DNA from: Thermococcus sp. JdFR-02
GTDB lineage: Archaea; Methanobacteriota_B; Thermococci; Thermococcales; Thermococcaceae
DNA length: 64,000 nucleotides
Assembly: GCA_002009975.1 (NCBI GenBank)
Contig: MTLP01000042.1
Location: forward strand, 96,001-160,000
Reading direction: 5' to 3'
The notes below the pieces were generated by a model. It did no database searches, had not been told where the DNA came from, and saw only the letters and a program-made list of their open reading frames with translations. Position 1 is the first letter of the stretch; each line of letters opens with the position of its first letter. Position numbers and translations under genes: made by a program. Positions 1-64,000 of this stretch are shown here, one piece after another.

Positions 1-315
1 AAGCTTTCCACCCTCAGTTATTACATCAACATGTCTTCCAAGCAAAAGCCTATCATCAATTCCTCCAATCTTTCTAAACTTAAGCTTTCCATCATTAGTT
101 ATTCCTGTAATTAAAAGTCCAATCTCGTCCATGTGAGCCATGAACAAAAGTCTTTCTTTTCCTTCTCCAAGCTCGACAATTAAGTTCCCGATTTTGTCAA
201 CCTTATAATCTGCAAAAGGTTCTATTATTTCAATGAGCTTTTCCCTAATTTTCTCCTCGTAACCAGAAATTCCGGGAAGTTGAGTAATCTCTTTAAGTTC
301 TTTAATCAGCTTCAT
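1..315 (-). CDS. M42 family aminopeptidase (TET-like), N-terminal part; runs off the window edge
   Basis: Manual translation from ATG at 315 (SD GAGGTGA): MKLIKELKEITQLPGISGYEEKIRE...DKIGNL...MAHMDEIG...IGGID, typical M42 N-terminal motifs. Confidence 0.85.
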   Translation of the reverse strand, partial: MKLIKELKEITQLPGISGYEEKIREKLIEIIEPFADYKVDKIGNLIVELGEGKERLLFMAHMDEIGLLITGITNDGKLKFRKIGGIDDRLLLGRHVDVITEGGKL

Positions 316-324
316 AATATCACC

Positions 325-1326
325 TCAAAGCATCTTTAACTCTTCAATTGGTCTGATCTTTAAAACATCCCTATTAACTAATCCTTCTGGAATTTCTCCC
401 CTAAGAAGCATTAATAAGTTCTTCACAGCTTGGACTCCCATATCTTCCATAGCCTCTATTGCTAAGCCAGCATGGTGTGGAGTTAAAACGGTTTTCCACT
501 CCATCTCAAAGAGTTCGCTCTCCTGCAGGGGTTCCCTTTCATAAACGTCGGTGGCAAATCCCTTAAGCTTACCTCCTTTGAGAGCTTTGATCAGGGCTTT
601 TTCATCAACTAAAGAGCCTCTTCCAATGTTTATCAAGTATTTTCCTTCCAAAAGCTTTAATCTTTCTTCGTTAATGATATGATAAGTCTCTGGAGTTGCT
701 GGTAAAGCTAAGACAACTATATCACTTTGCTTTAAGACATCATCAATGGGCAACCATTTTGCATTTACCTCTTTCTCAATATCTTCTTTTCTTGTCCTGC
801 TCCAGTAGAAAACTTCTGTGCCTAAGGCTTTGACCCTTCTTGCTATAGCTTTTCCTATTGCCCCCATTCCTAAGATTCCAACTTTCTTCCCATAAACTGT
901 CTCTATTTTGTTATACCATCCCCAAACGGTCCTATGGGAGTCCCATTTTCCTTTCCTTATGAACTTATCAGAATAGGCTATTTTTCTAAGCAATGCTATC
1001 ATTAAGCCAACTGCAAACTCTGCAACTGCTTCGCTTAAAACTCCACTAACTTTTGTAACATAAATCCCCTTCTTTGTAGCAGCTTCAATATCAATATGGT
1101 CATAACCAGCTGAATGAGTGCTTATGACTTTTAAATTACTCGCTCTTTCAATTATCTCCCCATCAACTTTATTTAAGGGTGAAACAATCAGGGCATCATA
1201 TCTGTCAATAATGCTTAAAAGTTCTTCTTTGCTTGGATAAAGCGAAACATCAACATCACAATGTTTTTTCAACATTTCCAGTGGCTTGCTTTTTATCTTA
1301 AAAACTACCAATATTTTAGGTCTCAT
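325..1326 (-). CDS. D-2-hydroxyacid dehydrogenase (glyoxylate reductase-like)
   Basis: SAGYDHID, GMGAIG Rossmann motif, INIGRG, DVYEREP, TPHHAG catalytic motifs. Confidence 0.9.
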   Translation of the reverse strand: MRPKILVVFKIKSKPLEMLKKHCDVDVSLYPSKEELLSIIDRYDALIVSPLNKVDGEIIERASNLKVISTHSAGYDHIDIEAATKKGIYVTKVSGVLSEAVAEFAVGLMIALLRKIAYSDKFIRKGKWDSHRTVWGWYNKIETVYGKKVGILGMGAIGKAIARRVKALGTEVFYWSRTRKEDIEKEVNAKWLPIDDVLKQSDIVVLALPATPETYHIINEERLKLLEGKYLINIGRGSLVDEKALIKALKGGKLKGFATDVYEREPLQESELFEMEWKTVLTPHHAGLAIEAMEDMGVQAVKNLLMLLRGEIPEGLVNRDVLKIRPIEELKML

Positions 1327-1455
1327 GCATCTACACCTCTACGATATTCATCGAAACGAACTAATAAATCTTTTCTATATTATCTTGATCCTTTGTTCAA
1401 TTTAAAAGCGAAAAGTTAAAATGTCTTCAATGAATTTTTAGACCTAGGTGGTAGT

Positions 1456-2898
1456 ATGGGAATAGAAAGAAATAGATGGCAAAACGACTTTAGTGAGTGG
1501 TACAATGAAATGATAGAAATTGCTGGAATACAAGATAAACGTTATCCAGTCAAGGGAATGAACATCTGGCTACCATATGGCTTAAGGATCATGAAAAACA
1601 TTGAGAAGTTTATCCATGAGGAAATGGAAAGAACTGGACATCAAGAGGTTCTCTTCCCAGCATTAATACCAGAGACAGAGTTTCAAAAGGAAGCGGAGCA
1701 TATAGCTGGATTTGAAGGAGAAGTTCTTTGGGTAACTCATGCAGGGCGCAATCCATTAGAAGTTAGACTTATTTTGAGACCAACAAGTGAAACCGCAATG
1801 TACTCAATGTTCTCTCTTTGGATTCGCTCTCACGCAGATTTGCCATTCAAAATCTATCAAATAGTTAACGTTTATCGTTATGAAACAAAGCACACAAGAC
1901 CATTAATTAGAGTTAGAGAAATCAGCAGATTCTTTGAAGCTCACACAGCTCATGATAGCTTTGAGGATGCTGAGAGACAAATTCATGAAGATTTGGAGAT
2001 TTTTGATAGGATTGCAAAGAAATTGGGATTACCATATATAGTGAGCAAGCGTCCAGAGTGGGATAAGTTCCCAGGAGCATTTTATTCATTAGGTGCTGAA
2101 ATAGTTATGCCAGATGGAAGAACGCTCCAAATTGGAACAATGCACCACTACAAGCAAAACTTTGCCAAAGCCTACAACATTACCTATGAAAAAGAAGATG
2201 GAACCCATGAATATGTTCACCAAACAACCTATGGAATGAGTGAAAGGCTTTTAGCTGCAGTAATTGCAACCCATGGGGACGATAGAGGTTTGGTATTACC
2301 ACCAACACTTGCTCCAATTCAAGTTGTTATAGTTCCAATACCACTTAAAGAATCTCCTTATGATGTAAATGCTTATGCAAGAGGAATTGCAGAAGAATTG
2401 AAATCAGCGGGAATTAGGGTTCATGTGGATGAGAGGGACATAAGACCAGGAAGGAAGTTCTATGACTGGGAGCTTAAGGGAGTTCCATTAAGAATTGAAG
2501 TCGGACCAAAAGACGTTGAAACTGGAAAAGTTGTCTTAGCAAGAAGAGATAACTTACAAAAGTTTGCAATTGATAGGGAAGAGCTAATTGATAAGGTCAG
2601 GGAAACTTTGGACGAAATTATGGAGAATCTTTACAACAGGGCTAAAGAGTTCCTTGAAACTCACATAAAGAGGGTTGAAACAATAGAAGAGGCAAAGCAA
2701 GTGTTCGAGGATAGAAGAGGAGTAGTTGAGATTCCATGGTGTGGCGAGGAAAGCTGTGGTTTAGAGATGGAAGAAATTTTAGATGCAAAGATGCTTGGTA
2801 TTCCATACCCAGATGAAAAAGCCAAGATAGAAGGTAAAAAGTGTGCCCATTGTGGAAGAGAGGCAAAATATATTGCAAGGTTCGCAAGAACATATTAG
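1456..2898 (+). CDS. proS: prolyl-tRNA synthetase (archaeal/eukaryal type)
   Basis: [27 protein letters not shown], anticodon-binding domain, C-terminal ARTY. Confidence 0.97.
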
Positions 2899-2958
2899 CT
2901 TTTCTCCTTTTTGAAAATTTTTAAATACTCTTCTTTGGATTTCTTTTTGGTGAAAGAA

Positions 2959-3780
2959 ATGAGATTTGTGCTGAAAAATGAGCATATAAAGGATGCCTTT
3001 GTTTGGGAGCTAAAGAATGCAGGGATTAAGTTTCAGATTAGGGAAGAACTTGGCTTTGAATCCTTTATTGGCCATGTTATAGTAGGAACATTTGAGGAAG
3101 TGAAGCAAAAAATTGAGAGCTTTTCAAGTGAAGATGATAGAAAAGCTATGCTTAGTGCATTAAAAACATTCAAAGAGGGATTTATTAAAGTTATGGAGGA
3201 GTTAAAAGAAAGTCCAAAAACATTTAATGAGCTTTTAAATAAGTATGGGACGTTGGTGGGTGAAGTATTGGAGCAGCTTTTAGATAACAATGCAATTGAG
3301 GTTAAAGATGGAAAGATTTTTCCTAAAGACTTTGACCTTGAAAATTTAATAATCCAATTTAGAATTCCCCTTGGAGCCGTGAGGAATTTTGAAGAGCTTG
3401 AGAAGAATGCGGAACAGTTTGCCTATATTGACTTCATGCCCCAGTATGTTGTGGAGATCAAAGAGTTTGAAATTAACAAAGCTAACAGAGTTTTAGAGAT
3501 AGCTTCAAAATATTTTAACCTTTATGAAGCATTGGAAGCTTATTTTGCACTGTTGGGGAAAAATATTATTGCGAAAGAACTCTTAGAGAAAGCTAAGGAA
3601 AAAGTTACAAAAGACATAGCAATTAAGCACTTCTTAGAAAACTCACCTTTTGAGGTTAAAGAAGAAAAAAGGAGAATTATCATTGGGATCTCACATCCAA
3701 AGGCAGTTGAAGATATTTTAAGAGAAATGGAGAAGAGGGGACAAGTGCTTGTCAAAGGGAACAAAATTCGGCTTCCTTAA
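2959..3780 (+). CDS. conserved hypothetical protein
   Basis: Long ORF with host-like composition; start moved to ATG 2959 downstream of a GGTGA SD. Confidence 0.7.
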   Translation: MRFVLKNEHIKDAFVWELKNAGIKFQIREELGFESFIGHVIVGTFEEVKQKIESFSSEDDRKAMLSALKTFKEGFIKVMEELKESPKTFNELLNKYGTLVGEVLEQLLDNNAIEVKDGKIFPKDFDLENLIIQFRIPLGAVRNFEELEKNAEQFAYIDFMPQYVVEIKEFEINKANRVLEIASKYFNLYEALEAYFALLGKNIIAKELLEKAKEKVTKDIAIKHFLENSPFEVKEEKRRIIIGISHPKAVEDILREMEKRGQVLVKGNKIRLP

Positions 3781-3783
3781 CCT

Positions 3784-4275
3784 CTATCCTTTAAAAATGC
3801 TCTCAAGGGCTTTAATAACTTCAGGATCTTCGGTAATATAGATTTTATCCAGCACTAATAGAACCTTCCCTGCCTTTGATTCATCGAGAATTTTAGTTAA
3901 AAGTTCATAGCTAACCTCCCCAACGATTATAATCCTTAGGCTACCGTTTACGAATACACCCGTTTGGGGAACTCCTGTGGTCCCAGTATATTGGGATAAT
4001 CTGGTAAACTTCTCCACATTTCTGTTGTAATTTGGCTCTTTCTCATCTGCAACCTCATAATAAGTCAATGCATCTTTTCCGTAGTGTTTCGTTATTAGCT
4101 CTTTCATGTTGGCACAGTGTGGACAGTAATAGGCGCCAAACATGTAAAAATGTATTCCCTGCTTTTGCTGAAAGCTCGTTTGTGAAGTTGTTTGGGTCTG
4201 TTCTTGATTTATACATCCAGCCAATAATGCAAATAAGAACACAATTGCCAACATTAGCCCTACATATTTCCTCAT
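3784..4275 (-). CDS. exported thioredoxin/glutaredoxin-fold lipoprotein
   Basis: Signal peptide with LAGC lipobox, Q/T linker, CPHC, GVP cis-Pro motif. Confidence 0.8.
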   Translation of the reverse strand: MRKYVGLMLAIVFLFALLAGCINQEQTQTTSQTSFQQKQGIHFYMFGAYYCPHCANMKELITKHYGKDALTYYEVADEKEPNYNRNVEKFTRLSQYTGTTGVPQTGVFVNGSLRIIIVGEVSYELLTKILDESKAGKVLLVLDKIYITEDPEVIKALESIFKG

Positions 4276-4331
4276 TTTAACCCCTAAACTTAAAATGCAG
4301 TCTTAGGCTTTATAAATAATGAGGTGTTAAA

Positions 4332-4910
4332 ATGGAACACTACATCAAATCCTTTGATGAAAAGATGCTTTCCCTGAGCAATGCTCCTCATAATGGCGGG
4401 TTATTCAAAGCTAATGGCTTCTTTTTTATGCATGTCCCTAAAAACTACAATGGCAATTACAAAAGAGATTGTGCAGAATTTGAACGAAAATACAGCTTAA
4501 GGGATTTTGTGGGTTTTATGACTGCTGTAACGATTCCAAATGTGTTAAGCGTTGCAAAGCATAAAAATGTTGAGGCTTATATTACAGCAGGAATTACGAA
4601 TCCAGCAATTGTTGGAGAAGAGTGCAAATTTGAATATGGGACGATAAATATTGCTGTTCTTATAAAGGAAGGATTAACAATTGGTGCTTTGGCAAATGCA
4701 ATAATGACTGCAAGTGAAGCAAAAACATATACTCTTCTAAAGCTCGGTTATAATGCAACTGGCACAACAAGCGATGGCATTGGAATATTTGCCTTTGAGG
4801 GGGAACAAGAATGGGCTGGAACTGCAACGGGGATAGGGATTTCAATTGGAAAAGCTGTTAGGAAAGCTTTAGAAGAGAGTATAAGAAAGTGGGAGAAGAT
4901 AAGGAGTTAA
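4332..4910 (+). CDS. cbiZ: adenosylcobinamide amidohydrolase
   Basis: GFMTAV, ITAGITNP, GTINI, SEAK, ATGTTSDGI motifs. Confidence 0.85.
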   Translation: MEHYIKSFDEKMLSLSNAPHNGGLFKANGFFFMHVPKNYNGNYKRDCAEFERKYSLRDFVGFMTAVTIPNVLSVAKHKNVEAYITAGITNPAIVGEECKFEYGTINIAVLIKEGLTIGALANAIMTASEAKTYTLLKLGYNATGTTSDGIGIFAFEGEQEWAGTATGIGISIGKAVRKALEESIRKWEKIRS

Positions 4911-4940
4911 GCTTAAAAATTTCCTTCCTTAATTTCGATC

Positions 4941-6545
4941 ATGATCGTTGGAATCCATGATGGCCACGATGCTGGAGTTGCTCTGATTGATGGTGAAAAG
5001 ATTTACGCAATAAATGAAGAGAGATTGGTTAGGATTAAGCATTATCGCGGCTTTCCAGAAAAAAGCTTAGCTAAGGTTTTTGAGATAGGTAATGTTAATC
5101 CTGAAGATATCGAGATCATTGCTATTGCTGGCATTTTTAGGAAGTATTCTCGTCTTTTAGAGCTTGAAAAAAAGCTCAAAGCTTTCTTTGGAAAGGACTT
5201 TAAGAGGAAAGTTCTATATGTTGAGCATCATTTGGCTCATGCTTCATCTGCCTACTTCACGTCTGGCTGGAGAGATGCAATAGTTTTAAGCATTGATGCC
5301 GCTGGTGATGGATTAAGCTCTTCAATTTATGTTGCAAGGGATGGAGAACTGGTAAGAATAGCTCAAAGCACTTATATTGACTCTTTAGGCGATTTTTATG
5401 CTTCAATTACAGAGCTTTTAGGCTTTAAACCAATGCGTCATGAAGGAAAAGTGATGAGTTTAGCTGCTTATGGGAAGCCAACTTATGATTTAAGCAACGT
5501 AATCGAGCTAAATGGACTAACCTTTGAGAACAAGCTTAAAGTTGTTGGGATTGAAGCGACTAAAAAATTAGCCCAGCTCTTTGGTTATCCATTCGAAAGA
5601 GCAAAGAAAATTGCAAATCAAATGAAAAAGGGGAACTTAGATGAAGAGGTTCAAAGAAAGGCTGTTGAAATTGCAGCTTCTGCTCAAAGGCATCTTGAAA
5701 AGATTATTGACGAGCTCGGACTGAAGTTAACAAAATATGATCTTCCCTTAGCTTATGCTGGTGGGGTGGCTCAAAACGTTAAAGCGAACATGATTTTAAG
5801 AAAGCACTTCCCAAATTTATGGGTCTTCCCAGCAATGCATGATGGGGGCTTAGCCTTTGGAGCTGCAATTTTTGTTAAAGCTCAAATGGAGAGATTAGAT
5901 AACAAATGGAAGCCATTTAAGCTTAAACACGTCTATCTCGGACCTTCTTACAGCGAAGGTCAAATTGAAGAGCTTTTAAAGAGTGAAAACATTAACTATG
6001 AGCGCGTTAGTGATGTTGAAAGCTTTGTAGTTGATTCATTAATTGAAGGGAAAATTGTTGCACACTTTACTGGAGCAATGGAATTTGGACCAAGGGCTTT
6101 GGGAAATCGCTCAATTTTAGCTGATCCTCGAGATAAAAGCGTTGTGAAACGTCTTAACCTTCACTTAAATAGAGATGTATTTCAACCCTTTGCCCCAACA
6201 ATCTTAGAGGAAAGAATTGAGGAATATTTGGTTGATGCTTATCCAAACAAGTTTATGACGATGAGCTATTATGCAACAGAAGAGATGCAAAGCTTAACCC
6301 CAGCTGTGGTTCATGTTGATAAAACAACAAGACCTCAAACCCTGCTTAGAGAAGATAATCCAAGGTATTATGAAATAATTAAGCGTTTTGAAAAGAAAAC
6401 TGGAGTTGGAATTGTTTTGAATACGAGTTTCAATATGCATGGAGAACCTATTGTTTGTTCACCAAAGGATGCCTTAGAGAGCTTTAAGAAAGCAAAGCTT
6501 GATGTGTTGGTTTTGGAGAGATTTGTCGTGTATGACAAAGCTTGA
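4941..6545 (+). CDS. carbamoyltransferase, NodU/CmcH family
   Basis: HD, EERL, HHLAHASSA, GGVAQN, EFGPRALGNRS, LNTSFNMHGEPIV. Confidence 0.92.
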   Translation: MIVGIHDGHDAGVALIDGEKIYAINEERLVRIKHYRGFPEKSLAKVFEIGNVNPEDIEIIAIAGIFRKYSRLLELEKKLKAFFGKDFKRKVLYVEHHLAHASSAYFTSGWRDAIVLSIDAAGDGLSSSIYVARDGELVRIAQSTYIDSLGDFYASITELLGFKPMRHEGKVMSLAAYGKPTYDLSNVIELNGLTFENKLKVVGIEATKKLAQLFGYPFERAKKIANQMKKGNLDEEVQRKAVEIAASAQRHLEKIIDELGLKLTKYDLPLAYAGGVAQNVKANMILRKHFPNLWVFPAMHDGGLAFGAAIFVKAQMERLDNKWKPFKLKHVYLGPSYSEGQIEELLKSENINYERVSDVESFVVDSLIEGKIVAHFTGAMEFGPRALGNRSILADPRDKSVVKRLNLHLNRDVFQPFAPTILEERIEEYLVDAYPNKFMTMSYYATEEMQSLTPAVVHVDKTTRPQTLLREDNPRYYEIIKRFEKKTGVGIVLNTSFNMHGEPIVCSPKDALESFKKAKLDVLVLERFVVYDKA

Positions 6546-6640
6546 GTTGTTTATTCATGCATCGCTATAGGATCGTCTGAACAATAAAAGAAAAAAAGAT
6601 TTATAAGGAAGTTCATCCAAATGACCGAAATGGTGATTTT

Positions 6641-7951
6641 ATGGTCCATCCTAATGACTTTATTTTAGAATATTTAGGCAAGCTTCCGACTCTGATTAGG
6701 CCATATAACAAGTTAAGGAAAAGATATCTCTATCATCAGCTTAAGGAGAAAATTGATTCTTATCTGTCGAACGGTCGCGAGGATACTATTATTATATCGG
6801 GTCTTAGAGGAACAGGCAAGACGACTATTTTAGCACAGCTCTATTTTTATGGAATATCAAGGATCAATCCAAATGAAGTTATCTATCTTTCTCTTGATGA
6901 GCTTCAGCTTCTTGGTCTCGACTTACTTGAGGTCCTTGATACCTATAAACGAATTATCAAGCCAGAGAGACCAATCTTGCTTCTTGACGAAGTTCAGTAT
7001 GATGAAAACTGGGATTTAAAGTTGAAAGTAATACATGACAAAATGAAGTTTTTAACAATAACGACAGGTTCTTCTGCAGTAAGACTTAAGGAAAGTCCAG
7101 ATTTAGCAAGGAGAGCGCTTCACAGGGAGCTTTATTCAATGACTTTCAGAGAATATTACAGTCTTAAAACAGGCAGAGAGATTCCAGAACTAATACACAA
7201 TATACTAAGCCTCAAAGAGGTGCAATTTTCTCCGATTGATGAAGAAGAGATAGTAAGATACATGAAAGTTGGTGGCTTACCCTTTGCTCTCGAGATGCCA
7301 GAATGGGAAGCTTATGAAAGAATACTTTCAATGCTTGACAGAATTATATATAGAGATCTCAGGGAAATTCACGATTTTGATGTTGAAACCCTTGATAAAG
7401 CTATTCATCTGCTTGTTCTTCTTGCAAATCCCAAAGGAGAGCGATTTAGCTATGAAAAATTGAGTAAAAGCTTAAATCTCGCAAAGGGTACTATTATAAA
7501 GCTTATTGATTCCCTTGAAAAGGCATCGCTAATACATAGAATACCAGCTCACGGCTCTATTGTTAAGGGCATTAGGAAGAGTCCAAAGGTAAAGTTTCTT
7601 GCTGTGCCAGTGAAATCAGCAATTCTTTACAAAATCGGTCTACTTGTAGATAGTGAGGAAATACTTGGCTCACTTCTCGAGGATATAGTTGCTTTCTACC
7701 TGTATCTATTGACCAAGTTGAGAATGGGTAGATTAAGCTATGAACCTGCTCGTGGAGGTGCCGACTTTGTGCTCGAACTTGGCGATGAGAAAATCGTTAT
7801 TGAAGTTGGGCTTGGAAAAGCAAAGAAATCACAGGTCAAAAGAACGATGGAGAGGATTGGTGCAGAGAAAGGAATTGTGGTTGGAAAAAAGTATGAAATA
7901 GGGGAAAGAGTAGCATTTTATCCATGGCAAATGTTTATAATGGGATTTTAG
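6641..7951 (+). CDS. AAA+ ATPase, probably with a DUF4143-type C-terminus
   Basis: Walker A GLRGTGKT, LLLDEVQ, TGSS, GGLP; C-terminal ADF..IEV. Confidence 0.8.
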   Translation: MVHPNDFILEYLGKLPTLIRPYNKLRKRYLYHQLKEKIDSYLSNGREDTIIISGLRGTGKTTILAQLYFYGISRINPNEVIYLSLDELQLLGLDLLEVLDTYKRIIKPERPILLLDEVQYDENWDLKLKVIHDKMKFLTITTGSSAVRLKESPDLARRALHRELYSMTFREYYSLKTGREIPELIHNILSLKEVQFSPIDEEEIVRYMKVGGLPFALEMPEWEAYERILSMLDRIIYRDLREIHDFDVETLDKAIHLLVLLANPKGERFSYEKLSKSLNLAKGTIIKLIDSLEKASLIHRIPAHGSIVKGIRKSPKVKFLAVPVKSAILYKIGLLVDSEEILGSLLEDIVAFYLYLLTKLRMGRLSYEPARGGADFVLELGDEKIVIEVGLGKAKKSQVKRTMERIGAEKGIVVGKKYEIGERVAFYPWQMFIMGF

Positions 7952-8084
7952 GAGGTTTCAATTTAAACTCCTCCTATAAAAACCGTCCCTAGACTCAAAC
8001 TTTTCGATTCTATTTTTCATAAATCGAATATTTTACAGCGGCAAAATTATAAATCTCAAAATTGAGTTCACTTTGGTGATTCTC

Positions 8085-9254
8085 ATGGCGCTAAGTGATA
8101 GATTAGAACGTGTAAATCCTTCTGAAATTAGAAAGCTTTTTGATTTAGCTCAAGGTGTTGAAGGGTTAATATCACTTGGAATTGGAGAACCAGACTTTGA
8201 TACGCCGGAGCATATAAAAGAGTATGCAAAAGAAGCCCTTGACAAAGGGTTGACGCATTATAGTCCAAATGTTGGGATTTTAGAGCTTAGAGAAGCTATA
8301 GCAGAAAAACTAAAAAGAGATAACAATATTGATGCCGATCCAAAAACTCAAATCATGATAACTGTGGGTGCAAATCAAATAATACTAATGGGACTTGCGA
8401 CGTTTTTAAAAGACAATGATGAGGTTTTAATTCCTTCACCTATGTTTGTTAGCTATGCGCCAGCAGTTCTTTTAGCTGGAGGAAAGCCAATAGAAGTTCC
8501 AACCTATGAAGAAAATGAGTTTAGACTTAGTGTTGATGAGCTTAGAAAATATGTAACTCCAAAAACTAAGGCATTAATTATTAACTCGCCCAATAATCCA
8601 ACTGGAGCAGTTTTAACAAAGAAAGACCTTGAGGAAATAGCGGACTTTGCAGTTGAGCACGATTTAGTGATTTTAAGTGATGAGGTTTATGAATACTTTA
8701 TTTACAATGAAGCCAAGCATTACAGCATTGCATCTCTAAACGGCATGTTCGATAGGGTAATCACAATAAATGGCTTTTCTAAGACTTTCGCAATGACCGG
8801 CTGGCGTTTAGGCTTTGTCGTGGCAAGGGAGGATATGATCGAAAAGATGACGAGATTCCAAATGTACAATGCAACATGTCCAGTAACCTTTATCCAATAC
8901 GCAACTGCAAAAGCTTTGAGGGATAAAAGAAGCTGGGAAGCAGTTGAAGAAATGCGTAAAGAGTACGATAGAAGAAGAAAAATGGTATGGAAGAGACTAA
9001 ATGAAATGGGATTGCCAACAGTAAGACCAAAAGGAGCATTCTATATTTTCCCAAGAATAAGAGATACCGGTTTAACGAGCAAAGAATTCAGCGAATTAAT
9101 GATAAAGGAAGCAAGGGTAGCTTTAGTTCCAGGAAGTGCCTTTGGAAAAGCTGGTGAAGGTTACGTAAGAATATCTTATGCAACAGCTTATGAAAAGCTT
9201 GAAGAGGCAATGGACAGAATTGAAAAGGTTTTGAAAGAGAGGAAGTTAGTATAG
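8085..9254 (+). CDS. PLP-dependent class I aminotransferase (aspartate/aromatic)
   Basis: GEPDF, NSPNNPTG, SDEVY, FSKTFAMTGWRLG, VRISYA. Confidence 0.93.
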   Translation: MALSDRLERVNPSEIRKLFDLAQGVEGLISLGIGEPDFDTPEHIKEYAKEALDKGLTHYSPNVGILELREAIAEKLKRDNNIDADPKTQIMITVGANQIILMGLATFLKDNDEVLIPSPMFVSYAPAVLLAGGKPIEVPTYEENEFRLSVDELRKYVTPKTKALIINSPNNPTGAVLTKKDLEEIADFAVEHDLVILSDEVYEYFIYNEAKHYSIASLNGMFDRVITINGFSKTFAMTGWRLGFVVAREDMIEKMTRFQMYNATCPVTFIQYATAKALRDKRSWEAVEEMRKEYDRRRKMVWKRLNEMGLPTVRPKGAFYIFPRIRDTGLTSKEFSELMIKEARVALVPGSAFGKAGEGYVRISYATAYEKLEEAMDRIEKVLKERKLV

Positions 9255-9890
9255 GGTAATGCTCACTTTTCTTTCTTCATTTATGTCAATTATTGCATAA
9301 TGTCCTCTAAATAATGGTCCGGGATTTACTATTAGTGTTTTTCCAATCTCATCAATTCCTCTTGCTTCGTGGATATGCCCACAGATAACTAAAGGCGGTT
9401 GTCTCTCTTCAATAAACTTTCTCAGGGCTTTACTTCCAACGTGTAAACCAGTGAAAGTTCTGTCTACTTTAGTATTGTATGGTGGAACATGCATCAAAAG
9501 GATATCTCCCTCTCTGTAGTTTCTATTCAAGCTCGCCCATATAGCATCATCTTGAAATTCCCATATGGTTGAGAAAGGAGTTATGTTTGAGCCTCCAAAC
9601 CCGATTATTCCCAAATCTCCAAGCTCAACCCTTTTATCATGTAAGTTTATTCCTTTCTCCTCAAGCAAATCTAAAACATCTTTACCATCACAGTTTCCCA
9701 TAACTGCATAAATTGGCTTTTCTAATGTTTCAAAATGTTTCAGGATTACTTTAGCACTCTCTCTTCCACTAAAGTGTGTCAAATCTCCGGCAATTAGGAT
9801 TAAATCAAAGTCCTCTTTCTTAATTTTCTCAACCAACCACTTTGCTTTATTTTCTCTTCCGTGAATATCAGTTACAGTAACTATTCTCAT
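9246..9890 (-). CDS. metallophosphoesterase (calcineurin-like)
   Basis: DIHG, GDLT, GNCD, HVPP, GHIHE, NPG; start moved to ATG 9890 after a GGTGA SD. Confidence 0.9.
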   Translation of the reverse strand: MRIVTVTDIHGRENKAKWLVEKIKKEDFDLILIAGDLTHFSGRESAKVILKHFETLEKPIYAVMGNCDGKDVLDLLEEKGINLHDKRVELGDLGIIGFGGSNITPFSTIWEFQDDAIWASLNRNYREGDILLMHVPPYNTKVDRTFTGLHVGSKALRKFIEERQPPLVICGHIHEARGIDEIGKTLIVNPGPLFRGHYAIIDINEERKVSITLY

Positions 9891-9978
9891 TTTCTCACCC
9901 CTAAGTTTGTTTTTTGCATTTTTCTTTATGAGCGTTAAGGTTAAGTCTATGAAAGTTCTTTCATTAATTGGTGGAAAG

Positions 9979-10308
9979 ATGGGTTGGAAAGAGAAGCTTA
10001 GAAAGGATGAATACATCAATGTGGGAGAGTTTATTGTTGAGCTTAGCCTAGACATGGAGTGTCCTTGTAAGGATGGTGAAGTTTATCCTGCCATAACAGT
10101 TTATGATTACAAAACAGAATGTTGGTATTATATTGATGAAGATTTTCCTGCTGTGAACAATTTTAGAGAGGCTTGGGAAGTTGCCATAAAAACGCTCGAG
10201 GAATACATAAACGGAAAAACTCCAAGATTGAAACGCTCACCAAAGAAATTTGCTTCTGATGATGTTATAGAGAGGTTTATTAGGGCTTTGAAAGAGTTAA
10301 AAGAGTGA
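9979..10308 (+). CDS. hypothetical protein
   Basis: ORF with GGTGG SD before ATG 9979; divergent from the phosphoesterase gene. Confidence 0.65.
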   Translation: MGWKEKLRKDEYINVGEFIVELSLDMECPCKDGEVYPAITVYDYKTECWYYIDEDFPAVNNFREAWEVAIKTLEEYINGKTPRLKRSPKKFASDDVIERFIRALKELKE

Positions 10309-10328
10309 TTATCAATAAAAAGTTAAAA

Positions 10329-11519
10329 TCAATAGAGCACAATCTCAACCTCTTCCCCTTCTCTGTAACCCTCAACATCTTCTGGAATAATCAGATAGCC
10401 ATTGCTCTCAACTAATGAGCTTATCAATCCGCTTCCGCTCTTCCGTATTGGCTTTGCTTTCCCATCTTCATACCAAACCTTGACAAATTCATAACGCCCC
10501 AATGTTGAGCTAACTTTGGAGGCAAGCCTTGCTTTGACTTTGATGTCTTTATAATCAGCACCAGCAAGCTTTATCAAAGCATACTTAACAAAGAGATGGA
10601 ATTGCGTAAATACAGCAACAGGATAGCCACTCATTACAAAAATCTTCTCTCCATATCCCATAGGTCTTCCGGGTCTTATTGTTGTGCCGTGGAACAAAAG
10701 CCTAACGAACTTATGGGCATAATCCTTATCTCCAAAAGCACTTCCGCCGGTAATCAGCACTAAATCGCATTCTTTTTTGGTTTTTTCGAGTGCTTCATTT
10801 ATTTTAGCTTCATCATCTGGAAGAACACCATAAAAAATTGGCTCTCCGAAGTACTGTCTAACTAAGCTTTTGAGCATTATTGAGTTGCTCTCCAAAATTT
10901 TGCCTTCATTAAGGGCTTTTTCGTCAAGATCTTCTATAAGTTCATCCCCAGTGACGATAATACCTACTTTTGGCTTTCTCTTCACTTTAATCCTCTTTAT
11001 TCCAACGCTCTTAAGCAATGCTAAATCTTGAGCTCTTAAAATTTGCCTTTTCCTTAAAAGAACTTCTCCTTTTTTGATATCTTCTCCTTTGAAAGAAACA
11101 TTTTGCCCGGGAGCAACAGGTCTTAACACATAGATCCTATTTCCTTCTCTCTTAACGTGCTCTTGCATTATAACAGCATTAGCCCCCTTGGGGATTTTGT
11201 TTCCTGTCATTAGCTTTATAGCTTTCCCTTTCCCTACCTCTTTTTTGCTTTCCATACCAGCAGTTATTTCATCTATGACCTCAAGTTCTATTGGATTGTA
11301 TTCCCTTGCTTGGAAGGTATCTTCAGCTCTTACTGCATAACCATCAACAGCCGATCTATCAAAAGGTGGTGAATCGATCGGAGAAATTATGTCCTCAGCT
11401 AAAACTCTACCTAATGCTTCATCTAGAGAAACCTCTTCAACTTCTTTAGTCTCTTCAATATCATTAATCATCAAGTTGAAAGCCTCTTTGTAAGGGGTTA
11501 GCTTTTTGAATTCTCTCAT
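10329..11519 (-). CDS. moeA: molybdopterin molybdenum/tungsten transferase
   Basis: GRVLAED, PPFDRSAVDGYA, TGDEL, ITGGS, RPGRP, SGYP. Confidence 0.93.
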   Translation of the reverse strand: MREFKKLTPYKEAFNLMINDIEETKEVEEVSLDEALGRVLAEDIISPIDSPPFDRSAVDGYAVRAEDTFQAREYNPIELEVIDEITAGMESKKEVGKGKAIKLMTGNKIPKGANAVIMQEHVKREGNRIYVLRPVAPGQNVSFKGEDIKKGEVLLRKRQILRAQDLALLKSVGIKRIKVKRKPKVGIIVTGDELIEDLDEKALNEGKILESNSIMLKSLVRQYFGEPIFYGVLPDDEAKINEALEKTKKECDLVLITGGSAFGDKDYAHKFVRLLFHGTTIRPGRPMGYGEKIFVMSGYPVAVFTQFHLFVKYALIKLAGADYKDIKVKARLASKVSSTLGRYEFVKVWYEDGKAKPIRKSGSGLISSLVESNGYLIIPEDVEGYREGEEVEIVLY

Positions 11520-11573
11520 ACAAATCACCCTATTTAATTCTTTAATTGCATGATTATGCAATTCTGTAATTGT

Positions 11574-12083
11574 CTATTCCCTTGCATGCTTCAAAATGTG
11601 GTATGCTTCTTTTTTAATTATCTCCACTCCCACTTTAACCGCATTTAAGCTTCCCGGCAAGCAAAAGACTACCTTGCTTTCTTTATCTCTTATAATCCCA
11701 GCTGTTGCCCTTGTGAGAACTGCGGCAGTTCCAACTTCTTTAAAGCTTTTTAATCTAAAAATCTCTCCAAAGCCAATAAGTTCTTTATCAAAAAGAAGTC
11801 TAGCGATTTCAATCGTGATATCTCTTCGTGTTATTCCAGTTCCGCCAGTTGTGATGACTACTTCAGCTTTTTCTAAAGCTTCGAGGAGAGCTTTTAGAAT
11901 TGCCAATTTTTCATCTGGGACTATTTTATAGTAAACGTTTTCATTTCCAGCATTTTTTAATTCTTCAATTATGTAATAACCGCTTAAATCTTCCTTTTTC
12001 CCTAAGCTTGCGGTATCGCTAACAGTTATTACAGCAAACTTAAAACTCTTCGGTGCTTTAGCTCTATGCTCTTCAACTCCCAT
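11574..12083 (-). CDS. moaB: molybdopterin adenylyltransferase MoaB/MogA
   Basis: VITVSD, VPDE, TTGGTG..RD.T, LPGS. Confidence 0.92.
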   Translation of the reverse strand: MGVEEHRAKAPKSFKFAVITVSDTASLGKKEDLSGYYIIEELKNAGNENVYYKIVPDEKLAILKALLEALEKAEVVITTGGTGITRRDITIEIARLLFDKELIGFGEIFRLKSFKEVGTAAVLTRATAGIIRDKESKVVFCLPGSLNAVKVGVEIIKKEAYHILKHARE

Positions 12084-12132
12084 GTTATCACCTAAAAGAG
12101 TTTAGAAAATTGGGTTTAATAACCTTATTGAG

Positions 12133-12984
12133 TTAAGTCTTTTTGTTTAACATCTTTCTAATGTTCTCCACCAATTCCCTGTCATTAAGGGCTGAAGATT
12201 CTAAAAGACCTCTCTTTTTCAAGTTATAGGCAATTTTTACGCTTGCTGGAATTCTAATGCCTAAATTTTGTAAAAGATCAACTTCTTCAAAAATCTGCTT
12301 TGGCTTTCCTTCCAAAATTATTTCTCCTTTATCAAGGACAATGACCTTATCAGCGAATTCTAAAATGTAATCAGTGTTGTGTTCGACCATAATTATTGTT
12401 ATCCCTTGCTCTTTATTTAGCAAAGTTACTAAACTCAAAACTTGCTCTTTCCCAAGGGGATCAAGCTGGGAAGTTGGTTCATCTAAAACAAGAACTTCTG
12501 GCTTCATAGCTAGAACGCTTGCTATTGCCAACCTCTGCTTTTGACCACCACTTAGATTTGGTGGGAACTCATTTTCTAACCCTTCTAATCCAGCTAATCT
12601 TAAAGCCCATCTAATCCTTTTCTTAATTTCTTCAATGTCCAAACCTAAATTTTCTAAACCAAAAGCAACTTCTTCTTCAACTGTCATGTTAAAAAGCTGG
12701 GAATCAGGATTTTGCAAGACCAACCCAACGATGGTCGAAAGCTTTGCCACACTTGTCTCTTTTGTGTTATATCCCTTTACATAAACATCCCCTTCAAATT
12801 CTCCGCTTATCGAATGGGGGATTATACCATTGAATGTTAAGCATAGGGTTGACTTTCCACTTCCACTAGCTCCCAATATTCCCAAAAATTCGCCTTTTTT
12901 GACTTTAAGCTCTATATTTTTCAGGGAATATTCTTTTGAGCCACTGTACTTAAAGCTCAACTGTTCAACTCGGATTAAGGGCAT
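12133..12984 (-). CDS. ECF transporter ATPase (EcfA/CbiO)
   Basis: GASGSGKST, QNPDSQLF, LSGGQKQR, LDEPTSQLDP. Confidence 0.9.
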   Translation of the reverse strand: MPLIRVEQLSFKYSGSKEYSLKNIELKVKKGEFLGILGASGSGKSTLCLTFNGIIPHSISGEFEGDVYVKGYNTKETSVAKLSTIVGLVLQNPDSQLFNMTVEEEVAFGLENLGLDIEEIKKRIRWALRLAGLEGLENEFPPNLSGGQKQRLAIASVLAMKPEVLVLDEPTSQLDPLGKEQVLSLVTLLNKEQGITIIMVEHNTDYILEFADKVIVLDKGEIILEGKPKQIFEEVDLLQNLGIRIPASVKIAYNLKKRGLLESSALNDRELVENIRKMLNKKT

Positions 12985-13033
12985 AGTTTAAATTTGCCCA
13001 TGAACCTTTAAAAGTCTTAAGAACAAAATTTGG

Positions 13034-14062
13034 TTGGTGGTGACTGTGAGTAGAGAGGGAGTCTGGAAATATCTGAGCTTTATTCTCACATTGTTATTGG
13101 CTTTAGCTATAATCTCAAATATCTTACTGTACTTCCAAAATAGTGAGCTTCAAAAAGCCTTGGAAAATAAGACAACAGAAATAAGAGTCGAAGTTCCGAA
13201 TGTAACCTACACAATTTCTGGTAACATAACAGCCCTTCAAGCCAAGATTGAGGATCTTCAAAAGGAAATTGAATATTTAAAACTTCAATTGAGGGAAAAA
13301 CAACAAATTTCTGCCAATACTACAATAGCAATTTTACCCATAATGGGACCTATAGATGAGTACACTGCCATGGACATAGTTTCTAAAATTAGACAGATAA
13401 GACAAAACAAAACAATTGGAGGAGTTTTATTATGGATCGAAAGCCCCGGAGGTTATGTAGGACCTGTTAGAGTTATATATAAAGAGCTCAAGAAGTTAGG
13501 TTATGAAAAGCCAATAGTTGCTTACACAGGGGGATATGCAGACTCTGGAGGTTATTTTATAGCTTCTGCCGCTGATAAAATTATTGCAGATCCATTAGCC
13601 GAAGTTGGTAGCATTGGGGTGATTTATGTCCATTATGACTTGGAAGAGAACTATAGACAGTTTGGAATAAAAGTTAACGTCTTTAAGACTGGAAAATACA
13701 AAGATATGGGTGCTGAGTGGAGAGACTTAACTGAAGAAGAGAGGCAGATTATTAGGGAAGATATCGACACCTATTTCCAAGACTTTTTAAATGCCGTAAG
13801 TGAAGGGAGAAAGCTTGACATGAACACTACGAAACAGTATGCAGATGGTAGAATGTGGTTTGCTACAGAGGTTAAGGGCATACTAGTTGATGATACTGGA
13901 GATCTGGATTATGCAATAAAGGTCCTTGAAGAAATGATGGGCGTTAAAAGTGCAAGAGTAGTGTTGTACAATGTGCAAAAAGTTGATTTTGGAATTTATG
14001 AGAGCACCTCCCTCTACATGCCCTCTAACTATGCCCTCTCCTACATTAGGATTAGGGGGTGA
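13034..14062 (+). CDS. sppA: signal peptide peptidase SppA (S49)
   Basis: N-terminal TM and coiled coil; SPGG, SGGY, GSIGV, GKYKD. Confidence 0.9.
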   Translation: MVVTVSREGVWKYLSFILTLLLALAIISNILLYFQNSELQKALENKTTEIRVEVPNVTYTISGNITALQAKIEDLQKEIEYLKLQLREKQQISANTTIAILPIMGPIDEYTAMDIVSKIRQIRQNKTIGGVLLWIESPGGYVGPVRVIYKELKKLGYEKPIVAYTGGYADSGGYFIASAADKIIADPLAEVGSIGVIYVHYDLEENYRQFGIKVNVFKTGKYKDMGAEWRDLTEEERQIIREDIDTYFQDFLNAVSEGRKLDMNTTKQYADGRMWFATEVKGILVDDTGDLDYAIKVLEEMMGVKSARVVLYNVQKVDFGIYESTSLYMPSNYALSYIRIRG

Positions 14063-14066
14063 AAAA

Positions 14067-14546
14067 ATGCAATGTGAAGAGAAGCTTGAAGTTTTTGAAA
14101 ATGGCTTCGATGATGGAAAGTTTAATCTGAGGATTGAGTTTTATGGAAGTGATGCAAGAAAAATTCTTTTAGCAATAATTTACGAACTTTATCAGCCCGA
14201 ATACGGAAGTGAATATGTATATCCCTTTGAATGTGCTAAAGAATTTTGGGGAATTTACATGGATGGAAGTGAGGTTCAAGGCGAAGAACTAAGATTGAGC
14301 AAAACCAAGTTCATAAACAAGGCACTCATCAACAGACTTGAAAGTGTTTTAGAGAAAATAGATGCTCCAAGAGAAATTAAGGAACAAATTTCAAAGGAAA
14401 TCGAGAACTCAGAGATATATAAGCTCAAAGATGGCTTACTCGCCCTAGGGAAAAACTTTATCTTAGATGAAGGCAAAAAGGTAGTGTTTGTATTTAATAA
14501 ACCCAGTGCAAGGGAATTAATCTTGAGATATCTTAGGAAGTGGTGA
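14067..14546 (+). CDS. conserved hypothetical protein
   Basis: ATG after GGGGTGA SD; closely packed between sppA and the next gene. Confidence 0.7.
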   Translation: MQCEEKLEVFENGFDDGKFNLRIEFYGSDARKILLAIIYELYQPEYGSEYVYPFECAKEFWGIYMDGSEVQGEELRLSKTKFINKALINRLESVLEKIDAPREIKEQISKEIENSEIYKLKDGLLALGKNFILDEGKKVVFVFNKPSARELILRYLRKW

Positions 14547-14547
14547 T

Positions 14548-15552
14548 ATGGAAAGAGAGTCTCTGGTATGGATTGGTGTTTCCCTCATAATACTTTATTT
14601 AGTGTGGAAAACTGTCGAGCCTCTTATTTCTCCTATAATCTTTGGTCTTGCAATGGCTTATGTTTTCCATCCTCTTCATGCGAAGCTAACTGTAAGATTT
14701 AATGAAAAGAAATCTGCAATACTCTTAACTGCTTTGATGACCATTATAGCAACACTATTAACAATCGGAGTTGTTTTGTGGCTTAGAGATGTCACGAGAT
14801 ATATTTACATTTACATCGATGAATTCTTTCAATGGCTTTCTGGAGTTTCTTTTCCTTTTGGAATCAGTGAAACTTTGAAAGGCTTATCTCAGACAATTCC
14901 AGAGAAGTTAAGTGCTTATCTCCTCAACTACACATTCTCACTTCCAAAGTTTTTGCTTCAGGCAATAATCTTCTTGGGAATATTCTACGCAACTCTTAGC
15001 AATGCTCAGTTTCTCTCAAAGGAGATGTATAATCTCCTCCCTAAAGAAAATCGAGAACTTGGAGTATTATTGATAGAGAAAGCAAAGCTAACGCTAAGTG
15101 CAATACTGAGAACTTGGTTAATGTTAAGTGTTGTCAAGGGAATATTTCTAGCGACTGGAATGATTATGTTCGATATAAGCAACGTTAGTGGAGCTATAGC
15201 AGCTGGAGTTTTATGTGTAGTTTTAGAGCTTTTGCCCATGATAGGTGGATGGATTCTTTGGCTAATCGGCTCATTTTATCTCATTTCCTCTGGAGATGTC
15301 GTGGGGGGAATACTCTTCGCTGTATACGGAGCTATATTCATCTCTCCAGTCCCCGATATAACAGTCAGACCAAAGTTAGTTGCTCAGGGTGCAAAGGTTA
15401 ATCCAATAGTAGCTTTCATAGGCATATTTGGCGGTATCATGTCATTTGGATTCAAGGGAATAATAATTGGTCCGGTATCTCTTGGATTGCTTGTAACCCT
15501 ATTAGAGGAGTGGAAGGAGCAGAAGAGAAGGGAGATAATACTCGGTAGCTAG
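14548..15552 (+). CDS. AI-2E family transporter
   Basis: Multi-TM protein; AY..HP, ELLPMIGG, RPKL, GG...FG..GIIIGP motifs. Confidence 0.85.
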   Translation: MERESLVWIGVSLIILYLVWKTVEPLISPIIFGLAMAYVFHPLHAKLTVRFNEKKSAILLTALMTIIATLLTIGVVLWLRDVTRYIYIYIDEFFQWLSGVSFPFGISETLKGLSQTIPEKLSAYLLNYTFSLPKFLLQAIIFLGIFYATLSNAQFLSKEMYNLLPKENRELGVLLIEKAKLTLSAILRTWLMLSVVKGIFLATGMIMFDISNVSGAIAAGVLCVVLELLPMIGGWILWLIGSFYLISSGDVVGGILFAVYGAIFISPVPDITVRPKLVAQGAKVNPIVAFIGIFGGIMSFGFKGIIIGPVSLGLLVTLLEEWKEQKRREIILGS

Positions 15553-16541
15553 AAGAGCTTCCAAAGTTCATCACTTAACGGCTGTTCTAATTTTTCCTCT
15601 TTTCCATCTTTGACGATAATTCTAACACTCTTGTCTTCAAGGAACTCTCCAATTACTGAAGCCTCTATATTTTCGTTTTTAAGGGCTTTTACGATTTTTT
15701 CGGCATTTTCTTTTGGTGCTGATATCATCAATGCTCCAGAGCTTATCAGAGCTAAAGGATTTAGGTTATAATATTCACAAATTTTCTTAGTTTCTTCTGC
15801 AATTGGAATTCTTTCCCAGTAAACCCTAAAGCCTAAATTACTAGCATCTGCCATTTCATGCAATCCATTGGTTATTCCACCCTCTGTTGGATCATGCATA
15901 GCATTGACTCCAATTTCACTAGCTATTAGCGCATCTTTTACCACGCTAATTTTCCACAAAAAATCCTTAGCCCTCTTAACAAATTCTTCCCCAAAAACTT
16001 CTTTCAGCTCCTCTTCTTTCTCCATTGCGATGATTGATGTTCCTTCTATTGCTGCTCCCTTCGTTAAAATTATTGCATCCCCTGCTTTTGCATTTGAAGA
16101 ATAGACTAATTTTTCCCTCTTTACCTCTCCAAACATAGTTCCGACTACTATAGGTCTGTTCAAACCTGGGGTTACTTCCGTGTGTCCTCCAACTATTGAA
16201 ATTTCCAACTCCCTTGCACTTTTGTCCAAATCATTCATAATCTCCTCTAGAAGTGCTTCATCTGCATCTTCTGGCAATAAAATAGTCACTAAAAACCATT
16301 TTGGCTTTGCTCCAAAAGTTGCAACATCGTTGGCATTTACATTTACGGCATAGAACCCTATATGCTTACTTGCTCCCGTTATTGGGTCAGTTGATGCAAC
16401 TAAAATTGTATCTCCAAGATCTATTGCAGTTGCATCTAGTCCCACGCCTGGCTTTATTAGAACCCTATTATCTTCAATCCCCAACCTTCTAAATACAATG
16501 CTTTTAAGTTTCTCTGGTGGAATTTTACCGGTAGGCAACAT
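15549..16541 (-). CDS. AIR synthase-related (PurM/HypE-like) protein
   Basis: STDPIT, NANDVAT.GAKP, GGHTE, MHDPTEGG. Confidence 0.85.
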   Translation of the reverse strand: MLPTGKIPPEKLKSIVFRRLGIEDNRVLIKPGVGLDATAIDLGDTILVASTDPITGASKHIGFYAVNVNANDVATFGAKPKWFLVTILLPEDADEALLEEIMNDLDKSARELEISIVGGHTEVTPGLNRPIVVGTMFGEVKREKLVYSSNAKAGDAIILTKGAAIEGTSIIAMEKEEELKEVFGEEFVKRAKDFLWKISVVKDALIASEIGVNAMHDPTEGGITNGLHEMADASNLGFRVYWERIPIAEETKKICEYYNLNPLALISSGALMISAPKENAEKIVKALKNENIEASVIGEFLEDKSVRIIVKDGKEEKLEQPLSDELWKLF

Positions 16542-16604
16542 TTCTCATCGCCAAAGAAACTTTAAAACAATAAATTAAAAACCTTGCTACAAAAATGGAA
16601 AGGT

Positions 16605-16665
16605 AACCTCAGCGAGAAGTCGGTCATCATTTTTCAGCTCACTCTTGTTCCAATCATCGGTCACT
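16605..16665 (-). ncRNA. C/D box guide sRNA
   Basis: Minus strand: C CCGATGA, guide TTGGAACAAGAGTGAG, D' CTGA, C' ATGATGA, guide CCGACTTCTCG, D CTGA (16612-16609). Confidence 0.85.
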
Positions 16666-16684
16666 AAAAACTTAAAAATTCATC

Positions 16685-16692
16685 TTTAAAAA
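16685..16692. promoter_or_regulatory. probable shared bidirectional TATA box for the two sRNAs
   Basis: TTTAAAAA (reverse TTTTTAAA) lies about 25 nt from the C boxes of both divergent sRNAs. Confidence 0.55.
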
Positions 16693-16713
16693 TTTACCTT
16701 AGATGTTCAAGGC

Positions 16714-16775
16714 ATTGATGATGAAGCTGAGGACACCTGAGCGAGGCGATGAGGATTCTTCGCTTCGCTGATAAA
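16714..16775 (+). ncRNA. C/D box guide sRNA
   Basis: C ATGATGA (16718-24), guide AGCTGAGGACAC, D' CTGA (16737-40), C' GCGATGA (16746-52), guide GGATTCTTCGCTTCG, D CTGA (16768-71). Confidence 0.85.
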
Positions 16776-16786
16776 AAGAAAGGGAG

Positions 16787-17581
16787 TTAAGCCTTCTTTT
16801 CCAAATATTTTTCTAAGGGTTTTGCAGGTATGTCTAATGCTAGCTTCATAGGTTTGAGAACTGTCCTTAAAGCATAAACCTTTGCATGTTCTGTAAACTC
16901 CTCTGGGGCATATTCTGTTGGCGTAAAGTTCAAAAGCTTCTCTGTGATGCCTTTTATTTCACTCTCGCTCCTTACCTTCTTAAATTCTCTGAAATATCCT
17001 TCAATACCTTTAACGTCTATCTCTGCATAGATTGGGATCTTTAAAGTAATTGTTTCATTTATGCTTGCCAATATCCTTGCAACATCTATTAAAGGAGTTT
17101 TCTCATCTATCATTAGTCTCTTAACGACTATCCAAGAACCGTGTTTAGCTGTAAAGTTTATGTGATCGTCTTCATAGGGTAAGGCAACCTTAAGCTCACT
17201 TATTGGATTTTCGGGGTAATCTATCTTGAGCTTTCCTGAGAGGGTTTCTCTAACTAAAAGAGCCTTTGCTACTTCCACTAACATCTTTTTTAATTTTTTA
17301 TCCTCTTCAAAGACTAATGGGCTGAGCTTTCTTGAAGTTCCTGGCGATTTCAAAGCTTTAAAGACTTCCCAAAGCTCTTTTTCAGCTAAACTCTCTGCAA
17401 GAGATTTGACACCCTTAACGTCAATAGCATCACTTAAATATGTGGGAATCTTCAGGTTTATTGAATTTGAAACGCTTGCTAAGAAATGAGCTATACTCTT
17501 ATTTTCCATCTCTGTAAGCTTATCTCCCACTTTCCATTCTTTATGCTTTGCAGTAAACATTACATGATCTACGACTTTCAT
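16787..17581 (-). CDS. conserved archaeal hypothetical protein with internal duplication (DUF2666-like)
   Basis: Two repeats of DH..FTAKH..W.V and LAS...I.LKIP.Y..IDVKG. Confidence 0.75.
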   Translation of the reverse strand: MKVVDHVMFTAKHKEWKVGDKLTEMENKSIAHFLASVSNSINLKIPTYLSDAIDVKGVKSLAESLAEKELWEVFKALKSPGTSRKLSPLVFEEDKKLKKMLVEVAKALLVRETLSGKLKIDYPENPISELKVALPYEDDHINFTAKHGSWIVVKRLMIDEKTPLIDVARILASINETITLKIPIYAEIDVKGIEGYFREFKKVRSESEIKGITEKLLNFTPTEYAPEEFTEHAKVYALRTVLKPMKLALDIPAKPLEKYLEKKA

Positions 17582-17694
17582 GACACCACCACCTTCTCTT
17601 ATTCCTACTTCATTTTTAGTTTTTTCTTAGTTTTAAACAGTTGGTTTAAGGTGAGCTTTTAAAGGGTATCTTATAATTTTAGGTTGGTGATGCT

Positions 17695-18705
17695 ATGAGA
17701 ATCAAGCTTGAATATGGTGCTGGTGGAGAGCTAATGGGAGAGTTCATTAGAGATGTCATCCTAAAGAATATTGCGCTGAAAAGCTTGGGTGGAATCGGGT
17801 TAGAGGCGTTAGATGACGGTGCTACAATCCCCTTTGAAGATAAACACATAGTTTTCACGATAGACGGTCACACTGTAAAACCACTATTCTTCCCTGGAGG
17901 AGACGTTGGGAGACTAGCGGTTAGTGGAACGGTTAATGATCTAGCGGTTATGGGTGCTAAACCCTTAGCTTTAGCCAATTCAATGATAATTCAAGAAGGT
18001 TTCGGAATGGAAGAATTCGAGAGGATTCTAAAATCAATGGATGAAACATCAAAGGAAGTTCCTGTTTCAATAGTTACGGGAGACACAAAAGTTGTCGAAG
18101 ATAAAATCGGGATCTTTGTAATAACGGCTGGAATTGGAATTGCCGAGAAACCCATAAGCGATAATGGGGCAAAAGTTGGAGATGTAATCTTAGTTAGCGG
18201 AACTGTTGGAGATCATGGAATTGCAATTATGAGCCATAGAGAGGGAATATCTTTTGAAACCGAGCTTAAAAGTGATGTTGCACCCATTTGGGAGGTAGTT
18301 GAGAGCGTTGCAAAAGCCATTGGATGGGAAAACATTCATGCAATGAAAGATCCAACGAGAGGAGGATTAAGCAACGCTTTGAATGAAATGGCGAGAAAAG
18401 CAGATGTTGGATTTTTGGTTAGAGAGAGTGACATACCAATAAAACCAGAGGTTAAAGCAGCAAGTGATATGCTTGGCATAAGTCCCTTTGAGGTTGCTAA
18501 TGAAGGGAAAGTTGTCATGGTCGTGAATAAGGAATATGCCGAAGAAGCATTAGAGGCTATGAGAAGGACAAGGTATGGAAAGGAAGCAGCTATAATAGGG
18601 GAGGTCATTGAGGACTATAAAGGGAAAGTTGTTTTGGAAACAGGAATTGGCGGAAAGAGATTTTTGGAACCACCAATTGGAGACCCTGTACCAAGGGTTT
18701 GTTGA
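17695..18705 (+). CDS. hypE: hydrogenase maturation carbamoyl dehydratase
   Basis: GAGG, FFPGGD.G.LAV.GTVNDL, DPTRGGL, ANEGK, C-terminal PRVC. Confidence 0.96.
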   Translation: MRIKLEYGAGGELMGEFIRDVILKNIALKSLGGIGLEALDDGATIPFEDKHIVFTIDGHTVKPLFFPGGDVGRLAVSGTVNDLAVMGAKPLALANSMIIQEGFGMEEFERILKSMDETSKEVPVSIVTGDTKVVEDKIGIFVITAGIGIAEKPISDNGAKVGDVILVSGTVGDHGIAIMSHREGISFETELKSDVAPIWEVVESVAKAIGWENIHAMKDPTRGGLSNALNEMARKADVGFLVRESDIPIKPEVKAASDMLGISPFEVANEGKVVMVVNKEYAEEALEAMRRTRYGKEAAIIGEVIEDYKGKVVLETGIGGKRFLEPPIGDPVPRVC

Positions 18706-18748
18706 TGTAAGCATAAGAGGTATAAACCCTAAAACAATAATAACTAAC

Positions 18749-18807
18749 GGCACAGGCTTGCCAGACCTATGAAAACCATGAGTAGGTCTGCCCTTCCTGT
18801 GCCTACA
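18749..18807 (+). ncRNA. single-hairpin H/ACA pseudouridylation guide RNA
   Basis: Lower stem GGCACAGG/CCTGTGCC, pocket CTTGC/CCCTT, upper stem CAGACCTA/TAGGTCTG, K-loop-like TGA..ATGA, then ACA (18805-07); TATA at 18721 and T-run at 18810. Confidence 0.85.
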
Positions 18808-18902
18808 TCTTTTTTGTCCAAGTTTTAGCCGAATATTTTTTGCTAAAAATTTATAAGAGGAGTTAAGCTATTGGTGCATGAGAGTGAGAAGAGGGATCTA
18901 TC

Positions 18903-20810
18903 ATGGGTGAGAGGGAAATTGTTGAAATAAATAAATCAAGCTCAAAGGTTGAGCCTTTGGAGTTAGGTGTTGATTTTGAAACAACTGAAGAAATTGAGGT
19001 ACCTCAAAAGCTAATTGATCAAGTTATTGGACAAGAACATGCGGTAGAGGTTATAAAAACAGCTGCAAAGCAAAAACGTCACGTACTTTTAATAGGAGAG
19101 CCGGGAACAGGAAAATCAATGTTAGGACAAGCAATGGCAGAGCTGTTGCCAACAGAGGAGTTAGAGGATATTCTAGTTTTCCCAAACCCTGAAGATGAAA
19201 ACATGCCAAAAATCAAAGTTGTTCCAGCTTGTCAAGGAAAAAGAATCGTTGAGCATTATAGAGAAAAAGCAAAAAGTCAAGAAAGCATAAAGTCCTACCT
19301 CTTACTTTTCGTGCTTTTTGTTGTAATGCTAGCAGTTCTAATGGATCCAAGCTCACAAACTTTACTCTTTGGAGTATTTGTGCTCATAATTTCAGTAATG
19401 GCAATCTCCAACTTAAGGCTAAAAAGTCAAGCCCTTGTTCCAAAACTCTTAGTTGACAACTGTGGAAAGAATAAAGCACCATTTGTTGATGCAACTGGCG
19501 CTCACGCAGGTGCATTGCTTGGTGATGTTAGACACGACCCATTCCAAAGTGGTGGCTTAGGAACTCCAGCACATGAAAGAGTAGAGCCTGGAATGATACA
19601 TAGAGCTCATAAGGGAGTCCTCTTTATAGATGAGGTTGCAACTTTAAGCATAAAAATGCAACAGAACCTCTTAACAGCAATGCAAGAGAAAAAAATGCCG
19701 ATTACCGGACAAAGCGAACTTTCAAGTGGTGCAATGGTTAGAACTGAGCCTGTTCCATGTGATTTCATCTTAATAGCTGCTGGAAACCTTGACACAGTGG
19801 ATAAAATGCACCCCGCTTTAAGATCAAGAATTAGAGGTTACGGTTACGAGGTTTATATGAGAGTTACAATGCCAGACACACTTGAAAATAGGAAAAAGCT
19901 TGTGCAATTCGTTGCTCAAGAAGTTAGGAGAGATGGGAGAATACCACACTTTACGAAGGATGCAGTTGAGGAGATAGTTAGAGAAGCCCAAAAGAGGGCT
20001 GGGAGAAAGGGACACTTAACCTTAAGGCTTAGAGATCTAGGTGGAGTAGTTAGAGCTGCGGGAGATATAGCCGTTAGAGAAGGAGCAAAATACGTAACTA
20101 GAGAGCATGTATTAACGGCATTACAATTAGCAAAACCATTAGAAAAGCAGTTAGCTGATTGGTACATTGAGAGAAAGAAGGAATACCAAGTCATTAAGAG
20201 CGAGGGTGGAGAAATTGGAAGAGTTAATGGATTGGCAGTTATTGGAGAACAGAGCGGTATCGTTTTACCAATTGAAGCTGTAGTTGCACCTGCAGCAAGT
20301 AGGGAAGAAGGTAAAATTATAGTTACTGGAAAGCTCGGGGAAATAGCAAAAGAAGCTGTTCAAAACGTATCCGCAATAATTAAGCGTTACAAGGGTGAGG
20401 ATATAAGCAATTACGATATTCACGTCCAATTCCTTCAAACTTATGAAGGCGTTGAAGGAGACAGTGCAAGCATTAGCGTTGCAACCGCAGTTATCTCAGC
20501 TTTAGAAGAAATTCCAATCAAGCAAAGTGTTGCAATGACAGGTTCGCTAAGTGTTAGAGGAGAAGTTTTACCCATTGGTGGAGCAACTCCAAAGATTGAA
20601 GCCGCTATTGAAGCTGGAATAAAAACGGTGATTATTCCAAAGAGCAATGAGAAAGATGTATTCCTAAGCCCAGATAAAGCTGCAAAAATTGAGATAATTC
20701 CAGTTGAGACAATAGATCAAGTGTTGGAGATAGCTCTAGAAGATTGTGAGAAGAAAGAGGATTTAATTAAGAAGGTTAGAGAGGCTTTGCCTTTAGGAAA
20801 GGCATCTTAA
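18903..20810 (+). CDS. lonB: ATP-dependent protease LonB (membrane anchored, no intein)
   Basis: GEPGTGKS, two TM segments, FIDE, EGDSAS catalytic Ser, PIGGATPK. Confidence 0.96.
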
Positions 20811-20867
20811 TTTAACTCTCTTTAAACTTTTTCTTCTTCATTAATATCTAAGCAAAGGACCGAGAAC

Positions 20868-21584
20868 TTATTGAGTTTGAGCACGTATAACCCTCCAAAG
20901 CTCCTCAATTTGAGAAATAGCTTCAACTTCTTTACCTTCTAAACTCTCGTAAATAAGTCTTTGACTAAATGGAATAACAATATCAGGATTTATATTGATT
21001 TTCTCTAAAATATCTGGCAGAGCTTTGTTCAAAACTAACACATGCTTTAGGTTTGCTTTCTTAGAGAATTCTTCAATCTTTTTTGAAAGCTCCAAAGATT
21101 CTAAGCTTGGTTCTGCAACGTTTACTATAACATCAACTTCCAAATCTATTCCTCTTCCAAAATGCTCTATTCCCGCTTCTGTGTCAACTAAAACTACTTC
21201 TCCGTTTCTCACTTTTAGCCCTCTTAAAAACTCTTTAGCCAAAACGCCGTAGGGACATGCACAGCCTTCACCAACGTTCTCAATTTTTCCTATAGACATA
21301 ACAGCTAAGTTTCCCTGTCTTGAAAGGACTTCCTCAGGAATATCGTTAAAGTTCCACGAAAAGTTCAAGCCTTCATTCATACGAGATTTTAGGACTTTCT
21401 TTCCTCCCAAATACTCAGTTAATGTTTTAGCTTTTTTCAAGCCTAGCATTCTGTAAAGTCCGGGGTTTGATTCATCAGCATCAACTATCAAAACTCTAGA
21501 TCTCTTATTTGAAAGATATTTTCCAAGCATTGCAGTTATCGTGCTTTTTCCACAACCACCTTTTCCACACACGAGAACTTTCAT
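20868..21584 (-). CDS. CooC/AcsF-like nickel-insertion P-loop ATPase
   Basis: GKGGCGKST, DADES, GCACP metal motif, DTEAGIEHFGRG. Confidence 0.85.
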   Translation of the reverse strand: MKVLVCGKGGCGKSTITAMLGKYLSNKRSRVLIVDADESNPGLYRMLGLKKAKTLTEYLGGKKVLKSRMNEGLNFSWNFNDIPEEVLSRQGNLAVMSIGKIENVGEGCACPYGVLAKEFLRGLKVRNGEVVLVDTEAGIEHFGRGIDLEVDVIVNVAEPSLESLELSKKIEEFSKKANLKHVLVLNKALPDILEKININPDIVIPFSQRLIYESLEGKEVEAISQIEELWRVIRAQTQ

Positions 21585-21676
21585 TTGGTATCACCCAATT
21601 TAGAGATAGTAATATCAATTAAAAAAGTTCTGCATTAAGGTATTATCAATAAAGTTTCAATGACTTTTGGTTTTAA

Positions 21677-21690
21677 TGTGCATATGCACA
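21677..21690. promoter_or_regulatory. perfect 14-bp palindrome, candidate operator
   Basis: TGTGCATATGCACA directly upstream of BRE/TATA-like AAGTTTATAT in a divergent intergenic region. Confidence 0.6.
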
Positions 21691-21733
21691 AAGTTTATAT
21701 GAAAAGGTTCTCATATTCTGGTTGGTGATTTAA

Positions 21734-22108
21734 ATGAGAATAGCTATCCCATCAAAAGACAACAAGGGTTTAGAAAGTGAAGTCTGTGAGCATTTTGGAA
21801 GAGCTAAATATTTCACATTCGTTGACATCGAGAATGGTAAGATTAAGAGCATTGAAGTTGTTGAAGTTCCTTTTGAAGAACATAACCCTGGAGATCTGCC
21901 AAACTTCATAAGAGAGCACAACGGAGAATTGGTTTTAGCCTATGGAATGGGAAGAAGGGCAATGGTCTACTTTGAGAGTCTTGGCACTCAAGTAATTACT
22001 GGGGCTTATGGGAAAATTAAGGATGTAGTTGAAGATTTTATAAATCAAAGCTTGAAGATTGATAGGGATTGGAGGAAAAAAGGAGATTTTGGAAAGCATG
22101 AGCACTGA
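21734..22108 (+). CDS. NifB/NifX family (FeMo-cofactor-binding-like) protein
   Basis: MRIAIP, HFGRA..F, GMG.RA motifs. Confidence 0.88.
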   Translation: MRIAIPSKDNKGLESEVCEHFGRAKYFTFVDIENGKIKSIEVVEVPFEEHNPGDLPNFIREHNGELVLAYGMGRRAMVYFESLGTQVITGAYGKIKDVVEDFINQSLKIDRDWRKKGDFGKHEH

Positions 22109-22204
22109 TTTTTTTGTATGTTATAAAAGAACTAAAGTTACTGCGACAGATATATGAAAATCTTTTTATATGATACTTTTTTCATATTTAATTCGGTGAC
22201 AAAG

Positions 22205-22603
22205 ATGGGCAATATTGAAGCACCTATAATTGGAAAGGATGCTTTGGGAAGAAAAGTTGAAGATTTAAGTGTAGTTTCTTGGTGGGGAATAGACAGAAAA
22301 GAAATTGAGTGGTATCCAAAGATTGAGTACAATAAATGCTCTAGCTGTGGTCTGTGCTTCGTAACCTGTGGAAGAAGGGTCTTTGATTGGGATATCGAAA
22401 GTGTAAAGCCAATAGTTGCTCATCCATACAACTGTATGGTTGGATGCAACACTTGTGCAATGCTTTGTCCATGTGAGGCTATTAAATTTCCAGATAAAAG
22501 CTATCTAAGAAAAGTGACTACTAAAGCAAGAGTAGTTAAGAAGGCTTTGGCAATAGTTAATTCCATAGTATTAAACAGTGAAAAAGAAAAATCAAAGACC
22601 TAA
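22205..22603 (+). CDS. 2[4Fe-4S] ferredoxin-family protein
   Basis: CSSCGLCFVTC and CMVGCNTCAMLCP; ATG after GGTGA SD. Confidence 0.88.
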   Translation: MGNIEAPIIGKDALGRKVEDLSVVSWWGIDRKEIEWYPKIEYNKCSSCGLCFVTCGRRVFDWDIESVKPIVAHPYNCMVGCNTCAMLCPCEAIKFPDKSYLRKVTTKARVVKKALAIVNSIVLNSEKEKSKT

Positions 22604-22912
22604 AAGCTTTTTTAACTTTTCTTCTACCTCTTCCTTTCTTCGCACCAAATTTTGTCTCCCGACTTCCTTACCTTTTCTCAAATAGACAAGCGTTGGCACA
22701 TTTAAGATATCAAAGCTCTGAGCAACCATTAAGTGCTTATTTATGTCAACTTCCCAAAACTTTACGTGTCCATACTCTTCACTCAACTCTTTCATGAAAG
22801 GCTCAATCATTCTACAAGGAGGGCAACCAGGAGAAGAAAACCAGAGAAGGGCATATTTTGCCCTCTTAATTCTCCCAAAGTCACCATCAAATTCTTTTAT
22901 CATCACTCTCAC
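22592..22912 (-). CDS. thioredoxin
   Basis: FSSPGCPPCR, NVPT cis-Pro; immediately downstream of copA. Confidence 0.88.
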   Translation of the reverse strand: MRVMIKEFDGDFGRIKRAKYALLWFSSPGCPPCRMIEPFMKELSEEYGHVKFWEVDINKHLMVAQSFDILNVPTLVYLRKGKEVGRQNLVRRKEEVEEKLKKLLGL

Positions 22913-22913
22913 C

Positions 22914-25322
22914 TCAAATCCTAGCTTTCTTCAAAACTAACGAATTTGTAACCACACTAACACTACTCAATGACATTGCTCCAGCAGCCCATTCTGGTCT
23001 AAACTGTATCCCAAAGAGGACATAAGCTAAGCCAGCCGCTATTGGTATTAAGATTATGTTGTAAATCATAGCCCAGAAGAAGTTTTGCTTAATTTTTGAG
23101 AGCGTCTTTTGGCTGAGCTTTATTGCCTTAACCACATCTCTTAAGTCATTCTTCATGAGCACTATTTCACCGCTTTCCATTGCAATATCTGTGCCCGATG
23201 ACACGGCTATACCTATGTCTGCTTGGGCTAAAGCAGGTGCGTCGTTTATACCGTCTCCCACAAAGATAACTACTTCTCCCTTTTCTTGAAGCTTCTTCAC
23301 TTCGTTAGCCTTATCTTGAGGCAAAACCTCTGCTAGGACATAGTCTATATCAAGTTGCCTTGCTATTGCATTTGCAGTTCTTCTGTTATCTCCTGTGATC
23401 ATTCCAACTTTCTTACCCATCTTGTGAAGCTCTTCTATCGCTTCTTTTGCATGCTCTTTTATTGTATCTGCAATCCCAATAACGCCCACTATTCTGCCAT
23501 CAATTGCAACTATTATTGCTGTTTTTGCCTCATCTTCAAGCTTATGAAGAGCTTTTTCTACACTTTCTTCAATTGCGTAGCCGTTTTCTTTGAATAATTT
23601 CCTGTTTCCTGCTAAAATCTCTTTTTCATCTACTACTGCCCTCACACCTTTTCCTGTTATTGCCTCAAAGCTTTTCGGCTCTTTAATCTCTAAGCCAAGC
23701 TCTTGGGCTTTTCTAACTATTGCCTCTCCCAATGGATGCTCTGAACGCTTCTCTGCTGAAGCTACTAAGCTTAAAAGTTCTTTCTCATCCATGCCAAAAG
23801 GTATTATATCAGTAACCTCTGGCTTTCCTTTTGTTAGTGTTCCCGTTTTATCAAAGAGCACCACAGTAGCTTTCCTCGCTATCTCAAGCACTTCACCGTT
23901 CTTAATTAAAATTCCCATTTCAGCACCTTTGCCCATTCCAACAGTTAAAGCCGTTGGAGTTGCTAGACCAAATGCACATGGACAGGCTATTACTAAAACG
24001 CTGATTAGTGTTGTAAATGCAAAAATCAAAGGCTGCTTCGCTATAAAACCCCAATATACAAAGGATGCAAGGGCAATTGTTAGAACTATTGGAATGAAAT
24101 ATGTGACTACTTTATCGGCTATTCTTTGAATGGGTGGTCTTGTGTTTTGTGCTTCCTCTACAAGCTTGATAATTTGGGCTAAAACAGTATCTCCACCAAC
24201 TCTTTTTGCCTCAATTTTCAAAACTGAGTTTTTGTTGATCGTTCCACCAATTACCTCATCTCCTTTCTTCTTCAAGTTTGGAATTGGCTCCCCAGTTATC
24301 ATGGACTCATCGACATAGCTTTCCCCTTCAATTACAACGCCATCAACTGGAACTTTTTCTCCGGGTTTCACTATTACAGTATCTCCAACTTTAACCTGCG
24401 TTATTGGAACCTCGATTTCCCTCCCATCTCTAATTACAGTAGCTTTTTTAGCTTGAAGTCCCATTAGCTTTTTAATTGCCTCGCTTGTCCTTCCTTTTGC
24501 AACATGTTCCAAATATCTTCCAAGGAGAAGGAAGGCTAACAATAGCACACTTGCTTCGTAAAAGTTGTACTCCTTGGGCAAAATTCCAATTGTTGCTAAA
24601 ACACTGGCTATATAAGCTGAACCCACACCCATTGAATACATTACATCCATGTTGAGCGTTTTGTGTCTTAATGCTCTTATAGCGGCTAAGAACATCCCCT
24701 TCCCAGAATAAGCAATAACTGGCGTTGCTAATGCAAGCTGTATCCACAGCATATATGGAATCTCAAAATCAAATCCAAAAAGCCATCTATAAGTCATTAA
24801 GGTTATTATTCCTCCGAATGTCCAAGCAACGATAAGTTTTTTCTTCATGTCTCTTAGATAATTCTCCCTCGCTTCCTTTTCTATGTCTATGCTCTCTTCC
24901 CCCTCGACCCCTAAAAACTTATATCCAAACTCTTCTATTGTTTTTTGAATATCGTCCATGCTAATTAATGTTGGATCATAACTAACTGTAGCTTTCTCAG
25001 TTGCAAGATTAACTTTAACATCCAGAACTCCTGGAAGTTCCTTCAACGCCATTTCTATTGTTTTCACACATGATGCACAACTCATGCCGCCAATTTTAAT
25101 TATTGCATTCCTCTTTTCCCTAACAACACCGTAACCAACACTTTCTATCGCCCTAATTATTTGAGTTATACCCACTTTTGATTCATCAAATTTAATATAT
25201 GCACTTTCTGTTGCTAGATTAACTTTTGCCTCTTTTACACCATCCAAATCTTTAAGTGCCATTTCTATGGTTTTAGCACACGATGCACAACTCATTCCAG
25301 TAATCTTAATATTCATCTCCAT
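22914..25322 (-). CDS. copA: Cu(I)-exporting P1B-1 ATPase
   Basis: Two GMSCASC HMA domains, TGEP, CPC, DKTGT, HP, GDGINDAP, YN, MSLSS. Confidence 0.96.
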   Translation of the reverse strand: MEMNIKITGMSCASCAKTIEMALKDLDGVKEAKVNLATESAYIKFDESKVGITQIIRAIESVGYGVVREKRNAIIKIGGMSCASCVKTIEMALKELPGVLDVKVNLATEKATVSYDPTLISMDDIQKTIEEFGYKFLGVEGEESIDIEKEARENYLRDMKKKLIVAWTFGGIITLMTYRWLFGFDFEIPYMLWIQLALATPVIAYSGKGMFLAAIRALRHKTLNMDVMYSMGVGSAYIASVLATIGILPKEYNFYEASVLLLAFLLLGRYLEHVAKGRTSEAIKKLMGLQAKKATVIRDGREIEVPITQVKVGDTVIVKPGEKVPVDGVVIEGESYVDESMITGEPIPNLKKKGDEVIGGTINKNSVLKIEAKRVGGDTVLAQIIKLVEEAQNTRPPIQRIADKVVTYFIPIVLTIALASFVYWGFIAKQPLIFAFTTLISVLVIACPCAFGLATPTALTVGMGKGAEMGILIKNGEVLEIARKATVVLFDKTGTLTKGKPEVTDIIPFGMDEKELLSLVASAEKRSEHPLGEAIVRKAQELGLEIKEPKSFEAITGKGVRAVVDEKEILAGNRKLFKENGYAIEESVEKALHKLEDEAKTAIIVAIDGRIVGVIGIADTIKEHAKEAIEELHKMGKKVGMITGDNRRTANAIARQLDIDYVLAEVLPQDKANEVKKLQEKGEVVIFVGDGINDAPALAQADIGIAVSSGTDIAMESGEIVLMKNDLRDVVKAIKLSQKTLSKIKQNFFWAMIYNIILIPIAAGLAYVLFGIQFRPEWAAGAMSLSSVSVVTNSLVLKKARI

Positions 25323-25375
25323 GAGGATCCACCTCCAATTGATATTCTATTAAGAAGGATTATTGAAGTTATTTT

Positions 25376-25390
25376 TTGACAAAGTGTAAA
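25376..25390. promoter_or_regulatory. CopR-type operator (TTNNCAnnnTGNNAA)
   Basis: TTGACAAAGTGTAAA between divergent copA and copR; the same motif recurs before other metal genes. Confidence 0.7.
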
Positions 25391-25448
25391 TATAGGCAGG
25401 AAAATTTTTATAGTTTGAAAACTCAATAGACCCCATGGAGGGTTTAAG

Positions 25449-26051
25449 ATGGTAAAGCTTGATGAAGTTGATCTAAAGCTGATCTATTTGCTGAGAGATA
25501 ACTCAAGACTTAGCATTTCCGAGTTGGCAGAACTTTTAGGTTTAAGTAGACCAACAGTAAAGTCTCGGTTAGAGAAGTTAGAAAAGGAGGGAATAATTCA
25601 AAAATATACTATAAAGCTCTCTCCAGAACTTGAGAGGGCAGAAAACATAGTAATAATGATTGTAAAAACTGAAGACCCCGAAAGTCTTGAAAACTTCAAC
25701 GAAATCATTGAGATTAACAAATTTACAAGCAAAAAGCACGTCATAAAAGTTGCTGTGGAAAACATGAAACAGCTCAGACAAGTCATTGAAGGAGCAGGGT
25801 TTGAAGTAATTGAAATAATGCCTGTCTTAGAGATGAGGGAGAGGGAGAGACCTATTAAGATAAGGGTTCCATTCAAGTGTGATTACTGTGGGAAAGAGAT
25901 TGTTGAAGAACCTATCGTTTATAAATACCGCAACAAAGTTTATTTCTTCTGCTGTGAGACTTGCTTTAGAGAGTTTAAAAAAGCGAGGGAGAATATAGAG
26001 AAATTCAAACTATCTGAAGGACAAAAGGTAGAGGAGGCTCACAAGCACTAA
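25449..26051 (+). CDS. copR: copper-sensing regulator CopR/CopT (Lrp-type HTH + TRASH domain)
   Basis: N-terminal Lrp-type HTH; C-terminal CDYCG...YFFCCETC TRASH motif and HKH tail; divergent from copA. Confidence 0.88.
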   Translation: MVKLDEVDLKLIYLLRDNSRLSISELAELLGLSRPTVKSRLEKLEKEGIIQKYTIKLSPELERAENIVIMIVKTEDPESLENFNEIIEINKFTSKKHVIKVAVENMKQLRQVIEGAGFEVIEIMPVLEMRERERPIKIRVPFKCDYCGKEIVEEPIVYKYRNKVYFFCCETCFREFKKARENIEKFKLSEGQKVEEAHKH

Positions 26052-26685
26052 TGCAACTCCCATAGCTAAGTCTCCCCTACCACTTATTTTTGAGAAGCTG
26101 TTTAGAGCATTTTCTATTTTTGGAATTTTCTTTCCATAGTGGAAACTAACGGTAATTAGCAGTAAAGGTGCGATGAATATCAAGTTGTAAAATGCTAAGA
26201 GAGAAATTTTAACTCCAAAGCTAAAACTTTGGGAAAGAATTGAGGTAATGAGCAAATAGGGCGGTAGAGTGCATATCAACGATAAAACGGACATAACAGC
26301 TCCAACTGCAAAAGCACTTAATGGAGATGTTGCTTTTTCCAAAATTTTGTTACTTTTTTCTTTGAATGGATTTGAAAGCCTAACTTCCAGTGTTCCGAGA
26401 GCTCTTAGAATTTTATAAATCCCGACAGACAAACTAAACGCCACCTGTGAAGGAAAGCCCTATTTTTAGAATTTTTTGCTCATCAATTAAGGCTATCATT
26501 GAGAGCAGGAAAATTATCATAATGAACATGATTGGTCTCAGGGAATTTAAAAGCCCAAAAACTATAAGAGAAACTATTAAGCCTTCAGAATTAAATTCCT
26601 CAAATCCAGAACCATAAACATTTGGAAAAAAGAGTAAAGCGATCAAAATTGTAATTATTAAACCTCTTAACTTCAAAAGCATCAC
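26010..26685 (-). pseudogene. CcdA/DsbD-like membrane protein split by a frameshift
   Basis: Two overlapping hydrophobic ORFs (26434-26685, 26010-26444) join into one protein with CTLPPY and YNLIFIAPL; break near 26435-26445. Confidence 0.65.
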
Positions 26686-26686
26686 C

Positions 26687-27040
26687 TCAATGTTCCATTG
26701 AAGGCTTACCTACGCGGAAAATTTCCACCGTTGAATTATCCTTCATACGTATATTGACTTTATCTCCTCTTGAGAGACATGGAACGTCAATTGGATGAGT
26801 ATAACGTACTTTTATTACCTCCTCATTAGCTTGTATTATAGCCGTACATGTAAGTGTTGTATAAGATTCATTTGGCACGCAATCTCTGTCTGCTAAAACC
26901 TTGGCACTTTCAGCATTTATTGGCTTTCCTTCAACCAAAGTGCCAATAAAAACATCTTGTCGCTCATTATTGTTTAGGGTTATAGAAAAAAGCAAAAAGA
27001 GGCTAGATAATACTATAAAAAGCAAGAAAAGCTTTTTCAT
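26687..27040 (-). CDS. secreted/membrane-anchored hypothetical protein with three Cys
   Basis: Signal/TM, DRDC, LTCTA, YTH..VPCL, C-terminal MEH. Confidence 0.7.
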   Translation of the reverse strand: MKKLFLLFIVLSSLFLLFSITLNNNERQDVFIGTLVEGKPINAESAKVLADRDCVPNESYTTLTCTAIIQANEEVIKVRYTHPIDVPCLSRGDKVNIRMKDNSTVEIFRVGKPSMEH

Positions 27041-27072
27041 CTCATCACCTCATAAAAATAAAAAATTAAAGA

Positions 27073-27393
27073 TCATTCTTCATCTTCTTCAAAGCCCATC
27101 ATTCTTTCGCAATACTCGTGCATTTCCTTCCAGCCTTCGCCCATGTGCTCTTCCATCTCTTTTTCCATTTCTTCGTGCATTTCTGCAAAGTCTCCACTTT
27201 CCATAAATGCTTCCATTTCCTCATGCATGTCTTCATTCATCATTCCATGACCCATCATTCCACCGTGCATTCCCCAAACGGGCATTCTGAAACTTTTTTC
27301 ATAGTTATAGTTAAATCCCGAGTGAGCTAAGCCTATTGGAATTGCGATGAGCGCTCCAAGTAAAAATCCAACTAATATTGACTTCCACTCCAT
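27073..27393 (-). CDS. Met/His-rich exported protein, putative copper binding
   Basis: Signal peptide then GMHGGMMGHGMM and repeated MHEEME / MEEHM / MHEYC. Confidence 0.75.
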   Translation of the reverse strand: MEWKSILVGFLLGALIAIPIGLAHSGFNYNYEKSFRMPVWGMHGGMMGHGMMNEDMHEEMEAFMESGDFAEMHEEMEKEMEEHMGEGWKEMHEYCERMMGFEEDEE

Positions 27394-27456
27394 CTTTATC
27401 ACCTTCTTTTGTTGTTCTATCTATATACTTTGAGCTAAATGCTAATAGGCTTATTA

Positions 27457-27471
27457 TTTTCAATATGAAAA
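27457..27471. promoter_or_regulatory. CopR-type operator
   Basis: TTTTCAATATGAAAA, next to an 18-bp element also present at 43023-43040. Confidence 0.65.
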
Positions 27472-27549
27472 AGTCATACATTTTGATTTGCCGAAGTGTA
27501 AGAACAAAATTAATTTAAAGTTTCCATATAGTTAAGTTCAGTGAGAAAG

Positions 27550-28158
27550 ATGTCCAAAACGGCTAAAAAGTATGATAGATTTTCGAAGATTTATGACCTT
27601 TTTGAAAGTCCAATGGAGATGAGAGCTTTTTCAAAGTACAGAAAGAAAGCGTTAAGCTTAGCTAGGGGTAAAGTCCTTGAAGTAGGTGTCGGGACTGGCA
27701 AAAATTTCCCCTATTATCCAAAAGATGTTGAAGTAATTGGGATAGACTTCAGCAAAGGAATGCTTGAAAAAGCTGAAAAAAGAAAGAAGGAGCTCGGTTT
27801 AGAAAATGTTAAGCTTCTCCTGATGGATGTACAAAACTTGGAGTTTGAGGACAATACTTTTGACACCGTTGTTAGCACCTTTGTGTTCTGCACAGTGCCT
27901 GATCCAATTAAAGGGCTAAAAGAGGTTTATAGGGTTTTAAAACCGGGAGGAAAGGCGATATTTTTGGAGCATATGAAAAGTGAATCAAAGCTTTTGAACA
28001 TTCCACTCTACCTAATGGACCCGATAATGAGAGCACTGGTGGGCACTTCAATGGTGAGGGAAACACAGAAGAACATTGGAAAAGCTGGCTTTAGGATAGA
28101 AAAGGTTGAAAATCTCTTTTTTGACATTGTGAGGTTCATAATTGCTACAAAAGATTAA
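27550..28158 (+). CDS. class I SAM-dependent methyltransferase
   Basis: VLEVGVGTG, IDFS..ML, FDTVV, LKPGG. Confidence 0.9.
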   Translation: MSKTAKKYDRFSKIYDLFESPMEMRAFSKYRKKALSLARGKVLEVGVGTGKNFPYYPKDVEVIGIDFSKGMLEKAEKRKKELGLENVKLLLMDVQNLEFEDNTFDTVVSTFVFCTVPDPIKGLKEVYRVLKPGGKAIFLEHMKSESKLLNIPLYLMDPIMRALVGTSMVRETQKNIGKAGFRIEKVENLFFDIVRFIIATKD

Positions 28159-28160
28159 CA

Positions 28161-28721
28161 CTATCTCCTATCGTTGAATCCTCTGAAATAGACTGTTGCT
28201 GGACAGCCTTTGCATCTCTTTTCATAGAGGTAACAGTCTCTACAAATCTTCCCGCATGGGGCTATTTCCTTCGTAGGAGAAATCTTAAGATCGATGAACT
28301 CTGGATAGGCTGGAGCCTCTCCAATGGACACATCCATACTTTTCACATTTTTAAGAGGTCTTATTGTGTTCTCTATTGTTGCTTCCAAGAGAAAATTGCT
28401 CTCCGCTATTAGGGCTATATTAAGGTTGTACTTTCCTGTTGTTGGTGCTACAAAGATTGTCCTGGGACATTTAGCGAAGATGTCTGCAAGTTTAATCGCT
28501 TCCTCCATACTCTCGACCTGCAAATTTACAACAGCACATTTAAAACCCCTCTCCTTTATGTTGAGGAGAGCTTTTATCGTGATGTCCTTTCGCTTGATCA
28601 GCTTTTCAAGCCTTTCTTTGACAGATGGATGGCTCAAGCCAAGTTCTTTCGCTATTTCTGTGAGCTTTGCACGCCCGTTCTTTCTCAGTATTTGATAAAT
28701 TTTCAAGTCCCTTTCGTCCAT
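28161..28721 (-). CDS. Lrp/AsnC regulator with Cys-rich C-terminus
   Basis: HTH plus RAM domain; APCG..C.DC..Y..RCKGCP tail. Confidence 0.85.
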   Translation of the reverse strand: MDERDLKIYQILRKNGRAKLTEIAKELGLSHPSVKERLEKLIKRKDITIKALLNIKERGFKCAVVNLQVESMEEAIKLADIFAKCPRTIFVAPTTGKYNLNIALIAESNFLLEATIENTIRPLKNVKSMDVSIGEAPAYPEFIDLKISPTKEIAPCGKICRDCYLYEKRCKGCPATVYFRGFNDRR

Positions 28722-28727
28722 AACATC

Positions 28728-28744
28728 ACCTACATTTTGTAGGT
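28728..28744. promoter_or_regulatory. inverted repeat, probable operator of the adjacent Lrp regulator
   Basis: ACCTACA-TTT-TGTAGGT overlapping the regulator SD. Confidence 0.6.
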
Positions 28745-28813
28745 AATTACTTTAATTTTTGTGGAAAAATAATATAAATCTTTCTAAATACATACAAAAT
28801 TGAGGTGACTGCG

Positions 28814-29014
28814 ATGGAGAAAAATGAGGGAACAGTTGATAGAGTTGTAAGGACATTAGTAGGACTGGTCTTGCTTTCTCTTGGAGTCCTGAATATGGTG
28901 CCATACAAAACAGTAGTCCTTCTTATAGGACTTATAGCGATTGTCACGGGCTTAACCGGATTTTGCGCCATTTATAAACTTGTGGGCATAAATACCTGCA
29001 GAGGGCAATGTTGA
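28814..29014 (+). CDS. DUF2892/YgaP-type small membrane protein
   Basis: MEKNEG.VDR..R...G, two TM, TG..GFC..Y...GINTC. Confidence 0.85.
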   Translation: MEKNEGTVDRVVRTLVGLVLLSLGVLNMVPYKTVVLLIGLIAIVTGLTGFCAIYKLVGINTCRGQC

Positions 29015-29048
29015 TAGCAACTTGCCACGAAGCGCAAAGGGATGTACT

Positions 29049-29690
29049 ATGGAGAGGGAGTATAAGGCTCTAATCATCTCAGGAGAGCTTTTAATTTTTG
29101 TTACTCTACTTACTCTCTTGTCAGGATTTTTCACGACCAAGAACTTTTTAGTGGACAAATGGATAAGCTATTCCTCTGCCTACAGAATTCACACAATTAT
29201 ACTCCCAATAATCTTTATTCCCCTCCTTTACGTCCACTCCCTCGCAGGCATTTTGATAGCTACCGAGAGAGTAAGAGCTTTGAACAAAGGCATAATAAGG
29301 AAGACCATAATGGTAATCTGGACACTCATATTTATGGGGTTGCTAGTACTTTACTTTGCCCAACCTGAATCAATAAGCTCTGAAAATAACAGCAGGAGTA
29401 TTTTAGCTCAGACTGCATCTCCTATTACAAATACCGAAAAAGAGGGGATAATCTTAACTCTCAAAGAGGTGTCAAAACATAACCAATCAAATGATTGCTG
29501 GATCATCGTAGAAGACAAAATTTACAACGTAACTAGCTTTCTAAGTATTCACCCTGGAGGGAGTGATGCCATAATTCCTTATTGTGGAACAAATGCGACC
29601 GAGATATTTTTCAGCAAGCACGATCAGGGGGCGTATGAGACACTACAACAATACTACATCGGAAAAATTGGGAATGTGGTTGAAAGATAG
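29049..29690 (+). CDS. membrane protein with C-terminal cytochrome b5-like heme-binding domain
   Basis: Three TM segments then EVSKHN..NDCWII...IYNVT.FL..HPGG...ATEIF...H...YYIG. Confidence 0.88.
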   Translation: MEREYKALIISGELLIFVTLLTLLSGFFTTKNFLVDKWISYSSAYRIHTIILPIIFIPLLYVHSLAGILIATERVRALNKGIIRKTIMVIWTLIFMGLLVLYFAQPESISSENNSRSILAQTASPITNTEKEGIILTLKEVSKHNQSNDCWIIVEDKIYNVTSFLSIHPGGSDAIIPYCGTNATEIFFSKHDQGAYETLQQYYIGKIGNVVER

Positions 29691-29918
29691 TACTTAAAGC
29701 TTCCCTTCTCCAATTTTGAAGGTTTGTGTTTTGAACTTGCCTTATTATAAATTTTTGATGGACAAAATTGTATAAAAACTGGAAAAAGGTTAAAAACCTT
29801 TTATCTCAAACCTTTTGTTAAATAAATCCGAATTATTTTCGATTTTTCAAAAAGCAGTTTTGCCACAACCGAAAGATATATATGCATTTTTATTCATCTT
29901 TGAGTAGGTGAGGGCTAA

Positions 29919-31088
29919 ATGGTAGAAAATTATACAGAATTGGGTATTTATGACAATGTCCTTCAAACAATTGGAAAGACCCCTATAATCAGGCTTAGAC
30001 AGATTGAGCAATATTTCAACGTTCAAAATGAGCTGTATGCTAAAATTGAGTTCTTCAACCCTGGAGGAAGCGTAAAGGATAGGATTGGAAAATATATGAT
30101 TGAAGGTGCTAAAAAAGAGGGAAAAATAGCTGAGGGTGCAGTGATAATTGAACCCACATCAGGGAACACTGGAGTAGGTTTAGCCTTGGTTGCAGCGGTT
30201 GAAGGCTACAAAACAGTGTTTACAATGCCAACAAAGATGAGCTTGGAGAAGGAGCTTCTCCTTGAAGCTTTAGGCGCTTTTGTGATTAGAACTCCCACAG
30301 CAGTCACTCCAAGCGATCCAAACTCATACTACAAAGTGGCTGAGGCTGTGAGAAATCTCATTTGGAAAAAGAAGAGGCCAGTGAGTATGGAGGAGCTTAA
30401 AGAGATAGTTGATTATGTGCAGAGGCTCGTTGATGAGGAGAGACTTGATGAGCTTAGGAGTATTCTTGAGGAAGAAGTTGAGGAAACACCCTATGCTTAC
30501 ATCCCAAACCAGTACTTTAACAAGTACAACCCAATAGCTCACTATGAAACAACTGCTAAAGAAATTTGGGAGCAGACTAAGGGAAAGATAGACTATCTTT
30601 TCGCAGGAATAGGCACTGGCGGAACTATAACTGGAATTGGACGCTATTTAAAGGAAAGGAAAGACGTCAAGATAATAGGTGTTGATCCAGTTGGCTCAAT
30701 ATACAATCTCGTGAAGAAGGGAATGAGTCTAGAGGAGGCCGTGAAAAAAGCTCATCCTTATTTAGTAGAAGGAATAGGAGAAGATTTGCTCCCAGAGACC
30801 GTTGATTTGAGCCTAGTTGATGATATAGTTGTTGTCAATGATCAGGAAGCTTTTGCAATGACACGCTTCTTGGCAAGGAAAGAAGGGATTTTAGTTGGAG
30901 GTTCTTCAGGAGCGGCGTTATATGGAACAATAAGATATCTCAAAGAGAAAGGGGTAAAAGGAAAGAAAGTCGTTATAATATTCCCAGACACTGGAAGGAA
31001 CTACCTAACAAAGATATTCAACAATAAATGGCTTCTTGAGAACGGTTTTGAAATCGATGATGAAAAAGTTCTGGAGGGATTGAGATGA
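29919..31088 (+). CDS. PLP cysteine synthase / cystathionine beta-synthase family
   Basis: KIEFFNPGGSVKDR, EPTSGNTG, GIGTGGT, EGIG, GGSSGA, PDTGRNY; extra helical insertion. Confidence 0.92.
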   Translation: MVENYTELGIYDNVLQTIGKTPIIRLRQIEQYFNVQNELYAKIEFFNPGGSVKDRIGKYMIEGAKKEGKIAEGAVIIEPTSGNTGVGLALVAAVEGYKTVFTMPTKMSLEKELLLEALGAFVIRTPTAVTPSDPNSYYKVAEAVRNLIWKKKRPVSMEELKEIVDYVQRLVDEERLDELRSILEEEVEETPYAYIPNQYFNKYNPIAHYETTAKEIWEQTKGKIDYLFAGIGTGGTITGIGRYLKERKDVKIIGVDPVGSIYNLVKKGMSLEEAVKKAHPYLVEGIGEDLLPETVDLSLVDDIVVVNDQEAFAMTRFLARKEGILVGGSSGAALYGTIRYLKEKGVKGKKVVIIFPDTGRNYLTKIFNNKWLLENGFEIDDEKVLEGLR

Positions 31089-32245
31089 AAGGCTTTTCAA
31101 CCAAGGCTATTCACGTCGGTGAAGATCCAAGTGAGATGCAGCATGGCGATGTTGTTTCCCCAATCCACCTTTCAACCACTTTCGCAAAGAAAAGTGTGAG
31201 AGAAGTTGAGGAAGGCTATGTTTACTCAAGGAGCGGCAACCCCACGAGGAATAACCTTGAGAAAAAATTAGCAGCACTTGAAAACGCTAAGTATGGGTTG
31301 GCTTTTTCCTCAGGGTTAGCGGCTGAATCTACAATACTCCTAGCATTACTAAAGAAAAGAGACCATGTTGTAGCTTTCGACGACCTCTATGGGGGAACAA
31401 AAAGGCTCTTCAACCAAGTTATGGAGCGCTTTGGGATTGAATTTACTTATGTAGATGCAAGAGAGCCTGAGAATGTTAGAAGTGCAATAAAAGAAAATAC
31501 AAAGATGATTTGGCTTGAAACTCCCACAAATCCCCTTTTAAAGCTTGCTGACATCAAGGCAATATCTGAGATTGCTCATGAGAGAGATTTAATCGTGGTT
31601 GTGGATAACACATTTGCGAGTCCCTACTTCCAAAATCCCCTCGACCTTGGGGCGGATATAGTGCTCCACAGCGTTACCAAATACTTAGGAGGACATTCCG
31701 ATGTTGTCGGAGGAGCCGTGATGGTAAATGACGATGAGATTTATGAAAAGTTGAAGTTCCATCAAAACGCAGTCGGTGCAATTTTGTCACCTTTTGACTC
31801 CTGGCTCGTTATGAGGGGCATTAAAACGCTTGCTGTTAGGATGGAGAGGCACGAGAAGAATGCTATGAGAATTGCGAAGTATCTGGAAGAGCATCCATTG
31901 GTTGAGAGGGTTTACTATCCAGGCTTGTCTTCACATCCACAGCACGAGCTCGCAAGGAGGCAGATGAGAGGATTTGGGGGAATGCTCTCATTCGAGCTTA
32001 AAGGTGGCCTTGAGGAGGCAGTAAAGTTCGTCGAGAGCTTGAAGATTTTTGCACTGGCTGAAAGCTTGGGAGGAGTGGAATCACTAATTGAGCTACCAGC
32101 TTTAATGACCCATGCCTCCCTTTCAAAAGAGGAAAGGGAGAAAGTTGGCATAAAAGACTCTCTTATCAGAGTTTCAGTTGGAATAGAAGATGTTGAGGAC
32201 TTAATTGAGGACTTGGAGAAAGGCTTCAGGGGGATAAAGCAATGA
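31085..32245 (+). CDS. cystathionine gamma-lyase/synthase (Cys/Met metabolism PLP family)
   Basis: YSRSGNPT, ETPTNP, DNTF, HSVTKYLGGHSD, AESLGGVES, IRVSVGIE. Confidence 0.92.
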   Translation: MKGFSTKAIHVGEDPSEMQHGDVVSPIHLSTTFAKKSVREVEEGYVYSRSGNPTRNNLEKKLAALENAKYGLAFSSGLAAESTILLALLKKRDHVVAFDDLYGGTKRLFNQVMERFGIEFTYVDAREPENVRSAIKENTKMIWLETPTNPLLKLADIKAISEIAHERDLIVVVDNTFASPYFQNPLDLGADIVLHSVTKYLGGHSDVVGGAVMVNDDEIYEKLKFHQNAVGAILSPFDSWLVMRGIKTLAVRMERHEKNAMRIAKYLEEHPLVERVYYPGLSSHPQHELARRQMRGFGGMLSFELKGGLEEAVKFVESLKIFALAESLGGVESLIELPALMTHASLSKEEREKVGIKDSLIRVSVGIEDVEDLIEDLEKGFRGIKQ

Positions 32246-32973
32246 TACCGAGCATGAGTGAGGTTAAAGAATTCTTGAAAAAGCTCGGCTTCGATGAGAG
32301 CTCAGCTAATGAGCTTATAGAGCAAATAGAGTACTTTGAAGGAGAAGCACCCCAAAGGGACGATATTGTGAGGGACTATCTTAGGGAGGAGTGCATAGAG
32401 ACAATAGTTGACGACATAGTTGAAGAAATCCTAAAGCTAAATAAGGAAAACATTAAGCTCTTAGACATTGCGGCTGGCTCAGGGTTTTTCACAGAGAGGG
32501 TTAAAAGGAAGCTTGAGGAAAGGAGAGTCAAAGTGGATGTTTATGCTTTGGATATAACTCCAAGCATGCTGAAAAGACTAAAAGAGAGAAAGATTACACC
32601 AATTTGGGGAGTTGCCGAGAAAATTAAAGAATCAATCAAAATAGCAAATGAGTATTACAACATAAATGTTCCTGAGAAATTTGATGCTGTAATTTCAACA
32701 TTAGCTTTGCATCACTTTTTAAAGCCTGAAAAAGTCTTAGAGAGCATGAAGGATGTCTTAAAAGAGAGTGGTAAGGTAATAATAGTTGATGTCCTCAAGC
32801 ATGAACATGAGGAATTTAAAGAGACTTTAAAGGATACACATCTCGGATTCACGCTGGAGGAAGTAAAAGAGATGGGTTCAAAGATATTTAAAGAAGTGAA
32901 AGCTAACTATATGGACGTCTACTGTGAAGTTGGCGACATAATAGTCGGATTATACAAAGCGGTGTTTGCTTAA
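32242..32973 (+). CDS. class I SAM-dependent methyltransferase
   Basis: LLDIAAGSG, LDIT..ML, FDAVIS..ALHH; ATGA overlap with the lyase gene. Confidence 0.85.
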   Translation: MIPSMSEVKEFLKKLGFDESSANELIEQIEYFEGEAPQRDDIVRDYLREECIETIVDDIVEEILKLNKENIKLLDIAAGSGFFTERVKRKLEERRVKVDVYALDITPSMLKRLKERKITPIWGVAEKIKESIKIANEYYNINVPEKFDAVISTLALHHFLKPEKVLESMKDVLKESGKVIIVDVLKHEHEEFKETLKDTHLGFTLEEVKEMGSKIFKEVKANYMDVYCEVGDIIVGLYKAVFA

Positions 32974-33527
32974 CTAGAGATCTTTCTTTTTTCTGCCACT
33001 TCTTTTAGCTTTAAGTGAGCTCTTAAAAGCCTCTTTTTGATGATGCGCTCTGCTATGAGGAGATTCAAGATTTTCCCCAGAAAACCATAGCGAAGGGAGT
33101 AATATACGCTCTCAATACTGAGGGTCATGTTATTCACAGGGATGAAGTAGTGTTCATACCGCAATTTCTTTAAAAATGTGTTCTCTTCCAGCATCTCTCC
33201 GGAATATAAGTAGTTTTCTTTAAAGTCAACAATCCGATATTTTACCCACTTTCCTGCTCCTTTTTCGCGGGTGTAATAGATCATCCCCCTCTCCAATTTT
33301 CCATCACCTTCAGATTTAAACTCATATTCCGGCCAGAACAACACGTGATTGCTGATGTTGGACACGAGAGAAAAAACTTCCTCCACTCTCGCGTCAATAA
33401 GCACCGCTATCTTGACACAATGAGAGAAACCTCGCGGTGGTTTACACTCTAAAAACTCAACATGTGTATTTTTAAGCCTCTTGACAATTAAGTGAATTCT
33501 CTGCTGGTCGTATTTTTTCGAGTTCAT
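32970..33527 (-). CDS. SRPBCC/START-like protein (true start uncertain)
   Basis: IDARVEEVF...SN....FWP pattern; C-terminal helix ending LKEVAE. Confidence 0.65.
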   Translation of the reverse strand: MNSKKYDQQRIHLIVKRLKNTHVEFLECKPPRGFSHCVKIAVLIDARVEEVFSLVSNISNHVLFWPEYEFKSEGDGKLERGMIYYTREKGAGKWVKYRIVDFKENYLYSGEMLEENTFLKKLRYEHYFIPVNNMTLSIESVYYSLRYGFLGKILNLLIAERIIKKRLLRAHLKLKEVAEKRKISS

Positions 33528-33628
33528 TTTCCACCGCCTTTATTCATCGAGCAGATTCATCTGTATTCTGATAAAATTAGAGGGATAACTTAAAAAAATG
33601 TAAAAAATATGCAAACAAATGGAAGGGA

Positions 33629-33919
33629 CTAACCTTCTAGAAGCTTTCTCTTCCTTTTTTCGTATTCTTCGTCGTCTATTTCTCCTCTTGCGTATCTCTC
33701 ATTAAGTATTTCTAGAGCAGTCTTTTTTGAAGCCGTTTTTGATGTTCCTTGTTCTAAAAGCCATTTAATTAATAGGACTACTCCCACAATTATTGCAACC
33801 CAGAATAGGAGCATAAATATAGCCCAGCCCCATCCTAAGAAGCCAAATCCCATCATATCGTGCCACCCCCATTCACCTTCTCCCATATGAACGAGATAAT
33901 CTCCAAAACTTTCAAACAT
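33629..33919 (-). CDS. SHOCT-domain membrane protein with His/Met N-terminus
   Basis: HMG..WHDMMG, one TM, ALEILNERYARGEIDDEEY SHOCT motif. Confidence 0.85.
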   Translation of the reverse strand: MFESFGDYLVHMGEGEWGWHDMMGFGFLGWGWAIFMLLFWVAIIVGVVLLIKWLLEQGTSKTASKKTALEILNERYARGEIDDEEYEKRKRKLLEG

Positions 33920-33967
33920 TATCTTTCACCATATATTACTCAGTTAGAAAACCTATAACCCTTATCT

Positions 33968-33982
33968 TTAACAAAGTGTAAA
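33968..33982. promoter_or_regulatory. CopR-type operator
   Basis: TTAACAAAGTGTAAA, 14/15 identical to the copA site, 49 nt from the SHOCT gene start. Confidence 0.7.
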
Positions 33983-34092
33983 AAATAAGGGACAAATTTT
34001 GGATATCTAAAAGATATAATGTTATATTGGCTGAGAGTTAACATGCGCAAAACTTAAAACTGAGTTATTATTATTCATAACTCGGTGATAAC

Positions 34093-34881
34093 ATGGCAAA
34101 GATACTGGCAAAGGTTAGTGAAAAGGATGTAACCTCAGCTATAGTCGATACTTTCTACAGCATGCTTAGAGAATACACAGAATCAGACGTTATAATCGTA
34201 GGCGCAGGACCGAGTGGATTAACCGCCGCTAAAGAGCTTGCAAAAGCAGGTAAAAAGGTCTTAGTTATAGAAAGGAACAACTATCTTGGAGGAGGCTTTT
34301 GGATCGGAGGATTCTTAATGAACAAGATAACAGTAAGGGCACCAGCACAAGAAGTGTTAGAAGAACTTGGTGTTCCATATGAGGAATACACAGAAGGTCT
34401 CTACGTTGCAGATGGTCCTCATGCATGTTCAAAGCTTATTGGAGCAGCATGTGACGCGGGAGTGAAGTTCCTCAATATGACGAGCTTTGATGATGTTGTT
34501 ATAAGAGATGGGAAAGTTGCAGGTGTTGTGGTTAACTGGACTCCAGTTCAAGCTTTGCCAAGGCAAATAACCTGTGTTGACCCAATAGCTCTTGAGTCAA
34601 AGATTGTAATAGACGCTACCGGACACGATGCCTTTGTTGCCAAGAAGCTCGAAGAAAAAGGGCTCCTGAAGACGAGAGGACACGGCTCAATGTGGGTTGA
34701 GGAGAGCGAAGACGCGGTTATAAATCACACAAGTGAAGTTTATCCAGGACTTATAGTTACGGGAATGGCAGTTTCTACAGTTTTTGGGCTTCCAAGAATG
34801 GGGCCAACCTTTGGAGGAATGCTCTTAAGCGGAAAGAGAGCTGCTGAAGTGGCTTTAGAGAAGCTTAAAGAACTGGAGTGA
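34093..34881 (+). CDS. thi4: thiazole synthase Thi4, cysteine type
   Basis: [41 protein letters not shown]. Confidence 0.93.
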
Positions 34882-34886
34882 TCCCA

Positions 34887-35537
34887 ATGAAGATTTACGT
34901 TGAAGATTCCTTTTGGGACTCCTTTTTATTTTTTGAGGGGATTAGAAAGTTTTTCAGGTTCTCTGTAGAATTTAATCCCTATAAATTTAAAGACCCCTAT
35001 TTTCTAGCTTACATAAGAGTGAGGAACCCAAATAAGAGAGAATTTTACGAGCCCTTTCCGGTGGAAGTCGAGAACGAAAAGAGGGGTCTCATAAAAGGGG
35101 TTATCTATGATGGTGTGGAACTGCTGAGATATTTCTCTCGAGATGTTGATATCTCTGAGCCGACAGTTTTGATAACTAACAGGCTTATAGCCACATTTGG
35201 AGAAGATGGGCGATATCACCTTAGAATGATTGTAATAGGTCCTGCAGCGATAATTTCACTTAAGGGAATACTCTATGCTCCAGCAAAGCCTCTCCAATAT
35301 TATATGATGCATTCATTTGGATTTGATGAGAAAATTGATGTAAAGGTTGACAAAGTGTTGAAAATGCTCCTTCTTCAGTTCTATGCTTATTTTAAGCATG
35401 AAGAGATCTTTTGCGAGAGCGAGGAATGCATGCTCCACAATTGCCATACAACGGAAGAGATAAAGAAAGTGAAAGGGCTGTGTGAGAGGCATAGGAAGAT
35501 GTTTGGAGATAGTGTAAATTTAAGAGGACTATCATAG
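34887..35537 (+). CDS. hypothetical protein, archaemetzincin-like Cys-rich C-terminus
   Basis: T.RLIATF...GRYHLR, APAKP, FC....C.LHN.H...LC.RH; no HExxH. Confidence 0.6.
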   Translation: MKIYVEDSFWDSFLFFEGIRKFFRFSVEFNPYKFKDPYFLAYIRVRNPNKREFYEPFPVEVENEKRGLIKGVIYDGVELLRYFSRDVDISEPTVLITNRLIATFGEDGRYHLRMIVIGPAAIISLKGILYAPAKPLQYYMMHSFGFDEKIDVKVDKVLKMLLLQFYAYFKHEEIFCESEECMLHNCHTTEEIKKVKGLCERHRKMFGDSVNLRGLS

Positions 35538-35820
35538 AATGTGTGAGAAAGGGTAACATAGAGTTAATGCTCGTTGCCATGATTTTAAAGATGCTACCTT
35601 TAGAATTAACTAAATTTTTAAGTTTTAAATACTACTCAAAGTTTTATTAAATTCATTTTCTTAGATTTTAGAAAAGAAGCTTTTTGAAGACTTACTTTTT
35701 TTTTAGAAATTTACTAACTTCAAATTATTAACTATAAGTTTACGAAAAATTTAAGTATAAGTACAACTTAAGAAAGTATGCTGAGGTAACGATGAAGCGG
35801 ATAAAAATGGAGGGGGCACT

Positions 35821-35937
35821 ATGCCAGAGCGTCAGGAAGAGGTGATAGTGTTAGAATTTGGAAATCCCTCCTTTGGGGAACCCAACTTTGTGTGCGGTTT
35901 ATGCGGATTTTGTGGCGCATTTCCACTTCCGACCTGA
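35821..35937 (+). CDS. RiPP precursor peptide, 38 aa, CxxCxxC core (absent from ORF track)
   Basis: SD GGAGGGGG then ATG; MPERQEEVIVLEFGNPSFGEPNFVCGLCGFCGAFPLPT*; ends 53 nt before the rSAM/SPASM gene. Confidence 0.85.
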   Translation: MPERQEEVIVLEFGNPSFGEPNFVCGLCGFCGAFPLPT

Positions 35938-35940
35938 GCC

Positions 35941-35956
35941 CCTTTTTATTTTTTAT
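35941..35956 (+). terminator. oligo-T terminator/attenuator between precursor and maturase
   Basis: CCTTTTTATTTTTTAT immediately after the precursor stop. Confidence 0.5.
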
Positions 35957-35990
35957 GTATTCAAAAAACCAGATAAAGGAGGGAAAAATC

Positions 35991-37292
35991 ATGGTGGATT
36001 ATACTTTATCAAAATATGTTATAGAAACCGATTATAATGGATACGTAGTCCTTTATCATCTAATCTATACTCATATAATAGGACTATCAAGAGAAACATA
36101 TTTGAATATCAAAACGGGAAAATCTGAAGAAGTCAAAGAAAAGACTCTCCAACAGCTAATTGATCTGGGCTTTCTTGTACCATCAACTGTTGATGAAAAG
36201 GAGATTGTAAAGCTTAAGATGAACTCATTAAAATACACTCCACTTCAGATGGGGATATTTGTAAGTCTAACATCTGCATGCAATCTTAAGTGTCCATATT
36301 GTTATCAATCCATGAGAAATGATACAAAATATCTTACTGTTGAAAAATGGAAGGTGTTATACAAGTACATTACTAAACATCAGGACATTGTAAAAGCTTT
36401 AGCAATAGCTCTATTTGGAGGAGAACCTCTCATGAACTATGATATTGCAAAAGAGATCTGTAAAGACGTTAAAAAGTTGAGAGTTAATGGGATTCATACT
36501 AGTATAGCTCTTGTGACTAATGGCACCCTATTTACAAAGGAAGTTGGGGAAGAACTCTCAGATTACTTAGAGAATGTTCAGATAACAATAGATGGTATGC
36601 AAGGAGAACATGACAAACTTAGACCTCTTCCAAATGGCAAAAGTAGTTTTGAAATAATAATTAAAAATCTAATTGATAACATAGATCTTTATAAAGATAG
36701 AATTGTCCTTCGTTCGAATATCACTGAGGAAAACATAGAATCAGTTAAAACTTTATTAAAATACCTAAAAGAAGAAGTTGGGATTATGAACAAGATAAAA
36801 GAGGTTGATTTCAGGTATATCTATCCCTCTCAAAATGATATATTTGATGGTGCAATATATCGATTAGACAGTCATGTTTCAAAAATGTTGCTAGAGATGT
36901 ATAAATATGCCACAGAGCTTGGCTATAAAATTGCCAATCCCTTGCTATCTGTCGCACCTTGTATGGCATCTCATGCATTTAGTTTCGCAGTGGATGAAAA
37001 TCTGAACGTATACAAATGTGGAGGATTCCTATATTCTACTCCCGATGGGTATATCTCTCCTGATGGAAAGTTGGTAATAACGAATCCTAGATGGTACAAA
37101 TTAATAAACTTCGAACCTGTCTGTGTTAATACATGTAAGTTCGCCCCTGTGTGCTATGGAGGATGTAAATGGATGGGAATTATGAATAATTTTAAAGGTA
37201 CATGCAACATTGAGCACTTCAAGGATCTCAAAGAGTTCTTGAGGATATACGTTAATTCAAATTACAAAAGACAACTGGAGGTAATGCAATGA
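35991..37292 (+). CDS. radical SAM/SPASM peptide maturase with N-terminal RRE-like domain
   Basis: Start ATG 35991 after GGAGGG; N-terminal SKY..VVLYH..QQLIDLGFLV; CNLKCPYC; FGGEP; SPASM PC...YKC...C..TCKFAPVCYGGC...C. Confidence 0.9.
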   Translation: MVDYTLSKYVIETDYNGYVVLYHLIYTHIIGLSRETYLNIKTGKSEEVKEKTLQQLIDLGFLVPSTVDEKEIVKLKMNSLKYTPLQMGIFVSLTSACNLKCPYCYQSMRNDTKYLTVEKWKVLYKYITKHQDIVKALAIALFGGEPLMNYDIAKEICKDVKKLRVNGIHTSIALVTNGTLFTKEVGEELSDYLENVQITIDGMQGEHDKLRPLPNGKSSFEIIIKNLIDNIDLYKDRIVLRSNITEENIESVKTLLKYLKEEVGIMNKIKEVDFRYIYPSQNDIFDGAIYRLDSHVSKMLLEMYKYATELGYKIANPLLSVAPCMASHAFSFAVDENLNVYKCGGFLYSTPDGYISPDGKLVITNPRWYKLINFEPVCVNTCKFAPVCYGGCKWMGIMNNFKGTCNIEHFKDLKEFLRIYVNSNYKRQLEVMQ

Positions 37293-38212
37293 AAAAAATT
37301 ATCAATATTGAAAATCTCACTAAAATTTATCCAAATGGCAAAAGAGCTAATGATAATATAACAATGTTTGTAAGAAAAGGGGAAATAGTGGGCTTAATCG
37401 GACCAAATGGTGCAGGAAAAACCACACTGATACGGCAGATTCTAGGACTTTTAAAACCAACAAAAGGTAAGATAGAAGTTATGGGAATCAACGTTTCAAA
37501 GAAACCAGAAAAAATTAGGGGGATTGTTGGATATGTCCCCCAATACCCCTTATATTATCCCTCCTTAACTGTTGAGGAAATTCTACACTACATTTTGCTC
37601 ATGAAAGGCATTAAAGATAAAAAAGAGCTTGAAGAAAAACTCAATAATGTTTTGAAATTAACAAACCTCGATTCAGCAAGAAAATTCTATGGTTACCAAC
37701 TTTCCGGAGGGATGATGAAATCTCTTCTTTTATCTATGGCATTAATACAAGAACCCCAGCTTTTAATTTTAGATGAACCAACTAGCATGGTCGACATAAA
37801 TACTAAGTTTAGAATATGGGGAACTATACAGAAAAACAAAAGAAAAGGAGTTCTTTTAGCAAGCCATGACCTAAATGAAGTAAAGAGAATTTGTGATAGA
37901 ATATACGTTATTATCAACGGAAAAATTATTGCAAGTGGAACAACTGGAGAGATTTCAAAGCTATTAAAAACGCCAACAGAGATAAGACTGATTCCTCAGG
38001 AGACCCAAGAGTTTAAGCACCTCATGGAAGAGCTTAACATCATGGGTGAAAAAAAAGGAAATATTTATGAAATGGCTTTTGAAGATCTTGAAAGTGCTTT
38101 AAATGCCATTCAACACATTTTGAAGACTTCGGGGATTGAATATCTCGAGGTGAATTCTCCATCATTCGAAAAAGCAATAATGACGCTCATTGGAGGTGGA
38201 AATAATGATTAA
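37289..38212 (+). CDS. ABC exporter ATP-binding subunit (RiPP cluster 1)
   Basis: GPNGAGKTT, LSGGM, LDEPT, SH; ATGA overlap with the rSAM gene. Confidence 0.92.
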   Translation: MKKIINIENLTKIYPNGKRANDNITMFVRKGEIVGLIGPNGAGKTTLIRQILGLLKPTKGKIEVMGINVSKKPEKIRGIVGYVPQYPLYYPSLTVEEILHYILLMKGIKDKKELEEKLNNVLKLTNLDSARKFYGYQLSGGMMKSLLLSMALIQEPQLLILDEPTSMVDINTKFRIWGTIQKNKRKGVLLASHDLNEVKRICDRIYVIINGKIIASGTTGEISKLLKTPTEIRLIPQETQEFKHLMEELNIMGEKKGNIYEMAFEDLESALNAIQHILKTSGIEYLEVNSPSFEKAIMTLIGGGNND

Positions 38213-38915
38213 GGCTTTGATCTTAATGGAACTTAAAGGCATGAGGATTTACATGTTGCAGATAATTGTAAGCCTGTTTGTAGTACCCTTGTCCTTTCTG
38301 GCGCTTATCCTTCTGAATTCAAAGGAGGCTCCAAGTACTTTCAAGGCATATCTCATTTCGGGATTTATAGTAATATCTTTTGTTGGGTTGTTGCTACTAA
38401 TGCTGTCATTTAGAGTTAGTACAGTGTTTGAACCGAGGTTTTTAGAGCTATATTCAACCTTGCCGGTGAGTATTGAAAAAGTTGTATTATCAATGTTCCT
38501 AGCGTATGTTCTTTTGGGGGTACCCCAAACACTTATTGCTTTACTTCTGCTTATTAAATATTCCAGCACCATTAACATCCCACTTCTTCTGACATCATTT
38601 GCATTAATTGCTGGGGAACTTGGAAGTATTGCAATAGTTTTGGGAGCAACAATTAGGAACCCATATAAGGTTCAGGCATTCACAAGTATTTTGCCATGGA
38701 TACTAACACTACTTTCACCAGCATATTACAAATCATCCTCCAAAATATTGCTGTTGAATCCAATAACTCATCTTCTAAACGTTCTAAGGGCGTCTTTAGC
38801 ACTTGAAAAACTTTCCATGACCTCTTTAGCATTTTCTGTGGTTTTAACTATTGTGTTGTGTATCTATACTGATAAACAACTGAGGAAACCCTATATGCTA
38901 GAAAAACCCTTTTAA
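38205..38915 (+). CDS. ABC-2 type permease (RiPP cluster 1)
   Basis: About six TM, ELYSTLPVS, SPAYY, LNPIT ABC-2 motifs. Confidence 0.85.
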   Translation: MIKALILMELKGMRIYMLQIIVSLFVVPLSFLALILLNSKEAPSTFKAYLISGFIVISFVGLLLLMLSFRVSTVFEPRFLELYSTLPVSIEKVVLSMFLAYVLLGVPQTLIALLLLIKYSSTINIPLLLTSFALIAGELGSIAIVLGATIRNPYKVQAFTSILPWILTLLSPAYYKSSSKILLLNPITHLLNVLRASLALEKLSMTSLAFSVVLTIVLCIYTDKQLRKPYMLEKPF

Positions 38916-38958
38916 GTTTCTCCTTTTTATTTACATTGTGGGATAACCCATGTGAAGA

Positions 38959-39340
38959 TTGCTCTCTAAAAGAGCATGTGTGCTGTGTCGTGCCGTTATT
39001 GAACCTGCCAATATTGAATCCAGCTCCTGTCCAACTTGGCACGCTCAGCATGGCGTTTTCTGTAATGACGGGATTATTCTTAAGTGGGCCTGTGAGCAGG
39101 GAAAAAGCGTTTGGGATTTTAGAGATCCTGCTCTCGGCGCCAGTCTGTCCCGCTGAGATTCTGTTCTCAAAAGCCATGGGGACTTCCGCATACGGCTTTA
39201 TCGTGATAACCATTGGGCTTGACTCAGGTGCTTTGTATTATAAGCACTTTGATATGGCAAAGGGGTTACCTTCTTCATAGCGTTTTTTGCCCCTCTTTAC
39301 CTCCCCGAATACTATCATGGCAATCACCTTTAATTAAGCA
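38959..39340 (+). pseudogene. ABC permease remnant
   Basis: REKAFGILEILLSAPV..EILFSKA ABC-2 signature in a truncated ORF. Confidence 0.6.
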
Positions 39341-39435
39341 CAATCTTTTCACCCAACCTTTTCCCTAGTCCTTTTATTATTGCAAGCGAAGCCAAGAATG
39401 CACCCGCGGACAGCAACAGGGAAATTGCTAATGCC

Positions 39436-40354
39436 ATGGATAAAGAAAGTCCAACCCCAAAAAACTCAAAAACGTTAGCAAAAGTATAAAAGGCAGGAAA
39501 GTTTTAACTGGAGTGAGTTTCGCATCAAAAAGTGGGGAAGTACACGCTTACTTGGGACACAATGGGGCTGGAAAGACTACTACATTCCGACTTATTCTGG
39601 GGATATTAGTCCCCGATGAAGGGTGCATTAGTGTGTTAGGAGTTAATCCTGCGGAAAATCCTGAGGTTAAGGCCCAAATTGGCTACCTCCCAGAGTATGA
39701 CCCTTTGTATCCAGACTTGACTGTTTGAGACAACTTAAAACGCTACGCTTTACTGAAAGGAGTTTATGATGAGAAGGAGCTACGGGACTTGTTGGAACTC
39801 TTTGAGATTAAAGAGTATGCTAAAAAAGAAGGTTTCAACCCTCTCAAACGGGACTCAGCGGAGGGTTGCAATAGCGAGGACTTTTATTGGAAGGCCCAAA
39901 ATCCTCCTTATAGACTGAAACAATGAAGGATTTGGACCCAGAATGGCGCTTGAGATTTAAGCACTTCTTAGAAAAGTACGTGAAAAAGGAGAAGGCCGCG
40001 GCTTTGTTCTCCACACATATTCTGAGCGATGTTGATGAGATATGTGAAAAGCTGACGGTGATAAAAGATGGGCGTGTATTATTCCCCGGAAGCTTAGAAG
40101 AACTTAAAAAGCATTTTTCATTTGAAGAGAGTGTTCTCATCAAAGTGCAGGAAGTCAGAAAGGCATTAGAGCTACTTAAACAATTCGGTTATTCTCCAAA
40201 ACTCACAAACAACTTTATCCTACTTAAAAATGCAGAACCGCCTGAAATTAACAAGCTCTTAGTAAAGAACGGAATAACAGTTGAAGAAATAAAAAAGAAG
40301 GGACTCACTTTAGAAACATTATACTCAACACTCTATGGCAGACATAAACATTAG
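39436..40354 (+). pseudogene. ABC ATPase pseudogene
   Basis: GHNGAGKTT, in-frame TGA at 39726-28, frameshift near the A-run ~39822-27, LSNGTQRRVAIAR, disrupted Walker B, FSTHILSDV. Confidence 0.85.
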
Positions 40355-40406
40355 CAGATTAACAAATGCTGAAATATTAAAAAGAAAAAATTCAGAGACT
40401 CAGCCG

Positions 40407-42527
40407 TCAAACTTTCAAAAACCTCGCATTTATTGCAACTATAACTGTGCTTAGGCTCATTAACAAAGCACCTACCGCTGGGCTTAATAGTATCCCATAG
40501 TTGTAAAGCGTTCCCGCTGCCAGAGGAATCGCAAATGTGTTGTAGCCTGTTGCCCATGCCAAGTTCTGCACCATTTTTCCATAGGTTGCCCTTGCAAGGT
40601 GTATTGCCGTTATGACGTCTCTTGGATCGTTTTTAACCAAGATTATGTCAGCACTTTCTATTGCCACATCAGTTCCTGCTCCAATTGCTACCCCAACGTC
40701 CGCTTGAATCAAAGCAGGAGCATCGTTTATTCCATCTCCAACCATTGCCACGATGAAGCCTTTTTCTTGAAGCTCCTTAACTTTCTCCGACTTTTGATGG
40801 GGCAAGACCTCTGCAAAGTAGCCATCCAGGCCAAGCTCCTCGGCAACCCACTTTGCAACTTTAGCGTTGTCTCCTGTGAGCATGTAAGCTTTAATTCCCA
40901 TCTCGTGGAGTCTCTTTATAGCTTCTCTCGATTCTGGTCTTATCTTATCGGCTAAAGCTAAAGCACCAGCTAGCTTTCCATCGATAACTAAAAACACCAC
41001 TGTCTTTCCTTGCTCCAAGACCTTATTAACACGCTCATCCTCTTTCCAGAGTCCGTTTTCCTTAAGAAAGCCAGGACTTACAACAAGAATCTCTTTGCCG
41101 TTAATAACTCCCTGAACACCTTTGCCAGGTAGTACTTTAGATTGTTCAACCTCATAGAGCTCAAGTCCAAGTTCCTTTGCTTTTTCCACTATCCCCTGTG
41201 CTATTGGATGTGATGAATGTCCCTCAAGGGCAGCTGCATATTTTAAAATCTCATTGTCTTCAAGTTCATCCAATGGAATTATATCCGTTACCTCAAACTT
41301 TCCTTCGGTCAAAGTTCCTGTCTTGTCAAAAACAACTACCTGAACATCTTTTGCCCTCTCAAAGGCTTCTCTGTTCCTAATGAGTATTCCCTTCCTCGCT
41401 GATATTGACGTCGACACTGAGACCACTAGAGGAACAGCCAGTCCCAAAGCGTGGGGGCATGTAATTACCATCACAGTGACCATTCTCTCGAGAGCGAACA
41501 CAAAGGGCTTCCCTAAGTAGAGCCAAGTACCGAGAGTCGCACTTCCAGCGGTTATTGCAATGAGTGTAAGCCAAAACGCTGCTCTATTGGCTAAATCTTG
41601 AGTCCTTGACCTTGTCTCTTGTGCCTGTCTTACAAGCTCGACGACCTGCATGAGGTAGGTGTCCTTACCCGTCTTCTCAATCCTTACTTTAATCGAGCCC
41701 TCTAAGTTTATTGAACCACCAATAACAATGGCACCTGGTTTCTTATAGACGGGCTTTGACTCACCGGTAAGCATCGCCTCGTTTACGCTCGTCTCTCCCT
41801 CAATTATGATGCCATCAGAAGGTATCTTCTCGCCGGGCTTGACCAAAACTATATCTCCCTTCTTGAGCTCGCTCACTGGAACATCTTTTATTCCCTCAGG
41901 AGTTATTAGGTGAGCATCAGTTGGCATGAGCTTTATTAGCTCCTCTAAAGCCCTTGAAGCACCGAGAACAGAGCGCATCTCTATGTAATGCCCCAAAAGC
42001 ATGATGTCAATAAGCGTTGCAAGCTCCCAATAGAACGTCTTTCCGGGCAAACCAAAGGTTACTGCAGCACTGTAGGAAAAGGCAACCGTGATTGCCAAAG
42101 CTATTAGCGTCATCATTCCTGGGGTTTTCTTCTTAAATTCATCTCTCATTCCTGTTAGGAACGGCTTTCCGCCGTAGAAGTAGACCACCGCCGACAGTGT
42201 GAAGAGGACATACCTATCACCAGGGAAAGTGAATGTAAAGCCAAGGAACTTTTGAATCAGCGGAGATAGGAGCAGTATCGGAATCGTAAGTATGGTAGAA
42301 ATTATAAATCTCCTCTTGAAGTCCTCCATCATCATTTTATGGTGCTCTGCATGCGAATGCTTGTGCTCTCCGTGCTCATGATTTATGTGTTCATGCTTTT
42401 CTTCCTCCATCTCGTGTCTATGCATTTCATGATGTTCATGCTTTTTGCTTTCCTCATGTTGATGCATTCTCATTTCTTTGTGTTCTTCATGCATGTGCTC
42501 TTTGTGTATTTCTTTTTCATCTTCCAT
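40407..42527 (-). CDS. copB: CopB-type P1B-3 copper ATPase with His-rich N-terminus
   Basis: His/Met/Glu-rich N-terminus, TGES, CPHALG, DKTGT, GYN, MSLST. Confidence 0.94.
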   Translation of the reverse strand: MEDEKEIHKEHMHEEHKEMRMHQHEESKKHEHHEMHRHEMEEEKHEHINHEHGEHKHSHAEHHKMMMEDFKRRFIISTILTIPILLLSPLIQKFLGFTFTFPGDRYVLFTLSAVVYFYGGKPFLTGMRDEFKKKTPGMMTLIALAITVAFSYSAAVTFGLPGKTFYWELATLIDIMLLGHYIEMRSVLGASRALEELIKLMPTDAHLITPEGIKDVPVSELKKGDIVLVKPGEKIPSDGIIIEGETSVNEAMLTGESKPVYKKPGAIVIGGSINLEGSIKVRIEKTGKDTYLMQVVELVRQAQETRSRTQDLANRAAFWLTLIAITAGSATLGTWLYLGKPFVFALERMVTVMVITCPHALGLAVPLVVSVSTSISARKGILIRNREAFERAKDVQVVVFDKTGTLTEGKFEVTDIIPLDELEDNEILKYAAALEGHSSHPIAQGIVEKAKELGLELYEVEQSKVLPGKGVQGVINGKEILVVSPGFLKENGLWKEDERVNKVLEQGKTVVFLVIDGKLAGALALADKIRPESREAIKRLHEMGIKAYMLTGDNAKVAKWVAEELGLDGYFAEVLPHQKSEKVKELQEKGFIVAMVGDGINDAPALIQADVGVAIGAGTDVAIESADIILVKNDPRDVITAIHLARATYGKMVQNLAWATGYNTFAIPLAAGTLYNYGILLSPAVGALLMSLSTVIVAINARFLKV

Positions 42528-42595
42528 ATTACTCACCACCATTAGGTTTTAATTCTCAAACTTTAATAACATTTTTAACCAAAAGAATGAAAAAG

Positions 42596-42976
42596 TTAAA
42601 TTTTATCAACAACTTTTTTCAAAATCTCTTCAATTTGTCCAGCAACTTTTAATAACCTCTCATTTTCTGCCACTTCCATAGCTTTCGTTAGAAGTAGGGG
42701 GCTTACGTAAGTTTTCTCGTCTTTAGTGTAAACTAAAAGATTGCATGGTAAAAATGCTCCACTGTCATAGTCGATTTCCATGAGCTGACTTGAAAATTTT
42801 GGATTGCATGCACCTAAGATGACGTATTTCTCCATATCTAAGTCAAGCTTCTCTTTAAAGAGCTTATCAATCCTTATCTCACTCAGTACTCCAAAACCTT
42901 CCTTTTTGAGCTCCTCTTTGACTTTATCAACTGCTTCTTCAAAGCTCAGTTTGGTCTCTTTCTTATAGACATACAT
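42596..42976 (-). CDS. DUF302 protein
   Basis: GFGVL..I, ILGACNP, LPC. Confidence 0.88.
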   Translation of the reverse strand: MYVYKKETKLSFEEAVDKVKEELKKEGFGVLSEIRIDKLFKEKLDLDMEKYVILGACNPKFSSQLMEIDYDSGAFLPCNLLVYTKDEKTYVSPLLLTKAMEVAENERLLKVAGQIEEILKKVVDKI

Positions 42977-43022
42977 TTCACATCACCTACTTTATTATCC
43001 ATGATTATTTTTAATTTGAAAA

Positions 43023-43053
43023 GCTAATAGGCTTATTATTGTCAAAGTTGAAA
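43023..43053. promoter_or_regulatory. promoter element plus degenerate CopR-type operator for DUF302-copB
   Basis: GCTAATAGGCTTATTATT identical to 27441-27458, overlapping TTGTCAAAGTTGAAA. Confidence 0.55.
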
Positions 43054-43085
43054 GTAGAAAAGGACAAAATTTTCAAAAATGAAAA

Positions 43086-45164
43086 TTATTTTAAAATCCT
43101 TATTGCATTGAACACCGCTATTAATGCAACACCAACATCTGCAAACACTGCCTCCCACATTGTAGCTTCTCCAAGAATTCCAAGGCTTATGAAAGCCAGC
43201 TTAACCCCAAGAGCAAAGATTATGTTCTGCCACACTATCCTTTGTGTCTTTCTTGCGGTTTTTATCCCTGTAGGCAACTTTGAAGGCTTGTCGTCCATTA
43301 TAACTATATCTGCTGTTTCAATAGCGGCATCGCTTCCTAAAGCACCCATTGCAACTCCCACATCAGCTCTTGCAATAACGGGTGCATCGTTTATTCCATC
43401 GCCCACAAAAACTATTGTATCATTTGAACCCTTTTTCTTTTCAAGCTCTTCAATAACTCTCACTTTGTCCTCTGGTAGCAGCTCGGCATAAAACTCATCC
43501 AAGCCTATTTGTCTTGCTATCTCCTCTGCAACATCTTTGCTGTCCCCAGTTACCATTATAACCTTTTTAACACCTAAGCGCTTTAGTTCTCTAACAGCTT
43601 TTGGAGCATCTTCTTTTATCTCGTCAGATATAACTATGTAGCCCGCGTATTTTCTGTTAACGACAACATGAGCAACGGTCCCCTTTACGTGGCATGTATC
43701 ATGTTCAATATCGAATTTGTGCAGTAACCTATCATTTCCAACCATTATCTCTGTTTTATCAATTTTTGCCCTAACGCCATGTCCTGTTATCTCTTCATGT
43801 TCTTTTATTTGGGCTTCGTTGATTTCTTTTCCATAGGCTTCTTTTATTGCCTTTGCAATTGGATGATTTGAATGTGCTTCTGCTAAAGCTGCAAATTTCA
43901 AAATTTCCTCTTCGCTGAAACCGTTCCTCGTTTCTATTTTTGTAACTTTAAAGACACCCTTTGTTAGCGTCCCAGTTTTATCAAAAGCCACAATTGTTGC
44001 TTTACTAAGCGCATCAAGAAAGTTTGATCCCTTAACTAGTATTCCTTCCCTAGCAGATTTTCCAATTCCTCCAAAGTAGCCGAGAGGTATTGAAAGCACC
44101 AAAGCGCAAGGGCATGAGATTACCAAGAGCACTAAAGCCCTGTAGAGCCAATCAGAAAAAGATTCTCCAAAGGCTAGTGGTGGAATTAAAGCAATAAGTG
44201 CAGCTAATCCCACAACCGCTGGGGTGTAGTAGTGAGCAAACCTTGTGATAAACTTCTCTGTTTTAGCCTTTCTTGCACTTGCATTTTCCACAAGCTCTAA
44301 AATCCTCGAAATAGTTGACTCTTTAAGCTCTTTCGTAACTTTGACTATCAGAAGACCGCTTAAGTTTACCATCCCTGATAAGATTTCCCCTCCTTCCTTT
44401 ACAGTTCTTGGAACGCTCTCTCCGGTTAAAGCCGATGTATCAACATTTGAACTTCCCTCAATGATGATCCCATCAACGGGAACTCTCTCACCGGGCTTTA
44501 TGATTATTATGTCACCAACTTTAAGCTCCTCAGGCTTGACTTTGACTATCTTATCCCCCACTTTGAGGTTTGCATACTCTGCCTTTAAAGCTAATAAAGC
44601 CTTAATAGAACGTCTTGACCTGTTAATGGCTAAATCTTGGAAGAATTCACCAACAGTGTAAAACAGCATAACTCCCACAGCTTCTGGATATTCTCGAATT
44701 GCAAATGCACCAAGCGTGGCTATAGCTATGAGAAAGTTCTCATCAAAGACATTTCCATGTATGGAGTTGACAAAAGCGTTCCTTAACACTTTCCAACCCA
44801 CTAAGAGGTAGCTCACAACAAATATTCCAAGCACAAAGGCATTGTCGTAGTTGTAGTAGTACCTCAGAACTATTCCAATGATGAACAGCAAAAGTGAAGG
44901 GATTATGAAGTGGAGCATCTTCCTCGGGTCGTCGTGGTCATGGTGGTGATGGTCATGTTCGTGCTCGTCCTTCTCAATGACCTTAACTCCCGGCTCAACC
45001 CTCTTTATTATCTCCTTAGCCTTCTCGATGTCTCCCTCTATCACAGCTTCCTTGGTGGCAAAGTTTACCATAGCAAACTCAAAGCCTTCTTTTTTTAATG
45101 CTTCTTCAATTTCATAGGCACAGCTAGCACAGTCAAGACCTTCTAATTTGAGCTTCTTTGGCAT
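43086..45164 (-). CDS. cadA: Zn/Cd/Pb-exporting P1B-2 ATPase
   Basis: GLDCASC HMA, His-rich linker, SCPCAL, DKTGT, VK in TM7, ADVG. Confidence 0.93.
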   Translation of the reverse strand: MPKKLKLEGLDCASCAYEIEEALKKEGFEFAMVNFATKEAVIEGDIEKAKEIIKRVEPGVKVIEKDEHEHDHHHHDHDDPRKMLHFIIPSLLLFIIGIVLRYYYNYDNAFVLGIFVVSYLLVGWKVLRNAFVNSIHGNVFDENFLIAIATLGAFAIREYPEAVGVMLFYTVGEFFQDLAINRSRRSIKALLALKAEYANLKVGDKIVKVKPEELKVGDIIIIKPGERVPVDGIIIEGSSNVDTSALTGESVPRTVKEGGEILSGMVNLSGLLIVKVTKELKESTISRILELVENASARKAKTEKFITRFAHYYTPAVVGLAALIALIPPLAFGESFSDWLYRALVLLVISCPCALVLSIPLGYFGGIGKSAREGILVKGSNFLDALSKATIVAFDKTGTLTKGVFKVTKIETRNGFSEEEILKFAALAEAHSNHPIAKAIKEAYGKEINEAQIKEHEEITGHGVRAKIDKTEIMVGNDRLLHKFDIEHDTCHVKGTVAHVVVNRKYAGYIVISDEIKEDAPKAVRELKRLGVKKVIMVTGDSKDVAEEIARQIGLDEFYAELLPEDKVRVIEELEKKKGSNDTIVFVGDGINDAPVIARADVGVAMGALGSDAAIETADIVIMDDKPSKLPTGIKTARKTQRIVWQNIIFALGVKLAFISLGILGEATMWEAVFADVGVALIAVFNAIRILK

Positions 45165-45166
45165 GT

Positions 45167-45529
45167 TTACTCCTCCATGTGCTTGAGCGCAACTTTCAGA
45201 ATCTCCCTTATATGCTCGTCATCTAAGCGGTAAAAGACGTTCTTTCCATCTTTTCTGTATGTAACAATTTTTCTATCCTTTAAAATCCTAAGCTGGTGAG
45301 ATATAGCTGAAACTGACAAGCCAGTAATGTTTGATAAATCACACGTGCAAAGCTCATCCTCCAGCAGAGCGAAGAGTATTTTAAGTCTTGTTGGATTTCC
45401 TAAAGCATCAAAGAAGTCGGAAACCTCAAGAATAACTTCATCATCAGGCAATTTTTCTTTGGCTTTAAGGATTTTGTCTAAATGCTCCTCATACACCTTA
45501 CACACTTCCGTCCCTTTTTCATTACTCAT
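45167..45529 (-). CDS. ArsR/SmtB (CadC-like) metal-responsive repressor
   Basis: ELCTCDL, SAISHQLRIL, DDEH...KHMEE alpha5 site; start moved to ATG 45529 after AGGTGA. Confidence 0.92.
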   Translation of the reverse strand: MSNEKGTEVCKVYEEHLDKILKAKEKLPDDEVILEVSDFFDALGNPTRLKILFALLEDELCTCDLSNITGLSVSAISHQLRILKDRKIVTYRKDGKNVFYRLDDEHIREILKVALKHMEE

Positions 45530-45542
45530 TTTTATCACCTCT

Positions 45543-45566
45543 ACATTTGAGCAATTGTGCAAATGT
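45543..45566. promoter_or_regulatory. ArsR/SmtB-type operator
   Basis: Imperfect 24-bp palindrome ACATTTG-AG-CAATTG-TG-CAAATGT between TATA (45569-75) and the SD. Confidence 0.75.
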
Positions 45567-45621
45567 TCTTATAAATGTTACTGGACAGAAATGTATAGGA
45601 GAATAAAAGAGAGCTTGGGAG

Positions 45622-46212
45622 TTATTCAGCAGGCCTTCCAAGAGGGAAGATATATAGCGGATCTCCTTCAATATCAATTACCTTTTTGACTTCCTCGTCT
45701 CGAAAAGCACCAACTGCAACAGTTCCAAGGCCTAAAGCCGTCGCCTGGAGGTAAATATTTTGTCCCATATGTCCCGCATCTATGTGCACGTATCTTATTC
45801 CCCTCTTACCATACCTGCTCGTGGTTCTTTCATAGTGGGCAACTATCACAATGTTCACTGGAGCGGTAGCAACACACTTCTGCCCGAGACATGCACGAGC
45901 GAGCTCTTCTCTTAAATCTCCCTTTCGAATAACCTTTAGAACATGCTTCTTCCCATCATAATGGTACAGCCCCGGCTCAAGATTCTCAACACTGCTCACA
46001 ACGGTGTATACCTCAAAAGGATACCTCGCACCTGCACTTGGAGAGGTTCTCTTTCCCCAGAGGTTTACTCCATAAGCCGCCCAGAGAACTTGAGAGAGCT
46101 CGCCAAGGGTTAATGGTTCTGAGGTATATCTTCTAATGCTCTTTCTCCTGTATATCGCTTCCTCAAGGCTCATTTCCCCTTTAATTCTTGGTTCTGGTAG
46201 TTTGATCTCCAT
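45622..46212 (-). CDS. SagB/ThcOx-family nitroreductase
   Basis: RRKSIRRY, PSAGARYP, GLYHY, DAGHMGQN.YL.A..LGLG...VGAF. Confidence 0.9.
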   Translation of the reverse strand: MEIKLPEPRIKGEMSLEEAIYRRKSIRRYTSEPLTLGELSQVLWAAYGVNLWGKRTSPSAGARYPFEVYTVVSSVENLEPGLYHYDGKKHVLKVIRKGDLREELARACLGQKCVATAPVNIVIVAHYERTTSRYGKRGIRYVHIDAGHMGQNIYLQATALGLGTVAVGAFRDEEVKKVIDIEGDPLYIFPLGRPAE

Positions 46213-46253
46213 ACCATCACCCAGAAATTAATGAGCATTTTTTCACATAAGGT

Positions 46254-47156
46254 TTACTCCAAAGATAACAAATACACTCCAAAGAACATCAAAATGCCGA
46301 AAAATGCTTTTAAAAGAGTGAAGCTCTCTCCGAGAATTAGAAAAGCAAAGAAAGCGCCAATTAATGAGGAAGTCGAAAAAATTGCCCCCGTTTTCATAGC
46401 TCCAATTTCTCTTAGAGCAAATAGAAATAATACGATAGAAAAGCCTATGCTGAAAGCACCGACCGTTAGTATATAAGGGAGGCTTTGAAGTGGGATGTAG
46501 AAAGGAATTCCAATTAGAGAAGCCAGAATCAACAGCGCGCTCCCTCCAAACAGCCCTTTTAGTGAGGTTACCAAAAGCAGATCCCTCTTAACGCTTAGCA
46601 GCTTGCTCAAATTATTGTCTATTGCCCATGAAAGACCTGCCAAGATTATTAGAATATTCCCGACAATACCCTTACTCAGCTCGACTTCTCTAAAGTTCTC
46701 TGTTGAGATCACAACGGCTCCAATTAGGATTAAGAGAACTCCGATAATGCTTCTTCTTGAGGCTTTTTCTTTAAAGACTAAAAGAGCTATTAAAACAGTG
46801 AACAATGTCTCGGTGTTGAGTAAGAGGGATGCATTAACAGCTGTTGTCTTATTCAAGCCGAACATGAATGAAAGAGGGGCTAAGAAAGATCCAAAAAGTA
46901 CTATAAAAGTTAATATCAAAAGATCTCGCCTTGAAAAGAACTCTTGAGTTTTAACCTTAAATTCAAGCTTTTTGAGGAGCTTGTCTTTGAGCGGCGTAAA
47001 GCGAAGAAGCATTAAAACTATCCCCGCCGTTAGATAGATACTTCCCGCTATTATCATTGGATGAACATTTCTAAGGGCAATTTTATTAAGCGTTGAGCTT
47101 ATTCCAAAGAGCAGGGCGGCTAAAACCGCACTTACATATCCATAGTGATGCGTCAT
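46254..47156 (-). CDS. DMT/EamA family transporter
   Basis: About ten TM in two repeats, ASLLLNTE, LGE motif. Confidence 0.88.
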   Translation of the reverse strand: MTHHYGYVSAVLAALLFGISSTLNKIALRNVHPMIIAGSIYLTAGIVLMLLRFTPLKDKLLKKLEFKVKTQEFFSRRDLLILTFIVLFGSFLAPLSFMFGLNKTTAVNASLLLNTETLFTVLIALLVFKEKASRRSIIGVLLILIGAVVISTENFREVELSKGIVGNILIILAGLSWAIDNNLSKLLSVKRDLLLVTSLKGLFGGSALLILASLIGIPFYIPLQSLPYILTVGAFSIGFSIVLFLFALREIGAMKTGAIFSTSSLIGAFFAFLILGESFTLLKAFFGILMFFGVYLLSLE

Positions 47157-47253
47157 GGAAATAAATTTAAAATAGAGCCTTTATAAAAGTATTTCACACG
47201 AAAGAGGAAAAGATGGCATGAAATGACATTATTTAAGCAGCTATATTCACAAC

Positions 47254-48726
47254 TTATTTTGGCTTCATTAGATTATTCCTAAGCAGCATAGCTACACCAT
47301 ATAACAAACCTGAGATGAATAAATTAGCCACAATACCAACTATGAGGGCAAAGATTGCATACCTCAAACTTATAACCCTTATTGTCCAGGCTGCAAAAAT
47401 AAACAATAATACGGGAAGAAAGAGAAGTAGAGGTAAAGCTTTTATCTTATCAAACGTTAGGACAATAAAAAGTACTAACGCCCAACTAAGCATTATTTTC
47501 ATGGAGATGGTTAATGGGTAGCTATCAAAAAACAGGGACAATCCAAAAAACACTGCAAGTGCCGATAAAAGGCTTATGACCAAGTTTTTCTTGTCTATTT
47601 TGTTAAAATTGGATCCTAAAACAACTAATGCAATAATCATGATAATGCCGAATATGCCGTTCTGAGTTACAATACTCCTCCAAAGATCAAGGGGATTAAA
47701 AATGTTGCCATATATTTTAAATGCAAGTAAGATTTTTCTTAAATCGCTTAACTTCTCATCCGATGGGATGTAAACATAACCATCTATCTTCGGAAAGAGG
47801 AACTTTAAAATACCTGCTTCGTTTATTGAAATCTCTGAAAAACCTTTCTCTTTAAAGATTTTTATCGCGGGGTCTCCAAAGAGGACTACTTTGGGGTTCA
47901 CACCGACCTTTTTGAAGTAGGCATTATTTATTTGAACGAGTTTGCCGAGAGAGTAGTTTGAGAGCCAGAGCGTATTCTCCAAATATGAAACTCCTCCTGT
48001 GTCTACGGACGCTATTACTACCAAAGAACCGTTATTGAGCAGATCCAAAACCAATGGTCCCTTAGTCTGCCAAATCATGCCAACACTGCAAGACTCAAAG
48101 ATAAATACTTTTCCTTTTGGATTTCTTATATAATCTTTATTGAAACGCCAAGTGATAAGATTGATCCCATAAGGGCTACCATGCCCAGTTATCCATATCA
48201 GAGAGGTATTCTGAGAATATTTAAGATAGTTTTCATAACTGGCACTATCTCCTTCAAGAAAGTAAGCTTTTCCATTTGTTAGATTTTCGATTTTGATTTT
48301 AGATGGACATGAAGGACAAATGAATAAAGCTCCATATTCTAGCTTTGAGGAAGTTAAACTATTAACCCAATATATAAAGCCGTTTTTGCTTTTAACTGGA
48401 TAAAAACCGATTATTGGATCATAAATGCCATCATTATTAAAGTCAAGATTGTTATAGATAGAATAAACAAAATTGGCGTTAAACTTTGAATAGTTTACAA
48501 TGAATAGAACTTGGTCGTCACTCTTCAAAAATTCTAAGTCAGAAAAATTTGAAATAACCGTGACACCATTATGAAAGTCGGCGATTTTTCGAGCATAAGA
48601 CTCTAAAGAAGACATATTCTGATCTAAAACTACATAATAATCTGCGGACGTCAATTGAGTTGTAAATAAAAACAATATACAAAAAAGGACGAGCGATAAC
48701 AAAAATATCCTTTTACCTACCTTCAT
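47254..48726 (-). CDS. membrane-anchored C25 (gingipain-like, clan CD) cysteine peptidase
   Basis: Signal peptide; ITGHGS and FESCSVG His/Cys dyad; LFGDPA; about five C-terminal TM. Confidence 0.7.
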   Translation of the reverse strand: MKVGKRIFLLSLVLFCILFLFTTQLTSADYYVVLDQNMSSLESYARKIADFHNGVTVISNFSDLEFLKSDDQVLFIVNYSKFNANFVYSIYNNLDFNNDGIYDPIIGFYPVKSKNGFIYWVNSLTSSKLEYGALFICPSCPSKIKIENLTNGKAYFLEGDSASYENYLKYSQNTSLIWITGHGSPYGINLITWRFNKDYIRNPKGKVFIFESCSVGMIWQTKGPLVLDLLNNGSLVVIASVDTGGVSYLENTLWLSNYSLGKLVQINNAYFKKVGVNPKVVLFGDPAIKIFKEKGFSEISINEAGILKFLFPKIDGYVYIPSDEKLSDLRKILLAFKIYGNIFNPLDLWRSIVTQNGIFGIIMIIALVVLGSNFNKIDKKNLVISLLSALAVFFGLSLFFDSYPLTISMKIMLSWALVLFIVLTFDKIKALPLLLFLPVLLFIFAAWTIRVISLRYAIFALIVGIVANLFISGLLYGVAMLLRNNLMKPK

Positions 48727-48870
48727 TCTTCTCACCTTTTTGTTTGGTTTGTCTTTTGTAAGCATAATAAAGCTCTAAAAGTTTGTCGATATTGTATTTA
48801 AAAGATGGACACTGAGGGTATCCTTGTTTCATTGCAAGCAATGGACAGCTTCCCATACAAATCTGCAGGA

Positions 48871-49776
48871 TTAATAACTCTTTGTTGTTTCAATGAATAT
48901 TTTTTCTATCGGGGCTTCTTTTGTTTTTACTTCGTAGATATTAATCTCCTGAGTAAGGAGTATTTTCATTATTGCTGGGATCTCATCATTATAATTAGAA
49001 ACTCTAACAGTGACACCAGTGCTCTCCAAATTAACTGAATAACCAAACTTCTCTAGGAGTTCCTTTGCCTGTTGCTTTTTATCAACTTTAAGCACTACAT
49101 CAATGTTTCTAATCCTATTAAGTAAATTCTCCAGTCTTTCCTCTAAAACTAACCTTCCCTCTTTCATTATTCCCACCCTGCATTTCACTCCCTCAAAGTT
49201 TTGGAGCTCGCTTAGGATATGGGTTGAGAATAAAATTATCTTCCCTTCTTTCAACATTTCAAAAATTTTGTCTCTTAAGCTTAAAACTGTGGGAATGTCT
49301 AGATTGCTGAAGGGCTCGTCTAAAACCAAAATATCTGGATCGTGAAGTAATGCTCTCGCCAAAGCGAGTCTCTTTCTAAGTCCCCTGCTTAGATGTCCAG
49401 CTTTTACATTTCTGTATTTTTTAAGTCCAAATTCTTTTAGAAGTTCATTGATCCTTTCCTCTTTAACATCATAGATTTTGGCAAAGAAGAGTAGGTTTTT
49501 ATAAACACTCAAATCTGGATAAACTCTTTCCCCTTCAGGTAAATATCCAATCTTTCTCTTAGCCTTTTCAGGTTCTACCCAAAGATCAATTCCATCAACT
49601 ACTACTCTACCTTTAGAAGGGGGTAAAATGCCGGTGATTACTCTAAACGTTGTAGTTTTACCCGCACCATTGGCTCCCAATAACACATAAATTTCCTTTT
49701 TTATTGCGATAAAGCTCAGATCTTTTACCACATCACCATTACCGTAACCTGTACTAATATTGTCAACCTCAAGCAT
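48871..49776 (-). CDS. ABC exporter ATP-binding subunit (RiPP cluster 2)
   Basis: GANGAGKTT, LSRG, LDEPF, STH. Confidence 0.92.
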   Translation of the reverse strand: MLEVDNISTGYGNGDVVKDLSFIAIKKEIYVLLGANGAGKTTTFRVITGILPPSKGRVVVDGIDLWVEPEKAKRKIGYLPEGERVYPDLSVYKNLLFFAKIYDVKEERINELLKEFGLKKYRNVKAGHLSRGLRKRLALARALLHDPDILVLDEPFSNLDIPTVLSLRDKIFEMLKEGKIILFSTHILSELQNFEGVKCRVGIMKEGRLVLEERLENLLNRIRNIDVVLKVDKKQQAKELLEKFGYSVNLESTGVTVRVSNYNDEIPAIMKILLTQEINIYEVKTKEAPIEKIFIETTKSY

Positions 49777-49786
49777 GAGCATCACC

Positions 49787-64000: not shown

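Follow-up and report, generated by a model that had tools for sequence, protein, structure and literature searches.

Organization of the locus

The window analyzed here is a 64,000-nucleotide stretch of contig MTLP01000042.1 from Thermococcus sp. JdFR-02. It holds a four-gene cassette in which a precursor gene is followed by overlapping genes for a maturase, an ABC ATPase and an ABC-2 permease. An earlier note on this DNA had proposed a RiPP-type cassette (precursor, RRE-rSAM-SPASM maturase and ABC transporter), and every element that it listed is present in the sequence. The features are:

35750..35759, + strand: TATA-like box tttaagtata, possible archaeal promoter of the precursor gene (read from the sequence)
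35809..35816, + strand: Shine-Dalgarno site of the precursor gene, GGAGGGGG, 4 nt 5' of the ATG
35821..35937, + strand: precursor peptide gene, 38 aa, MPERQEEVIVLEFGNPSFGEPNFVCGLCGFCGAFPLPT (ORF list, alignments, profile search)
35943..35954, + strand: oligo-T tract T5-A-T6 between precursor (just 3' of the TGA) and maturase
35976..35983, + strand: Shine-Dalgarno site of the maturase gene, AAGGAGGG (read from the sequence)
35991..37292, + strand: rSAM-SPASM peptide maturase with a predicted RRE, 433 aa (Pfam/NCBIfam matches, alignment, structure model)
37289..38212, + strand: ATP-binding subunit of the ABC transporter, DrrA-like (ATGA overlap of its start with the maturase stop)
38205..38915, + strand: ABC-2 type permease (ORF listed from TTG 38190)

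The maturase frame is listed from GTG 35892; its start was set at ATG 35991 because of the N-termini of homologues and the Shine-Dalgarno site at 35976-83. Judged by the L002 homologue, the permease probably starts at ATG 38205 rather than at TTG 38190.

For comparison, 12 loci were used: 6 of 6 from Thermococcaceae and the 6 best genome-contig matches, one ending at a contig edge. Their lineages are Thermococcaceae, Desulfurococcaceae, Thermotogota, Bacillota, Bacteroidota and Dehalococcoidia. Immediately 3' of the maturase, 11 of the 12 have an ABC ATPase homologue, and 10 have a permease homologue downstream; L016 has neither ABC gene and L094 ends before the permease.

The precursor gene and its family

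The 38-aa ORF and its Shine-Dalgarno site had been pointed out in the earlier note, which called the ORF unannotated; in keeping with this, its exact peptide is absent from a collection of 15 billion proteins. At the equivalent Shine-Dalgarno position, 5 of 5 other Thermococcaceae loci have GGAGGTGAT, and these five also carry A/T boxes (atttataa) 45–60 nt 5' of the precursor start. The sequence tttaagtata is possibly the archaeal promoter of the gene. The oligo-T tract described after the small ORF was likewise located, directly past the TGA. All Thermococcaceae loci (6/6) have a T-rich tract past the precursor stop, and the bacterial loci L014 and L015 have hairpin terminators at this place. 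The tract is likely a partial archaeal terminator.

The note had named lack of conservation beside homologous radical-SAM genes as grounds for rejecting the peptide. A homologous small ORF was found just 5' of a homologous maturase at 12 of 12 loci, and in both metagenome contigs found by peptide motif alone (2/2), maturase (48% identity) and ABC genes lie downstream. Codon differences between close precursor pairs are mostly synonymous (synonymous to non-synonymous, 9:1 for L094/L096 and 9:3 for L093/L097). Because of this conservation and this codon pattern, the precursor ORF is, on sequence grounds, a real gene beyond chance.

The peptide consists of a VIVLEFG leader strand, a 5-residue spacer, an EPNF box and the core VCGLCGFCGAFPLPT. 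Residues V10, L11, G14, E20, N22, F23, C25, F30 and C31 are invariant in an 11-row alignment. The family consensus is hhhLExG-x5-EPNF-C(G)xFC(NPV), and 48 of 51 unique family peptides fit the pattern hhhLExG-x4-7-E[PS]xF-x0-3-C. Only two Cys are present in 29 of the 48 parsed cores; CGLCxFC cores occur in other three-Cys members. The window peptide is divergent in that the NP[VI] common at the C-terminus is missing and one extra residue precedes the first Cys. Two details of the earlier description held in part. The proposed core is present, but the conserved part extends further upstream, through EPNF. The tandem FGNPS/FGEPN repeat can be read in the sequence (10 of 15 bases match) but is not conserved, being absent from the other 50 family peptides; the segment equals those of relatives in length (GSSGFDEPNF, GAFGFNEPNF).

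Searched against 1.84 billion proteins, a peptide profile gave 42 matches at E≤1e-3, and 41 of these are peptides of 29–90 aa. The precursors match no Pfam or NCBIfam model, including SCIFF and other NCBIfam peptide models at E≤10, and the motif strings are absent from the literature searched. The peptides thus form an unnamed, uncurated family common to archaea and bacteria, within a known kind of system. Besides the bacteria, 6 of 97 Thermococcaceae genomes carry the cassette, and such patchy spread fits an accessory trait, for example an antagonistic or signalling peptide.

The maturase

The radical-SAM-SPASM enzyme has the full Cys set that had been attributed to it. Pfam matches are Radical_SAM (64 bits against a cut-off of 29.5) and Fer4_12. 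The CxxxCxxC motif (C97/C101/C104) is invariant in 20 of 20 aligned homologues, as are seven C-terminal Cys (C324, C343, C378, C382, C388, C392 and C405). The stretch from C324 to C405 aligns with the SPASM part of CteB, and its seven Cys are predicted to serve two auxiliary clusters. An AlphaFold2 model (pLDDT 89.1, pTM 0.88) has an N-terminal β3-α3 domain, RRE-like, at about residues 4–81. Pfam PqqD gave no match at E≤0.01. Full-length Foldseek matches were CteB (TM 0.63–0.66), TigE and SuiB, all RRE-bearing.

The best NCBIfam matches are all peptide maturases: geopeptide TIGR04280 (175.1 bits; cut-off 400), CefB NF038107 (158.6; 600), TIGR04463 (151.7; 525), PapB NF047865 (107.9; 340) and SCIFF TIGR03974 (81.3; 425). 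The sactipeptide maturase model RumMC gave 53.8 (cut-off 720), and the enzyme falls under the cut-off of every curated maturase family in NCBIfam. By sequence, its best solved relative is CteB (E 6.5e-31), with SkfB weaker (2.5e-14); CteB also ranks first by fold. In a tree, the family maturases form their own clade (support 100/99), apart from CefB-like rows. The nearest curated or solved relatives are Cys-rich-peptide maturases and thioether formers (the geopeptide, CefB, TIGR04463 and PapB families, and CteB).

From this analogy, a thioether cross-link is the likeliest chemistry. Note that the structural neighbors differ in reaction: thioether, cyclopropyl (TigE, a cyclopropylglycine synthase) and C–C (SuiB, a Lys-Trp cross-linker). 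Both TigE and SuiB rank near the top of the structural matches, cyclophane-former models also match the enzyme (YhhB 71 bits, DynA 60, GrrM/OscB 56), and F23 and F30 are invariant to the same degree as C25 and C31. These observations would suit a modification other than a thioether, such as a C–C cyclophane from an invariant Phe or another radical rearrangement, with the Cys in other roles. We regard this as unlikely, given that the higher-scoring curated models are all Cys-rich- or thioether-peptide maturases, that the best solved relative by sequence is a thioether former, and that in the window a Gly, which offers no β-carbon for a three-residue cyclophane, lies two positions past F30.

Model of the leader-enzyme complex

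The predicted precursor-maturase complex scored 0.73, and the best of 3 controls 0.02; the mark for this score is reached by 58 of 80 solved complexes and by 2 of 110 mismatched pairs. Runs had at least 52% of contacts in common, with a partner pLDDT of at least 48 (below 50 in at least one run, so that the peptide fold is uncertain). In the model, leader residues 5–16 contact enzyme residues 17–36 and 48–59, the leader lying along strand 26–33, and core residues 23–25 and 28 contact enzyme residues 316, 324–325, 392 and 394. Since like complexes (CteB-CteA and SuiB-SuiA) had already been solved, the model is to be read as likeness and not as binding.

Comparison with known systems

CteB/SCIFF (thermocellin, Clostridia) has the RRE-rSAM-SPASM architecture that is predicted here and likewise a short Cys-bearing precursor directly upstream; the leader is here modeled as a strand on the putative RRE. 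The systems differ in that the core here has 2–3 Cys in 12–17 residues, against six in about 45, that the SCIFF maturase model gives only 81 bits against 425, and that the present cassette has an ABC-2 transporter of its own. In the PapB reaction, the link runs from Cys to the Asp of CxxxD. Enzymes of this freyrasin type (NF047865) belong to the same broad SPASM maturase clade (108 bits), and a comparably short Cys-acceptor spacing is plausible here (E-x3-C). In contrast, the score is under the cut-off, the CxxxD repeat is absent, and the candidate acceptor would lie N-terminal to the Cys, in reversed orientation. The geopeptide, CefB and TIGR04463 models score highest of the curated ones (175, 159 and 152 bits), although far under their cut-offs (400, 600 and 525). 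CefB-like maturases of other Thermococcaceae (~28% identity) adjoin Cys-rich precursors with a similar leader, FEIIEKGS. For geopeptide, Cys-every-fifth, TIGR04280 and TIGR04463, no text was found in the literature searched, and their chemistry is apparently unpublished.

Subtilosin-like sboA/albA/albC clusters are described in Thermococcus celer and T. nautili by a preprint (bioRxiv 10.64898/2026.07.27.741052). As described there, these also combine a small Thermococcus Cys peptide with a radical-SAM enzyme, an ABC ATPase and a membrane protein, and cross-domain acquisition is proposed for them. They are from other species, and their peptides, compared by description, are of subtilosin length and have three Cys, with Phe/Thr acceptors at a distance. 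Those of the present family are much shorter and lack the hairpin half, and the RumMC model gives just 54 bits. In Methanococcus voltae, according to PMC13692751, the archaeal SPASM radical-SAM enzyme CrpC, with a predicted RRE, installs ranthionine links in CrpA; by that description, CrpA is a large Cys-rich protein, against the 30–40-aa peptide here.

Indel and metal-related neighborhood

Downstream of and around the cassette are the following:

35510..40406, strand not assigned: 4.9-kb indel relative to genome G003, holding the cassette and a decayed second ABC transporter (alignment to L099)
38936-40354: broken second ABC transporter, directly downstream of the cassette
40407-42542: heavy-metal P-type ATPase
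43086-45164: heavy-metal P-type ATPase with HMA domain
55326-56726: MerA-like reductase ORF (read by eye)

Window positions 30598-35509 align to L099 1-4923 (89%) and positions 40407-42560 to L099 4969-7122 (91%), L099 being the locus in the relative G003. The junctions have no direct repeat of ≥9 bases.

The broken transporter, together with the missing NP[VI] tail, could mean that this copy of the cassette is decaying or silent and its divergent peptide no longer a substrate, the family itself being real. This seems highly improbable. The peptide keeps 9 of 9 invariant alignment positions, the maturase keeps all invariant Cys, the three large genes have uninterrupted, overlapping frames, and three-Cys members exist elsewhere. 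A variant copy from another metagenome run (X4) also stays in frame; it differs by 2 synonymous changes and by the replacements E7A and I9V.

From the Cu/Cd/Hg neighborhood, the earlier note had drawn the idea of a metallophore. The peptide would then be a metallophore or metal chaperone whose CxxCxxC thiols bind Cu, Cd or Hg, the ABC pump exporting the peptide, either free or in complex. In favor of this are the window core, CGLCGFCG, and, just downstream, two heavy-metal P-type ATPases, a DUF302 gene and an ArsR gene, with the MerA-like ORF further on. The ABC genes adjoining the homologous maturase BAD86349.1 are presumably Tk2161-2162, from accession arithmetic. PMC12827226 includes Tk2161-2162 in a set of six ABC operons with higher expression in T. 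kodakarensis at 72 h after Fe(II) induction; the response there is broad, however, with 149 genes and many transporters. In G003 the metal pump gene adjoins the Thi4/DUF6775 genes without a cassette, which indicates that the metal neighborhood arose by the indel, next to metal pumps already in place, and not as a shared operon. No metal-transport family was found among the 10 nearest flanking ORFs scanned in L014, L015, L016 and L017; generic ArsR-type HTH genes, divergent, occur in these flanks only at the two Desulfurococcaceae loci. The many two-Cys cores in the family also speak against metal binding, and a dedicated radical-SAM enzyme implies chemically altered Cys. The metallophore reading is thus very unlikely, and the tempting link to metal resistance is removed as unsupported.

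Proposed mechanism

It is probable, in our estimation, that this is a self-contained RiPP cassette that works as follows. Its own promoter would drive the 38-aa precursor, the T-tract probably passing only part of the transcripts on to the enzyme and pump genes. Leader strand E6–G14 (EEVIVLEFG) is modeled as an extra β-strand on the predicted N-terminal RRE domain of the maturase, and the fixed-length spacer would put the EPNF-Cys segment in the active site, by the first auxiliary Fe-S cluster. There, starting from the 5'-deoxyadenosyl radical, the sulfur of C25 and C31 (and of C28 in the three-Cys subgroup) would most likely be joined to the carbon of a nearby residue, as suggested by relatives such as CteB and the PapB family. 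The outcome would be one to three very small thioether rings, with conserved E20, N22, F23 and F30 as candidate acceptors. Because the family core usually has two Cys, the triple bridging envisaged earlier would be a peculiarity of the window's subgroup. The cassette encodes no protease, so the leader would be cut by a host protease or retained. The DrrAB-like ABC-2 transporter probably pumps out the peptide, for product export or producer protection, two roles that sequence cannot separate.

A bolder reading, which we consider quite unlikely, is that the EPNF-Cys peptides make up a new, minimally sized RiPP class, with one or two tiny rings made by an undescribed cross-link (e.g. from Cys sulfur to the adjacent invariant Phe, or to Glu or Asn of the EPNF N-terminal to the Cys). 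Hyperthermophilic archaea and anaerobic bacteria would exchange its cassette, and metal or sulfide stress would induce it, a possibility hinted at by the Fe(II)-induced Tk2161-2162. If true, this would be the first characterized small radical-SAM peptide natural product of archaea.

Significance

Archaeal radical-SAM peptide clusters have been predicted by genome mining. The sole characterized archaeal example in the literature searched acts on a large protein (PMC13692751). The cassette defines a compact precursor family, spanning both prokaryotic domains, whose members combine a clear recognition strand with a spacer of fixed length and a very short core. The family is also represented at locus L096, where one encoded protein is identical to a protein named for Thermococcus kodakarensis KOD1, an archaeon for which genetic tools exist, and the chemistry and role of the cassette are therefore directly testable.

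Cassette layout

The cassette lies on the forward strand and comprises the following features.

35821-35937 (+), precursor peptide ORF of 38 codons from the ORF listing, MPERQEEVIVLEFGNPSFGEPNFVCGLCGFCGAFPLPT
ending 4 nt before the precursor ATG (+), ribosome site of the precursor, GGAGGGGG, read from the sequence
directly 3' of the precursor stop (+), T5-A-T6 tract, read from the sequence
before ATG 35991 (+), second ribosome site, AAGGAGGG, read from the sequence
from ATG 35991 (+), maturase of 433 aa, Pfam Radical_SAM and Fer4_12
37289-38212 (+), ABC ATPase, its start overlapping the maturase stop
38205 or 38190 to 38915 (+), ABC-2 permease, overlapping the ATPase gene

Because their ends overlap, the three larger genes fit one operon. 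Each of the six Thermococcaceae loci has an A/T box, a GGAGG site and, beyond the peptide stop, a T-rich tract, and the bacterial loci L014 and L015 carry a hairpin terminator at the same place. A terminator between precursor and enzyme, its form specific to each domain, would fit a strongly expressed precursor with partial read-through. As a sign of a mobile element, the GC content of the cassette (35.0%, versus 37.9% for the window) is not telling.

A separate pair of small-protein and radical-SAM genes was noted at 51062-52880 (-), with ABC genes close by at 53224-55021; the pair presumably corresponds to the “first RiPP cluster” of the earlier note.

52617-52880 (-), Ala/Val-rich ORF of 87 aa, upstream of the radical-SAM protein
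51463-52617 (-), radical-SAM protein of 384 aa
51062-51466 (-), 134-aa ORF

The precursor gene and its family

The small ORF, put forward in the earlier note as a 38-aa precursor, is a real gene, since neighbouring loci, a motif search, codon changes and a profile search all agree. Maturase homologues were identified in 6 of 97 Thermococcaceae genomes, the window's included, at 48-51% identity (threshold E<=1e-50), and all six carriers have a small ORF of the same plan just upstream (for example MEELIVLERGSASFDEPNFCGVFCNPVKGGDNPN). The ORF is also present in the six best maturase matches from named genomes: a Thermotogae MAG, Alkaliphilus transvaalensis, a Bacteroidales MAG, two Desulfurococcaceae MAGs and a Dehalococcoidia contig that is truncated at its end. 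Two metagenome contigs, both with maturase and ABC genes downstream, were retrieved with a DNA pattern for EPNFCGxFCNP. Synonymous codon differences outnumbered non-synonymous ones in close peptide pairs (9 versus 1 for loci L094/L096 and 9 versus 3 for L093/L097). A profile built from 11 peptides and run against 1.84 billion representatives matched 42 proteins at E<=1e-3, of which 41 are peptides of 29-90 aa. A non-coding RNA in place of the peptide gene was rejected, with 0 matches at E<=1 in an Rfam search of 35400-36100. Stretches that match the window exactly, 35759-36038 among them, occur in DNA contigs of metagenome runs X2 and X3, and those of run X4 contain a variant; parts left uncovered in X2-X4 carry no weight either way. 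The single joint 37645>40654 in these contigs was disregarded, since one of its sides spans just 23 letters of a conserved ABC motif.

Forty-eight of 51 unique peptides fit one plan: a hydrophobic strand with LExG at its end, then a spacer (5 residues, rarely 7), E[PS]xF, and a Cys after 0-3 further residues. The 48 parsed cores contain two Cys (29), three (15), four (3) or one (1), and the most constant feature is two Phe-Cys pairs; the residue following the last Cys is highly variable. With its CxxCxxC pattern, the window's peptide falls in the three-Cys subgroup; it is divergent at its C-terminus, where NP[VI] is missing. Five of 10 peptides looked up occur in a collection of 15 billion proteins, named only “hypothetical protein”; the window's exact peptide is absent from it. 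None of 11 precursors matched NCBIfam at E<=10 or any Pfam model (sole chance match at 0.11).

The maturase

C97, C101, C104 and seven more Cys (C324 to C405) are common to 20 homologues, and these ten fit a radical-SAM cluster plus a SPASM domain. The best NCBIfam models are all peptide maturases, all scoring under their cut-offs (bits/cut-off: geopeptide 175/400, CefB 159/600, TIGR04463 152/525, PapB 108/340, SCIFF 81/425, RumMC 54/720). CteB, a thioether-forming enzyme, is the best solved relative in sequence (E 6.5e-31), ahead of ChlB, TigE, anSME and SkfB. The AlphaFold2 model (pLDDT 89.1, pTM 0.88) has an N-terminal domain of three strands and three helices; its full-length fold matches include CteB, TigE and SuiB (TM 0.51-0.66), all RRE-bearing SPASM enzymes, with three different chemistries.

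A maximum-likelihood tree covers the window, 11 family loci, 4 outgroup loci and 12 proteins of the series P0007-P0024, 28 rows in all. Omitted were four fragments (P0006, P0012, P0016 and P0018), two near-duplicates (P0013 and P0014) and P0023. In the tree the family is a clade of its own (support 100/99), separate from CefB-like maturases of other Thermococcaceae. The seven Thermococcaceae-type rows group together (100/100), the window's enzyme being the first branch, and the Desulfurococcaceae rows are placed apart. No donor for a cross-domain transfer can be named, as the backbone has 7 open forks and two outgroup rows have long branches. The maturases of L015 (labelled Bacteroidales MAG) and P0011 (labelled Ignavibacteria) are nearly identical (branch lengths 0.04 and 0.03); one of these labels may be a binning error.

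Proposed leader recognition and product

The predicted precursor-maturase complex scored 0.73 against 0.02 for the best control; 58 of 80 solved complexes and 2 of 110 mismatched pairs reach that mark of 0.73. Runs shared at least 52% of contacts, with partner pLDDT of at least 48 and below 50 in at least one run. Because like complexes are solved, the model speaks for likeness to them and not for binding. In it, the leader (residues 5-16) is placed against enzyme residues 17-36, 48-59 and the C-terminal helix, and core residues 23-25 and 28 contact residues 316, 324-325, 392 and 394, beside two SPASM Cys. The modelled docking agrees with the invariant V10-L11-(E12)-G14 and the fixed spacer.

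The product would be a small peptide cross-linked through its invariant Cys, most likely by thioethers. Conserved candidate acceptors are E20, N22, F23 and F30, with S, G, Q or F also occurring at position 22 in the family. The pump is of DrrAB/ABC-2 type and may serve export or self-protection, two roles that sequence cannot separate.

The cassette encodes no protease. The upstream DUF6775 “probable metallopeptidase” was considered as leader peptidase and rejected: it occurs in 3 of 26 related genomes, one of them (G003) without the cassette, and tblastn found it in none of 18 loci (upstream flanks about 1.3-4 kb). Its gene (34878-35537) overlaps the Thi4 gene stop, and the copy in the related genome G005 is broken (TAA inside).

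Genomic setting

Downstream of the cassette are two heavy-metal P-type ATPases, a DUF302 gene and an ArsR gene. In G003, sequence aligning at 89% with 30598-35509 (Thi4, DUF6775) is followed only 46 bases on by a match at 91% to 40407-42560 (the first ATPase). Since the flanks adjoin there, the cassette together with a second, broken ABC transporter makes up an indel of 4.9 kb next to already neighbouring metal genes. Its junctions show no direct repeat of at least 9 bases, and a search of viral contigs for signs of a mobile element gave 0 peptide-motif matches. Remnants of the second transporter lie directly 3' of the cassette (38936-40354); residues 2-118 of the cassette ATPase align by tblastn to 39459-39794 at 39% identity.

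38936-39280, ABC-2 membrane fragment
39513-39728, 39766-39918 and 39923-40354, broken ATPase pieces

The metal link drawn in the earlier note thus loses its footing: the cassette is an indel beside pre-existing metal genes, and no metal-transport family was matched among the nearest flanking genes of four other loci. The sole hint in favour of a metal role comes from Thermococcus kodakarensis. Locus L096 encodes a protein identical to BAD86349.1 of that species, which, counting along the accession numbers, would be TK2160. According to section 3.5 of PMC12827226, six ABC operons, Tk2161-2162 included, went up after Fe(II) induction, within a response of 149 genes.

A 466-aa ORF resembling pyridine-nucleotide disulfide oxidoreductases and ending in CCVL was also noted at 55326-56726 (-); on visual inspection it could be a mercuric reductase.

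Relation to known systems

The cassette shares its architecture and likely logic with ranthipeptide systems of the CteB/SCIFF and PapB types, yet it reaches no named family's curated threshold, nor does any model match its precursor. Subtilosin-like clusters of other Thermococcus species, as described in a 2026 preprint (bioRxiv 10.64898/2026.07.27.741052), contain a long peptide of hairpin type and represent a separate system. Searches of literature text, where a mention confined to figures is possible, returned no occurrence of EPNFC or NFCGVFC and only unrelated uses of other motif strings; geopeptide, Cys-every-fifth, TIGR04280 and TIGR04463 did not occur. No paper on TK2160 was found, and Thermococcus with SPASM and RiPP gave one general review only. 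Because it falls below every named-family threshold, has no precursor model and finds nothing relevant in the literature, we class the cassette as a new family of a known kind.

Peptides were also seen beside maturases of about 28% identity in other Thermococcaceae (L004 1179-1364; L005, - strand, oriented 1160-1432; L019 1597-1764). Those maturases are CefB-like (350 bits versus a cut-off of 600) and stand beside long Cys-rich peptides. The three Cys-rich peptides of these CefB-like loci, and the L019 peptide, matched no known peptide family at E<=1. The leader FEIIEKGS.EG of the CefB-like loci resembles the VIVLExG strand of the cassette, and the L019 peptide has VVIIEYG, which suggests a leader motif common to the wider maturase clade. 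The distribution of the family itself crosses domains, and a homologous copy is present in a model archaeon.
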